Shown one piece after another: positions 1-64,000 of a stretch of 64,000 nucleotides of DNA. The position numbers and the translations under genes are program-made. Source of the stretch: Zootoca vivipara (Eukaryota); the NCBI RefSeq assembly GCF_963506605.1, contig NC_083281.1, positions 56,854,001-56,918,000 on the forward strand, read 5' to 3'. Under the pieces are notes generated by a model. It searched no databases and was not told the origin of the DNA. It worked only from the letters and a program-made list of their open reading frames with translations. The stretch's first letter is position 1. The number at the start of each line of letters is the position of its first letter.

Positions 1-27
1 CCTCCTGTACCAAATAGGGAAACTCAC

Positions 28-1248
28 TGTTGCTGCTGCTGCTACTGCTGCTGCTGGAGTCCTTTTCTTGTGGCGGGGGTGCCAGCTGCTGCATGAGTGG
101 TGACTGGGCTCCAAGCAGCCCAGGGAAGTCTCTTCTCATCATGGCCTGACGTGTGTGCTCTTCTAACCCAGCAAAGACTTGCTCCCCTGGAAGTACAATG
201 GGGGAGGAAGAAGCCGCATTAGCCCATTGCCCTTCCCAAGCCCAATCATTCCTTGCCCCCACCTCAGATGCCCAGTGATGGTCTCCCCTACCTGAAGATG
301 GCCCAGAATGGGACTAATGCCTGGGCTCCATTCCCCAAAACAGCTTTCCCCAAACCCTTCCTGCAAAGCAACTGTGGCCTGACCAATCCGTCCCTTCGCA
401 TCCTTTCCAACATGACCTGGAAATACAAATGTCTTCAGCAGCATTAAGCACACAGGGAGGGCTCTTGCCTACCCTGGCTCTGCCCTAGCATTTGCATGTG
501 CTCCCCCACCCCCGGGGCCCAGATTTTGGAAGAGCTTGTCCTGCCATACAGGTTCTCCTCCTTCAGGGGTAAAACTGTTACATGTGTGTAAAAGATTTTA
601 GTGTAGGCGATAGCAAACCCACTTATCTACTTTTGCTAGGCAAATTTGAGGTGGGAGACTTATTCTGTGGATGTTGTGGTCCAGGTTTAGTTATCTGCTT
701 TAGTTCCTCCTTGATACATTTTCTCTTAAGTTGTGCAAAGTGGGCAGTGCTTGCCTGAAATTGCCAGACTCTTTCCTGGGCCTTTGCTATTTCAATTCTG
801 ATCCTAAAGCTATCATGGTGCCTGGAAGTCCCCTGTTCCTCCTTGTGCAAGGGAGACTAGCCAGCCATTCCCAACTAGTACCGAGAAGCTGTTTTTTGCA
901 GAAGAAACATCAGTGGGTAAGGTGGCCCAATGAGAGACAGAATGCCACTAGAATGGCGGAGAGGGGTTCTGAGCCCCCATAGTGCCCAAGGAGCCCTTAT
1001 GCTCCAAGAGGTACATGGACATGTCTCAGCTCAGCTAACAAATCCTCGATGCTGGGCAGGGAGTCCTCACCAGGGCTATGGGAGAAGAATGCAGCAAATA
1101 GCGGGAGGGGGGCTGCCCCCATCATTTTGCGGGTGAGGATGCCTCGCTTGGGCGGGGAAAGGGGGTGAAGGTGGAAGTGACAACAGCCCCCCTCCCCTTA
1201 TTACTCACAGTGGACTTTATTGGGGGTGGTCTGTTTCCGACGGGACAT
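28..1248 (-). CDS. ZNF821: Zinc finger protein 821, first two coding exons (1209-1248, 28-186); gene continues off the left edge
   Basis: The spliced translation MSRRKQTTPNKVH|WEQVFAGLEEHTRQAMMRRDFPGLLGAQSPLMQQL...DSSSS matches the recalled ZNF821 N-terminus (MSRRKQTTPNKVHWDQVFAGLEEQARQAMMKTDFPG). GT-AG boundaries have consistent phase 1. ZNF821 neighbours IST1 in human. Confidence 0.93.
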
Positions 1249-3000
1249 GGTTCCCCCCCCCAGGGGGGGCGCACCTGCGGAGAGAAGAGCCCTGTCACCA
1301 TGCGGGGGATGACCAGGGTAGGCGAGCGGGGGGCGTTTAGAGATAAGCCCCCACCCCGCGCTCGAAAGGAGGCTGCCGCCGCCTCGGCCCTTACCTGAAA
1401 CCGTCGCCCGGCCTGGGCTCGCCCAGCAGCGCTGCAGGAGGACAAAGGGCCGCCCGGGCTGGCAGACAGACAGACAGAGGAAGATGGCGGCACGGCGGGA
1501 GCGCCCGGCTCGTGCACGACGGGACCGACGGACAGACAGGCGGACGGGGGCGCGCTGCGCTGGAGCCCTTCCCTCCCCTCCGAGCGGAGCGCGCCTCCTG
1601 CCTAGCAGCAGGGGCGCCGATCCCGAGGCCGTCGCAGGCGCTCAGCCGGGAGGGGGTCCCGCAGCCATCAGGCCGACGCCTCCGGGGGCTTCAAGCACTA
1701 AGACCAGCCAGCGGGGCCAGAGCTGCTTCCTTCGGCGCTCTCCACGGGCCCGGCTACAGAGGAGGAGGAGCAGGAGCAGCTGCTACAGCTGCTGCAACCC
1801 GCCTCCCTTGCCCCGAGTTGCCTCCTTCCACGGGGCCGCTTCTCCTCTTTTCGGAGCGGGGCCACCGCGGTGCTAGTGGTGGGGCTGCCGCCGTCCCCGC
1901 CTCTTTTCAAGCCACGAGCAGGGGGGCCCGATTGACGCCCCCGCCATGCCCTGCAAGGCGCCCGGCCATTCACGCGAGCGCCCCTACAGCGGGAGGGCTC
2001 CAGTCCGCCGCGCGACGCCCCCGGGGAAGGGAAGCAGCTCGGAAGGAGGGAGGCAGTGGGCGGAGCCGCCGCCTCTTTCTCCCCCTTCTCCGACGTCGTA
2101 CCCGACGAGGCCGGAACTCTCCAGCCGCGGTTGAGGGCTATGGAGGGACCTTAATGAAGGTAACGCTCGCTTTAAGAAGTACGACTTTTATTGAGGTCCC
2201 TCCTGCTCCAGTGAGAGATCCCTCCGCCCGTAAAGTAGTTCCGGACAAACACAAAGCGCCCCGTGCGTCGCTGCACTGTATACTGGAGAAGCCGCGTCGC
2301 AGACAGAGGGCCGGACGCTGCTAAGAACTACGGCTGCTTCTGCTACTGTCGCTATCCCGCACTTCCTCCACCTCCTTCTCCTCCTGCAAAGCAGAGAGGA
2401 GAGACGTATCCCTCCGCCTGCCCAGCTGAGGCTGGAGCCGTGACGCCGCCGACGCCACCTTCGCTGCCTGCCGGGACAGACGGAGACAAAAAGACCCCCC
2501 CCCCGCCCCCGGGTAAGGCCGCCCCGGCTGACCGCCCTCGCTCGGCTCTGCGTTTTTCGGGGAGCGGGGCCGTTGCCCTCCTTGGACGACTCGAGGTCTT
2601 GGTTCCCGCCGCCCTCACAAGCCTCCCCCGCCTTCCAGGTCGCCTTTCGCCCGAGGAACGGGCCGAGGCAGGGAAGGGCCCCGGGAAAAGCGAGAGGTCT
2701 GAGAGGCCCAGAGGGGCCGCCGCCTGACGCGGCCTTCAGCCAGCCGGTGGCGGGAGGCGCGGGCGAAGAAGCGGCGCTTCCTGGTCCGCGGCTGACGGGC
2801 TTGGCCTCTGCCCAGCCTGGCCGCTCGCCTTCCCTTCTGGCTCTTGCTCCTGCCGCTGGCCGGGAATGGCTCCTCCTTGGGGCCTGTAGCACATCAAAAC
2901 TGGCTGTCCGAGCCACGGGTCGGGCGGCGCTGGTGTTCCTTCTTTGGGGTCTCTGAACCCGGATCGGGGAGCTGCCTGTGTCTAGCCGAAAGCGAAGCCG
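1100..3000. promoter_or_regulatory. CpG island / bidirectional promoter shared by ZNF821 (-) and IST1 (+)
   Basis: Very GC- and CpG-rich. There is a candidate ZNF821 non-coding exon donor near 1395 (CAG|GTAAG on -) and a candidate IST1 non-coding exon 1 donor at 2513 (GG|GTAAGG). Confidence 0.8.
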
Positions 3001-3294
3001 TTGCCGGAAGAATAGTTGGGAATTGCCTTCGTGCCTCTGTAGTTCAACTACCTCCAAACTCCCCCTCCCTCTTGGAGCAAATCCCACATAGGTGGGAGCT
3101 GAACTCTACCGCTTCCAGTGCTGAAAAGCAGGACAGGTTTGTCCTCCAGGGATTGGAACTGGTTAAAGAGATCCAAGGTTGTGAGCTGCCCCTTGTGCTG
3201 TATATGGTTGGGCCTGGCTGATCAAATCATGTAGAAAAGGGGGGGGGGAACAGAAATCTGTTGCTTGCACAGATGAAAGTGCTGTACACAGACA

Positions 3295-3298
3295 GACA

Positions 3299-3338
<40 letters not shown>
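3295..3338. repeat. (CA)n microsatellite
   Basis: Read directly from the sequence. Confidence 0.95.
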
Positions 3339-3341
<3 letters not shown>

Positions 3342-3719
3342 CATTTCTTAAGTGGATAAAGAGGTTTTGGCATACTGTATACAGTGTTACACACACTTGA
3401 GTCTGTATGGACTCTGTTTAAAAATGGCTGGCATTCATAGTCTATTCAAACATTAATTCTTGCTGTAAACTAAAATTCACATTAAAATTACTTATATTTG
3501 CTTGTTTGCTTTATTATATAAGTGTTTGCAGCAGAGATAAAACATTACAGCTCACAACCTTTCCACATTCAAAGCAATCCAGATCCTGAGATCAGCACCT
3601 GAGACCATTCACTGTCTGCCCCTCCAAAAGATGTTCGACAAGCAGCAACAAGATAACAGTCCCCCCCCCCCCCGGCTCCAGTTGTGAAATGTTCCAGCAC
3701 CATGCAAAAAAAACCTAAT

Positions 3720-3920
3720 TAATTAAAAAATTGTCCAGTAGCACCTTAGAGACCACCCAAGTTTGTTCTGGGTATAAGCTTTCATGTGCATGCACACTTC
3801 TTCAGATACCTATGAAAGCTTATACCCAGAACAAACTTAGTTGGTCTCTAAGGTGCTACTGGACAATTTTTTAATTTATTTCAACTGCGTAAGACCAACA
3901 CGGCTACCTACCTGAATCTA
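3720..3920. mobile_element. Penelope-like element terminal remnant arranged as an inverted pair
   Basis: TCCAGTAGCACCTTAGAGACC...GGGTATAAGCTTTCAT is mirrored by ATGAAAGCTTATACCCAG...GGTCTCTAAGGTGCTACTGGA. It carries a hammerhead core, and the same family occurs at 4488 and 44765. Confidence 0.7.
3771..3810 (-). ncRNA. Minimal type I hammerhead ribozyme motif (Penelope-associated)
   Basis: The minus strand reads GGUAU-CUGAAGA-A-GUGUG CAUG CACAU-GAAA-GCUUA-UACC: helix I, CUGANGA and GAAA cores, helix II and a palindromic minimal helix III. Confidence 0.75.
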
Positions 3921-4252
3921 GAACCATGCAAAAAAGTTATTATCAGCATTTGGACAGCACTGATGATTGAGATTTTTTTGAATACTGGTGCCCCGCTTGT
4001 GTAGAGCAGGGAATATTATGTTTAGATTAATTTTTGACCACTCTTAGTGTTTTATATTTGTATCACTTTATTGAATTTTAAATGTATTTTGTATTTTATT
4101 CTAAATAACTCTGGAATGTCTCTGAATGTGCAAAGCAATATATAAATATTACGAGTAGAATATATCTACACAGGAAACTGCTAGCTGCCTGCCTTAAACA
4201 CACATGACAGTAGGCTTTTTCTCTCTTGTGTTCTTGGCAGGAATTCCACACC

Positions 4253-7200
4253 ATGTTGGGCTCTGGGTTCAAGGCTGAGCGCTTGCGAGTCAACCTACGT
4301 CTCGTCATCAATCGCCTCAAACTGTTGGAGAAAAAGAAAAGTGAGTGGACTTTTCTACCTAATTCCTTGACCTCATCACCAGAGTAGTGATTCAGGAGGT
4401 TTCTGGTAGTTGTGGTGTCCCACAACATCATGTGCAGGCTATAAATTAAAAGATGCTTAATTTATAGCCTGCACATGTTGTTTCAGTGTATCTGAAGAAG
4501 AGTGCATGCAACCGAAAGCTTATACCACTCAGCTGGTCTCTAAGATGCCACATAATTTTTTAAGTTGTTTTGGAAGGATTCTTCTAAAGATTTTCTTAGA
4601 TCATATAACTGTTTTGAAGACTTGATTCTTTTAAGGGAGTTTTTAGGTTTTTAAAAAGAGTCTTTTTAAGTATCTTTTAAAAGATTTGTTTTAATTTATT
4701 TTGACATGTCAGAGTGTAAATGTGGAATTGCTTGTGTATGTACTGTACTTCAAAGATGCCGAGAATTGTGGTCATTGGGATGGGGGTGGGGATTCTCTGA
4801 AGAGTTCTCAGGTTTGTGGACTTGTATCCAGTGCTAGCCCCACTATACTCATTGAATGGACATGGTTACTAAATTTCAATAGGTCTACTCGGAGTATAAC
4901 TTAGTTGGAGACAACCCACAGTCCTTCCTGGTGGAGCCCCGCTTTTTGCATACACAAACACCCCAGGCAGGGCCAGGGCAGGCTTGTGGGCCTCCCCTGC
5001 TGCCCCATGATAAACCCTTTTCTTGCAGCTGAGTTAGCCCAGAAGGCACGGAAGGAAATTGCTGACTACCTGTCTGCTGGCAAAGATGAGCGGGCTCGCA
5101 TCCGTGTGGAGCACATCATCCGGGAGGACTACTTGGTGGAGGCCATGGAGATCCTGGAGCTCTACTGTGACTTGCTTCTAGCACGCTTTGGCCTCATACA
5201 ATCTATGAAGTAAGGTCTTGGCCTATGGGGAAGAGGGTGCTGGGTGCCTGCCATGTGTCCCCTCCCCTCGGTCTGCTAGGTCTAGGACCTCTTTGTCCTC
5301 CTTGTCTCTTGCAACTACTTGCTCACCCTTGCCTTGCTTTGTGTCCCTTCAGGGAGCTGGACTCTGGCCTGGCAGAAGCTGTCTCCACCCTCATCTGGGC
5401 AGCCCCCCGACTGCAAGCGGAGGTGGCTGAGCTGAAAATGGTGAGTAGTGCCAGTTGTGTCTTGGCAGAGCAGCAAAGGACACTGCGTTTGCTGCTCAGC
5501 CTTCCTGGACATCAGGGGGCAGCAGTTAGGAAAACACTTTGATCTATCCTCACAGGATGCTCAGAGAACTTGGTGACTTTCTTGGTTGAGCTGGGAGTTT
5601 AGGTTGGCTCCAGTCTCCAAACCCCTGAACCTTTTGTCTAGGGCTGTTGCCATAGTTGCTGTACCCTGTCTTAAATAGAAGGGAGCCAGTGGTGCCTGGA
5701 CTCTATTTTGAGTGTGCCATTTCCATACTAGGTTGCTGACCAGCTGTGTGCCAAGTACAGCAAAGAGTATGGCAAGCTGTGCCGGAGCAACCAGATTGGG
5801 ACCGTCAATGACAGGGTGAGTGGAATGGGAAGGGCATCATGGGGGTGAGATGGCAGTAAGGCTCTCAGGAGCTACTAACCACAATGGCTATGACTTCCTC
5901 TGCTGTCAGAGGTTAGGTCCGCTCCTGAAGTCAGTTGCTGGGAATTGCAGGTGAAGAAGAGCACTGCTGCTGCTCCACTCAGGGGATTCTTGTTGGGGCA
6001 TTTGTTTGGCCACTGTGAGGACAGGATGCTGAGCTAGACAGGCTGATGGCCTGACCCAGCAGGCTGCCCTTATGGGAGGGAATGATATCAGTGCTTCATA
6101 AATATGGGTTGTTTGCAGCAGGAGGTCCTGTCTGTGGTGCTACAGCAGGTGAGGTAGAAACATCTTTTTTCTGGCTTGGATATCTCTTAGCTAAGTGTTC
6201 TTGACCTGCCCAACTCAGTGAAGAGCTCACTCTTCCCTCCCTCCCTTCCAGCTGATGCACAAGTTGAGCGTAGAGGCACCTCCCAAAATCCTAGTGGAGA
6301 GGTACCTGATTGAGATCGCAAAGAACTACAACGTGCCGTATGAGCCAGACTCTGTTGTCATGGTGAGTGACTGGGAGGTGTTCCACTCTCAATTCCCTCA
6401 TTAGCAGCTCCCTTTCCCACATGTGACATAAGCTTCTTCCTCTTCCCAGGCTGAGGCTCCCGCAGGCGTGGAAGCTGACCTGATTGATGTGGGATTTGTG
6501 GATGATACAAAGAAAGGTGGCCGTGGAGGTGGAGGTGGCGGTGGTTTCATGACCCCAATGGCTGGTCCTGATGGAGTTGTGCCAATGCCCATGCCCATGC
6601 CGTCTCCAGCTCCCCCTTTTTCATACCCACCTCCGAAGGGGCCAGTAAGTCCTATGTCTTGCTTGAAACAGGAGGGGAGTCTGTAAAGTTGGGCTTGGGG
6701 GTGGTAGTTGGGGAGGGGAGGGGAAGGAAAGGATAGCAGTCTACTGTGTGAGTTAGCATCTGAGCACACCTCACTAACTGCTGTGTGAACAGGGATTTCC
6801 AGCTGTTCTGGCTGGTATTGCCTATCTGATTCTGCCATTAGGAAGGGGTGCTGGTCTGACTTAACAATTTCTCCCTTTAGGAGCACTTCAACGGGCTACC
6901 GGTGGGCACCTACCAGCCTTTCACCAGCCTTCACCCACCACAGATTCCAGCAACACCTCCAACATACGAGTCTGTAAGTATTGCTGGTGAAAAAGAAAAG
7001 CTGAATTGCTGGGAGGGCAAGTCCTCTCTGCTGGGACTGTTGCTGTTCCTAGTCTAGTGCTGGGTATTGGCAGGCCTTCCCACTTGGACTGACTGAGGAG
7101 TTGCCATCCACTGGATTTGGGCTTGCAGCAGACTTCATGTACCTTTGATTTGATTTTGATTTATTGTATTTCTATGCTGCTTTTCATTCAAATGATCTCA

Positions 7201-9462
7201 AAGCAGCTTACAAACAATAAATAGCCATAACATAATGAAATATAATGGCATGTCGCAAATACAGCATACATCATATAAAATAATTAACAAATTATCAATA
7301 AAACAGTGGCAATCTATTAAAAAACTTAACAAAACAGCAACTAAAAATACAGTGGTCCCTCGACTTACAAACTTAATCCATTCCGAATGCACATTCGTAG
7401 GTCGAAAAGTTTGGAAGTCGAAACACGGTTTCCCATAGGAAAAAAAATATTCGGAAAAATTCGTAAGTCGAAAAAACCGCATTTAAAGCCACCAACGGTT
7501 TCCGTTCGGATGTAGAAAAATTTGTAAGCGTGCGGCCATTTGTCCCGTTCGTAAGTCAGAACCTACGGATGTCGAGTAATTCGTAAGTCGAGGGACTACT
7601 GTAAGCTAAACCTCACAATTACAGCAAGTCATGTGATTAACAAAAAAATGTGGCATTTAGAATCTATAAAACAATATTAAAATCATTAACAAAATAGCAA
7701 CTAAAAATATAAGCTAAGCACTAAGTTCATTGACACAGTCTCTCCACCCCCATGTCTCATAATCTTTCACTCTGTTCAGTTCATTAAAATACACATAAAT
7801 GTACATAATGCCAGATGTTGCACTGGCTGGAGTCCTCGAGTAGAGGGCCATGGTGGAGATGATGGGGCTCTCAGGCCTACCGCCATTGGTAAGGTGGATG
7901 TTGACTGCCTAGGCATTGTTGAGGAGAAACTTGCCTACATCACTATCAATAATCAGGAGTCCCATTCCCACTTGAGTCCCATTCCCACTTGAGGAAGTCC
8001 AAGACAAGCCTGTCCCTCTGGAGCAGCGAGTGGCAACTGCACTTGGTATACAGGCCGACCAGGAGGTCCAGGAGTGGCCCTGCAGCCTGTCCATCAGAAG
8101 CTGATCCAGCTTCTTCAGCCACACCTTGGTTGACATTGTGGTGGTAGAGGAGACGGCCACTGAGGGAAGTGAGCAGGGCAGCTACTTGAGTCTACCAGGC
8201 AGAAGGGAGGGGCTGTGATAAAGATGCCGAGGGAGCCTCAACATGATCTCAGCAGCCTGGATGAGCTTGCAGACGTATCACCTTGGTCTCAGAGTCCAGG
8301 CTGCTGCCCATGGAAGGCATGAGTGGAGGATGTTGGCCGGCAGCGATGGAGGATGAGATGGGGGGGGGGGGCTGAGCAGCTAGAGAGTGTGGAAATGGAG
8401 ATGCATCCACCTTCATGCCCTTGTGCTTGTTCAGCTGCTGCTCTCCAGACTTCTGTGGTTGCTGGTGGTGGTGGTTCATGTCAGGTTGAAGGTGAGGCTG
8501 CCAGTGATGGTGAAGAGCTACTGCATCGTCAGGCCATCCTTGGGGGACATAGCCAGGGGCGCTTGCTGATCAGGTAGTCAGCCATGCTGAGCGGCTCCCC
8601 CTCACCACCAGGCCAGGCTCACCACCACTGCTTCCTCCTCCTCCAGATCCCTCATTTCATCCTTCCTTCTGCTGTCTGGCAAGGCTGCGTGAAGAAGATG
8701 GGAACACCAGATACGGTGCTTCTGCTGTGCATGTAGGCCTCTAGGGAGTTGTCAGGTGGTGGTTCTGTGTGGGGCGCTCCATCCAAAGCCAGCTTTTTTC
8801 TGTTTCAGATTGATGACATGGGTGCTGACAAGGAATTGCCATCCCCACAGGTGACCGGTGAGTGCAGGGCCAGGCCGGAGGGGGTGGCTGTGGAGCTGGC
8901 AAGGCAGTGAGGAGGGAGGGAGGTGGTGATGTCAGGGGAAAGCTGGTGCTTGTGTTTATTGTTGGTCCTCTTCACTCTTGTGTTTGCTCAAGTTGCTGAG
9001 GTAAGCATGTGCCCGTGTGTGTGTGCCCGTGTGTTTGTGTGTGTGTTGGGGCAGAGAGCTTGGGCCCCTGTAGCAACTGGTAGGAGCTGCAAGGCTCAAC
9101 TGAAGTGCAGCAAGTGCTCGCTTCAGCAGCACATATACTAACTGTAGTACAGCAAAAAGAAGAATGGTCCTACCCATGCCCCTACTACTGTTAGGTAGAC
9201 TACTGTTTTTGCTGCCTTGAGCCTGCCCACTGGTTGTAACCAGTCACTCTTGTCTGCTGCAGGACCAGCCCCAAAACCACAGCCGAGGGGGAGGCCACCA
9301 GCTGCAGTTCCTAGTTCGGGCGATAATTTTGTGCTGCCAGAGTTGCCATCTGTGCCAGACACGCTGCCTGCCGCTTCTGCTGGTGCCAACACTTCTGCCT
9401 CAGAAGACATTGACTTTGATGACCTCTCTCGAAGGTTTGAGGAACTGAAGAAGAAAACTTAA
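4253..9462 (+). CDS. IST1: IST1 factor associated with ESCRT-III; coding exons 4253-4340, 5029-5209, 5353-5440, 5732-5815, 6252-6362, 6450-6644, 6881-6973, 8809-8857, 9263-9462
   Basis: MLGSGFKAERLRVNLRLVINRLKLLEKKK...ELAQKARKEIADYL...NFVLPELPSVP...DFDDLSRRFEELKKKT*. All introns are GT-AG with consistent phases, and the C-terminal MIT-interacting motifs are intact. Confidence 0.97.
4488..4560 (+). mobile_element. Degenerate Penelope-like fragment with hammerhead core
   Basis: GTAT-CTGAAGA-AGAGTGCATGCAACC-GAAA-GCTTATAC...GGTCTCTAAG; helix II is partly mismatched. Confidence 0.6.
7350..7601. mobile_element. Tc1/mariner (Tigger-like) MITE nested in the composite element
   Basis: TIRs CAGTGGTCCCTCGACTTAC / GTAAGTCGAGGGACTACTG, flanked by TA on both sides. 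Confidence 0.85.
7984..8136 (-). pseudogene. CDC42BPB (MRCK-beta) exon 1 fragment
   Basis: MSTKVWLKKLDQLLMD.../LLDLLVGLYTKCSCHSLLQRDRLVLDFLKW versus recalled MSAKVRLKKLEQLLLDG...[29 protein letters not shown]. Confidence 0.85.
8227..8343 (-). pseudogene. Cyclin L (CCNL2-like) exon 1 3' fragment
   Basis: LPANILH/MPSMGSSLDSETK..VIR/CKLIQAAEIMLRLPR versus recalled CCNL2 [43 protein letters not shown]. Confidence 0.85.
8404..8479 (-). pseudogene. USP7 exon 1 fragment
   Basis: MNHHHQQPQKSGEQQLNKHKGMKVD(A) versus recalled USP7 [26 protein letters not shown](A). Confidence 0.85.
8486..8585 (-). pseudogene. IMPDH (IMPDH1/2) first-coding-exon fragment
   Basis: MADYLIS../GYVP/KDGLTMQ*LFTITGSLTFN versus recalled IMPDH1 [33 protein letters not shown]; two frameshifts and one stop. 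Confidence 0.88.
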
Positions 9463-10300
9463 AAAGAGCCCCTGAACAGGGGGCCGATGGGCCTGATTGC
9501 TGCCTCCTCCTCCCCTCTTAGCACGGTCAAGTGCTCGTTCCTCTTCCTCCGCTTGGCCTTTCTTCCTTCTGTACTTACACCAAATGCCACTGCTTTTCTG
9601 ACATTCTGCTCCAGGAGTGGGGGACTGCACAGCCTCTTTGAGATGGGAGCAGGAACAATCCCTCCGAATGCATTGCTCTGCAGTCTGCAGCCGGGCATTA
9701 GAGGGGAAAGGGAGTGATGTAGGTGGCCTCTCATTTGGACACACAGTGGCATAGGGACACCAACCTGAAGATTCTGGGCAACGCGCGTGCCCCCCTCCAG
9801 GCATGTGCTGTGGAAGGGGAGCTGCTCTGGGCCCCTGATAGCTTTGTTTTGCCTGCCGCGTTCTCAGGGAGCCCTCCGGGGCCATTATGACTTTCCTTTG
9901 GGGAGGGATGCTGTGGGGCACAGGAGTTGATCAGTCTACACTCCTCGTGGCTCAGTGGTCCTCCTGCCTCTGGCTTGCAGAGCAGCAGGCACATTTTCCT
10001 AGCTTTGAGTGAGCCCAGTTCTGCCTTAACGTGGCTCTGCATCAGGCTGGGTTCAGGGCCATTGCTTGACGTGTGCCATCACTCCTGGTTCTCTAGCCTC
10101 TTCCCTTGCCTATAGGGCAAAGCCATGGGTGGTGGTGGTGACAGCAGCAGCAACACATCCAGCAACTTCTGCTGCTCTTACAGACCAGCTGCAGTGCCAG
10201 CAGCCAACCTCAGCTCTCCCATGTAACACTCCGTATGTAACTCTTTCATGTGGCTTTTCTGGGACAATTTGATTGGTTTGTATCTTCTCTATTAATTCTA

Positions 10301-10306
10301 AATAAA
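10301..10306 (+). terminator. Probable IST1 polyadenylation signal
   Basis: AATAAA about 840 nt after the stop codon. Confidence 0.6.
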
Positions 10307-10502
10307 GTTGAAGAATAGCCTCGACTGGGTCTGTCTCAAGTGAAACAGAATATTTCCTGGCTTCTGGCAGTGGTGGAGGGGAAGCAAAGGAGACATGGTA
10401 TGTTTACAACATGGAGGGGCAGCTGCCACCAGTTCTTATCATGGAGAGAATGGCTGTTACTTCAGACTGACAGTCACACTTCAAGTCAAACAAGGAGTAC
10501 TA

Positions 10503-10508
10503 TTTATT
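10503..10508 (-). terminator. Probable PKD1L3 polyadenylation signal (convergent with IST1)
   Basis: TTTATT on + (AATAAA on -), about 1.6 kb downstream of the PKD1L3 stop. Confidence 0.45.
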
Positions 10509-11659
10509 GAGGGAAGGGAAAATATTGGCTAAAAGGAGCATGCAAATGTGTTGGCCTTTACTTTGGCTTCGCAGTTATATTTCAGAACAAGTCCTGTCAG
10601 TTTGGATCGCACACCTGAGGATCTGCAGTGCAGCCCACAACCACCTCCCACAGGCAAATTTTTGAGGCTCCCTTTAGACATGCTTCCCACAAAGACATTG
10701 TGGGTGGTGGCAGCAGTGGCAGCTTCAGAAGAGCAGGCCACCTGTCCTGCAGGGCACGGGGAAGAGCCTGGGTGCTGAAGTAGCTGTCTTTCTCTACAGT
10801 GATGTGATAGAACTGTCAAGCCATCATTCTTGAGAAATTAGCCCTTGTAGGGTTTATGCTGACCTTTACAGATTGGAGTTGGGGGTGAGTACTTTCTGCT
10901 TGGGCCAGGCCAAAGGGTCCCCTCTGGATGATTAAGGTAAGGGCTGCTTAAGGATCCTTGCATCTTAGAGGTTGGCTGCCTTTAAGGAAAGGCAGGATTG
11001 GATTCCTTTCATGGATTTGATCTCCCTCAATGGGCAAGCTGAGCCCTCTGGGTGGGGAGGGGTAATAGTCACTCTTCCTCCCCCCTTCTATCTCCTCCCT
11101 TTGGTGTCACCTTGAAACAGTGTATCCTTTTTATGCATCTCAACAGACCAACCTTTGCCATATAAATTCTTCAACTCTGGCAGGGTAGGGTGTAATCTAG
11201 AGTTCCCTGTTTGTCTCCTCAGAGGTTAAGCCCTGCAATAGGTAGAGAGTTCCTCAGTGACATTAAAAATACATTGATTCGTAAGGCTTAAATGATGTGC
11301 ACCACAGAGTATTTGGGACTGGCTAAGAACAGCCCGCCTTTGCCCTGCCTCTTTGGGCAGAGAAGAACTGGCTCCTGCTGTTTAGGGACTTGACCGGCCT
11401 TTGGACTGGAAGCCAGTAAGATCAGTTTTGCTCTTCAACCTGCAGGGCAGCAGCAGGGGATTTCTGGGCAGTCAGATTTGTTCTGCCTTGGCTATTCCCA
11501 ACAACTCAAAGGCGTGTCAAGGATAAAGGAAGTAGGATATAGCATGAGGCAATGTTGAGTCAAGATCACATGGTAAATTAGCTGAAGAATGGGAGGGGCA
11601 GCTTAAAAGTGGGAGAAAAGCCATACAGGTTTTCTTGCCAGCTCAGCTAAGCTCTGTTA

Positions 11660-11980
11660 CAGTGGTACCTCGGTTTAAGTACACAATTGGTTCCGGAAGT
11701 CTGTACTTAACCTGAAGCGTACTTAACCTGAAGCGAACTTTCCCATTGAAAGTAATAGAAAGTGGATTAATCTGTTCCAGACGGGTCCGCGGAATACTCA
11801 ACCTGAAGCGTACTTAACCTGAAGTATGAGTGTAATTGGTTCTGGAAGTCCGTACTTAACCTGAAGCGAACTTTCCCATTGAAAGTAATAGAAAGTGTAT
11901 TAATCCGTTCCAGACGGGTCTGCAGAGTACTTAAACTGAAAGTACTCAAACCAAAGCATACTTAAACCGAGGTATGACTG
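11660..11980. mobile_element. Tc1/mariner-type MITE in the PKD1L3 3' region
   Basis: TIRs CAGTGGTACCTCGGTTTAAG / CTTAAACCGAGGTATGACTG and internal GTACTTAACCTGAAG repeats; a near-identical inverted copy lies at 34760-35080. Confidence 0.85.
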
Positions 11981-12086
11981 TTTTCTTAAAGATAGCGTGT
12001 ACATTAGTGATACTTTGAAAATGGTGACCCTTCCCATTTTAGAATAGAAAAGAGCTGTAGAAATGGGGAGGTGGGATGATGCCATT

Positions 12087-15000
12087 TCAATCCTTTGGCT
12101 CCTTTTGGGAAGCTGCTGGGAAGGGCGGCTGTTTCTTGATTCCAAACAAGATGGAAATCTTCAATTGAATCAGCTGCAACATGGATTCCTCCTTGCTGGC
12201 CTGTTGTGACGAACCGGGAGAGAGAGAGAGATGCCTTATATGTGAACTTGGATCCTGAGGGGTGGCTGCGGCACAAGCAGCTTCCTGTGAAGGCTTAATT
12301 GCTTGAAGTTTGGCTTGTGGCTGGTGATGTGCAGCACTAGCTGCTTGGGCTTACACCTACCTTGGCAGCCTTCATCTCCCATCTGAAGGTCGTCAAAAGG
12401 GCAGAGACAAACAGGTTGATGATCACAAACACCATGGAGATGACGCTGGTTACAATCAGCACAGCGCCAAACACAGGGTCCACAGCAGTGACCTAAGCAT
12501 GAAGAGCACAGTTATGTCCCCTGTGTCTACATATGCACATAGCAGAGAGCTGTTGGCCATGCTGTGCTTTGCAGGGCATAGGGAAGCATGGCATTCTAGA
12601 CCCAGAAAGCTGAAATCCATGCAGGTCTCTCGGTGCTGAGCTGGGAGCTGAATGGGGCTGGGGGTCTGCCCCTATCTGTGGCGTCCTGGAAGGGCAGCCT
12701 AGCAGTGTCCCTCTGCCTAAAGTGGGGCTGCATGGTACTCACCTCTTCATAATTAAAGATTCCAATGAAAAGCCCTACGATGGTCACAGCTGAGTCAAAG
12801 AGGGTCTTGTAGTCAGCTACGCTCCATCCAAACATGAGGTTGCACTGATGGCAAGAGAGCGAAGGTGATGTAGGGGGAGGGGTATAAGGACACAGGAAGT
12901 GGGGGGGGTCATGTGCTCTTCCCTCTGCCCTTGGTTGGTTTCCCTGCAGTTGGCAGGCCTCTTCTTACCACAATGGCGTAACCCACAAGTAGCACCAGAA
13001 GTGTAAGCAGGAAGCCCAGGACCTCATCCCAGGCTTTCTGCAGCGTCTGTGTGATGAGGTGCATTCTGGGATTTAGTTGCAGGAGGTTCCACAGCTTGAT
13101 GGTTGTCAAGGCCACCAGAAAAGCAATAAGGTATGTGAGAGCAGAGTCAACTTCCACCATCTCATAGAAGCTGATGAACCTGCCAAAGGTATGGAGGGAG
13201 TTTTGCTTTAGGGTGTGTGAAAGCCGCCTCTGCTGAGCGGGGGGCTGCCCCTGCCCCTTGTTTCGGATGGTGGACACTCACCTGTTGCGGTCTTGGCGAT
13301 GCTGCTTCATGATGCCTTCTGCCAGCACGCGCCTCTTCACATAAAGGCCAATAGCTGCCACACTTATGAGGATGGTGCTGGCATCCAGCAGGTTTCTCTT
13401 GCTGCTGAAGTACTTCCACTTCTGCTGCTTCAACTGCTGGCCCTGCTGGCCCCATGGAAGAAGCAGGCTTGACTCAGGCAGCCACATGTTGGGGGGGGTA
13501 TGTGCACGTGGAAGGAGCAGTGGTGGTGTGATGCTCTTTCTCTGGCAATACAGCAACCTCCACACACCACCACCCCCTAAAACAAGGGTGGGATGACACT
13601 TCTGCGGCACTCCAGGTTTTGCTGGAATCCAAATGCCCAACTGCTCTAGGCAGCCAATGGCCAATGGTCAGGAATGATGGGAGCCTAGCAGCACCCAGAG
13701 GGCCCCCACAGGTTCCACATCTCAATCTCTCCTGATCTGGTGCTGGCTGATACCTCCCACTAACCCTAGGAACCTTGAGAGTGCTAGCTAAAGCTGAAGG
13801 AAGTTGTAGTCCAGCAACATCCAGAGGGTGCTAGGCTAAGGAAACTAAGCTGCCTCACAGAGGCCCCACTCACCTGCACAAAGATGTAGTATAGTATGAG
13901 CAGGAGAAAGGTGATCTGGGCACAGATAAATTGGAGGACGAGCTGGAGGTCAGGATAGAGGCGGAGAATTTGCAGCTCCGATTTACTGAACAAGGTCCCT
14001 GCCACAGAAACAGGCACAGGGTCAAGCATGGAGGCTGCAAGCAAGGCTGGCTCCCAGGCAGAGGGAAGGCCTTTTCTCCATCTCCCTCCCCAATAGCCCC
14101 AGGACAGCCATCCTGCCTCTGAGGCCCATTGCAGGGCTAGGCCCCCTTTGTCTCTACTACACGCTCTTGCCTATCCCATTGGCCTCCAAGATCAGCGTGA
14201 CTGCGCAGAAGAGGTTGACATTTGCATTGTAGACAACAAACTCAATGAAGGCAACTCGTGTGTTTCTGTCCAGCCAGTTGTTCTGTTCCAGATAGCGAAG
14301 GGTTCTGGTGGGGAATGGTGCAGAAAAAAGTTGAGCTGCAGCTAAATCTACTGGCGGCAGGGGAAGAGAAGCACAACTCTAGTTTACTATTGCATGCCCT
14401 GCCCTATGACCTTTAGTCCATCCTTGATTGGTTCTCCCCCAAGAACCACCTGCCAGACTCCAGCTAGCAATGCCATATTCACTACTGTTAGCCAGGATTG
14501 TGGGTCTTTAGCTTTCACCTGCCTCTCCCACAGCTTCACCAGATCAGGAGATAGTGGGCAGAGACTGAGATACATCTGCCCAGAAAGAGTCCCTGGAGCT
14601 TTCGGGACCTGATGCCTGTTCTGCAGCTCCCTCAGTCCACATACCTTGTGGCGTAGCTTTTGTTTCTGCCAAGGTTTGCCAGGTAGCCGCTTCCTGGATA
14701 GAGAGCAAACTTCCCCCAGATGGGGTACTCTTGCAGGGTGCTCTCATTCTGGAAGACCCAGGCACTCGCCTGACCTCTCCCACCTGCAGCAGGAGGCCCC
14801 CAGCTGGCCGTGGGACCCTGCTTTCCCTCTTGGAGCGGGAGAAAAGGTGGCCCTGGCTTTGGCAGGGCTCCTGTGGCTCGGATCTGCCGTAGCCGCACGC
14901 TGCCCACAAGGAAAGAGTTTCCATCCATGGCCAAACCTGGGAGATTGAGAGAGGGGGGAAATGTACTGCTTAGAAGCAAAACACACAAACACACACCTAT

Positions 15001-16765
15001 TTGTACAGATGTAAAGAGCTGGGTAAATTTAGGCTTTTTCAGCAACACTGAAAAAGCCTAAATAGGACATGTTTTTGTATTTTATACAGCATGTGCCACT
15101 GGGGCTGCTGCCTGCCAATGGCTTGGGGCCACTGCCCAGGACACCTTCCCTCACTTGAGGCTGCTGCCTCGAGCCTTCCTCCCAATCCCTCCCATTGTAG
15201 GGAGTGAGCAGCAAAAAGACTTCCAGGCAGTGACCCTGAGCAAGGGAAGGCACACCTTTTCAATTTATTCAGTCATTCATTTTGTGGTGACCCGCATAAA
15301 AGCAGTCACACACAAATGGAATGCCCATAAGCAGAGGACTGCCTGTATACAGAAGGATGTCTCTTTGATCTCTGCTCCTTGTGCTGCTCACCTTCAGAAT
15401 TGCCATGGAGGCCGGGCAGCAGAATCACCCTGGTCCACCTGTACAACTCCTCTGGGGTAAGGATGTCTTCCAGGTGGGATGTGAAGGTCTTCTGGAGGGC
15501 GTTGTTCAAGTAGAACTCATTGGGACTTCTCTCAGTATAGCTGAGGACCATCAGCACAGCCAGGAACACAAGCTGCACTGGGTGTCAGAAAAGGGAAGTG
15601 GATCAAAACATTTTGTCCTGTTGGATTTTGCATCCTTACAGCCAGAAGACGTGGGGGGAACAACCTTGCAGGCCAAATTATAACCCCTTCCAGGTCTAGC
15701 AACCCGCCCGCTTGCAGGTATGATCAGGGGCATAGCTAGCTGCTTCGGCACCCAGAGCAGCAGGAGCGGGGTGTGCTCCCCATGGAGGTGCCGCGGTGAT
15801 CTACCCGGGGACGGAGGCGTGGTGAGCTGCCCATGGAGTCTGCCTGGCAGATGCAAGCCCCACACTGCCGTTTCAGGAAGCACAGGGCCCCGAGCCACTG
15901 CATCACTCCCAGGAGAGACGCATGGCTTGGGTGCGCTGCAAGCCAGGCCCCGCAGTAAGTGCCACCCTCCTGTGGTGTGCCATTTTGTCACCCCCTCAGG
16001 GATGACACCCGGGGGGGACTGCACCCCCCTTTCTATGCCCCTGGGTATGATCTTCCCTGCTGGTGGTTTAAAGGTTGCAAATTACACCTGAAGATTTGTC
16101 CTGAGCAGATTCTGCACCCACTCAGTTATGTATACATTGTGGTTTATAGCAGTGGTTCCCAATTAGCTAATTACTGAGGAACCCCTATTTTTCAAAAGCC
16201 AAGCCATGGACCCCCTACTTTTGAAAATTTTTATAATTCTATGGTAGTTACCTGTGCAAAGCAATTTTTTGATGAAAATGTGAGGTATGCCCAATGTTCT
16301 GATATGGTATGTGGCAGTTTCTTCCCATGTTCCTGCTGCTCCCACCATTCTGACCTTGGCCTTGGTATGATTCTCTGTCTTGCTTGCTTCCTTAACCACT
16401 GATGCTTAGGAGTGTGAATGCTGAGCATATGTCACCCCTGCTTGGTGCGGGGAGGGAGCAGGAAGTGTTGCACAACCCATCCACACCCTTACTGGCCTTC
16501 GAGACTGGTCTCACCTGCAATCTCTCTGATCAAGGAGTACAGCTTATTGTCTTTCAAGGCTCGTTCCTTTGGCCGCACCATTGGCTGGAGGGCAGGGGGT
16601 CTGTAAGCTGGGTCTGCCCAGCGTCTCCGCCCATAAGCTTCCAGCTGTAGGCTCCTTGCTGGAGGGAGAGGGAAGCAGGAGTTAGTCCCAAGCAAGAGGA
16701 AAAAGGCCCCCTTTGGTCAGAGGCCGCTCAGACAGATGCCCTATCGAGCACTGCAGATGGGGGCG

Positions 16766-16814
<49 letters not shown>

Positions 16815-19800
16815 GGAGAGCTTGAATTACCTGTGATGAGGCCCAAGGCCCACCAGAGCTGCTGCTCCTGCCCCTTGTCCTTCCACAACTCCCTCTTGTG
16901 CAGCAGTGAGAAGAGGAAGGTCAGAGCCAACACCTGGGAAGGAGGGAGAACAGGGCTGCCATTGGGGGGCCCCACAGGGCAGGTGTCTGGGCCCTTCTTA
17001 ACAGGAGGGGCCCCACCACAAATGGAATGGTTAGTAACATTACACGCATTACCAGTGCAGATTGGGGGAGAGATGGACAAGCATTAAACCCAGAGTCCGG
17101 ACTTATGTGGGGTCTGAGGATCCTTGCAGACCTCTGACCCTGCTGTGTTGCTGCAGAATCACAGAACACCAAAGACATTTGTGGAGGCAGGGAGAAGAGG
17201 GGAGATGCTGGCTCTGGCAAGGGTGTGGGGAGAGGTTAGCTGCACCCCAGAGAGGGCCAGGTTACCTTCAGGGGCTGCACTACGAAGATGTTCTCTAGCA
17301 CTGAGAGCAGGATGTTGATGGCCCAGCGCCCAGCCTCGTCCCTGCTCATTTCTAGGCTGTAGAGCACTGTGAAGAAGGCTGAAACCAGGCTGATGCTCCC
17401 CACTGTGAGCCAGCAGGCGAAACTGAATCTCCCGGGGAGACAGTGGGAGAAGGGCGGCCTCTCCTTGTCAGGGTCTTCAAGTGGGAAACTGCTGAGCTCG
17501 CTCCTGGGCCAGGTGGGCCTGAGACAAAGAAGCAGGAGAATAAATGGCACCTCAGCCTTTGGGAACACCAGTAGAGGGAGGGAACTGTGCAGTGGGGAGG
17601 GGAAATGACCAACACACAGACCAAGCAGAAAAAGCAATAGGCAATTAAGAAAAAGACCATTACTGGGTGGGCTGGGAAAACTGGCTGGCTTTGGGTCTGA
17701 GTGTGACCCAGATACCCTATAGATCCAGAGGCCCTCCAGGTTAGCACCTGATGAAAAAACCCTGAAACTGTCAGAACAGGAGGTGGAACAGCTCCCCCTG
17801 CCAGTCTATGGAATCAGAGGCACCAGTCTGCTTGTGAGGAAGCAGTCAGTGGCTGTGGTTGAGTGTAGTTTAGGAGACAAGAGTATATAAAGCCTCCCTA
17901 GTGAGCCTTCTAGTTGCAGGAAATAATACAGGTCTCTGGTGCCTTATTTCCTGATTCTCATCGCCCTGCCTTGCTGCATTGTACCTTGCCTGAACTCGAC
18001 TGCAGTGGTGACCTTGGACTGTTGCCTCACTTTGTTTCTGGGTCACATTTGAACAGACCCTACATGCTTGGCTTGCTTGGACTCTGTTGTATATGCGACC
18101 CCCATCCTCACTGGTGAGTCCTGGGGGGGACGGCTTTTATCTCTTGTAACTGGGACCGGGCTCCTTGCCCAGCCCCTGAAGGCATTCCCTGGAGTGTGAA
18201 GACATCTGGTTGGTTTCTTCCTGTAAGCTATTTCATGGAAGGAACTTTGACCTTAGCTAGGTGTGTTTCTTTGTATACATATGTAGGGTGTGTAGATGCT
18301 GCAGAGTTTCACAGTGGCTTACAAATGAGGATCTTGTTGCCCAAGTATTATTTTGGGTTTGGAGCAATCTCTGCAAAAATTTACCAGGAAATGGGGCCAG
18401 GAGAGTGGGGAAGAGATAGATGAGGGGAGCTTCTGGGTGGGGGCTACCTGCCAGGCCCCTCGGTGCTGGGCCAGGGCTGGGCCTGCTGCTGCTCTAGGTG
18501 CTGCTGGACTCTCCGTAGTCGGTCCACCGCATGCAGGTGGTCATAGGGGTTAGGGAAGCTGCACATATCCAGGCTGCAGAGCTGAGTCCCCAAGTCATTC
18601 AGCACATGCCTCAAGTAGCTGTGGAGGTTGAAGCGCCTCTCTGGAAACAAGTACAAAGAGGCATCATTCTCACCCTCCAGAGCCTTAATTCCCCCTCCTC
18701 TTTCCAATTGAGTCAAGGGTTGCTCAGCACCCCAAAGGTGCAAGCTGGTGCACAGAGCATGAGGAAGGGTGGCACACTCTCTGTCTGAGAGGAAGGGAGT
18801 GGTGTTTGCATCCATTGCCAAGGCAAGCTTCTCTTACCCTGAGGGGGACCTTCCAGGTCCTTCTGGTGCTGGAGGTGGGACTCGATGAGGTCACACAGAC
18901 AAGCCACAAGCTCCGGTACTTGCTCAGAAGTCCCAGGAAACTTGTCCATGGCTCTGCACTGGCAGAGGCCGTTCTTGTAGAGGAAGCCCAGGGTCTCCTC
19001 CAGCTCCTGCAAAGGAGAGAGCAGGGCAAGAGAGCCAAGCACCCATCAGGGCAGAGGCTGGTGCTGGGAGACTGACCGCTCAGGACCGCTTGTTTTTCCC
19101 CTACTGAACTCCCTTAGAGACTTTGCCCATTTCAAGGCATATTGTTTGGGGGCGACCATGCCAGTTTGCAAGGACCTCAAGGAAGCTCCAGCTGTTCTCT
19201 TATAACAGGAGTCACCCAAAGGGAACCCGTTTCTGCACCCTAGGGAAATTATGTATTAAATCTGCATCGAAGGGCTGACTGAACACAATTCAACTGGGTG
19301 TGTCTGCTGTTTAATTGACTACAGAGTTTTTGAGTTAGGAAAGGCATTGTAAAGTGAGTGGAGAGAGTAAGATAATGGGGGCCACACACTGCGTTTCAGC
19401 AAGCAAAGAGCTCTGTACGGTTTTTATATTCTCTGTATTATGTGCTGCCAAAACGAGCATGAGCTCTGTATGGTTTTAATTCCTGGTTGACAGCTAGCCT
19501 GGCACCTATTGCCACCATGGCTCAAGCTTCCTGTACCTGACAGGGGACTCCGTGGGCCTGGCATGCTATCAGTGGGTCACATGCCTATGCACCAGCAAAC
19601 AATAACAAGGCAGACCGTGATTTGCGCTGTGTCCCAGGTGCTGACTGGAGGGACTTGTGAAGAGGGGTCTCACCTGCTTGACTCGTGTGATGGGCGTCAC
19701 CTGCTTGGGGGGCATCACAGTCTGCAGGAATTCGGTGCTGGCAGGCGGAGGCTTTGGGGCTGGGGGCTGGACCAGCTGGAAGATGTGGCTGATCAGTAGG

Positions 19801-22800
19801 TTCACCGGCATTAGGAAGATGGCTGTTTCCACACTCACCAGCAGCTCGTGCCAAGTCACCATAAAAGGCCCTGTCTCAGGGGCAGGGAGGGGGGAGGGGG
19901 GCAGGCAGAGACCTTCAGTCAGGAGGAGGGGGTGGCCAAAAGGATTGCTGCTGTGGCTGAGGCAGTTTTGATGCAAAAATGGTGGGTGGGGTCCAGAGGG
20001 GGACTCCCAGCTCCATTGTGAAGCTTAGAATCCTCAGTGCTACTTAGAGACACACAAGCCCTATGCATGGAAGGTGGAGCATGGGGACAGGAGCAAAAAT
20101 ACAGGACTCTTTAGGGCTCTGCCTTGGGGGCTGTGAACCATGGCAAGTGGTGGGAAGCCAGCCTCTTCCCTACCCCACCCACCTGCCCCCAGCCCAGCCC
20201 AGCCCCCACCTGCATCGTGTTGGGGCGGGGGACAAGGAGAGGCACTGGCTATGCCAGTCTCCAGCTAGCAGCCAACTCACCAGCCTCAGGGCTTCTGGAC
20301 CCTCCCTCTTTTCTCCAGAACATGATGTTGATGAGGAAGGTGCAGCAGAGGAGGGCCAGGCAGCAGGAGAGCCTCTGCACACGAGTGAAGGGGCTCCAGG
20401 GTGAGCAGGTCATCACCGACAGCCACAGGTGCTCCTGCGTCAATTTGTCCACCAGCCCTGACCAGAACTGGTACCTGGTGAAGTGGGATACGGGATGTAT
20501 TTGGTGGGGGCTGAGCCAGAGAGGGTCAAGGGCCCGGAGCAAGGTGGGACCTTTCCTGTTGCACCTAATTTCTGAAGGGAGAGGAGCTCGAAGCTGCGTC
20601 ACATTCTCCGACCTGGAAGGAAGACCCAACTCCCAGATGGGTGGGAGAGAAAGGCCCTCTCTGTGCAGAGTCAAAGGAACTTTCTTCACTGGGTATCACA
20701 TGCGCCATGTCTGAGAGTTGTCATTCCAAGCAGATTCTGGGACAAAGCCTGCTGTTCCCTGACTTTTATTTTTTTTATGTCTGCATATTGCTTTTCCACA
20801 CAGGTGTTCTCAGCATAATTCAGTCAAAGGCAAGGTACCTGTTGGGCAGATCAGGGGCAGAAACACCCCTAGGGCAAAAACACATTCCAGAGATGCCACA
20901 AACTGTCACTGGCAGGAGGTGGGTGGGTGGGGCTCATATTTACCTGAAGGACAGGAGATCCCTCTCAGAGGCAACAGCAAAGACTTTATCCACATGGCCA
21001 TCATCCAGGTCAGCTGCCAGCCAACAGTCACACAGGAAATGCCACTTCTTCTTGGCAGGCAAGTCACAGACAACCAGCCGCCTCACAAACCTGCAGGAGG
21101 CTCAGGCCTTTCAGTTGTTTGCCCACACATGAGTGGCACTGCCAAGCAGTCATGTGGTGCCCATTAGCTGCAGCCAAGGGATCTGCCCCCACTCCCCCAT
21201 CACTCAAGAGCTGCAGGTCAAAGGGAAGCAGTGTGGATCTTTTCCTTCTGCCCTCATCACCTTGCCAAAACAGAGAGCTGCATGTAGCTACCTTCAAGCA
21301 CAAGCGAAGCTTTGCTCCGTTAACCTATATATAAAGCGTTCTTTGCCCAGCAGTTTTGGAAAAGGACTGGAGATGGAAGGGTATCCCCTCCCTGATGTAT
21401 TCTTTATGTTTGGGGGTTCAGACCAAAAGTGGGTCATAATGCATTATTTGACATGACAATGTGGCCTCTGGAGCCAAAGCTGGCCTTTAACATGGTGAGC
21501 ATGAACCTTGGGTGGGACAAGACATACCACAGTTCTATCGTCCCCCTAGAATGTCCAGCTGTCCTGCAGCTAGTTTTGCTACAGTTGGACGGGGATCTTG
21601 TGAATTTCTTCAGCATAGGCTTGGAAGGAGGTATCTTTGAGGACCTGGGAGTTCTGCAGGTCCTGGCAGCACAACCCCATGGCATGGGAGGACTAGGCCT
21701 GCCAGCTGCAGTGTCCCTTCGCCTACTAGCATCTGATAAGGTCTGGTGCTGCCAATGGACTCTCCCATGCCAGTCATGTGCTTCCAACCTCCTCCTCGCT
21801 TGGCATCCCAGTTGCTGTCTGGTTCGCTCTAACCCCACCCTCTTGGCCTACACCCTCAGTCCTCACTGGGCCATGGACTTACCAGCTGGGGTTGGGCCCA
21901 GTGTTGTCGTGCCAGAGGCGGATAGCGTGGAGGTTGCCCAGGGGCTTCTGTGTGGCAAGGAGGAAGGCATCCCGCCCACCTCGCTCAAAGGAGGGCCCCT
22001 GGGGGTGCTGTAGCAGGTGTGGCTCACTCCGGCCCTCTGCCCCATAGAGGGTCAGGATAACCTCAAGCCAAGGAGGGAGAAGGGGTTAATCAAGGAAAGG
22101 GAAAAGAGGGCGGGTACTGGGTGGGGTTCATGGAATGCTTCCTTTCCTCAGTTCCTTGCCCAAGCAGGGAGCCCATGTCATCAAAGACATAGGCTTTTGC
22201 ATGCAGACAGTCACACAGAAGCCTGCACCCCCACACACCCACTCCCTGATAGGGAGAGATTTGCCAGACTCGGCCCAGATTCTGTGGGCAGGTGCCTGAG
22301 GTCATGGAACTTGATGGGCAGCACTTGTACCATCAACAGTACAAAGTGGGCCTGCAGGGAAGTGAGACCCTACCCTACCTTAGCAGAAGTCCCAGCCCCT
22401 CTGCGGTAGCCTGTGAAGACTTGCACCAGGTAAGAGAAGCGGGCGGTGGCCTCATTATCTGCTAGGATTGTGACCTTCACCTGGAGGGGTGAGAGACACA
22501 CATGGGGTGGGTGGCCCTAGAAATGGCCAAGCCCCACTTCAGCAAGTTGGCTTTCCCAGAGTGTCTGGTTCTCAGCTGTTTGCTGGATAAATATTTCATA
22601 CCCTGAACCAGGCACCCCCAAACTTCAGCCCTCTAGATGTTTTGGACTACAATTCCCATCTTCCCCGACCACTGTTCCTGTTAGCTAGGGATCATGGGAG
22701 TTGTAGGCCAAAACATCTGGAGGGCCGCAGTTTGGGGATGCCTGCCCTAAACAGACGGTGTAAAATGTCCTCTCTCATTACCTGTTTGCATTTCCAACGA

Positions 22801-25800
22801 AAAACCTTCATTGTTCCTCATTTCAGCACATCAGACAAGAAGGGCCTGAATGAGGCCAGATTTTTGGGGGCCCCCCTCTGGCCTACAAATGATAATAACC
22901 CCAAACAACCATCATAAATCTTTTGCTTGCCTTTTCCCCTCACCTTCTTAACATCCGTTCTCTGTCTCCATCGAGCCCAAACGAGGGCAGCTCCATAGCC
23001 CAGCAACAAGCTGCTTAGCAAGGCCAGCCCTGAAGGGTTTTGGCCCACGGTGCTCAGGAGCTTTGCAGTGTTGTGAAGGTCAATCAGGTGTGGCAGGACC
23101 AAGGAGATGCACCCAAAGAAGGTGAGGTGGTTGCACAAGCACTGGGTGCTGTGGAGGGTGCTTTGGGAGCCCACCTGGAAGGCAGACACTGATGCATTAG
23201 AAACCAACACAGGAGGACGAGGTACCAAAAGTTCTGCTCCATTTGGTTCCCCATGAAGAGTTTGGATTTGGATTTGATATCCCGCTTTATCACTACCCGA
23301 AGGAGTCTCAAAGCGGCTAACAATCTCCTTTCCCTTCCCCCACAACAGACACCCTGTGAGGTGGGTGGGGCTGAGAGACTTCAGAGAAGTGTGACTAGCC
23401 CAAGGTCACCCAGCAGCTGCATGTGGAGGAACGGAGACCTGAACCCGGTTCCCCAGATTACGAGTCTACCGCTCTTAACCACTACACCACACTGGCTCTC
23501 TACACCACACTGGCTCTGCCCCACTTTTTTTCCTCCCAGCATGGAAGCAAAGGCTTGCCTGCCTGCCCTACAGCCCTCTGGCCTGGTTGACCCTACTGCA
23601 TACCCGACATCCATCACTTCTCCAGGCCTGATGCTGGCTGGACCAGTAGTAGCATCCAGAGATGATGGTGTGGATGGAGAGGTTCCAGGGGCCCTGAGAG
23701 AGGGCAGCCACCTCTGCAGAGATGTAGTAGGTGCCCAGGCCGTGATGCTGCAGCTCCTCTGGAGGAATCACCCATGTGTAGGCACCCTCTGAAGCAAGAG
23801 CAGTGAGTCAAAGAGAGCAAAGAGAGACCACACCCACTGACCTCACCCACACATTCCCCCACTGGGGGACACAGTCCTGCCTGGCCCCAGCTCCTCAAGC
23901 CCCTCCCTCCCTAACTGTGTGCCTACTCCCAGGTGGACAGATTTAAATCAAAATGGTTTGGTCAATTATGTAAATGAAGAAACCGGTTGATTTAACTAAG
24001 CGATTTAAATCAAATTTCCCATTGATGTTTCCTACAGTGCAAATCTGACCACTACACCATGTTAATTTGCAATTAAATGAATTTAATTGGCAATTCAATA
24101 ATTGAAACACAGCTGATTCAATCTGTATACTTTTGCAACTTGTTCCCATATAGCAGGCTTCCTCAAACTTGGCCCTCCGAGTTTGAGGAAGCCTGCCATA
24201 TAGGTTATGTCTTATGGCTGAAACCCAGAACAGTTGGTGAAGTTAACACCTCAACGCTATGCCCACTTACCCGAGAGTTACCTCACTGAACTCCAATGAG
24301 ACTTACTTTTAAGGGGATACATGTAGCATTGTGCTGTACGTATGAGCATAAGAAGAACCTGCTGCATCAGGCCAATGGCCATTCTAGTCCAGCACTATTT
24401 TCCTAGAGGTCAATCAGATGCTCCAATAGGAAGTCCCAAAGCAGCACCTGCCCTCTAGCTTCCTGCTAACAAGTCCTCACCCTCTTGCCATCCGCTGCTG
24501 GGCAGGGTGGTGTTGAGGAGGCTGCTGTTCTCGTTGGGCTCAGGTTGGAGGCCCAGGTGCAAGGTGATCTGGACCACTGTGCTGGATTTCACCGATACTA
24601 GCAGGGCATCCTCTACTGATGTGACGTTTACCACAATGTCAAAGTTCCTGACGCTGCCAGTCAAGTGAGTGTGAGGGGCCTCAGCTCTAGCCTCAGCACT
24701 GAGCCCAATCTGGAAGCAGACAGAATGCCCATGGTCAGCCCTGAAGTGCCCCCCCACTGGTCCTTGAGCACGTACTGTCTCCTATCAGGCTGTACAGCAC
24801 AAAGTGCTTATCTCTGATCCAGCACTGGACCTTGGACAGCACTGCTTCTGCATGCCACTTGGATGCAGAGAAAAGAATCCCCCCTATCTAGCCAAGAAAT
24901 GCTCCCATCAGCAATGAATGAGGCTGGCACCTTCTGTGGGTGCAAATGTCCACACCACAACTGTGCCACAATCATGCTACGGAATGGTGCCACACTTGCA
25001 AGTATATTTCAGTCCTAAGCACACTTGAGGCCTTCTTGTGAGGAGGCTGCAATTGGTTTTAAAAAACACCAGGAAAGGGGGGAGCACTTAGATCTCTGTG
25101 GAGCTGACAACAGGCTGGAAAAAAAGGACTCGTAAAAATGACTGCCTCCTCCCTCACTCTCCAGCAGCACTCCCAGATCTGTCCCACTTAGAAAGACTTT
25201 GGGGGAGGGGGGAGAGAGATAATATGGGGGGGAGGGGAAGATGAGAGAGAAAACGAAACTCTTGGCACACCCTGCAAGAAGAGAGGCTCCATTTCCAAGC
25301 ATCAACTCCTTCAGAGCATTCAGAAATGATATTTTGCCTGGGAAAGTTATATTCATCCTCCTTTGATTGCTGTCAAAAGGGTAACATGACCCGTTTTAGA
25401 AAAACAAAACAGGGAAAGGATCTGGGCACTGCCGTCGCTAAGAACATTTGGGTGCAGATTTGGACTAATATTCCAAAGGAAAATTAATCAAGAAATATTC
25501 AGAGAATTTAAATAAAACCCCACATAATTCTCACGTTTTATAGAGGCAGTATCTATAGGTGGGTTTCTCGAGTTGCCCAGTGATAAAATGAAAATTTAAA
25601 ATTATGGCATGGAGGATTCCTACTGATCCTGGTTGATATCCAATGTTAGATTTACTCAGAGAAGACCCATTGAAATTAATAGACTTGACTAATTGAAGGT
25701 CGTTGATTGCAATGGGTCTACTCTGAGTGTAACTTAGTTGGATGTTAACAGTTTATTGGCATCCTTGTGTGGGTCCATCAGGTCTGAAAATGGAAAGTCA

Positions 25801-28800
25801 TTTCTCAGCGGCAGAAACAATCTGAATGTGTTCTGGGGAGAAAGGACCAGCTTCCTCTTTGTGGGGGATGGATGCCACACTCAGGAGTCCTGATCAGAGA
25901 GCTTCCCAGTACAGTATCCATTCTCACCTCTATTTCCTCTGCAAGATTGTAGACACCGATGGACTCCTCGCTGGCCATGAGAGCGATACTTGCCATCCTT
26001 TTGATCGGCTTCTCATCCAGGTGCCGGAAAGGGTTGAATGCAAAGGAGGCCACCTAGAGTGAAGATGAGAGCAAGAGTGAGCTGTGGGGTTGCCCTCTGC
26101 CGCACCTCCATGCCCTGCCAGCCCTGCACTATGTCCCCCTACAAGGACCCAGTGGGCAGCAAGCCACTACCACCTTACCTGGACTTGTACTTGGGGGTGC
26201 TGGCTCAGAACTGGCTCCAGAGCAGAGCTGGATGGGAAGGTTACGTTCAGGCCCCTTGGCTGAAGCAGGTGGAAGGAGGCATGGGACAGGGAGGCTTTGT
26301 CACACCTGGTACGGAGTGAGGAGAGAGGGGTTACTGTTGAAAGTTCAAGTGCAACTCCATCTTCAGAAGAGGGGTCTTGCGTAGGTTAGGACAGATAGAA
26401 CAGAGTTCAAGACCTCCAGATTCCCAGACTACCTTTGTGTCCTTAACCTCTACAGCTCACCTCTCTATCTCTTTTGATATTCTCAGGCTGCACTCTGTTT
26501 CACAACTTCTTGCTCCTCTCACATTTCTCTCTCCAAGAAGAATTATCCTTTGAGATAAGATAGGAGCCAGCATGGCTACCATGCTCAAGTACAGACTTGT
26601 TAGGCTAGATCTTGGAACTTTTCTATCCAACTACTACGGTATGTGGTTAGAGTGTGAGACATGGACATGGGAGAGCAGGGTTCAAATCCCCTCTCAGCCA
26701 TGAAACCCAATGGGTGACTTTAGGCCAGTCACTATCTCTCAGCCCCAACCTACCTCGCAGGGTTGTTGTGAGAATAAAATGGAGAAAAGGAGAAGTCTGT
26801 GAGCCATCCTGAGCTCTTTGGAGAAAAAGTGGGTTATAAATGTAGTAATAATTTTTTAAAAAAATCATGTAATATACTACTTTATTATTTAACTACAAGC
26901 ATCTCTGTGTGCGAGATTGTTAACTCATAAAAGTCTGTTCCCTAATTGTTAACTCATAAAAGTCTGTTCCCTAAGATGCATTCTCTGAACAATGTCTTAT
27001 TCTGCATACCAAAAGGATTCCAATAGGTAATTGGCAACCAAACAGTTCATTCAATTGCCCAGTTGCCCTGAGCAAGCCCCGCCCCCCACTTCTTCAGTGC
27101 CTAGGAGAGAGGAGACTGGTACCTGCTGAGGGTGGTGCTGAGCACAGGAGACACCACAGTTACTGTGGATTCCTCCGTGGTGGAGCTTCCCAACAGGAGT
27201 CCCATCTGGATCAGAGGAAGGGCTTCCAATGCTGTTTCCAGGACCTTTGGTTCCTGCTGCAGAAAGGCCAGGTGTGGTCAGGAGCTGGGCAGAGCCAGGA
27301 TGGGGAGCCGGGAAGCTCACCTCCCTTCCCATGGGCTCAGGTGTAATGGGAAGGCGTGGACAAGAGACCCAGCCATGCAGCAGGCCTGAGCTGGCAACCC
27401 CATCCTTCTGCCGGCTTGGGGAAGTGTGAAGGAGGAAGGAGCAGGTCAGAATAGTCTCCTCCACCCGACCCCTGTAGGTCCTCTTTCTTCCCCACCTGTT
27501 GCGTGCCAAAGCTGGGTGTCCAGCTGCCCGAGGCTTGGAGGAGGTTGCTGAGGGCCTGGAAAAGAGCCTGGGATGCGAGGTCTAGGCAGGAGGCATTGCT
27601 GGCAGGGTGGTCCCTCGGTAGCTGAGAGCTTAGGGAGAGGAGTGCCTGGCTGGCAGAGGCCTGTAGGAACAAGGCAGGGCTAGTGCATCTGGCGGGGCTG
27701 ATTTGGGGTTGCAAAGGTGAGGCTGGCTGTGCCAAGCGGCAGGCTTGCCTCTGTACAAAGCCTGGGTAGAGGGCCTGGCTCAACCAAGGCCTGGGAGAAT
27801 AGGCCGCAGGGGACAGACCTTTAGATCAGGGGTGCCACCCACCCTCCCTCCCTGCCATGTGCCAGTACCTGGGCATCGTCTGAGAGCAGAGTGTGGAAAT
27901 TTGTCAAATCCTTCAGCATCCGGGCTGCCCGCTCCAGTGCCATAGGGTGGTCTGGGGTCTGCACAGCCTGGCTAAACTGGTGCAGCACCTTCTCTAGGGC
28001 CTGTGGGACAGACCCTGAGTGAGAGGGGCTGGGGGAGAAGATGGCCTGGTTGCCCTATTACGCTGTCAGTGAGCCTGCAAGTAGAGCTTATTGCTAAATC
28101 TCTAACTGTGGGAAGCCTCCTCTACCCTATAGGGGGAAGACCTGAAAAGGTAGCTAGGCTGGAGGGAGCCACACACACCCACCCCCACACCCACCCCGCC
28201 TCCCCAGAGCCACTTGCCTCCCTTCCTGCTGTGGGCAAAACCAGTCTGCAAATCCCTCACTAAGTGACTTTGGATCCCTGGGAAATCACATACGAGTCAC
28301 GCTCATCTTTGATCTGCACCTCAGCGTTGGTTTTTCCAGGTGCAAAGGAAGAATGCTGCAACGCCCCCCCCCCCAGCATCTCCGGAGCAGGGTGTGGTGT
28401 ATGGGACAAGGTGCCACCAGAGTGGGGGCAGGTGCCAGCCCCAGATGTCTCCCTACCTTCCCCTGGTCCTCAGGGGGGAAGTGTCTAGGGCTGAAGGTGA
28501 AGAGGTCCGGGCTGGGGTTGGACTGGTGGCTTTTGGTATCCCCCGAGGTGGTTTTGCTGGTGGGCAGCGGCTGAGTGCTGGGCTCAGGGGCTGAGGTCTG
28601 AGAGTTGGGTCGGGTCTGGCTGCTGTTGCTGGCTGGCCACGTGCTGAATGCCGACTTGGGGCTGCTCGGCGGTTGGTGGGGAGTGCCGAGTGCTGGCCTG
28701 GTCCCAAGGAATGGCTGGATGTCAGCGGTGGTCGGCTGGCGAAGGGTGCTGCTTCCTGGAGGAGCACTGGGCGGCGGAGGAGTCGCGGCGGAGGGCTGGG

Positions 28801-30437
28801 CGCTCAGAGCAGCAGTCGCCGTCGGCTTTTCGGTGAGGATGGGCGTCGCCTCCGTCGGGCCACACGTCAAATGCTGGCAGGTCGTTTTCTGGGGGACAGG
28901 GAGAGAGAGTCACCAGGGCCGGCTGCTCGGCGGTGCGCTGCAGTCAGCCCAGGGGGCGCTGCGCAGCGGCGGCGGCCTAGAGAGTCATCGCCCATGCCTG
29001 TTCGACGGCTGCGCAGGCACCTGCTTTGGCGGGAACTTACCACCCAGGGCGTGGAAGTCTCTTGGGGCGTCCTTGGGGGGCCTGTAGCGGGCAGAGAGCA
29101 GAAGGGATTGAGCTCGAGAGGATTCATGGAAGGGGCGCTTCTGGCGCGGCAGGACCTGCGACGGCCAGCCCAGCCGCCTCGGGAGAGCCTGTCCCTGCAG
29201 CCACCTCGAAAGGGCGTGCTTCATGGGGGTGGGGGGCCGCCCAGAGAGTCTCATCCTCAGCTCAGCCACGAGGTCCTTTAAATTCTTTGAAGCTGGAGGC
29301 CCCATGGAGAAGAGCCCCCTGCCCAACCCCCTGTGGGTGCAGAATGAGGGCACGAACTCCCACCCGGGGGGGGGGGCAGACCCACGCACCAGACTGGCAG
29401 ATGAAAAAGTGCTTCTGGTCACACTTCTCCCTCCTGGTATAGAACTGGTCGCCATTCCGGACGAGGACTTTGCAGGGATCTGAGGAGAGTAGGCGCCGCC
29501 GTCAGACACGGTTATCCCTCTTCCCCGCCACCCCATACTCAGCCCGCCAGTTGTTTGCCTTTGGGGGATTTCTTAGGATAAGGCTTCCCGGCTGAGGCTG
29601 CCCTGGGTGCCTCCTTCAGGGCTCCGCTCCCTCTCCAGACTAGAGTCTCCCAGTGGTGGCGATTGGTTTAAGGGAAGCCTTTGCATAGGGTTAGTGCCTG
29701 GTAGCAAACCCTCGGACAGCCTTGCATTTATTTATTTTTTAACCGTCCCCACTCTTTGACTGCCTGTATCAGACGGCAGAGCTGAGCCATCAGCAGCGGG
29801 GCTTGGCATGGGAGGAGGGTTGCCACCCTGAGTGTCCTTGAAACGCTGGTGGGCGGGGTCCTCGACCAAGGGAAGGGTCTGCTGCAGGGCCTGGCTGGGC
29901 CCTTGAAGTGAGAAGCTTGGCTGCCCCACCTCAGTCCCCACGAGGAGACGGTGGTCCCACCTTGTGCATGGTGGCGGTCGTGCCCTGAGTGGTTTGGCGT
30001 CTGGGCGAGTCAGAGAGATGCTGAGTGGGGAATACAGTAACACACATCCCGGGACAGTATACGGGGCTTGGCTGCTGCTGCTGCCCATCTTCTGGGACCC
30101 CTTCCACGGTGCTGCTGTTGGGCCTCTGCGCCCCCACCCCGCTCTCACCTTTGCCAGAGTGTCTCACTTCCTGGAGCGCCTCTGCTGCAGCCCCGATCCA
30201 GGTTTTGCTCCCGTCGACCAGGCGGTCACGCAGGGCGTCTTGGATCTGCTGGTTCCACGTCTGGAGGAGCCGGCCGCGGGATCGTCTGCACCAAAACTCT
30301 GCACCCAAGGCCAGTTTTGGCCGCCGGAGCAGCCGATAGCAGTCCTCTCCTGCCACGGGCAGGCAGGCGGGCTCCGACTCCTCCGAAGAGACCTGTGCAG
30401 CCCAGAGCCAGAGCCACATCCCTATAGGGAGCCCCAT
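12087..30437 (-). CDS. PKD1L3: Polycystin-1-like 3: signal peptide, C-type lectin, Ser/Thr/Pro stalk, GAIN/GPS, PLAT, 11 TM including channel domain; about 30 exons (first 30149-30437, GPS 22944-23174, last 12087-12200)
   Basis: Exon translations include [15 protein letters not shown].., [27 protein letters not shown]|[83 protein letters not shown] and ..[23 protein letters not shown]. It is convergent with IST1, as in human. Confidence 0.92.
15725..16043. mobile_element. hAT-type non-autonomous DNA transposon
   Basis: 11-bp TIR CAGGGGCATAG/CTATGCCCCTG and a perfect 8-bp TSD GGTATGAT. Confidence 0.85.
16768..16813. repeat. (TG)n microsatellite
   Basis: Read directly from the sequence. Confidence 0.95.
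22609..22744. mobile_element. hAT-type MITE
   Basis: TIR CAGGCACCCCCAAACT/AGTTTGGGGATGCCTG, TSD CCCTGAAC/CCCTAAAC, and an internal ACTACAATTCCCA palindrome. Confidence 0.8.
23261..23519 (-). mobile_element. tRNA-derived SINE with L2-type tail
   Basis: The minus strand has an A-box-like GTGGTGTAGTGG, a B-box-like GGTTC, the core CCTTGGGCTAGTCAC and the tail GCCGCTTTGAG...AAAGCGGGATATC. Confidence 0.8.
24154..24195. mobile_element. 42-bp minimal hAT MITE
   Basis: 16-bp TIR CAGGCTTCCTCAAACT/AGTTTGAGGAAGCCTG and a perfect TSD CCATATAG. Confidence 0.85.
26636..26845 (+). mobile_element. Older tRNA-derived SINE with L2-type tail
   Basis: GGTTCAAATCC B-box, GGGTGACTTTAGGCCAGTCAC core and TGAGCCATCCTGAGCTC...GGGTTATAAAT tail. 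Confidence 0.7.
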
Positions 30438-31203
30438 GCCGCTCCCTCTTTGGGGCAAGCTGGCCCGGGGCCACCCTTTAATAGTCTAAACCGCCGCCCC
30501 CCACCGTGCACGCTCAGCCCACGAACTGAGAAAGCAGGTGGGGGAGCTGCTAGAAAGAGGAGCAGAGCATCGCCACACCCAGAGGCTGAACAGGTGCAGC
30601 ACCTGGCGCTCCAGCTGGAGATGGGCCCTCTTGTTTGCACAGAAGAGGGTGCCATTGTCTGCACCCCGGTGGGGAAGGAGGGAGGGGCAACTGCATTGTC
30701 TGCTGGATAAAAGGCACGTTGGCAGGCAAATGTTGAGAGCCCAGGAGGCCCATCCCATTCTTCTTGCTCCCGAGAACAGTATGATAACCAAGGGGTTAGG
30801 GCGACAAGAAATGGGATTTCAAGGGGTTTGGGAGTGGGGGCAAGATAGGAAGGTGGCAGACTCCCCTTCATTAAAGGTTTCTAAGCGGAGGGAAAGGGAC
30901 CCTCCTTCCAGGGAGGTTGTGCTAGTGGGATTCTCAGGAGGTAGGAGTAGATGACCCTCACAGTCCCTTCCAACACGACAGTTCTATGATTCTTCTGGAC
31001 AAGTGCTGGCGAGTCTCCAGCCAGCCACATGAGGTTTTACTGCATGTCACTGCCAGGTGTCCACCAGGGGGCTTGAAGGGGGAATGGGTGTCTGGATCTG
31101 GGCCTGGGCTCCTGAGCAGCTGATCATGATGTCCTCAGAGAGTGAAAGAGAGCTTCCACGGGCACCATTGACCTGTAGCCTGCCATTTATTCTGTGTGCC
31201 TAG

Positions 31204-31652
31204 TGTTGAATCACTTTTGAATCACTTTTGCTTGGAAGCTGACCTCACATAGGCTTCTTGGTGGGGAGAGGAGGCTTGCCTTCATTGCAATCACACACAG
31301 AATACTTAAAATTGGAAGATAATAAAGCTGCATTTATTATAAGAAATATATACTTGGATACAAAAGAGTTCCTGGTTTTAGCTAATTAATCTTGAAGCTA
31401 CAAGGGAGTCATGTTTGCTCTTTACTCTCGGCAGAGATACATCCATAGATGTCCTCTCTCCTTCAGAAGGAAGAGGGGGAAGCGGGAAGTTTGGTCATTG
31501 TCAGGAACCCTAAGAATATCAGTCTAATATTAAAGGAAAGGTCATCACAGAGATCAAAGGGCAGTTAGACAATATTGGAGGTTCCCTTCTCTATCCACTT
31601 TAACCTCATGCAAACCCTCAGCAAGCTGAGTTGCATCCCAACTCTTTCAACA
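31204..31652. mobile_element. Probable solo LTR
   Basis: Termini TGTTGAA...TTCAACA, imperfect 5-bp flanks CCTAG/CTTGG, and an internal AATAAA on -. Confidence 0.45.
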
Positions 31653-32565
31653 CTTGGTGGGTTCAGTGTTGGCTCAATTGGCATGTTACAGAATGGGGCT
31701 GCACTGTCTCCCTCCCATGCTGTGCCCTCCCGTTCCTCCAGAGAGATGGTCCTGGCCTTTGTACAGGTGTGGGTGACATCATGTTGGAGAGGCTGATTGG
31801 AGGTCTTGGGCACATGGCGTGGGAAAAGCCAAGGTGGCCTTGCAGAAAGATGCCCTCCCATCACTGGAGGGAGCACAGCCTGCAATCACAGAGGTCAAAG
31901 ACGTGGGTCAGGATGGGGCCCTAGGACTGCTTCCCAGCATATTTTCTGCTCCCTTGGCCCCAGTCCTGGAGCTGCAGTGTCCCTTAGGATGGTCAAGTTA
32001 AACTCATATGTCTGCTTTAGTCTGTCTGGCAGTGGCGCTTCAAGGCCACAAGCAAAGAGAGACTACTTGAGATCTTTTTAATGGGAAGTGCCAGGAGTTA
32101 GGAAGGCAGGGGGCCTTCTGCCTGCAAAGCACCTCTCCACCCACACTGTGCACATGCCAGTCACCACCTTTTAGTCCCTTCCCAATCTTCTCCCCTTCCA
32201 CAGGGGACAGTCCCAGTCCTGCTCTTGCAGGGGCTCCAGTTCAATGTGTTTCCTTCCTGTTTAGCAAGCCCAGGTGATGCCTAGTGTAGGTACTCGGCAT
32301 CCTCTGCCTCTCCCAGAATGGGCCCTGGCTACCTGCTCTTGGTAACCAGAGGTGCCCACACTAGCGACTGGATTCTTCCACCAAGCCTGCACACCTTGCC
32401 CAGCCACCCAAGGCAGCGGAGGAATGGTCCAGGGAATGGGTGGGTGGGCTCCTCGTCATGCTGAGCCAAAGTGAAGAGTCGTGATTCTTCTCTGTGTGTG
32501 CATAACCTTCCTTTACAGGAGGTGGACGAGGGAACAGACGTAGCACTGAAAACCCTTCCTCTTAC

Positions 32566-33177
32566 CTGGCCCCTGTCTTGAAATGAATTTTTTGAACTTG
32601 AGTTTCTTTTCTGCAGTTGGTGCAGGGCATTCTCGGTGCCACCTTTGCCCTTCACTACTTGGAGGTGGTCCAGGCCTCCACCCTCTCTGGGGAGGCCCCT
32701 TTCTTTATTCCCTTCCCTCCTTCAATTCATCCTGCCTTTCCACCTCTGCAAGCCTCCTTCCTCCCTTTACCGGTCTTCCAGGTCCAGGTCTGCCTCATCT
32801 TCATCCTCTGCTTTCTTCAGTATCAGGGCACAGAAGATGGCAAAGCTTATCACCTGCAGTGGGTTTCATGGGAGAAGAGGGATGGGCAGGATCCACAGCC
32901 ATTTTGCCCCCCACCCCATCCATAAAACAGAGGGAGCATCTGTAGGCTTCCCTTTCTCCAGATGAGCCAAGTCCCACAACAAGTGACAAAACACCACAAC
33001 AAATTGGTGTATGCATGGGGGTGCTTTGGTTAAATTCTCCCCCACCCCCTTGAAATTCATGGGAGGAAGAGAGGAAATGCTGTGGGTGTTTGTAGTGCTC
33101 CAATGCCAGACACCTGTCCCAGGCAAGCAGGTGGCAAACACATATGTGAGATGAGGAAGACGTCTGTGCACCATGAT

Positions 33178-33248
<71 letters not shown>

Positions 33249-36200
33249 AGATATCCCCTCCCCTTAGGGTTGCCAGCTGAGGAGTATCACCTGAGATTTC
33301 TCTGAGATTTCTGAGATTTCACCCAGACCCTGAAATTTCAGGTCCCAAACCTGACACCTAGGGGCTGCCTCTGGTGGTGTCAGGGGCACAGACCTTGGTA
33401 TAGACATGAGGGTCCTAGAGACACAGATTAATTAGGAGAAGAGTGGAGGTAGTCCCCCAGAGTGTCTATGCTATAATTTGCATCCAGCTCCTGCTGGTCC
33501 AAAGTGTGCACACTCTATACGCAGTCTTCTGTGTACACACACCCACACACCATTGGAACTTTCACCCATCTAGTGATTCAAGCCCTTCACCTGCCACCTG
33601 GAGGGTACTAGGCAAACCTGGAGACTTCAGATCAGACTTAGAGGCCTGGCAACCCGACCTCCCGTGAGAAGGCCCCCAGGAATGTTGGGTTTGCTCAGCC
33701 TGGCTGGGAAGTACAGTACCTTGAGGGGCTGCAGGACGAAGAGGGCCTGGCCCATGGAGATGGCAGTGGAGATGAGCCAGCGTTCGGTGCTCTCCTTCCC
33801 ATAGTGGAAGCCATAGAGCAAGGCGAAGAAGGTGGCCACTGCGCTGAGGGAGACCAGCAGGGCCCACCCCACCCAGGTGCCCCACCAGGGCAAGTGCCAC
33901 CTTCGGCTGTGGAGGAGCAAGAGGAAGGCATGAGGAGGAGGCTCTGCAGGGTAGGCTTCCCTGCCTGCTCACGGAGCCTGTCTGAGCTACCTACATGGAG
34001 CGAGACTGGATGGGTCTTGCTAGCTCGAGACGCCTGGCCATCTCCTCCACGCGCTGCTGCAGAGCTGGAGGGTGCTTGGCTGTCGGGACTCCTAGCTCCA
34101 GCTCCCCCAGGAGACGGGAGATGTGCTGCAGCTTCAGGAGGAGGTAGCGGTTGCAGTAGGTCTGGTGCAGCGCATTAGGGCTGGGCGCCACACTAGAGAT
34201 CTTGGGCTCCCTCCCTGCAAGCAGAAGCCACAGCGTCACCATCCTCTGGGGGTCTAGCAGGGCTGCTCAAGGCAGACAGGCAGGCAGGCATGGCTGGGCT
34301 CTCACCTGCTGCCTCCTCTTCCTCCCCAGGATCAGGGTGGATAAAACGAGCCAGCCACTGCAGAAGCTCCTCAAGGTCCATGTCGGGATGCAGCAGCTGT
34401 TGGCTCTGCTTGCTGGCTTTGCTCAGCGTCTCCACTGCCCCTCGCAGGCTCTAGGGAGGGAAAGACAAGCACGTGTAGAAGGGAGAGTGGCAGGCGACTG
34501 GGGCACAAATGCACCCAACAGGCTGAGGGTAAGGTGGGCAAAGCTGGGCCCAAGAAGATGTAGCAGGTGGGAGAAGTGCTGTGGGAGAGTTGTAGTTGAA
34601 TCTAACAATGCATATTTTTGCGAGTTAGCATGTGAAGGGGTTAAGACCATAGGGTCACATTATTGATAGACAGACTGAGACCATAGAAATGTAATTGGTA
34701 GAGACGGTTCTGTGTTGAGGTCATTTCCCCTCCTCTCTTGGGCATGAAGAATCAAAGTACAGTCATACTTCGGTTTAAGTACGCTTCGGTTTGAGTACTT
34801 TCAGTTTAAGTACTCCGTGGACCCGTCTGGAACGGATTAATACACTTTTCATTACTTTCAATGGGAAAGTTCGCTTCAGGTTAAGTACAGACTTCCAGAA
34901 CCAACTACACTCATACTTTGGGTTAAGTATGCTTCAGGTTGAGTACTCCACGGACCCGTCTGGAACGGATTAATCTACTTTCCATTACTTTAAATGGGAA
35001 AGTTCGCTTCAGGTTAAGTACACTTCAGGTTAAGTACAGACTTCCGGAACCAATTGTGTACTTAAACCGAGGTACCACTGTATTTCCTGTTCCTTCCCTC
35101 TCTCTTTTCTCTTCAGCCAGTGAAAGAGCAGACATATATCCTATCACTCCAGCATTGGCCACATGCCTCAAGCTGTTCATAATGTAAATATAAGTATTTT
35201 GCCTGCATTTATTTTACTGCTGTTGCTGCTGAGAACAACTGCATGACTATGAGTAAGTAAACATATTTTAAGCTTACTTCTCAATCTGTGTCTGGTTCTT
35301 TGTTAAGCGGCAACCAGCTTGCTTTGTGGCTGGACTTAATTTAATGAATGCTCCATAGCCTTTTCCTATGCTTCTATTTTTCTGCTGAGGATGAGACTGA
35401 ACTCTGCTCAGCCCCGTGTTTTAAACGATAAGCTGACCTCTTTGTATGTTCAGCCCACAAATGTGGGCACCTGGAGGGATAAATTGTCATCAACATATCC
35501 TCTCCTACCTATTAAAAGCCATCCCATAAGTGCTACAGAGAAAACTCTCTGGCAAGCCAGTGCTTGCTGTATCTGCAAATGCAAAAACGTCTCCCTGTGA
35601 CCAAGTTCACTGGTGCAAGAAGGATCCTGGGGGATGTGGGGCTTGGGGGAGAGGTAGCTGTGGATGGGGTGGGGGTTCTTCCCCACTGCCAGCTCAACCT
35701 TGACCTTATTCCAAGGGGAGGCACAATGGGAAAAATGTCCTGGCCCTCATCATGGGTCCTGGAGAGTTCTTGTCCCTACCTCATGCACAGTGTCCAGGGT
35801 TGTTGGGCTGGCAGGGGCACTGGGCACAGCCATTGCCAGGCCGGGCCTTGCGTGGCTCCTGCGTGGTTCAGCGTGGCGGAAGATGAATACAAGGAGCAAG
35901 TTGACGGGGAAGGTAATCAGGGCACTCTCCACACTGATCATGATGTCCTTCCAGGAGAGGGAGAAGCAGCTGCCTGTGTAGCAACAGGGGGGTGGGGAGT
36001 GCCTGCAAGTGGACCTTCCAGCCACCACTCTTTGTGCCCTAGGGATGCTGGAAGGAGGCACCTGCACAATCAGAGGCAGGATACCTCCAGATTCAGGGGG
36101 TGGGGGATCAAATGTAGGAGAGGAGCCTTGCTTGTGGGCTTCCCAGGAGGCATCTGGGTGGCCGTTTTGTGAGAAGCATGACGCTACGCTAGATCCCACC

Positions 36201-39200
36201 CGCAGTTGGCCTGATCCAGCTGCACCCAGGCTCTTGAACCTCCCTCCTGCCGGCCCAAAGGGTATGACTGTGTGTTTGTCCCTCCAGTTGTGGCAGGAGG
36301 GACTTTCCTCCACTGGCAGGAGTTGGAGCAGAGGAGTTGCACAGCCCCCTTTCCCATGCCAGTGGCCCTTGGGAGGTGTCCCATGTGGCACATCCCTTAC
36401 CGACACGCAGGAGCTCTGGTGACTCGTGGGGCACCTCCCAGAACATGAGGCTGACAAGGGCGGAGCAGAGGAGGAGGCAGAAGCAGCAGGAGAGGCCCTG
36501 GACCCGCGTGACGGGCCGCCCATGGCCTGTCCGGGTCAGCAGCACTGTCAGCACTGTGTGCTCCTCCCGAAGACCGCTCAGGGTCCTTTGCCGGAAGATG
36601 GGCCTGCAGGGAGAGCAGTGGGTGGGTGGGTAGGAGCAGGACCCAAGGCCAGGCTATGGGAGAGCCAGAGGAGGAAGACAGCTAGAGTCTCTAGCTCTGC
36701 CTGGGAGGAGGCGGTTCGGGGACCCCTGCTAAGTTCATGCACAGTGGGCAGGTGGGGGCTGAGGACACCCAAACAGACTCCCCCGTCTCTTGGTAAGCCT
36801 ACCAGAATGCTGTTGGCTGGTGCTGTGGAGCTGCCAGGAAATGCTTGGCAGTGCTGTGTGGGGCCCCTGCTGCTGGGACGAGCCATGGCTGGCAAGAGAA
36901 ATGGAACCTCCTATTTTGCTGCAGGTCTCGCACTGTGATGTGGGCGATATGCCTGAGGGAAGGGGATGGGTAGTGAGTGCCAGGCAGGAGGCTGGTGCTC
37001 CTAGTGCCCCACTTGGAAGAAAGTCCTGCCAGGCAGAGGCAAGAGGCTTCCCTGCTGGATGAGTGCCAGGTGTGCTGACCCCCCTCGCCCCGCCTCTTCT
37101 CGGATGCCTGAGGATGGGCACCCTGACACAATAACCACCTCTGAATAACCCATTCAGAGAGAGGGAGAATTATGGCATGTTCAGCAGAGGCAGCCTGGCA
37201 CCCCAGAGCCAAGCCATGGGAGGTGGGCAGTGTCCTCATGCTGGCACAATGTCTCCAGGTGGGATGTCACCCTCCCACCCTACTTCTGGGCAGACTGACC
37301 AGGGCAGCTGTGGGGCGGAGTGGGGCTCCTGCCACAACCAAATGCTCTGGAGCTCTCCCAGTGGGTATGGCTCCCGTAGGAGGAAGAGGCTGGCATTCAG
37401 GGGCAGGCGCCGAGACTTGCTGACACCAGACGATCCCTGGAGGCAGATGCAGACCTGCTGGAGATGAAAGGGCTGGGTGAGCTCTAGGGCAAAGACCAGG
37501 CACCCCACTCCACCCCCTCTATCACTCAGGGCAGGCCACTCACACAGGGGCTGCCTCCGGGGGCCTTCTGCTGCCCATGCAGGAAGATCTGGAGCAGGTA
37601 GCCATACTGGGCACAGGGATCATCATCGGACAGGAGGGCTGGCCCTGCCTGGGAGAGGAAGAGGGGTGTGAGGGGTGGTGTTTCTAAGGTCATGCTCTGC
37701 CACGGAGCAGCGCAGGAGAGCAGAGAGTGCTGAGGCCCCATACATACAGTTGTCCTTCCCACTTGGCCCCAGTGAAGACCAGAATAAGGGGGTCTCTTTT
37801 GCTGGTGAAGAGATGTGCAAACCTTAAATCCACATGGAACATTTCGTTAGACAGAACAGAGTTAGCTGCATCTCACTCAGCTGTATGTTTATAGAGAGCA
37901 AAATGCAGTCATAGCAAACAAGAAGCCTTCCCCCCCCAACCCCCAGCCAGCCACCCCCCTTTGGGGTGGGGGGTGAGGAGATCAGAGTCCTTTTCTCTCC
38001 ACATGGCGTGGGAGGGCAGCTGGAGACCCTCCAAGAGTTCAGTCTCCAAATGGTGGCTGTTGCTGCGTGGCCTGCCCTTCTGGGAGCATCACCACCTAAG
38101 AGCTGCCCAGGGCATGTCTTGTGCAGGAGCCTGTGAGTTTGTGCTGCTTGCTGCCAGCGCCCCCTTACCTCTGCCCCTCTCACCCTCCAGCAACTTACCT
38201 GGAGCAGGGGGCGTGTGTCCAACCAGCGGGCCCAGGCCACCCCCACCAAGTAGAGGGCATAGACGACTCCGAGGGCCATGACCAGGACTGGATTCTTGTG
38301 CACCTGGCCAAAGTACTCTGCTGTGCGCACCACGTCCAGCTGGACTGGCGCCACCCAGAAGCTGCTGCCAAAGAAGGAGAGGTGGGTGCAGAGGCAGTGG
38401 CCTTCCGCCAGGCTGCTGCTCTCTCCTACCTGCAAACAGGGTGGGGATTAAGGGCACTTCTGGGCAGCATATTTCTCACAAAACAGAGATTCAGATGCTT
38501 TAAATAAGGAAGCAGGCAGTCTGGTCTTGAAATGGGATAGAAGTGTTTTTAAGGACCAGAAGCGACTGTTCTGATTCTTCCCTGCCTCCGGCAGTAGGGG
38601 GCGCAAGGTACCCGGATTCCCTTTGTTTCTTGAACGCCAAGACTCACTTTGCAGCCTGCCTCTCGCCACTGGGCATCAGGCAGGTGCCGGGAGATGCACT
38701 GGATCCCATAGGTGCTGACATGTAAGGTGGCAGGACCCTGGCTGGCAGAGAGGTTCAGTGGCACCACCAGGAACTGAAGGGTTCCTCTCAGGTCACGAAG
38801 AACTTCCTCCTTCACTAGCCAAGTGTAGCCATCTGCAGGAGATGGGGGCGGGGGGGCAGCACAAAAGGGAAATCATTTTAGGAAGAGGTCCTCACACGCC
38901 CCAGGCTGGAAGTGGAAGCAGAAGCCAGCTTTTCTGTCCCCTTGCTGTACCCAGGCCGACGTTGGGCTCAATGGGCTCCCGGAGCTGCTCGCTCGGCTGC
39001 AGGAAGAGCTCTAGAGGCCCCACAGGGTCTAGGTGAGCATGGATCATCAGGGATCCCCCTGTCCACGTCACGTTCACAGTCAGAAGGAGGGCCTCCCCCG
39101 GAGAGAGGAAAGCAGCTGGCTCGGCAGGGGCTGTAGGCACAACCCGGGGCAGGAAAATCTGGGATGGGAAAAGAGAGCAGGATGTCACTGGGTGCTACTG

Positions 39201-42200
39201 CACCACCACAGTGAGATGAGCAGCTGCCTCAGGCTCTCACCCTGAGCAGAGGCAGCCTCACTGATGGAGGTGAACTGCAGCAGGAGAGAGGGAAGGATGA
39301 TGACAGGAGACCAGACCCTGTAGGCTCTCCCAGGCTAAACAGCTGGCCTACCTGGTGGCTAATCCAGCTTATCTCCACATCATGAGATCCTGCCTTGAGA
39401 AAGGATCCTGGAGGACTGTCCTTGGCCTTTGGAGATGCTCACCAGCCCACCCCATTACAGGGAGGAAGGCTCCACTCCCCCAAAGTCTCTAGGCAGGACA
39501 TACCTGGACAGGGGTGCTCAGGTTGCTAACGCTGATCTGGCTGCCCTCCGAAAGGAGGTTCAGTTCAGCTACAGCTCCTGTGACCCCTTGCCCAGAGCTC
39601 AGGGGAAAGGGGCTGCCCAGGAAGCTCACCATCTAAAGAGAGAGGGAGAGAAGAAAAAAGGGCAGCGCCACTGCTGAGGAGGCCTGCCCCACCTGCCATG
39701 CCTGCTTGGCCACATGGCCACATTTGGCAGGATGGCTGGGCGCTCCTCCCCGCCTCCTCACGCTCTGCTCCCCATTTTTGGAAACATGGCTGCTTACTGT
39801 TGGAAGCACTGGGTAGGTAGATTGGGTAGGGCCAAGTCAGGGGGTCTTGGTTGCAGGGGTGTTGGCAAGGGGGGTGTCATGAAATGTTTGGAGTCCAACC
39901 CAGAAGCATGAGGTTCCAGAAGAGGGAGGGAGGGAAGATGCCTCTGGGTGCATCGTCAGGCTGATCTGAAGGAGCCAAGTCACTTCTGAGTGCTGGGCCC
40001 CCATGCATTCCACAGCACAGCAAGGGACACCTTGGCTGGGCTCTCTCTGCCCTTCTTCCTCCTCCTCCTGGGGTAGCAGCAGATGGCAGAGGAAAGTTTC
40101 CCTTTCATGGAAAGGGAAGGCCCCAGTGCCCAGTCCAAAGGAGAGGGCCAGCCACACACTCCTGCTCCCTCTGACCTGCACATCCACTGGGATATCCTGT
40201 GGCATGACGGCGCCCAGCGCAGACTGCTCTGGCAAAATGACTCTGGCTGCCCATGGCTTGCCAGGGAAGGAGAACGCCATATTGCCCAGCCTGGAAGAGT
40301 TCACCCTGAGCCAGGGAGACAATGAGAGTTAGGGTTAGAACCAGGGCACAGCAGATGGTGCCTGGGATCAGGGTGCCCCAGGAGAGTTGCCAATCTGCAG
40401 AGCAGCCAGGCAAATGTGAGCCAGCTGCTATGATGAGGCAAGGACAGATGGCTACCTCATGGCCTTTTCTCTTGGACACTTCCTGCCAAGATCTTTCTCC
40501 CTTCCCTTCCCAGGCCAGTCAAGCTTCCTACCTTCTCCGTCACCCTGTGGCTGCAAGCCTGGTAGCTTACCTGTGTGTATAGATGCTGATGAGAGGCGTC
40601 TCCATGGTGATGGCATCACTGCTGCCCCCTAGTTCCTGAAGAGCTTGCTCCAGCTTGTGAAGGATCTGCATCAGGGGGCCAGTCAGGGCCTCATGCTGCT
40701 GGAGGGAGAAGTGGGCAGTTACTGGGGACTCAATCTCCATCCAAGATGGGGCACTATGGGATGAAGGGACCCGTGCACCTAACCTGTCCTTCCCCATCAG
40801 GGCACCCTGGAGTATGGCATTTCCTCACCTGGATGTTGACATTGGGTGAGCAGGGGCCCAGAATGACCTGCAGGAGCCGGCTGGTGCCGTGGACTGCCAG
40901 GAGGCTGAGGAGGTGCCAGTGTGGAGAGGCTGGAGGCCTCCTTTTCAGCAGGTCTTCACTGACAGCCTGAAGAAACCCCACCTCCTCTTCCTGGCAATCA
41001 AAGGCATATGATGTTAATGGATTGCTCAAGAGTAGACCCTCAGCACTAATGGGGGTCCCTCAACTCCTTCCATGAGATGTTCCCTATCACCTCTCTTGGA
41101 GGAAAGAGCTTCTCAGGACTTGGCCTGACTTCAGGTTCCCCATGGGAGCTACACAGCTCAGTCCCTTCTGGGGCATCCGCTCTCCCCATGGGCCCAACCA
41201 TACCAGCTCAGAGGCACTCCAGGCACCATTGTTCACTGGGAGTGTCAGTCGCTGGAGCAGCTCCTGCAAGCAGAATCAGGAGTTTGGGCTCAAATGCTGG
41301 CAGGCAAAGACAGACCACTGAATAAGGGTTTCCCAGCCTACATAAGGTCTGTGCTAACCACCAGAAGAGAGGTTGGCTGTCTTGAGCCAGAGGAAGGTTG
41401 CTGGCTCTGCTGTGAGCCTCAATGGGGCTGGGCTGAAGGGGGTCCCCTCCCCAGATACTCCCAGTGGGGCTTTTTTACCTGCTGCCAGGTCCTGGGAACA
41501 ACATCCTGCAAGGCCTCCCAGATTGCTGATGTCTCTGGAGGCAAAAGGAGAAGTATTAGCGAGAGTCTTTTCTCCCCTCAGGGCCCCCCTACCCAGAAAC
41601 AGGCATTTTGGCCTCCATAAACACAAACTCTCCTTGCGGTGGGCCTGTCTCAACAACAAGCTGCTTCCTTTCAGGGAAAAGCCACTGCCCTGACCGGCAA
41701 AAGAATCAGCCTCATGACAAGGGATCCGTTGGCTACTAGTTATATTCCCGGTTTTACATTATTACAGTTGCTTATTTTCATCCTGAGCATTGCTTCAGGC
41801 CCTTTCCATTGAAGAGGTAGAACATGGTAATAAAAGTTAATCTGAAATAAAACTTGTTAAAAACAATCAGTCACGGGTGCCTTGCCCCTTGGGCACAGCT
41901 TAAACAAATGCCATTGGTAAATGTTGGAGTTGTAACTCAGTACAGGCAGATTGAAAGCATATCTTTTGGTTTTGCTGACATCTGCAATCTTTTTGAAAAA
42001 AATGGTCTACGGTATGTGAAATTAGATAAGATACCCCTTTCAGCCCCACAAATATTATTTTAGGGCATTTAAAGGGTCTGTTAAAACGAGCAGAATGACC
42101 CAAGATGATCAGCCTCTCACAATTGCTTATAATTGCAGATGACCTACACTTCAATACATTAATTCAGAAATCACTAAATCCCCACATCACCTGGGTACTT

Positions 42201-43567
42201 CTGCTTATCACCCAGATGCCGCCGCATGAGCCTTTGTGGCCTCCGCCCCATGGAGGTCAGATCCTGGTGGCAAACAGAGAAAAAAGAGTGGGACAGAACA
42301 GTGCCACGGTGCCGGGTAGGATATGTCACCCAATAGGCTTTCTTGGAAGGGGCAGGGTAAAGGGTTCCCTGTTAGGAGCTTGCCCAGGAATCATGCCCAG
42401 AGGAATTGTCTGGAGGGTGGCTAAGAGGTAGCACACAGGCTGTTTTTATTGCCCCCCCTCCTCTGCCTTGGTGCATCCACTGGAGTTTGGTTTCAGGCAG
42501 CAGGAGGGAAAGCCTATTTGCTTTGGACTTGGAGGGAAGAGAACTGGCCACCATCACCTACCAGCTGAGACTTCTGTTTTTGCCAAGGCCTGGAGCTGTT
42601 GGCACTCCTGGCCACTTTGCTTGGGCATTCACCTCCCTCCACAGGACCTGCAAAAAGGACCATCCTGAAAGGGAGCCCTTCCTGGGTCAGGAGGAGCAAT
42701 CTCTGTCCTCAGGGGTTGGGTGTCACAGTCCCACCCTGGCAGCCCAGCTGGTCTCTCACCAAATTCACAGATGAAAGGATGCCTCTGGCGGCATGTGGGC
42801 CCGGTGGCCTCCTGCAGCAGACCCAGGTTGGAGAGGAAGGTGCAGGTGGGGGGCTGATGGTGAGCCCCATGCAGATGAGGCTGGGCTCCTGGGGAAGACA
42901 CAAGAGGCCGTCATGGGCATGGTGGCAAGCTGGGCAGGACAAGGTGAGGGGCTTGCCCCCTTGTAAGATCTGACCACAGTAGGCAAAGCCCTTGACAGAG
43001 CAGATGAAAATAAGCAGAATTCTCCACTACAAGCAGAATTCTCTGCAGCACAGTGCCCCCACCTCCACACCCTGCCCCTCAATGTGGCTCCCCAAATCCC
43101 AGCCTTTAACCACAGCCAAGTCAGCTGTGTAAAGGGATGGGGACTCCCAGACCTGGCCTTTGTGAGAGAAACCAGGACGCACCCTTCACCCTCTGGAGTA
43201 GAAACCACGCCCCACCTCTGCCCAGCCCTCTCTGGTGCCCCCACAGGACTGACTTACCTGCCACCACAGGCTTGGTAGGGCCCTTGGAGACCCACCAGCC
43301 CCCAGAGGACCCCCTCATCTGCCCCCTCCTCCTTCTCAGAGCACCCCACGTCCCTGTCTCCTCACAAGGGACCTGTGCCAAGTACCCTCCCCATCGTCCG
43401 CAGGCAGCCTGGGCATCCTCAAAGGCTAGTCTTTCCTGGGCAAGCTGGTAGCAATGTCCCTGGTGCTCCCTTGGCACAGCCTCAGGCGTGGTGACAGTCA
43501 CAGCAGTCCTGCACAGGGCCCAGAGCAGCAGGGCTAAGCCAGGAGCTGCCTGTGGTCTCAGCGCCAT
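32566..43567 (-). CDS. Second polycystin-1-like (PKD1L2/L3 family) paralog: signal peptide, C-type lectin, GAIN/GPS, degenerate PLAT, about 5 TM; no channel exons found; terminal exon unresolved (possibly ending near 32329)
   Basis: Exons include 43258-43567 (MALRPQAAPGLALLLWAL..CYQLAQERLAFEDAQAAC), 42760-42888 (CRQRHPFICEF), 38199-38429 (CLCTHLSFFG, 231 nt like the PKD1L3 GPS exon), 37544-37648, 37300-37454, ~36400-36603 (VTRVQGLSCCFCLL), 33720-33906 (LPWW..ALFVLQPLK), 32771-32853 and 32566-32686. Frames are open and splice phases compatible. Confidence 0.85.
33180..33248. repeat. (CTG)23 trinucleotide repeat, intronic in the PKD1L paralog
   Basis: Uninterrupted CTG run. Confidence 0.95.
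34580..35528. mobile_element. Solo LTR with nested MITE
   Basis: Termini TGTGGGA...TCCCATA and a perfect 5-bp TSD AGTGC. It shares motifs (CTAACAATGCATA, TGAAGGGGTTAA, GTAAGTAAA) with 50671-51296. Confidence 0.75.
34760..35080. mobile_element. Tc1/mariner-type MITE (same family as 11660-11980)
   Basis: TIRs CAGTCATACTTCGGTTTAAG/CTTAAACCGAGGTACCACTG with TA TSD. Confidence 0.85.
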
Positions 43568-44764
43568 CTCAGTCTGGCAGGATAGGCAAGATGGTCCCAG
43601 CAGGGCTCTGCTTGCTCCTCTGGCTGGAAGCCCACATGAAATACAGGAGAAGGAAGAAGCCAAGCCCTCCCGGTGTCTCTGTTTGCCCATGGAAATCAAG
43701 GGGGCAGCTGGGCAGCTTCCACAAACACTGGGCAGGGAAATTTGACTCTAGGAGGAAAAGGAGGATGGCAAAGCTTGTGGGCCGAGATTGCGGTGGGGAG
43801 GGCACACAGGAATAGCTCACATCTGCAGTCTTTTTGGAAATAGGTTCCAGTGAAATTTGACATTTTTTTTGCCATCTTAAACAGAGTGTGAACACAATCA
43901 CCAGAGAAAGCTTCTCTACTTTATTCTCTCTTTAAAATTATGTATACCAGCCTTGCCCAAGCCAGTACCCTTTGGACTACCACTCCCCTAGTCCCCAGCT
44001 GGCACAACCTTGTAATACTAGAGCTGATGGGAGTTGTACTCCAAAGCATCTGGGAGAGGGCTGATGTATGTCCAATGTGACTTTGGAGTCCCGGGCAGTT
44101 TTGCATTATTGCACGTTGTTTCCCTTTAAAAATATAGTCCAAACACACAACAGCCTTTCTGGGGAGAAACTGCTGCTTTCAGCCTCATATACTGAATGTG
44201 CTTCTTTGATCACAGTGGTTAGATAGCAACACTTCTGCTGTAGAAATCTGAGTGAAATTCAAGATCTCCACCAGCACACAGGAACATTATCTTTTGAATG
44301 CTTTAAATTCCTGTTTTTAACAGTCTCCTATTGTTTGACTTTAATTTTAATTAACCACTTAGATGTTTTATTACAATCGAGTGGCATGTGGGTTTTGTTA
44401 AATAATCAAAGTTACCCTAAAAAAGTATGTTTTCCTATCGATTAGTATAAAATAATGTCCTCCAAAATGTTATGAGGTCGATCTGATACAAATTGCTCCT
44501 GCTTCTCTCACTATGCTGCCATGTTCTTCTCCTCCTCACTCCCAGGTTTATTGCTCTCGCATTGGCTCCCCAGTCTCACATTTGCAGGAAGGGAAGGCTA
44601 GGAAGGCATCTGGCTGGGGAAGTGTGGTTTGCAAAACAACAGAACCTGTGACAACAACAGGCTGGAGCTGGAGGCAGGTAAATTTTTTTGACTGTGCTCA
44701 CCTTGCTTTTTGTAAACAAGGTTTTTATCCCCCCCCCCTTCAAAAACCTGGCAAACCTGTTACA

Positions 44765-44872
44765 GGTAGGTAGCCGTGTTGGTCTGCCGTAGTCGAAACA
44801 GAATAAAAAAATTCCTTCCAGTAGCACCTTAGAGACTTAGTTCATCTCTAAAGTGCTACTGGAAGGAATTTT
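44765..44872. mobile_element. Penelope-like terminal remnant (collapsed inverted pair)
   Basis: GTAGGTAGCCGTGTTGGTC...TTCCTTCCAGTAGCACCTTAGAGA / TCTCTAAAGTGCTACTGGAAGGAA. Confidence 0.6.
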
Positions 44873-45503
44873 ATTACTGTATTTTGTGTGGCAAACCTGG
44901 TCAACCAGAGACAAGAGTAGAAGGAAATAATTGAGTACAAACACCATTAATGGTTCAAAATGGCAGGGTTAATAATAATAATAATAACCTTTCTCCAGAA
45001 TGAGACCACTTCCAGGCTGTTACTGTTTTGTGTGTGGGATTCAATACATTCCTGGCAAATTCAGGTGGTGCAGTTCAAGTGGATTGGGCCCTCTTACACA
45101 AGAAAGCTGCTTTCAAATAAAAAGGGATTTTTTTTTCAGTAAGGAAAGTGCTGGGGCAATGCCTTGGAGAGTGTGGTATTTAAAAAAATGCTTGATAAGG
45201 TATCATACAACCTCCCACAAACAAATCAGGAAGAATGCTCAATAAACAGGTTGTCTGCCGAAATCAACCTGTTGCTGTTCCTTCCTCTCAATTAGTTATT
45301 CTCCATCCTCTCCGAGTTCTTGAAAACTGAGGCCCTTTGTAAACTGGGCAATTTGTTTTAATTTTTGAGATACAAGTTTTCTGATATACCACATTTGCAC
45401 AAAAGAGTGGTGTGTTTTTTTAAAAAAAGTGAGTGTGTTGCCTCAGGCCCATGGAGGCAGTTTGCCAATGGAAGTACTGTACAGGACTTAGTAACAGAGG
45501 GTG

Positions 45504-45687
45504 CAGTGGTACCTCGGTTTATGAACACAATTCCGGAAGTCTGTTCATAAACTGAAGCGTTCATAAACTGAAGCAAACTTTCCCATTGAAAGTAATGGAA
45601 AGTGGATTAATCCGTTCCAGATGGGTCCACGGCGTTCATAAACCGAAAATTCGTAAACCAAGGTGTTCATAAACCGAGGCTCCACTG
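45504..45687. mobile_element. Short Tc1/mariner-type MITE
   Basis: TIRs CAGTGGTACCTCGGTTTATGAAC/GTTCATAAACCGAGGCTCCACTG. Confidence 0.8.
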
Positions 45688-48067
45688 TATTAATAGAAGG
45701 CATCCAGCAAAATATCACCACAGTTTTTTTATATAATAAAAAAACTCGTCCACACAATGTTGACTGTTTCCCCCCTTACGGAATTTTCTTTATATCCTTG
45801 TTTACTGCATTATGTGTATATTGGGGAACTCCAAATTAAAGCAGCTGTGGGTATAATGCAGGCTGCCATTTGGATGAGGACAATGTTTGGATGCATTGAA
45901 TCCACATTAAGCTGCTTTGTGTACATAGCCCACGAGAGGGTGCTGAAGAGCAGGACTAGGAACCGGGTGATGATTCCTCTCTTGGCAGTCCAGCAAAGGT
46001 TTGAGGGTAACCCATTTAGCCTTGGCTCTGGCCAACAGATGAATGGCATCATGGTTGGTTTCCCCCCACTTGAATCTAGTCTGGTGATAGGTATGAAGGG
46101 AGTAATGGCCAGAGACCTGCTTGGGTAGAGTGTATTGCTACAAAACAGGCATTATTATTATTATTATCATTTGACTGATGTTTTAATGTATTTTTTAATA
46201 TTTTGTTGGAAGTCAGCTCACGGATGGGGAAGTGTGCCCTCCAGATTTTTAATATTTATTTCAAGTTTTTATGTTCTGCTCTTCACTAAAATAATCCCAG
46301 AGCAGGGTGTAGCAAAATACTGACTCAAAATTACAATAAAAAGATTAAAACATCATCAACAACAATACAAGTTACATCATGGATCCAGCCCATTTCTTCA
46401 TCGTGAGAACAGGATGCTTGACTGTTCACATACTGGAGGTTGCTGTTGGGCTGTTGTTCGGCACAACTAACAGACCTTTCAAAAAGTATTTGGGGAAACT
46501 TGTCGCATTGTTATGCTTCCAAAAGGTTGTAATGAAAGTGGAACAGCCATTTAAACATGGTGAAACATCTCACGTGTAGGACTCTTTCACCTTGGGCACC
46601 AGAACGGGTTTGTTAAACTGGTTTTATTACGTGAATCATGTACACTATCCTTGGCCAGGGCTGATACCCTCAGGTAACAGAGCACATGGGTGGAACACCA
46701 ATAAATTACCTGTTCTGCATTTAAAATAAACACCTGCTGTCACCCGCTTAAAGAGAGCCTAACTGTACTCTTACTACACAAGCAAAATATCCATTTAAAA
46801 TTCAATGTGAGCTCTGCATTTCCATCACCTTATGGAGTTCCAGAAATAGCTTGCTTGCGACATTGTCATATCTAGTCCTGTTGGAAAAGTGTAAATGTGT
46901 GGGTTATTATTATTATTATTAAATGTGCAATTGCAAATCATGAAAGCTTCAAATTCTGCAGTTGGGAATTACTTTTTAATTAATGTTTGAAAGTTTGTTG
47001 TATTTCCCTTTCCGGGGGCTGCATGTTCTGTTTGCAGATAACAAAGATAGCAGAGGTGTTGCCTTCCTTCCTTTATGCTATAAAATCTTTGGGATCCAGG
47101 TGGCACTGTGGAAGGGTGGGGTACCGAGAGGGGTAAATGCCCACCAACAGAATTGCTTGCCCACCATGTGTTAATTAGAAAGACAGTGTGTGAAAAAGCC
47201 TTGTTTCTACTCCAGAAGATGGTCATCTGCCAGACCAAGCTCACCCTCTGAGAGTTCCACTTGCCTCTTTTTTTGCCCACCCTGCTGTCTGAGGCAGCTG
47301 CTTCGCTCTGCCCCAATTGCACAACCTAATTCTCATCACTTATAAATTTATCTGTGTCAAGATGAGCTCTTGTACTACAGAATTTACCATTCTATCACTA
47401 TCTATCAAGCTAAAGGAGGCACATTATTACCAGTTCATGTTATGCAGAAAAAGAGTTGGGAGAGAGCAGCTATAGCTATTGGCAACAAAAAAGGTGCTGG
47501 ATCCAGACAGCTGTAAGAGCAGGCCCATTGAACTCAATGGGACATACTGGATCCAACAACTTTGACAAGATGCCAGCTGTTGCTTGTAATAACTTCTGCA
47601 GTAGGAATGGAGTGAATGGAGGAATGGAGCGAAAAGACAACTTCCCTTCTTTTTAAACAATGTGTCTCATTCTAAGTGTTGTTTATTTGTGTGTCAAGCA
47701 TGCTCCTCTCCCCACTGTTTTATAATTTTCCATTTGGCAGCCTCTGGTATAAGTATGTGTTTTTCCTCATTATTCCTCCAGTGAGCTATGGAATGGGGAG
47801 TTTCAGTTGAGGCCCAAGAGAGATCTGTAGAATTCCCTCCCACTTCATACTGTATTATTTGACAGCCGCTGAGGGAAAGGGGTAGGAGGAAGACAACAGT
47901 GGTGGGGTGGTGGTGGGGTCCATCTTGGGTCTTATCAGGCTAGTCAGGAACGAGTAAGTCACACACATCCCAAGCCTTTATTTCCCATGACTACCAACTA
48001 GGAGTTGGGTGGAAACTCTGTTCTCATAAAGGCAGTGGCATTCTCAGAAAAAAATATCATTTCTATC

Positions 48068-48106
48068 TTTCTTTTCTTTTCTTTTCTTTTCTTTTCTTTT
48101 CTTTTC
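48068..48106. repeat. (TTTTC)n microsatellite
   Basis: Read directly from the sequence. Confidence 0.9.
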
Positions 48107-50670
48107 AATAGTAACTGAAGAATTATGTGGGATTGTGCAGCACTGGCCCAACAGCACATCCCATTCAAGTGGTGGCATTGCTTACACTAGGACAGCCTTT
48201 GCCAACCTCTCGCTCTCCAGATGTTTCAGACTTCAGCTGCCATGAACCCCAGGCAGTATGGCCATATGACGCTGGGGCTTATGAGAGCTGTGTCCACAAC
48301 ATCTGGTGGCATTGGGTGGTGAAGCCTGCTTGAGGCTAATATGGTGGCCAGCTGTCAATGCCTGAGTCTACTTGCTTGAGACAGACATGGGATGGTGCTT
48401 TCTGTCAGCTCTGATCTGAGAGCTTCCCAGAGCCACTTGGTGAAACAGTTCTGGATGAGGTGGCCCACCACAATACAGTCAATCAATTGTTATGTATTCA
48501 TGGGAGACAGTTTTGAACTCATACACTAAACTACTTAGGAGCAGGAACGTGTCGCCTGTGGTTCAGGAAATTAGGATCCATTGGCCCCAATCCCATGGAT
48601 GTTTGCCTCAAAGTCAATATAACTGTGTTCAGTGAGGTTTGCTTCCACTTAATTCTGTAGAGGATTGCTACGGACGTGATATAAATAAGGACGATCATGT
48701 AAAATGTAATTTTTTTTCAATCCATTAACTTCTTGCACCACCGCTGTTTTGCCTCCAATCTCCATAAGGAAAAATATAAAAAATATTAATTCGTTCATCT
48801 GAAAACTTTGTTTCCACCATCTGATCAGGTGCCTTTGGTGACAATGAACACACATGACTATGACATTCTTTCCCTCAAAGAAGTGGCACGCACACACAAT
48901 CCGGTTGCTAATTGTGTTATTCTCTATCCAGCATGGTCAGCAGTGAGATAACTGTCAGCTTCCTACTAACTCCTGGCACCTCTAAAAAGAAAGCAGGGAA
49001 TGTGAGGGAAGAGTCACCAGGTTGATGTCCACGCACTCGCCTTCTGTCATGGTGTCACCATGATTCCCAGCCAAGAAAGTCTCTGGTTTTGCTGTGCCAA
49101 AAATGGGCCAGGAAGAAACAAATTACAGTCATGTTTTTACTTGTTGTCTTGGCTACATGATTTATGAGCCTCAGTGCAGCGATTAGAGATGAAAGAAAAC
49201 ATTCCAGGCCCAGGACCCACACATTGCTGAGGTCTTGTGTGCCTGGCCTTCTGCAGGAGTTACTGTAAAAGCAGGCTGGGGGGGGGTCATAGGAAGTGAC
49301 CCCACCCTCCCAAAAGGAAAATTACAAGGGGCACACTGGTGAGCACATACACTGGGTGCCAAGTGCCTTGTGGCTGCTGCTGTATGAAACTATCCCTGCC
49401 TGGAGAGGATCAAGAACAATTTCTAGGCCCTACTGTGGGTAACAGCTATGCAATTATTGACATCAATAAAGGTAACATGGGAGAGTAAGATACATGCACA
49501 CATAGATAGATAGTTTTATTTGCATGCTGCCTTTCCACAGTTCAAACCATGCTCAAGGCGGTTTACAACATGAATATGTAATTACAACATAATAAAAGTC
49601 ATGAACAATAAACAAAACATTTTTAAAAATACACAGAACAGAACAGAACAATGACCACATAAATCACAACAAGATCTAAAATAAAGATACGAAAAACCAA
49701 GAGCAACCCCCGCTCCCAGTACTCCAGCCCAAGAATATTTTGTGGAGCCTCAGCTTTTGTAGCTGGAGTCAGTCAGGGGCCCACCCTCCCAGGCCAGGTG
49801 GAAAAAAGTCTGCAAAGGAGGGATCAGGACACCCAGGACTCACAACCAAGATGGAGGAGCTTGCATGTGGAGGAACGAGAAAGTGGGCTTAAAGGTCTAG
49901 TCTGCTTTTTTTGGATGTAAAGCACCACATATATTGCCACAAGAGAGAAGATGGTCATGATCCTTAGCCCAAATTCCATCGATCCTTCTCTGTCCTAAGA
50001 CCGTATGCTTAACTGTGAAAAAGAAGGAAGGGCAGGAACATAGTTAAGGTTGCTGCAGAGAGTGGTTGGTTTAATGGCTATGGTCTAACAAGCAGAGGGA
50101 AATAATCTCCACTTAAGGAATAAGAACATCAGAGAGAAAGAGAGAGAGAGAGTTTTGAGGAGTAAACGTCAGAGAGACAAAGGTCAGCAGCATTATCATC
50201 AGAAATAAAAATAGTCTGCCATCTCTTCTCCTTACCTGGCTCAGTCAACCACTTCTCCCATATGTCCGCTTACCCATGTCAGAAATTTGTTGCATTTGAA
50301 GGGCCCTGAGGCTGGGTGTTGCTGATGGAATGGTTTCCAGCAGGCTCATGCGCCCCAGAACCACTCTTATTAGTACAGTAACTAGCTGGCCCTGCCACGC
50401 ATTGCTGTGGCTAATCCAGGTGATTCCCCCCACCCTGTTGTGCTTCAAAATATCTGTGCTTCAAAATATCTGGAGGGTGCCTGGTTGGGGGAAATTGTTC
50501 TGTTGCATCCTACTCCGGGGCTTATTGATTTCATGTCTGGTTTTTACAGCTGCTGCTATCATCTGCTCTATAAGTACAATTGGATTTTTGGTTATCACTG
50601 ACATGACCCAAGTTGGTAACCCCCATGTTTTCTATGGCCAAGTTGCTGTGCATTTCAACTGGGTAATTAT

Positions 50671-51296
50671 TGTGGGAGTTATTTGCAGTCAAAGCTAACA
50701 ATGCATACCTATACTAGTTAGTAAATGAAGGGGTTAAAGACCACAGAGATGTAAATTATTAGAGAAGGGACAGATAGGTCACACCCCCTCACATTTGGGA
50801 ATAAGTATTGTCTGCTTCTTGTTCCTCTCCTTCTGTTGAACCATGTAAGCTGAGCAGATGTTTGAGACTTGGACTCCAGACTTAGGCTGCATGTTTGAGA
50901 TTAGTGTTTGCCTTTTGTAATAAATAATATACTGCCTGTGTTGTTTCTGCTGTTGTATTGAACAATGCATGAGTGAGACCTGTAAGTTACCGTAAGTAAA
51001 GCATTTAAACTTACTAAAGTTTGTGGTCTATTCACTCTGAGAAAGCTAGAGGCAGAAGAGAACTGTAAGCACTTAACACTTGGACATTTAAAGTCTAATA
51101 ACCTATATTTCCCACACTTTGCAAATGCTGCGTAGATCTGAGTTTTAAACTCTTCTGGAGGCTGTTTTGGCTGCAGAGTGCATAAAGTCCCATGTTTGTT
51201 TGTTTTTATTCTAAGCAATCAGCCATTTTTTCTTTGTAGTTCCCCACACACATGGAACTTCAGGAACAACTAGCATTCTCCAGTTATTTCCCAACA
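50671..51296. mobile_element. Solo LTR
   Basis: Termini TGTGGGA...TCCCAACA, perfect 5-bp TSD ATTAT, related to 34580-35528. Confidence 0.75.
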
Positions 51297-53473
51297 ATTA
51301 TGATCTCAATGGGCTTGTTCGTTTTGAAAGCCCTGGTCTCCCAGTTTTCAAAATCCAATTCCAATCTGTGGTAAAGCACAAGACTGAGTAGGACAACCAT
51401 AAATTACATTTCACTCTGCTTGAATTTGCTAAAGGAATGTGGAACTGGTAAGGCATTTTGTCTAGCTGGCCCTTGGTGGGGCTGAAACTCCCATGATCTC
51501 AAAGCAGCACCTACTATTATGTAGCCATCAGAGTAGGTATCAACACTGCAGATATTAGGTACAGGGTGTGTGGAAGGCTTTCAGTAGAGGAGTAATATTC
51601 ATGAAGATCTAAGAGCTAATTTTCAGATACGTTTTGAAATAGAAGGATTGCTGCCTTTGAGATATAGCACTCATACCTGGGCCCATGTGAATGTTTATAA
51701 CTATAGAAATTCAACATAGAATTGGTGAGTTAGGCAGAAATATTGTTGCTCCCCCAAAGAATCTCATAATATGGTTTGAAAGACAAGGGGGCAAATTCAT
51801 CCCCTGCTCACACACCCCACCCCTTGGAGGGCTTTCCAGAAGCCCCAGATAACAACACTCAGGTCATCTTTCAGCAAATAAGCGAATTGCTGTAATGAAG
51901 GGAATAGAACTACCCTACCTACATTTTTGTTTTTATGACTGCAGATAAGCTGGAGCCACCGTGCAGATATGGAAGCATCGTGACCGTGCGTCTCTGGCCT
52001 GTTGTTATCTCAGCCCATTCCAACCCTCTGCAACTTGATGGTAAATAAATGAAGAGGCTGTTGGGCTGCCCTCCAGCTCATGTGGTTTAACTTGCTTAAC
52101 TGGAAAATAAAGAGAAATGCCATTTCCTGTGAAAATGATGGCTTTCCACACTCCCCTCACCCTGAAAATATTTCCCGTGACTGAATAAACAGAGGACAGG
52201 AAGGCAAGGCTGTCATAGGGGGATAATCAGGCAAAAAGAGAAACACACACCCCATAATTCATACAACTTTTGTATCTGAATGTGGTGGGGCCCCTTTCCC
52301 ACCCATCTCCCTTGTCAGTGAGAGCAGGTGAAGAACTGGAGATCACGTCTCAAATACTCAGCATATTGGCAAAGTTTTGTAATTTTACTCTGAAAGCTGA
52401 TGAATGTACTTGGATCAATCACTTTCTTGCCCTCATATGCCAAGGTTCATTTGTGCAGTGATGTGAATCATTGCTCAATTCAGCTGAGCCAATTGCCAAA
52501 GCCCAGAAAGCTATTGAAATGTAGCTGCACTTTGTTGTTGAGGTTCAAATGAATGTGTGTCCTCAGTTCAAACATTTCACTGTTCAGAGACCCATGTATA
52601 CAACATGCAACATGCACAGCACCTTGGCTTGTATCTGGTTTAAAAGTTTGTCAGGCTGCTCAGGATACAGGTTCAAGCATTTATATCTGCCCCACAGCTT
52701 CAATTTTTATTTTTAAAATACAAAATAGATTAAACTGGGACATGCAGCAACTGTTTCAGTGTGGAGTGTTACTGTCCAGGGTTCTAGTTTCTCTATTTAA
52801 TTCACCTTCATCAACCTTTGTCTTCCTGTTCCAACCCCCACCAACTTGCACTCCATCTCAGTCCTGATAGGGCTGTTTCTGGGGTCCACCCCACATTCCC
52901 AGCTTTTTGTTTCTCCCAGCTGATCAGTTCCTGTTGTGCTGGTGCTACTGTTTTGACTGCATAAGAAACCAGCATCACAGCCTGAAGACTAGAAACAGAG
53001 GGTATGGTTATGGTGTTTTATGAGGTTAAATGTACAGAAGAATAATTAAGAGTGTAAAAATATTTGGCAAGTGAGTCACATTTATTTCAACCAGTATTGG
53101 TCCTAAGAAAGCATACCTAGGTTTGTAACTAAGCTTAAAGAAAATCCAATTAAATTAGCAAGATATATTCTAAATATAAGTAATTTTGTAAACTGCTTAG
53201 AGATTTTCATACAATCAATCGGTATATGAATTTTGTTACATAAATAAAATAAATAAATGTATTTAGAACTGACAGTCATTTCCACACCATATGTTGAAAG
53301 TACTCTCACAGCACTTTAACTGTTATGGCTCCCACCAAAGAATCCTCGAAACCAGTTTGTTAAGTGTTCTGGGAATTGTGGCTCTGTGAGGGGTGTCCTA
53401 AAACAAAAAGAAATGATTTTGAAACAGGTTTGTTCTAATGTGTTTGTGAAATGATTGTTGATTAGTGTTTTCA

Positions 53474-54214
53474 AGAAATATCAACAACCTCAGATATGCA
53501 GATGACACAACCTTGATGGCAGAAAGTGAGGAGGAATTAAAGAACCTTTTAATGAGGGTGAAAGAGGAGAGCGCAAAATATGGTCTGAAGCTCAACATCA
53601 AAAAAACTAAGATCATGGCCACTGGTCCCATCACCTCCTGGCAAATAGAAGGGGAAGAAATGGAGGCAGTGATAGATTTTACTTTCCTGGGCTCCTTGAT
53701 CACTGCAGATGGTGACAGCAGTCACAAAATTAAAAGACGCCTGCTTCTTGGGAGAAAAGCAATGACAAACCTAGACAACATCTTAAAAAGCAGAGACATC
53801 ACCTTGCCAACAAAGGTCCGTATAGTTAAAGCTATGGTTTTCCCAGTAGTGATGTATGGAAGTGAGATCTGGACCATAAAGAAGGCTGATCGCCGAAGAA
53901 TTGATGCTTTTGAATTTTGGTGCTGGAGGAGACTCTTGAGAGTCCCATGGACTGTAAGAAGATCAAACCTATCCATTCTGAAGGAAATCAGCCCCGAGTG
54001 CTCACTGGAAGGACAGATCCTGAAGCTGAGGCGCCAATACTTTGGCCACCTCATGAGAAGAGAAGACTCCCTGGAAAAGACCCTGATGTTGGGAAAGATG
54101 GAGGGCACAAGGAGAAGGGGACCACAGAGGACAAGATGGCTGGACAGTGTTCTCGAAGCTACAAATATGAGTTTGACCAAACTGCGGGAGGCAGTGGACA
54201 CGACTAAACAACAA
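53474..54214 (+). mobile_element. 5'-truncated BovB/RTE LINE (C-terminal part of reverse transcriptase)
   Basis: RNINNLRYADDTTLMAESEEELK...KLNIKKTKIMA...IDAFEFWCWRRLLRVPWT...LEKTLMLGK, with the tail CACGACTAAACAACAA. Confidence 0.93.
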
Positions 54215-54989
54215 GTTGTGTACGAAGGTCTGTTGTGTGTCCCAGTGTAGTGGAGGTGGCATCTACATAGAACACTTACATTCAGTTGCATAGCCTTTAG
54301 TAACCTGGTGCCTTCTAGGTGTTTTGGATGACATCTTTGGCTGTGATGGGAGCTGTAGTCCAAAACAACTGGAGGGCACCCAGTTGATGAAATCGGCAAT
54401 AGCAAGTGTTGCACTCTTCAAGCTCTTTAGAATTATTCCAGCCTGAGGGTTCTTCTGAAAACTCTTACGTGGACTCCTGGTGCTCCCTTAAAATCCCAGG
54501 TAAGGCAGAGGTGGAAAGATAGAACTCATTTTCTCATTCACTTATTTTAAAATATTCCTAGGTAATATTGACAGTCCCCTTCCTGGATCCAGAAAACCTC
54601 CCTGCCAGCAGAGTACTTACACATACCCACTGTCATAAGGTAGACATCCTCTTATCTATTTGACTGCTGAGAGACTTTTTGTTTTGGTAAGCCTATCTAG
54701 ACATATATAGTTACCTTTATATGTTTTAAGTTTTATTATTTTCAATCTGTGTTAAAATGGTTATGCTTTTATGCTTTTTAACATTGTTTTGAGTATATAT
54801 TAGTGTATCAGCTTCTCAGACTTAAGTGTACGTGTATATAATTTATATTGAAGAGTGGGAAGATATCAATCAACCCATCCTTTCCATACAGGCTATCTGC
54901 CTGTCCACGCTTATGCCATTCCTCTCAAAAGTCCCGTATGAAGCACATTCTAGTGAGTCGTACGTGTTTACTAAGAGAAAAAATCCCTT

Positions 54990-55450
54990 CTTTCCTACCC
55001 CCGTCGGCCGCCTTCTGAAAGTAGACTATTTCATTGGCTGACAAAGCCAACGGCGCGTCGTTCCGATTGGCCTCTGAGAACTATGCCCTCCTTCACCTCA
55101 TCCCACCCCCGCCTCTCCACCTGGCTGGTGAGTGGGCGTGGCCTAAGATACGGCGGCCGCGGAAGCCCAAGATCCCCTTCCGTCGAGGCGGGCGAGTCTG
55201 AATGGGGTCGATGAAGGAGCACGGTAGCGGCGGGGACGCGCCGGAGACGCGCGAAAGGGGCCCCGTCTTCACCCTGGACGAAGTGGCGAAGCGAAACACC
55301 GACAAGGAGACCTGGCTGGTCATCAGCGGGCGCGTCTATGACGTGACCCGATTCCTCAGCGAGGTGGCTATGCTAATTTATGCAAATGAGCCCCCCACCC
55401 TCAGGAGGGGGCTGTTTTCCGTGATACGGGAGCGGGGGCTTGTGGGTGGA
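54990..55450 (+). promoter_or_regulatory. CYB5B CpG-island promoter
   Basis: CpG-rich, with inverted CCAAT boxes (ATTGG near 55033 and 55066) and GC boxes CCCCGCC and GGGCGTGG. Confidence 0.7.
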
Positions 55451-58400
55451 TCCATTCCTGCCCAGGGACTTCCTGGGAGCAAGGAGGGAGATGCGGGGCC
55501 TTGCAGAGGTCATGAAGGCCCCAACCAGGCCTGGAAGGGCCGAAAGGGAAGACCCCAGCTGGCCTCTGCCGGGCGGGGTGAGGGGGCTGGAAAAGGCTAG
55601 CCTGCAGGCTAAACATTGGGGCTAGGCCCCGACGGAACCTCTTCCAGCCTCCTGGACTTTCAACACAAGCAGCCTGTAGGTTGGGAAAGGCAGAACACAA
55701 CGTCATAATGTCCAGGCTAACTTCCTCCAGCTCCTGACAGGCACAGGGCGTTGCTTTGCCATAGCATCTCTTGTCTTCCTTCTAAGACTGTGGGCAGGTT
55801 CACCCCCTCCCCACAACTTCAGTGGGCTGAGTTTCCTCAGTTATCCTTTGAAAATGTTAAAAATGTATACATAAAAAGTAGCAATACACAGAGAGTAAAT
55901 CTAGTCAGCCAAAGTCAAGTGAAAGACCCACATGAGGGAATGGAGGTAAAACAAATGCTTTGCATGTAGGAAGCCTGCAGATTCAGTCTGCAGCACCTCC
56001 AGTTTAAGGGGTGGTACACTCTTGCCTGAGATATTGGATGGCCAGTGTCAGGGGGAAAGGCTGGGAAAAGCCTTGGAGATCCACTGCATGTCACTTCAGA
56101 TGAAGGGGAGGACAGGAAATTATCTGAGGCCCTGTAAGTATTTTCAGGCTCTCAACTCCCATCAACCCTAATGGCCTAATTATCCCAGTGGCCTGGGATA
56201 ATAGGAACTCATTTATTTACTTCTTTATTACATTTATATATCACTTTTTTCTCCATGGAGCTCAAGGTGGCTTACATGGTTCTCCCGCTCCTCATTTAAT
56301 CCCCACAACACCCCTGTTAGTAGGTTAGGTTGAGTGAATGGCCCAGTGTCACCCAGGGAGCTTCATAGCCAAGTGAAAATTTGAACCCTGGTTTCCCATG
56401 ACCTAGTTCAGGGGTCCCCAAACTAAGGCCCGGGGGACGGATGCAGCCCAATCGCCTTCTAAATCTGGCCTGCGGACGGTCCGGAAATCAGCATGGTTTT
56501 ACATGAGTAGAATGTGTCCTTTTATTTTAAATGCATCTCTGGGTTATTTGTGGGGCATAGGAATTTGTTCATATATTTTTTCAAAATATAGTCTGGCCCC
56601 CCACAAGGTCTGAGGGACAGTGGACCGGCCCCCTGCTGAAAAAGTTTTGCTGACCCCTGACCTAGTTCAACACACCGACAACTATGTCACACTGGCAGTC
56701 CAACAATTTCTAGAAGGCTGCAAGTGTCCCCTCCTCTTGAAGCAGACAGTATTAGGATAGTGGACCCAGTGGGTTGACCACATGGCAGCTTTGTAGGCAC
56801 ACACAACTGCTTATAGACTCCTCTAAATGAGAACAGGATAGGAACAAATGCTCGTTAAGGGTTTGCAAAATTCAGCTAACCCTCTGTGTGAACATATCTT
56901 ACGGTGCAGCCTCTTATTAAGATTTAGGACCTCACAGGGTTGATGTGAACATTTATATGAAAAGGATTTTCAACTATTTGGCGCACTAAAATGCTTATAG
57001 AAATGATTATTAACTACTAGCAGCCTTGTACCTGGAATTGCTCAGGAATTCTAAGAAATCAAAACATCAGTGCAGTTTTGAAAGGTTCAGTTCTGTGTGG
57101 CATCTTGATTTCAAATGGCTTCCCATTGTACCCAAACAAAGATAAAAGACGCCTCCTTGATCTCAGGAACCATTGTGCAAAATTTGGTTACAGTGTCTTA
57201 AGAGGTGTCCAAATGCATAGCAAACAGACAAACCATTTTCCAAAATACCTAATAGATGCCAGTACTTTAAAAAGCAAGGTAAGCTTTGCAGGAAGTGGCC
57301 ACTGTATTGGAATTATCCATATTTCAGTGCCTGGTATCTAACATAAAATATTGGTTTAAGTCTGATTAATTCCTCAACTGCTTATGAGCTAATTCCCAAT
57401 TCTGGCTTCTCTCTGACTTTGAAGTTGCTGTTTACTTCCCAGCAGTACTGATTAAGAGGGATGGGGGTGGAATTACTGTGTGTGCACACAGACACACACG
57501 ATCACTTTCCTCTTTCCCCTTCCCACCAGTACACAGTGTCTTAAGACAAGACAAGACAAGAAAAAGTCTTAAGTTTCTGGTAAATGCACATCCAACACCA
57601 TACTCTGAATCAGATCTAGATTGCAATACCATCTGCAAAAAGAGTAGTCTGGAGACTGAGGACTGTGGGGTGGTCTAAATTACTGTTTATTTCACTTAGG
57701 TTTCTAGACCTCTTTTCATTGCCTACCCAGAGCAGTTAACAATCACTACATAAAAGCAACGCAAGACAATAAAACTATATTAAAGTAATTAGTGCTTCAT
57801 TTTAAAAAAAATCTATAGCTACTGGTAATTACAGAGATAAAAGGAAATGTCATGAAAACATAAATTTGTAAAAGAGCCTCATAGGTTTGTCCTAATATAA
57901 AATGCTTTTAGGCCAATCACTAGCTACTTACATGCTTTGGCCTCTTTGATTATGTATGGTAGTCTAATGGATTGAGACCACCACTGAGAAGACCCAGCTA
58001 TGTCTTTACACTTGTGTGCCTGTGTGTGAGTTTAATCAAGGCCTCTTTTACTGTTTTGAAAGGATGGATGAGCTCACTAGGAAAGAGAAGTGCTTTCTGT
58101 TGGTCTTATGTTGAAGCTGTGTATAGTACCTTTCAGACTCCTTGTTAGTTCAGTAGTTCTCAAACATCTTCTCCCATGGGACTGCTTGAAAATTGCTGTA
58201 GTCTTGGATGATCACTTATTGATCTTTCTGCCTATTTTAGCAATTGTACTACAATGTTCTTCAACCTGAAACTTCTTGTGCTTTCTTGCTGCATGATGCA
58301 TGAGTGAGATTGTGGTTCAGCCTGAAGTGCTACCACTGGCTTGTTGCATAAAGCAGAGGAGGCCTCTTTGCAAAGAGATAATTGTGTTGTGCTCCTGAGG

Positions 58401-59985
58401 CTCCAGCAGCTTGTCATGTCAACGGGCTATATGCTGATTTAGTCCTTGAAGCCTGCCAATTGCAGCAGGGATTACATAAATCCAATTCTGTTTAGTAATG
58501 TTGCAGCAAATATACATATTAAAGAATGAGACATTAGACTCTTCATGTGATAGAAGCACATTGGAATGAGGGAGACCTGGAGCTCCAGAAAGCTAGGAAT
58601 TGAATTCCTGGGTAGCTCAGGAGCTGCCTGTGAACACCAGCTGGGTACCCATAATGTATTTCAAGGGAGGGTGCACAGGAATGCTTGCTTCTGTTCCCCT
58701 TCTCTTGTGTGCCAAGAGAAGGGGCTCACTATGTTCTCCTGCTCCAAATGCAAGTTGCTATGAGACTTTGGAAGATTTAAAATCAAACGTCTGAATAGCA
58801 TTAGCTCCGGCAAAGAGCTGTAGGTTCCTATTCTTGCCTAGAGTGGGGGCATCTTTGCTGGGTACTTTCCAACTTGGTTTGGCACTCTGTTCTCTACTGT
58901 CTGCTTGATGACTTGGAGAAAAATTTTCTGGATGTAAATGGCCTTTTGGCTGTGGATGAATTCAACTTCTCAAACTGACTGTATATCAGATCATCTATCT
59001 TATTGATCCAGCTTTTCTAAGTGACATGGAATGCCAAAACTGTTCTTTAAGGAGAAACTTAAAACCAGAAGATACCAAGAACTTAAGGAAGCATGACACA
59101 CACTAGCCCAATTCAAAAGCTACCTTTGTATTTGTCTCCTCTCTCCTCTCTGGTAGTATGGAAACCAGATTCAATGCCTGAGAGATTAGTTAGGAATGAA
59201 TACTATCCATTCTCAAATAAGCTTTGCTTAGCTTCTTTCCATGCCCATCCTTAACTTTCAGTTCATAAAGACAAATGAAAGAAGTCAATTGCTGGTGGCT
59301 TAAATCAAGCCCTTTTTGCTTGTTGTCCATTTCTAAGGCCTTCAGTGTCCACACCTCTTGTGTCATTCTGGGGAGAAATGTGAGCTGCCAAAGGGGGAAG
59401 CTGATGACGTCAATCAGAGATTACTCTCATCACCTCTGCCCCCTGCCTCGCCCTTGGAGGCTTCTTCTTCTTTTTTCTTTTTTTTACCCTGGGAGCAAAA
59501 TCCACCCCAGGGATCCTTCCAGCACATTGAAGGTGTGCCTGGGCATGTTTTGACTGCATTGTACTCTCTGACCTGAGATGCTATATGTGGCTCCTGCTCT
59601 GTCAAAATTCAGTGGCATCTACAACCCAAGGGAGAGGTACCAGGAGTCAAACTATTGGAAGCAAAATGCAGATAGTGTAGGAAGCTTCTCCTTTTAGCAC
59701 ATTGGGCAATTGACTACCTAGCCTCACACTATTTATTCCAGTTGCAAGTATCTGTCCACTATTATTGCTATTATTTAGATTTCTTACCTGCCCTTCACCA
59801 TAAGGTCCCAGGATGGGTTGCAGCAATGTAAAATATAGTTAAAAACAACTTTGAATCAGAAGTATAGTGTGAGCCCTAAAACATTTATTGATTTTATATA
59901 TCTTCCTTCTAAGGGTGCCCAGCGAGACAAAAATATACACAAGCAATAAAAGACCAAATATCAATTTGAGTACTAATGCAGACAT

Positions 59986-60026
<41 letters not shown>

Positions 60027-63000
60027 CAGATGTTGAAGGCCTGTATAAAGAGGTACATTTTCAACAATGACAAAAGCTGTATAATGAAGGTAGACACATC
60101 TATGTGAGGAGGGAATTCAATAGCTATGGGGCTGTCCTAGAGAATGCTGTCTTCCAGCCTGCCACTATCCATGTTGGGATCAGGTAAAGGGTTTTTGTTT
60201 TAACCAAGGATGCCAGCAGGGATTGAACCTGGGACTTTTTGCATGTAAAACGTGTTCATTCCTTGCATCTGTGGAACCATAGTACTGTAGTAATCGTAGC
60301 GATTCTAGCTTCGCTCATCCTGGCAACCCTGCATCCCACTCTTTAACTTACCCTTCACCAACCTGGTGATTCCCACAGTTGTTCTGCACCAGAGCAGATG
60401 GGTGTCCTTGGGTGGAAAAATGGCTGTTAATATCAGGGATACAGTTTTTAAAAATCAGATGGGTTTTAAGTGGTGCTGAAAAACACTGCATTTGATTTCA
60501 TTTATTATTTTAGCTTACATTTATATCAAAGAATACTCAAGGCTGCACATGATTAAAATACAAATACAGTACTATAAATCTCCAGGTACCGGACGTGTGT
60601 TTAAGGGACCAACATTAATACATTTCCTGACCATGGATAGGAGGAGTAAAATCCAGGTGCTTGGATGGCCAGGGACTTAATTTTTCAAGCATGTTTAAGG
60701 AAGCTGATGGAATTCTTGAGGCTTCCCATAGTGGAGATGGGACATTAAGACTGCAATCCAACTACACTTACCTGAGAGCAAGTCCCATTGAATTCATAAG
60801 GACTTAATTCTGAGTAGATAAGTATAGGATTCAATTGAGTGCAATCCTTTGCATGTCTACTTGGATATTATTCCCACTGAGTTCAGTGAGACATGCCTTG
60901 GGTTGTCAGTTGTGTATATGCTGAGGAAGCATTTTTCTTGCTGCTTTTCTTTTTCACAGTTCCTATGTTGTTGTTCTTTGCAGCATCCAGGTGGAGAGGA
61001 GGTTCTGCTTGAACAAGCTGGTAGAGATGCCACTGAGAACTTTGAAGATGTCGGCCACTCTTTGGATGCCCGAGAGATGCTTGACCAATACCTTATAGGA
61101 GAGGTTCATCCGGTGAGGTCCTAGGATGGGGGAAAAATTGGGAATGTTTGTAGCTTTTATTTAATAAGAATATCCACCTTTGGGTACAGGCTGTGGAGCT
61201 CCAGAGAGAAGGTGAGGCACAAACTATTCTTTGCCTCCTTTGTCAAAGAGCTTGTTGTGGGTTTGGGTGGGGGAGCTGACTAATGTAGCAGCATGTGCTC
61301 TCAAATGACTTGAACTCAGCCTTTGGTCGCCTCCTGCCCTCCAGTTTAAGACTACAACTCCCAGCACAACTGTGTTGGAGTAGATACTGTAGTATGGCCA
61401 TGCAAGCTGGGGCTGATGGGAGTTGTCATCCAAAACAACTAGAGAGTACCAGGTTGGCAAGGCAGCTCTAAAATCCTGGTTTCATTAAATAAGAACTTTG
61501 CTCCCAGTTCATTTCTGGGAGTGAGAAGTGAAGGATGCCAGGCACCTCAGGTGGCTTGGGCTCTTTCTTGCATGCCAGAAAGATTTTTTCCCAGGAGCTT
61601 AACATCCTTTCTCTTCTTTCTCTTCCTTTCCTTCTCTCAACAGTGTGACCGTAATCCTAATGCCTCCAAGGTAAGTCACTATCCTGGTGATCTCCCCTAC
61701 CTCCCTTCATTCTAGCATGGAAAAGGTTTGGGGGCACTTGAAAAGGTGCAGTGAGAATGGGCATGTTGTGTTAGTGGAATGCACCTACTCCTCGGTGAGC
61801 AGAGCTCACCTCACTTTGACTTCAGCAGTGGCAAAAGGGCTGAACATAGTTAGGGTGCTGCAATGAGAGCTGCCCTGTTGCACTAGGAGTGTTTGGTTGG
61901 TTTCTGCCCTTAATTGGTCAGAGTGGGAATGGGGGTGCTGCCTGTGGGCATTTTCCTCTAGAGAGCCCAAGGCCACTGGTGTTCTGGCTGCAGGTCTTGT
62001 GTTCTGCCTCTCACGTCCTCTCTTTCTACCTTGGGGCTTCAGTTCAATGAAAAACTCTCCTTCTGCAGTGGTTCTGTGCCATGCTGCCTTCAAACTTGAC
62101 TGTAAAATTGTCTGTAGCACAGTACAGGCAGATTAATGCCTATCTGTGTTCAGAGGTGATATTCCTCAGAGTACAAGTTCCTGGGGAAGTTGAATAAGAA
62201 TGGACTGTTGGTCTTACATAGGGTTGTTGTTAGGTCTTTAAAGGATGTGGAATGAAAATGTGCATATGCTAATTTATATGTGTAGGTGTCTCTGGGCAGT
62301 GTGTGTGTGTGTGTGTTTGTGTGTGTGTGTTTGTGTGTGTTAAGTTTTTAAAATAACTGATAGGAAAGGAGGCAGAAGATTTGGGGCCTGGTGCAAAAGG
62401 TCTGGTGCTCAGTCTCTCTGGACTACCAACTCCCTTGCCCTCCCTTGGGAACTTCTTGATGGGTCATATGGTTGGCCACTGTAGGAAAGAGTCTGCTGGG
62501 CTAGAGGAGCCCCCTTCAGCCTGATCCAGCAGTAGCTGCAGGGCTCTTCTTACTTCCCTCACAAGATAATAAGTTCTGGGTTAAAGGTCCTAGGTTTCAG
62601 GACTGTTTACCTTTGCTGGAGGAGAGAGGATTTCCTTGTTCTGCACACAACAGATTTCAATTGTAGCTGGTTGAGTGGGTGGGGCTGAAAGCACTCCAGG
62701 TATGGAACACGTCAGAATACCTGAGCAGCCCCTTCCCAGCAAGTCTTCCTGGGAGCTGACCTGGCAAACTCTGTGTTGCAGTTGTTGGGAGAATTCTGAG
62801 CCTGTCATTGAAGAGCAGTTCCCATGATTGGAGAACAGTGGGAGCCATCTGCTGGCTATGTAAACACAGCCACTGTGAGTTGCCCAAGTCCCACTGTGTG
62901 GTGCCCAGCAGTTCAATCATTTACGACGAAAGGATTATAACATTTCTCCTACCTAACTCGAAGCCCATTCTGTGTATTATCCTCTCTCTCATCATGCTCC

Positions 63001-64000
63001 CTGACTTGTGTCAACAAAGGCTTGGGGTGAGCATGAGGTCCCAGCCAACAACTTGTTGAATTTGTCCTGAGAACTTAAGCATTTGATTCTGTGCTACACT
63101 GTCAGCCTAGCATACACTTTGCCCAGAGATGTGCCCCTCTGCCACCAGGGAGCAACCTCAGGTTATTCACAAAAGACCTAAGTAGCTTCTCTGCTGCCTT
63201 GCTTCTTGTTCCAGAGTTGGAAATGACTTTATATGGGAAACACCCACTCCCTGTCCTTCATGTGTTGTGTTAGTGTCTTGGGAAGCTGTAAAGTCAATAC
63301 CTTTATGTGATTTATGATACCTGGGCGAGAAAAAGAGTCTTCACAATGTTTTTCCTACAAACATAAAAACACATTGCAGTAGTTTCATTTATAGAACCAT
63401 CCAGATTTAAAGTTTCAGAGTGACTAGTGCACAAGGAAATATGTGGGGTGTTTGTGTGTGTGTTAGCTAGATGAGCGTGGCTAGTTTGGTTATTGTAGTT
63501 TGATGCAAGCCAACATGACAGTTACTGGGTTTTCTACGTATAGGTCCCCATTTTGGGGAAAAAAAACAGGAAAAAACCAAAATGCTACAGGCATGCAAAC
63601 AAGCTTGTACTTTTTTTCATAAGAAGAATGCAAGGCAAACTTTTGTGGCAGGAACATTGCAAAGAAAGAAAAAGTGAGTTTCACTTAAATCTTGTCCAGG
63701 TGTCACTCCTTTCTGACAAGTGAGGGGTTTTTTCCCTGAGGAGAGGCATGGAGTATTGTGGGTGGCAAAGCCCTGGTTGGCCCATCTGAAGAAATGTGCC
63801 CAGGCATACCCTATTATTTGCAAACGACTTCTGTCTGCTCTGCAGTGTCTAATGGCTTACTTGAATCAATTACTAAAAGAAGGGTTTTGACATTGAGGAA
63901 GAAGCTGATGATGTTTCTGGTCCTCTGCCTTTACACTGATTCCCCCACCTACACTTTACATGCCCTGAAAGGGAGTCCTGTTTTCCCCTTTCAGGATCCT
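55202..64000 (+). CDS. CYB5B: Cytochrome b5 type B; exons 55202-55363, 60984-61112, 61644-61670 and 63995 onward (off window)
   Basis: [36 protein letters not shown]|[43 protein letters not shown]|CDRNPNASK|DP. It has the HPGG heme motif, and VAKRN, VLLEQAG and the DP exon start match CYB5B rather than CYB5A. Confidence 0.92.
56210..56696 (-). mobile_element. tRNA-derived SINE interrupted by a hAT MITE
   Basis: Tail CTCAAGGTGGCTTACA, core GGCCCAGTGTCACCCAG and reversed B-box TTTGAACC. Confidence 0.7.
56409..56659. mobile_element. hAT MITE
   Basis: TIR CAGGGGTC/GACCCCTG with a perfect 8-bp TSD ACCTAGTT. Confidence 0.85.
59988..60023. repeat. (AGAT)n microsatellite
   Basis: Read directly from the sequence. 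Confidence 0.9.

Follow-up and report, generated by a model that had tools for sequence, protein, structure and literature searches.

The window, a stretch of 64,000 nucleotides of the Zootoca vivipara genome, carries the gene IST1 on its plus strand (Pfam Ist1). The intron of this gene at 6975–8810 holds a retroposon copy on the minus strand, i.e. antisense to its host. The copy starts at 8644 or higher and ends near 7145, past the interval 7984–8585 given for it by an earlier, sequence-only reading. Its order from 5' to 3' is IMPDH1 exons, a USP7 exon, a 57-nt linker, part of a CCNL2 exon, a CDC42BPB exon, a 13-nt linker, a piece of OTUD1 and an AT-rich tail with a stem-loop.

All these pieces lie on the minus strand. 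An upstream exon of IMPDH1 (exon A) is represented by its 3' end (8587–8644), which is spliced to exon B (8486–8586, ATG at 8585), the parental GT-AG intron of 269 nt being missing; exon B stops at the parental GT donor, as seen in the window copy only. The USP7 ATG exon (8404–8485) starts 6 nt before the ATG, where a CAG precedes it in the parental UTR, and extends to the GT donor. The 57-nt linker (8345–8403) resembles USP7 intron 1 from +151 to +201 over its first 48 nt, the last 9 nt being without assignment. The CCNL2 piece (8227–8344) is the 3' 130 nt of the first coding exon, truncated at its 5' side in mid-exon and ending at the GT donor. The first exon of CDC42BPB (7984–8226, ATG at 8136) runs from a CAG in the 5' UTR to the GT donor, and a 17-nt tandem duplication present in the window copy only (7957–7990) covers its junction. 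The 13-nt linker (7954–7966) matches CDC42BPB intron 1 at +1668 (15-mer, one mismatch). The OTUD1 piece (7806–7953) is internal to the coding sequence, has three deletions found throughout the family (12, 28 and 7 nt) and is joined to the tail at a microhomology of 10 nt. This tail (7145–7805) ends in a stem-loop and short repeats of the AAATC type and is common to a sister repeat family; it measures about 410 nt without the MITE (7348–7603, without assigned strand, terminal inverted repeats of 24 nt), a later insertion that splits it. The window copy is old and dead, being frameshifted, antisense and interrupted by the MITE, and no function is implied.

Positions 8645–8790, which separate the IMPDH1 piece from the acceptor of IST1, may belong to the host intron or represent another captured piece; they have no match in the 9 kb upstream of IMPDH1. 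The best candidate for a target-site duplication, 7 of 8 nt at 8735, is too weak to be retained. Elsewhere in the window an ORF (53516–54250) appears to resemble the terminal part of a LINE reverse transcriptase of the RTE/BovB type.

The stretch in IST1 is one copy of a dispersed, 5'-truncated, non-autonomous retroposon family. A first search of the lizard's own genome with 7740–8810 gave 49 matching pieces, 40 of the 155 candidates being scored; their identity ranges from 64 to 91%, the window itself excepted. Further searches brought the candidate loci to 117, which correspond to at least 52 distinct loci, window counted, with two pairs that are likely local duplicates (L006/L007 and L043/L044). 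The 5' ends are staggered while the same 3' end is reached by 27 of the 52 loci, which is the pattern of a LINE-mobilised element. Copies differ from the consensus by a median of 0.155 substitutions per non-CpG site (range 0.055–0.23), CpG sites being mostly decayed; on an uncalibrated rate, this suggests that the family was active tens of millions of years ago. A tree of 33 of the 52 copies is star-like with two exceptions, a pair of duplicates and a younger clade that groups the window with L002, L003, L004 and L008 (support 0.999). One locus (L045:1322–1819) is a rearranged copy, in which part of the chain is inverted beside a forward part.

The element measures about 1.15–1.35 kb, and five host genes, two linkers and the AT-rich tail account for its consensus. 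Alu-like, VNTR, SINE-R or L1-derived domains and poly(A) are absent from this consensus, and no tRNA-like head was noticed by eye, the 5' part being made of protein-gene exons. A literature search conducted mostly outside subscription papers returned no description of the family; Repbase and Dfam lay outside this search, and an entry in a repeat library may exist.

All five parents are present in the assembly, their names being assigned by match to PDB sequences: IMPDH1 (L032/C10), USP7 (L052/C14), CCNL2 (L040/C6, 24 Mb from the window), CDC42BPB (L023/C1) and OTUD1 (L033/C12). Read-through between neighbouring genes is excluded, since these parents lie on five different contigs. The consensus is 93–96% identical to them in the coding parts and 83% in the CDC42BPB UTR. 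Exon B scores 116 against IMPDH1 and 64 against its paralog (L056). The five source regions are all CpG islands (GC 0.67–0.74, CpG observed/expected 0.74–1.02). Nonsynonymous and synonymous changes number 2 and 0 in USP7, 2 and 5 in CCNL2, 3 and 5 in CDC42BPB, and 2 and 10, plus three gaps, in OTUD1; these counts have too little power to order the captures. Copies of the family may be misannotated as pseudogenes of USP7, CCNL2, CDC42BPB or OTUD1.

The four pieces listed by the sequence-only reading (IMPDH1, USP7, CCNL2 and CDC42BPB) all stop exactly at a GT donor of their parent. In the 12 nt before and the 12 nt after the donor, identity to the parent is 10 versus 1 for IMPDH1 (window copy) and, in the family consensus, 12 versus 0 for USP7, 10 versus 2 for CCNL2 and 12 versus 3 for CDC42BPB. 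Among the 52 loci, none of the copies that span a junction has a GT after it (0/9 for USP7, 0/11 for CCNL2, 0/37 for CDC42BPB), and the parent's next exon is absent after the donor at all four junctions. That reading had thus correctly seen homology stop at the donor with no GT beyond, and the exon phases that it had given (2, 1, 0 and 1 in the same order) are those of the lizard genes. Its USP7 start 6 nt before the ATG also stands, immediately after a CAG in the parent. The end letters that it had given, GATG and CTCGG, are decayed forms of the family ends GAAG and CTCAG.

In the single copy that carries IMPDH1, the 269-nt intron between exons A and B is exactly removed. Across this splice exon A scores 49, versus 24 for the intron and a shuffle maximum of 43 (none of 2000 shuffles reach 49). 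This removal proves a spliced RNA stage, and with two spliced exons present (8644–8587 and 8586–8486) the IMPDH1 donor is at least the second one. The contention that every fragment ends at its parent's first donor was therefore overstated: it fails for IMPDH1, and it does not extend to the OTUD1 piece, missing from the earlier list, whose parent has no intron in the part examined and which has both its ends within a single unbroken stretch of coding sequence. The core observation is nevertheless real and far beyond chance.

The donor-side junctions are well supported as spliceosomal in origin because of the four exact donors, the exact intron loss and the zero shared bases at the IMPDH1–USP7 and CDC42BPB–linker joins. 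If the joins had instead arisen with no splicing, by microhomology-driven template switching between mRNAs or by capture at the DNA level, their coincidence with donors would be due to chance. Three junctions lie on the donor with 0–1 shared bases, and a rough estimate of the chance (one exon boundary per 140 nt; tolerance of 3 nt at three junctions and 10 nt at the fourth) is below 1e-6. This explanation is largely refuted for three of the four junctions and, taken as a whole, very improbable, even with microhomology joins elsewhere in the family and, in the same genome, another capture of the CDC42BPB UTR that is of DNA type. It may hold for the CCNL2 junction alone, where the two ends share 10 nt.

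This other capture concerns the CDC42BPB promoter and 5' UTR, of which about 450 nt occur in three copies (L098:1408–2334, L099:1426–1866 and L108, on C7, C7 and C3); two of these copies then run into the same MITE-like end. It looks like a DNA-level capture independent of the chain.

The right-hand sides are less uniform. The sequence-only reading expected each next piece to be UTR-like and to follow an AG in the next parent; aligned to the lizard genes, the left sides all end at GT (4/4) and an AG of the next gene precedes two of the four right-hand pieces, i.e. the starts of USP7 and CDC42BPB, the sequences after the USP7 and CDC42BPB donors being of another kind. The IMPDH1–USP7 junction is a clean splice: USP7 starts right after the CAG and no bases are shared. 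At the CCNL2–CDC42BPB junction, a CAG whose pyrimidine tract is strong (0.94) likewise precedes the CDC42BPB start, and the ends share 10 nt (6 nt with present-day CCNL2). This junction is ambiguous, a template switch fitting equally well.

The other two donors are followed by the linkers, and both of these look, from their sequence, like intron 1 of the same donor gene in sense orientation. The best match of the USP7 linker is USP7 intron 1 from +151 to +201, with a score of 45 that 3 of 2000 shuffles reach; the background maximum is 37 in 1099 windows and the next best score in the 59-kb USP7 region is 39. The linker is C-rich and of low complexity, and an unrelated window scores 39 versus 45. 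For the 13-nt linker, the 15-mer that starts it has its sole non-family match, with at most one mismatch, in CDC42BPB intron 1, in sense at +1668 (1.63 Mb searched on both strands, partly redundant). No AG stands directly before either intronic site today: there is a TG at USP7, and at CDC42BPB an AG is present 2 nt upstream of the site, where the pyrimidine tract is weak (0.41). Drift of about 15% could possibly have erased both AGs, an unproven assumption that is the weakest link of the model proposed below.

Since the linkers resemble intron 1, a DNA-level step is indicated, with the element sitting in that intron before splicing. The RNA-level, spliceosomal chain of the sequence-only reading thus survives for the donor sides, but a donor of one gene spliced onto an AG in exon 1 of the next is too simple. 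Nor does its rejection of DNA capture and template switching hold: a DNA-level insertion step is needed, the CCNL2–CDC42BPB ends share their microhomology and two other junctions of the family have no donor.

That reading comes closest to trans-splicing, in which host 5' exons would be joined at the RNA level to acceptors of the element transcript with no insertion in the host genes. Trans-splicing would produce the donor-exact ends and use the AG acceptors that lie inside the element for USP7 and CDC42BPB, and it agrees with parent introns that are free of the element. It would also have to occur as four rare events in series, and leaves unexplained the pieces of the donor's own intron 1 after two donors. 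Insertion in cis is favoured over it because the linkers match that intron in sense; we regard trans-splicing as quite improbable.

Two junctions of the family are of another type. The OTUD1 piece meets the tail in its 10-nt microhomology, and in four copies of the window's clade (L002, L003, L004 and L008) the head of another repeat family is fused to the chain within the CDC42BPB exon, where both have a 3-nt word in common, this SINE-head source having no donor. In these four copies the head had been considered as a sixth 5' piece and an independent test of the donor rule; it belongs to the other family and continues without a GT, so it is not a splice. Because the OTUD1–tail and SINE-head junctions are microhomology joins without donor, the family used both splicing and recombination or template switching.

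The repeat family that provided the head (L188–L216) is about 400 nt long, with a GC-rich head and an AT-rich body (326 candidates); its body is weakly similar to the tail of the chain. A sister family with the tail and another upstream part occupies 6 of 30 tail loci (L170, L173, L177, L180, L184 and L160). These share the start of the tail, and five of the six contain the whole tail; their upstream part is internally duplicated. The tail search gave 822 candidates.

At its 3' end the consensus has one predicted hairpin (−19.7 kcal/mol) followed by short repeats. Among the loci examined, 16 LINE ORF2 ends, selected by a motif that we take to be L2-type, have a similar tail layout with low alignment scores (31 at most). 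No autonomous partner LINE with this tail was found among these 16 ends, and Pfam identified no reverse transcriptase family in the one LINE remnant submitted to it. The partner would be of L2 type, judging from tail layout.

We searched for traces of the successive captures. Two own-genome searches for other IMPDH1-bearing copies (2 and 4 candidates) gave only the window, the parent, the paralog and one short unrelated match. In two older copies (L005 and L016) the CAG that precedes the USP7 start is preserved and IMPDH1 is absent, which is consistent with IMPDH1 having been added last. No family member has a longer CCNL2 exon (16/16 candidates scored) or a longer CDC42BPB UTR (33/33 scored), and no longer OTUD1 form was seen (40 of 47 scored). 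The three long-UTR CDC42BPB matches were discarded as intermediates, as they belong to the other capture. Copies that reach USP7 end within about 15 nt of its ATG, and the upstream flanks of L005, L016 and L019 have no significant match to the USP7 UTR or to IMPDH1. In the four parent introns of the assembly there is no source copy, only an antisense scrap of tail in USP7.

These data are probably best explained by serial exon trapping in cis, i.e. insertion in an intron, splicing and renewed retrotransposition. A non-autonomous, LINE-mobilised retroposon would have grown from 3' to 5' by four exon captures in series, an order that we infer from nesting only. At the origin, a piece of OTUD1 would have fused at the 10-nt microhomology, by reverse transcriptase template switch or recombination, to a pre-existing AT-rich tail with a stem-loop. 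A truncated copy would then have landed in sense in CDC42BPB intron 1, where a cryptic acceptor a short way upstream of the inserted copy would have received the first exon of the gene; retrotransposition of the resulting chimera would have followed. A copy in CCNL2 intron 1 would have gained the CCNL2 exon on the CAG of the CDC42BPB UTR. Another, truncated in the CCNL2 exon, would have inserted in USP7 intron 1, some 200 nt from its start, and acquired the USP7 exon through an intronic acceptor, the resulting form being the one that amplified. Last, a copy inserted in the intron that follows IMPDH1 exon B would have gained the spliced exons of that gene at the CAG preceding the USP7 ATG, and the window copy would descend from it.

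The identity of the pieces, their donor-exact ends, the removal of the intron, the dispersed truncated copies and the microhomologies are directly observed; the intronic source copies, the order from the OTUD1–tail fusion to the USP7 capture, the two intronic acceptors and the L2-type partner are inferred. In favour of insertion in cis are the four donor ends, the IMPDH1 intron loss and the IMPDH1–USP7 join without shared bases, together with the staggered 5' ends of the 52 loci, the place of the window in the younger clade and the CAG of L005 and L016. Against it count the absence of AG at the intronic sites, the low complexity of the USP7 linker, the lack of source copy, intermediates and partner LINE, the single copy behind IMPDH1 and the CCNL2–CDC42BPB microhomology; moreover, a source in the USP7 intron should sometimes yield more UTR than the 15 nt or so observed.

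One of these difficulties would disappear if a template switch came first: reverse transcriptase would jump from the element RNA to a host pre-mRNA and copy an exon with the start of its intron, and in a later transcript the captured donor, a strong one, would be spliced to the nearest AG, leaving the short linkers. The same donor ends and intronic linkers would result with no need for lost intronic source copies, and the family has two microhomology joins typical of switching. Such a route must nevertheless capture 1.7 kb of CDC42BPB intron and switch repeatedly to nuclear pre-mRNA; moreover, the IMPDH1 piece is already spliced with zero shared bases at its join, and unspliced intermediates are absent among the 52 loci. 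We judge it unlikely, although less so than trans-splicing, and retain serial trapping in cis, a model that can be tested directly in the genomes of other squamates through the two linkers of intronic origin.

A further reading is more speculative. The element may be a promoterless, stem-loop-tailed module that survives by inserting repeatedly into early introns of genes with CpG islands and exploiting the promoter and the donor of each host in turn, a possibility that we put forward tentatively and hold to be somewhat doubtful. If it were true, the body of the element would be a record of its past insertion sites. If, in addition, LINEs that recognise stem-loops cannot move ordinary mRNAs, such a relay would be a general route for amplifying host exons in reptiles, and many more chains would be expected.

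Exon trapping by retroposons is described mainly for the young, L1-driven SVAs of primates. In the lizard this route is apparently older, on another type of tail and used four times in series, and it would have spread coding sequence from five genes to 52 loci or more. Processed pseudogenes and chimeras made by reverse transcriptase template switching contain pieces of spliced mRNA and have microhomology joins. The OTUD1–tail and SINE-head joins are like those of the latter, but the lizard element is a multi-copy family with its own tail and most of its joins at donors, and its copies, unlike processed pseudogenes, are not single poly(A) retrocopies.

L2-dependent SINEs (UnaSINE with UnaL2; squamate Squam3) have a 3' end made of a stem-loop and short repeats and few target-site duplications (PMC7983390, PMC1636434). 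The lizard element has the same succession of stem-loop and short repeats and is likewise poor in target-site duplications; in contrast to these SINEs its 5' part consists of Pol II exons, with no tRNA-like head apparent, and it is about 1.15–1.35 kb long. Gibbon LAVA and PVA are composite non-autonomous retroposons said in PMC4859970 to have gained domains by splicing. These elements are L1-dependent and have a VNTR core around which 3' domains were acquired, whereas the lizard family placed 5' exons on a stem-loop tail.

The closest likeness is with SVA_F1 in human and pt_SVA_D6 in chimpanzee, which, as reported in PMC6139936, trapped MAST2's first exon and that of STK40 respectively, with extra upstream exons in some pt_SVA_D6 copies; according to the same paper the SVA acceptor is not always reconstructable. 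In both SVA subfamilies and in the lizard, splicing attached a GC-rich, donor-ended first exon to a non-autonomous retroposon, and the product amplified as a subfamily. The SVA_F1 source copy is missing from the human reference, as stated in PMC5753468, and the lizard assembly likewise has no source copy in the donor intron. The IMPDH1-bearing form was seen once, unlike the amplified chimera with its 52 loci. The lizard family is not a member of SVA/LAVA: it has no Alu-like, VNTR or SINE-R domain and no poly(A), its body is made only of host-gene pieces, and with its median of 0.155 it is far older. Three exon captures preceded its main amplification and the fourth came later, again unlike the two SVAs. 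Serial exon trapping would here be a known mechanism, of the SVA type, in a lizard, on a LINE-type stem-loop tail and repeated four times in series.
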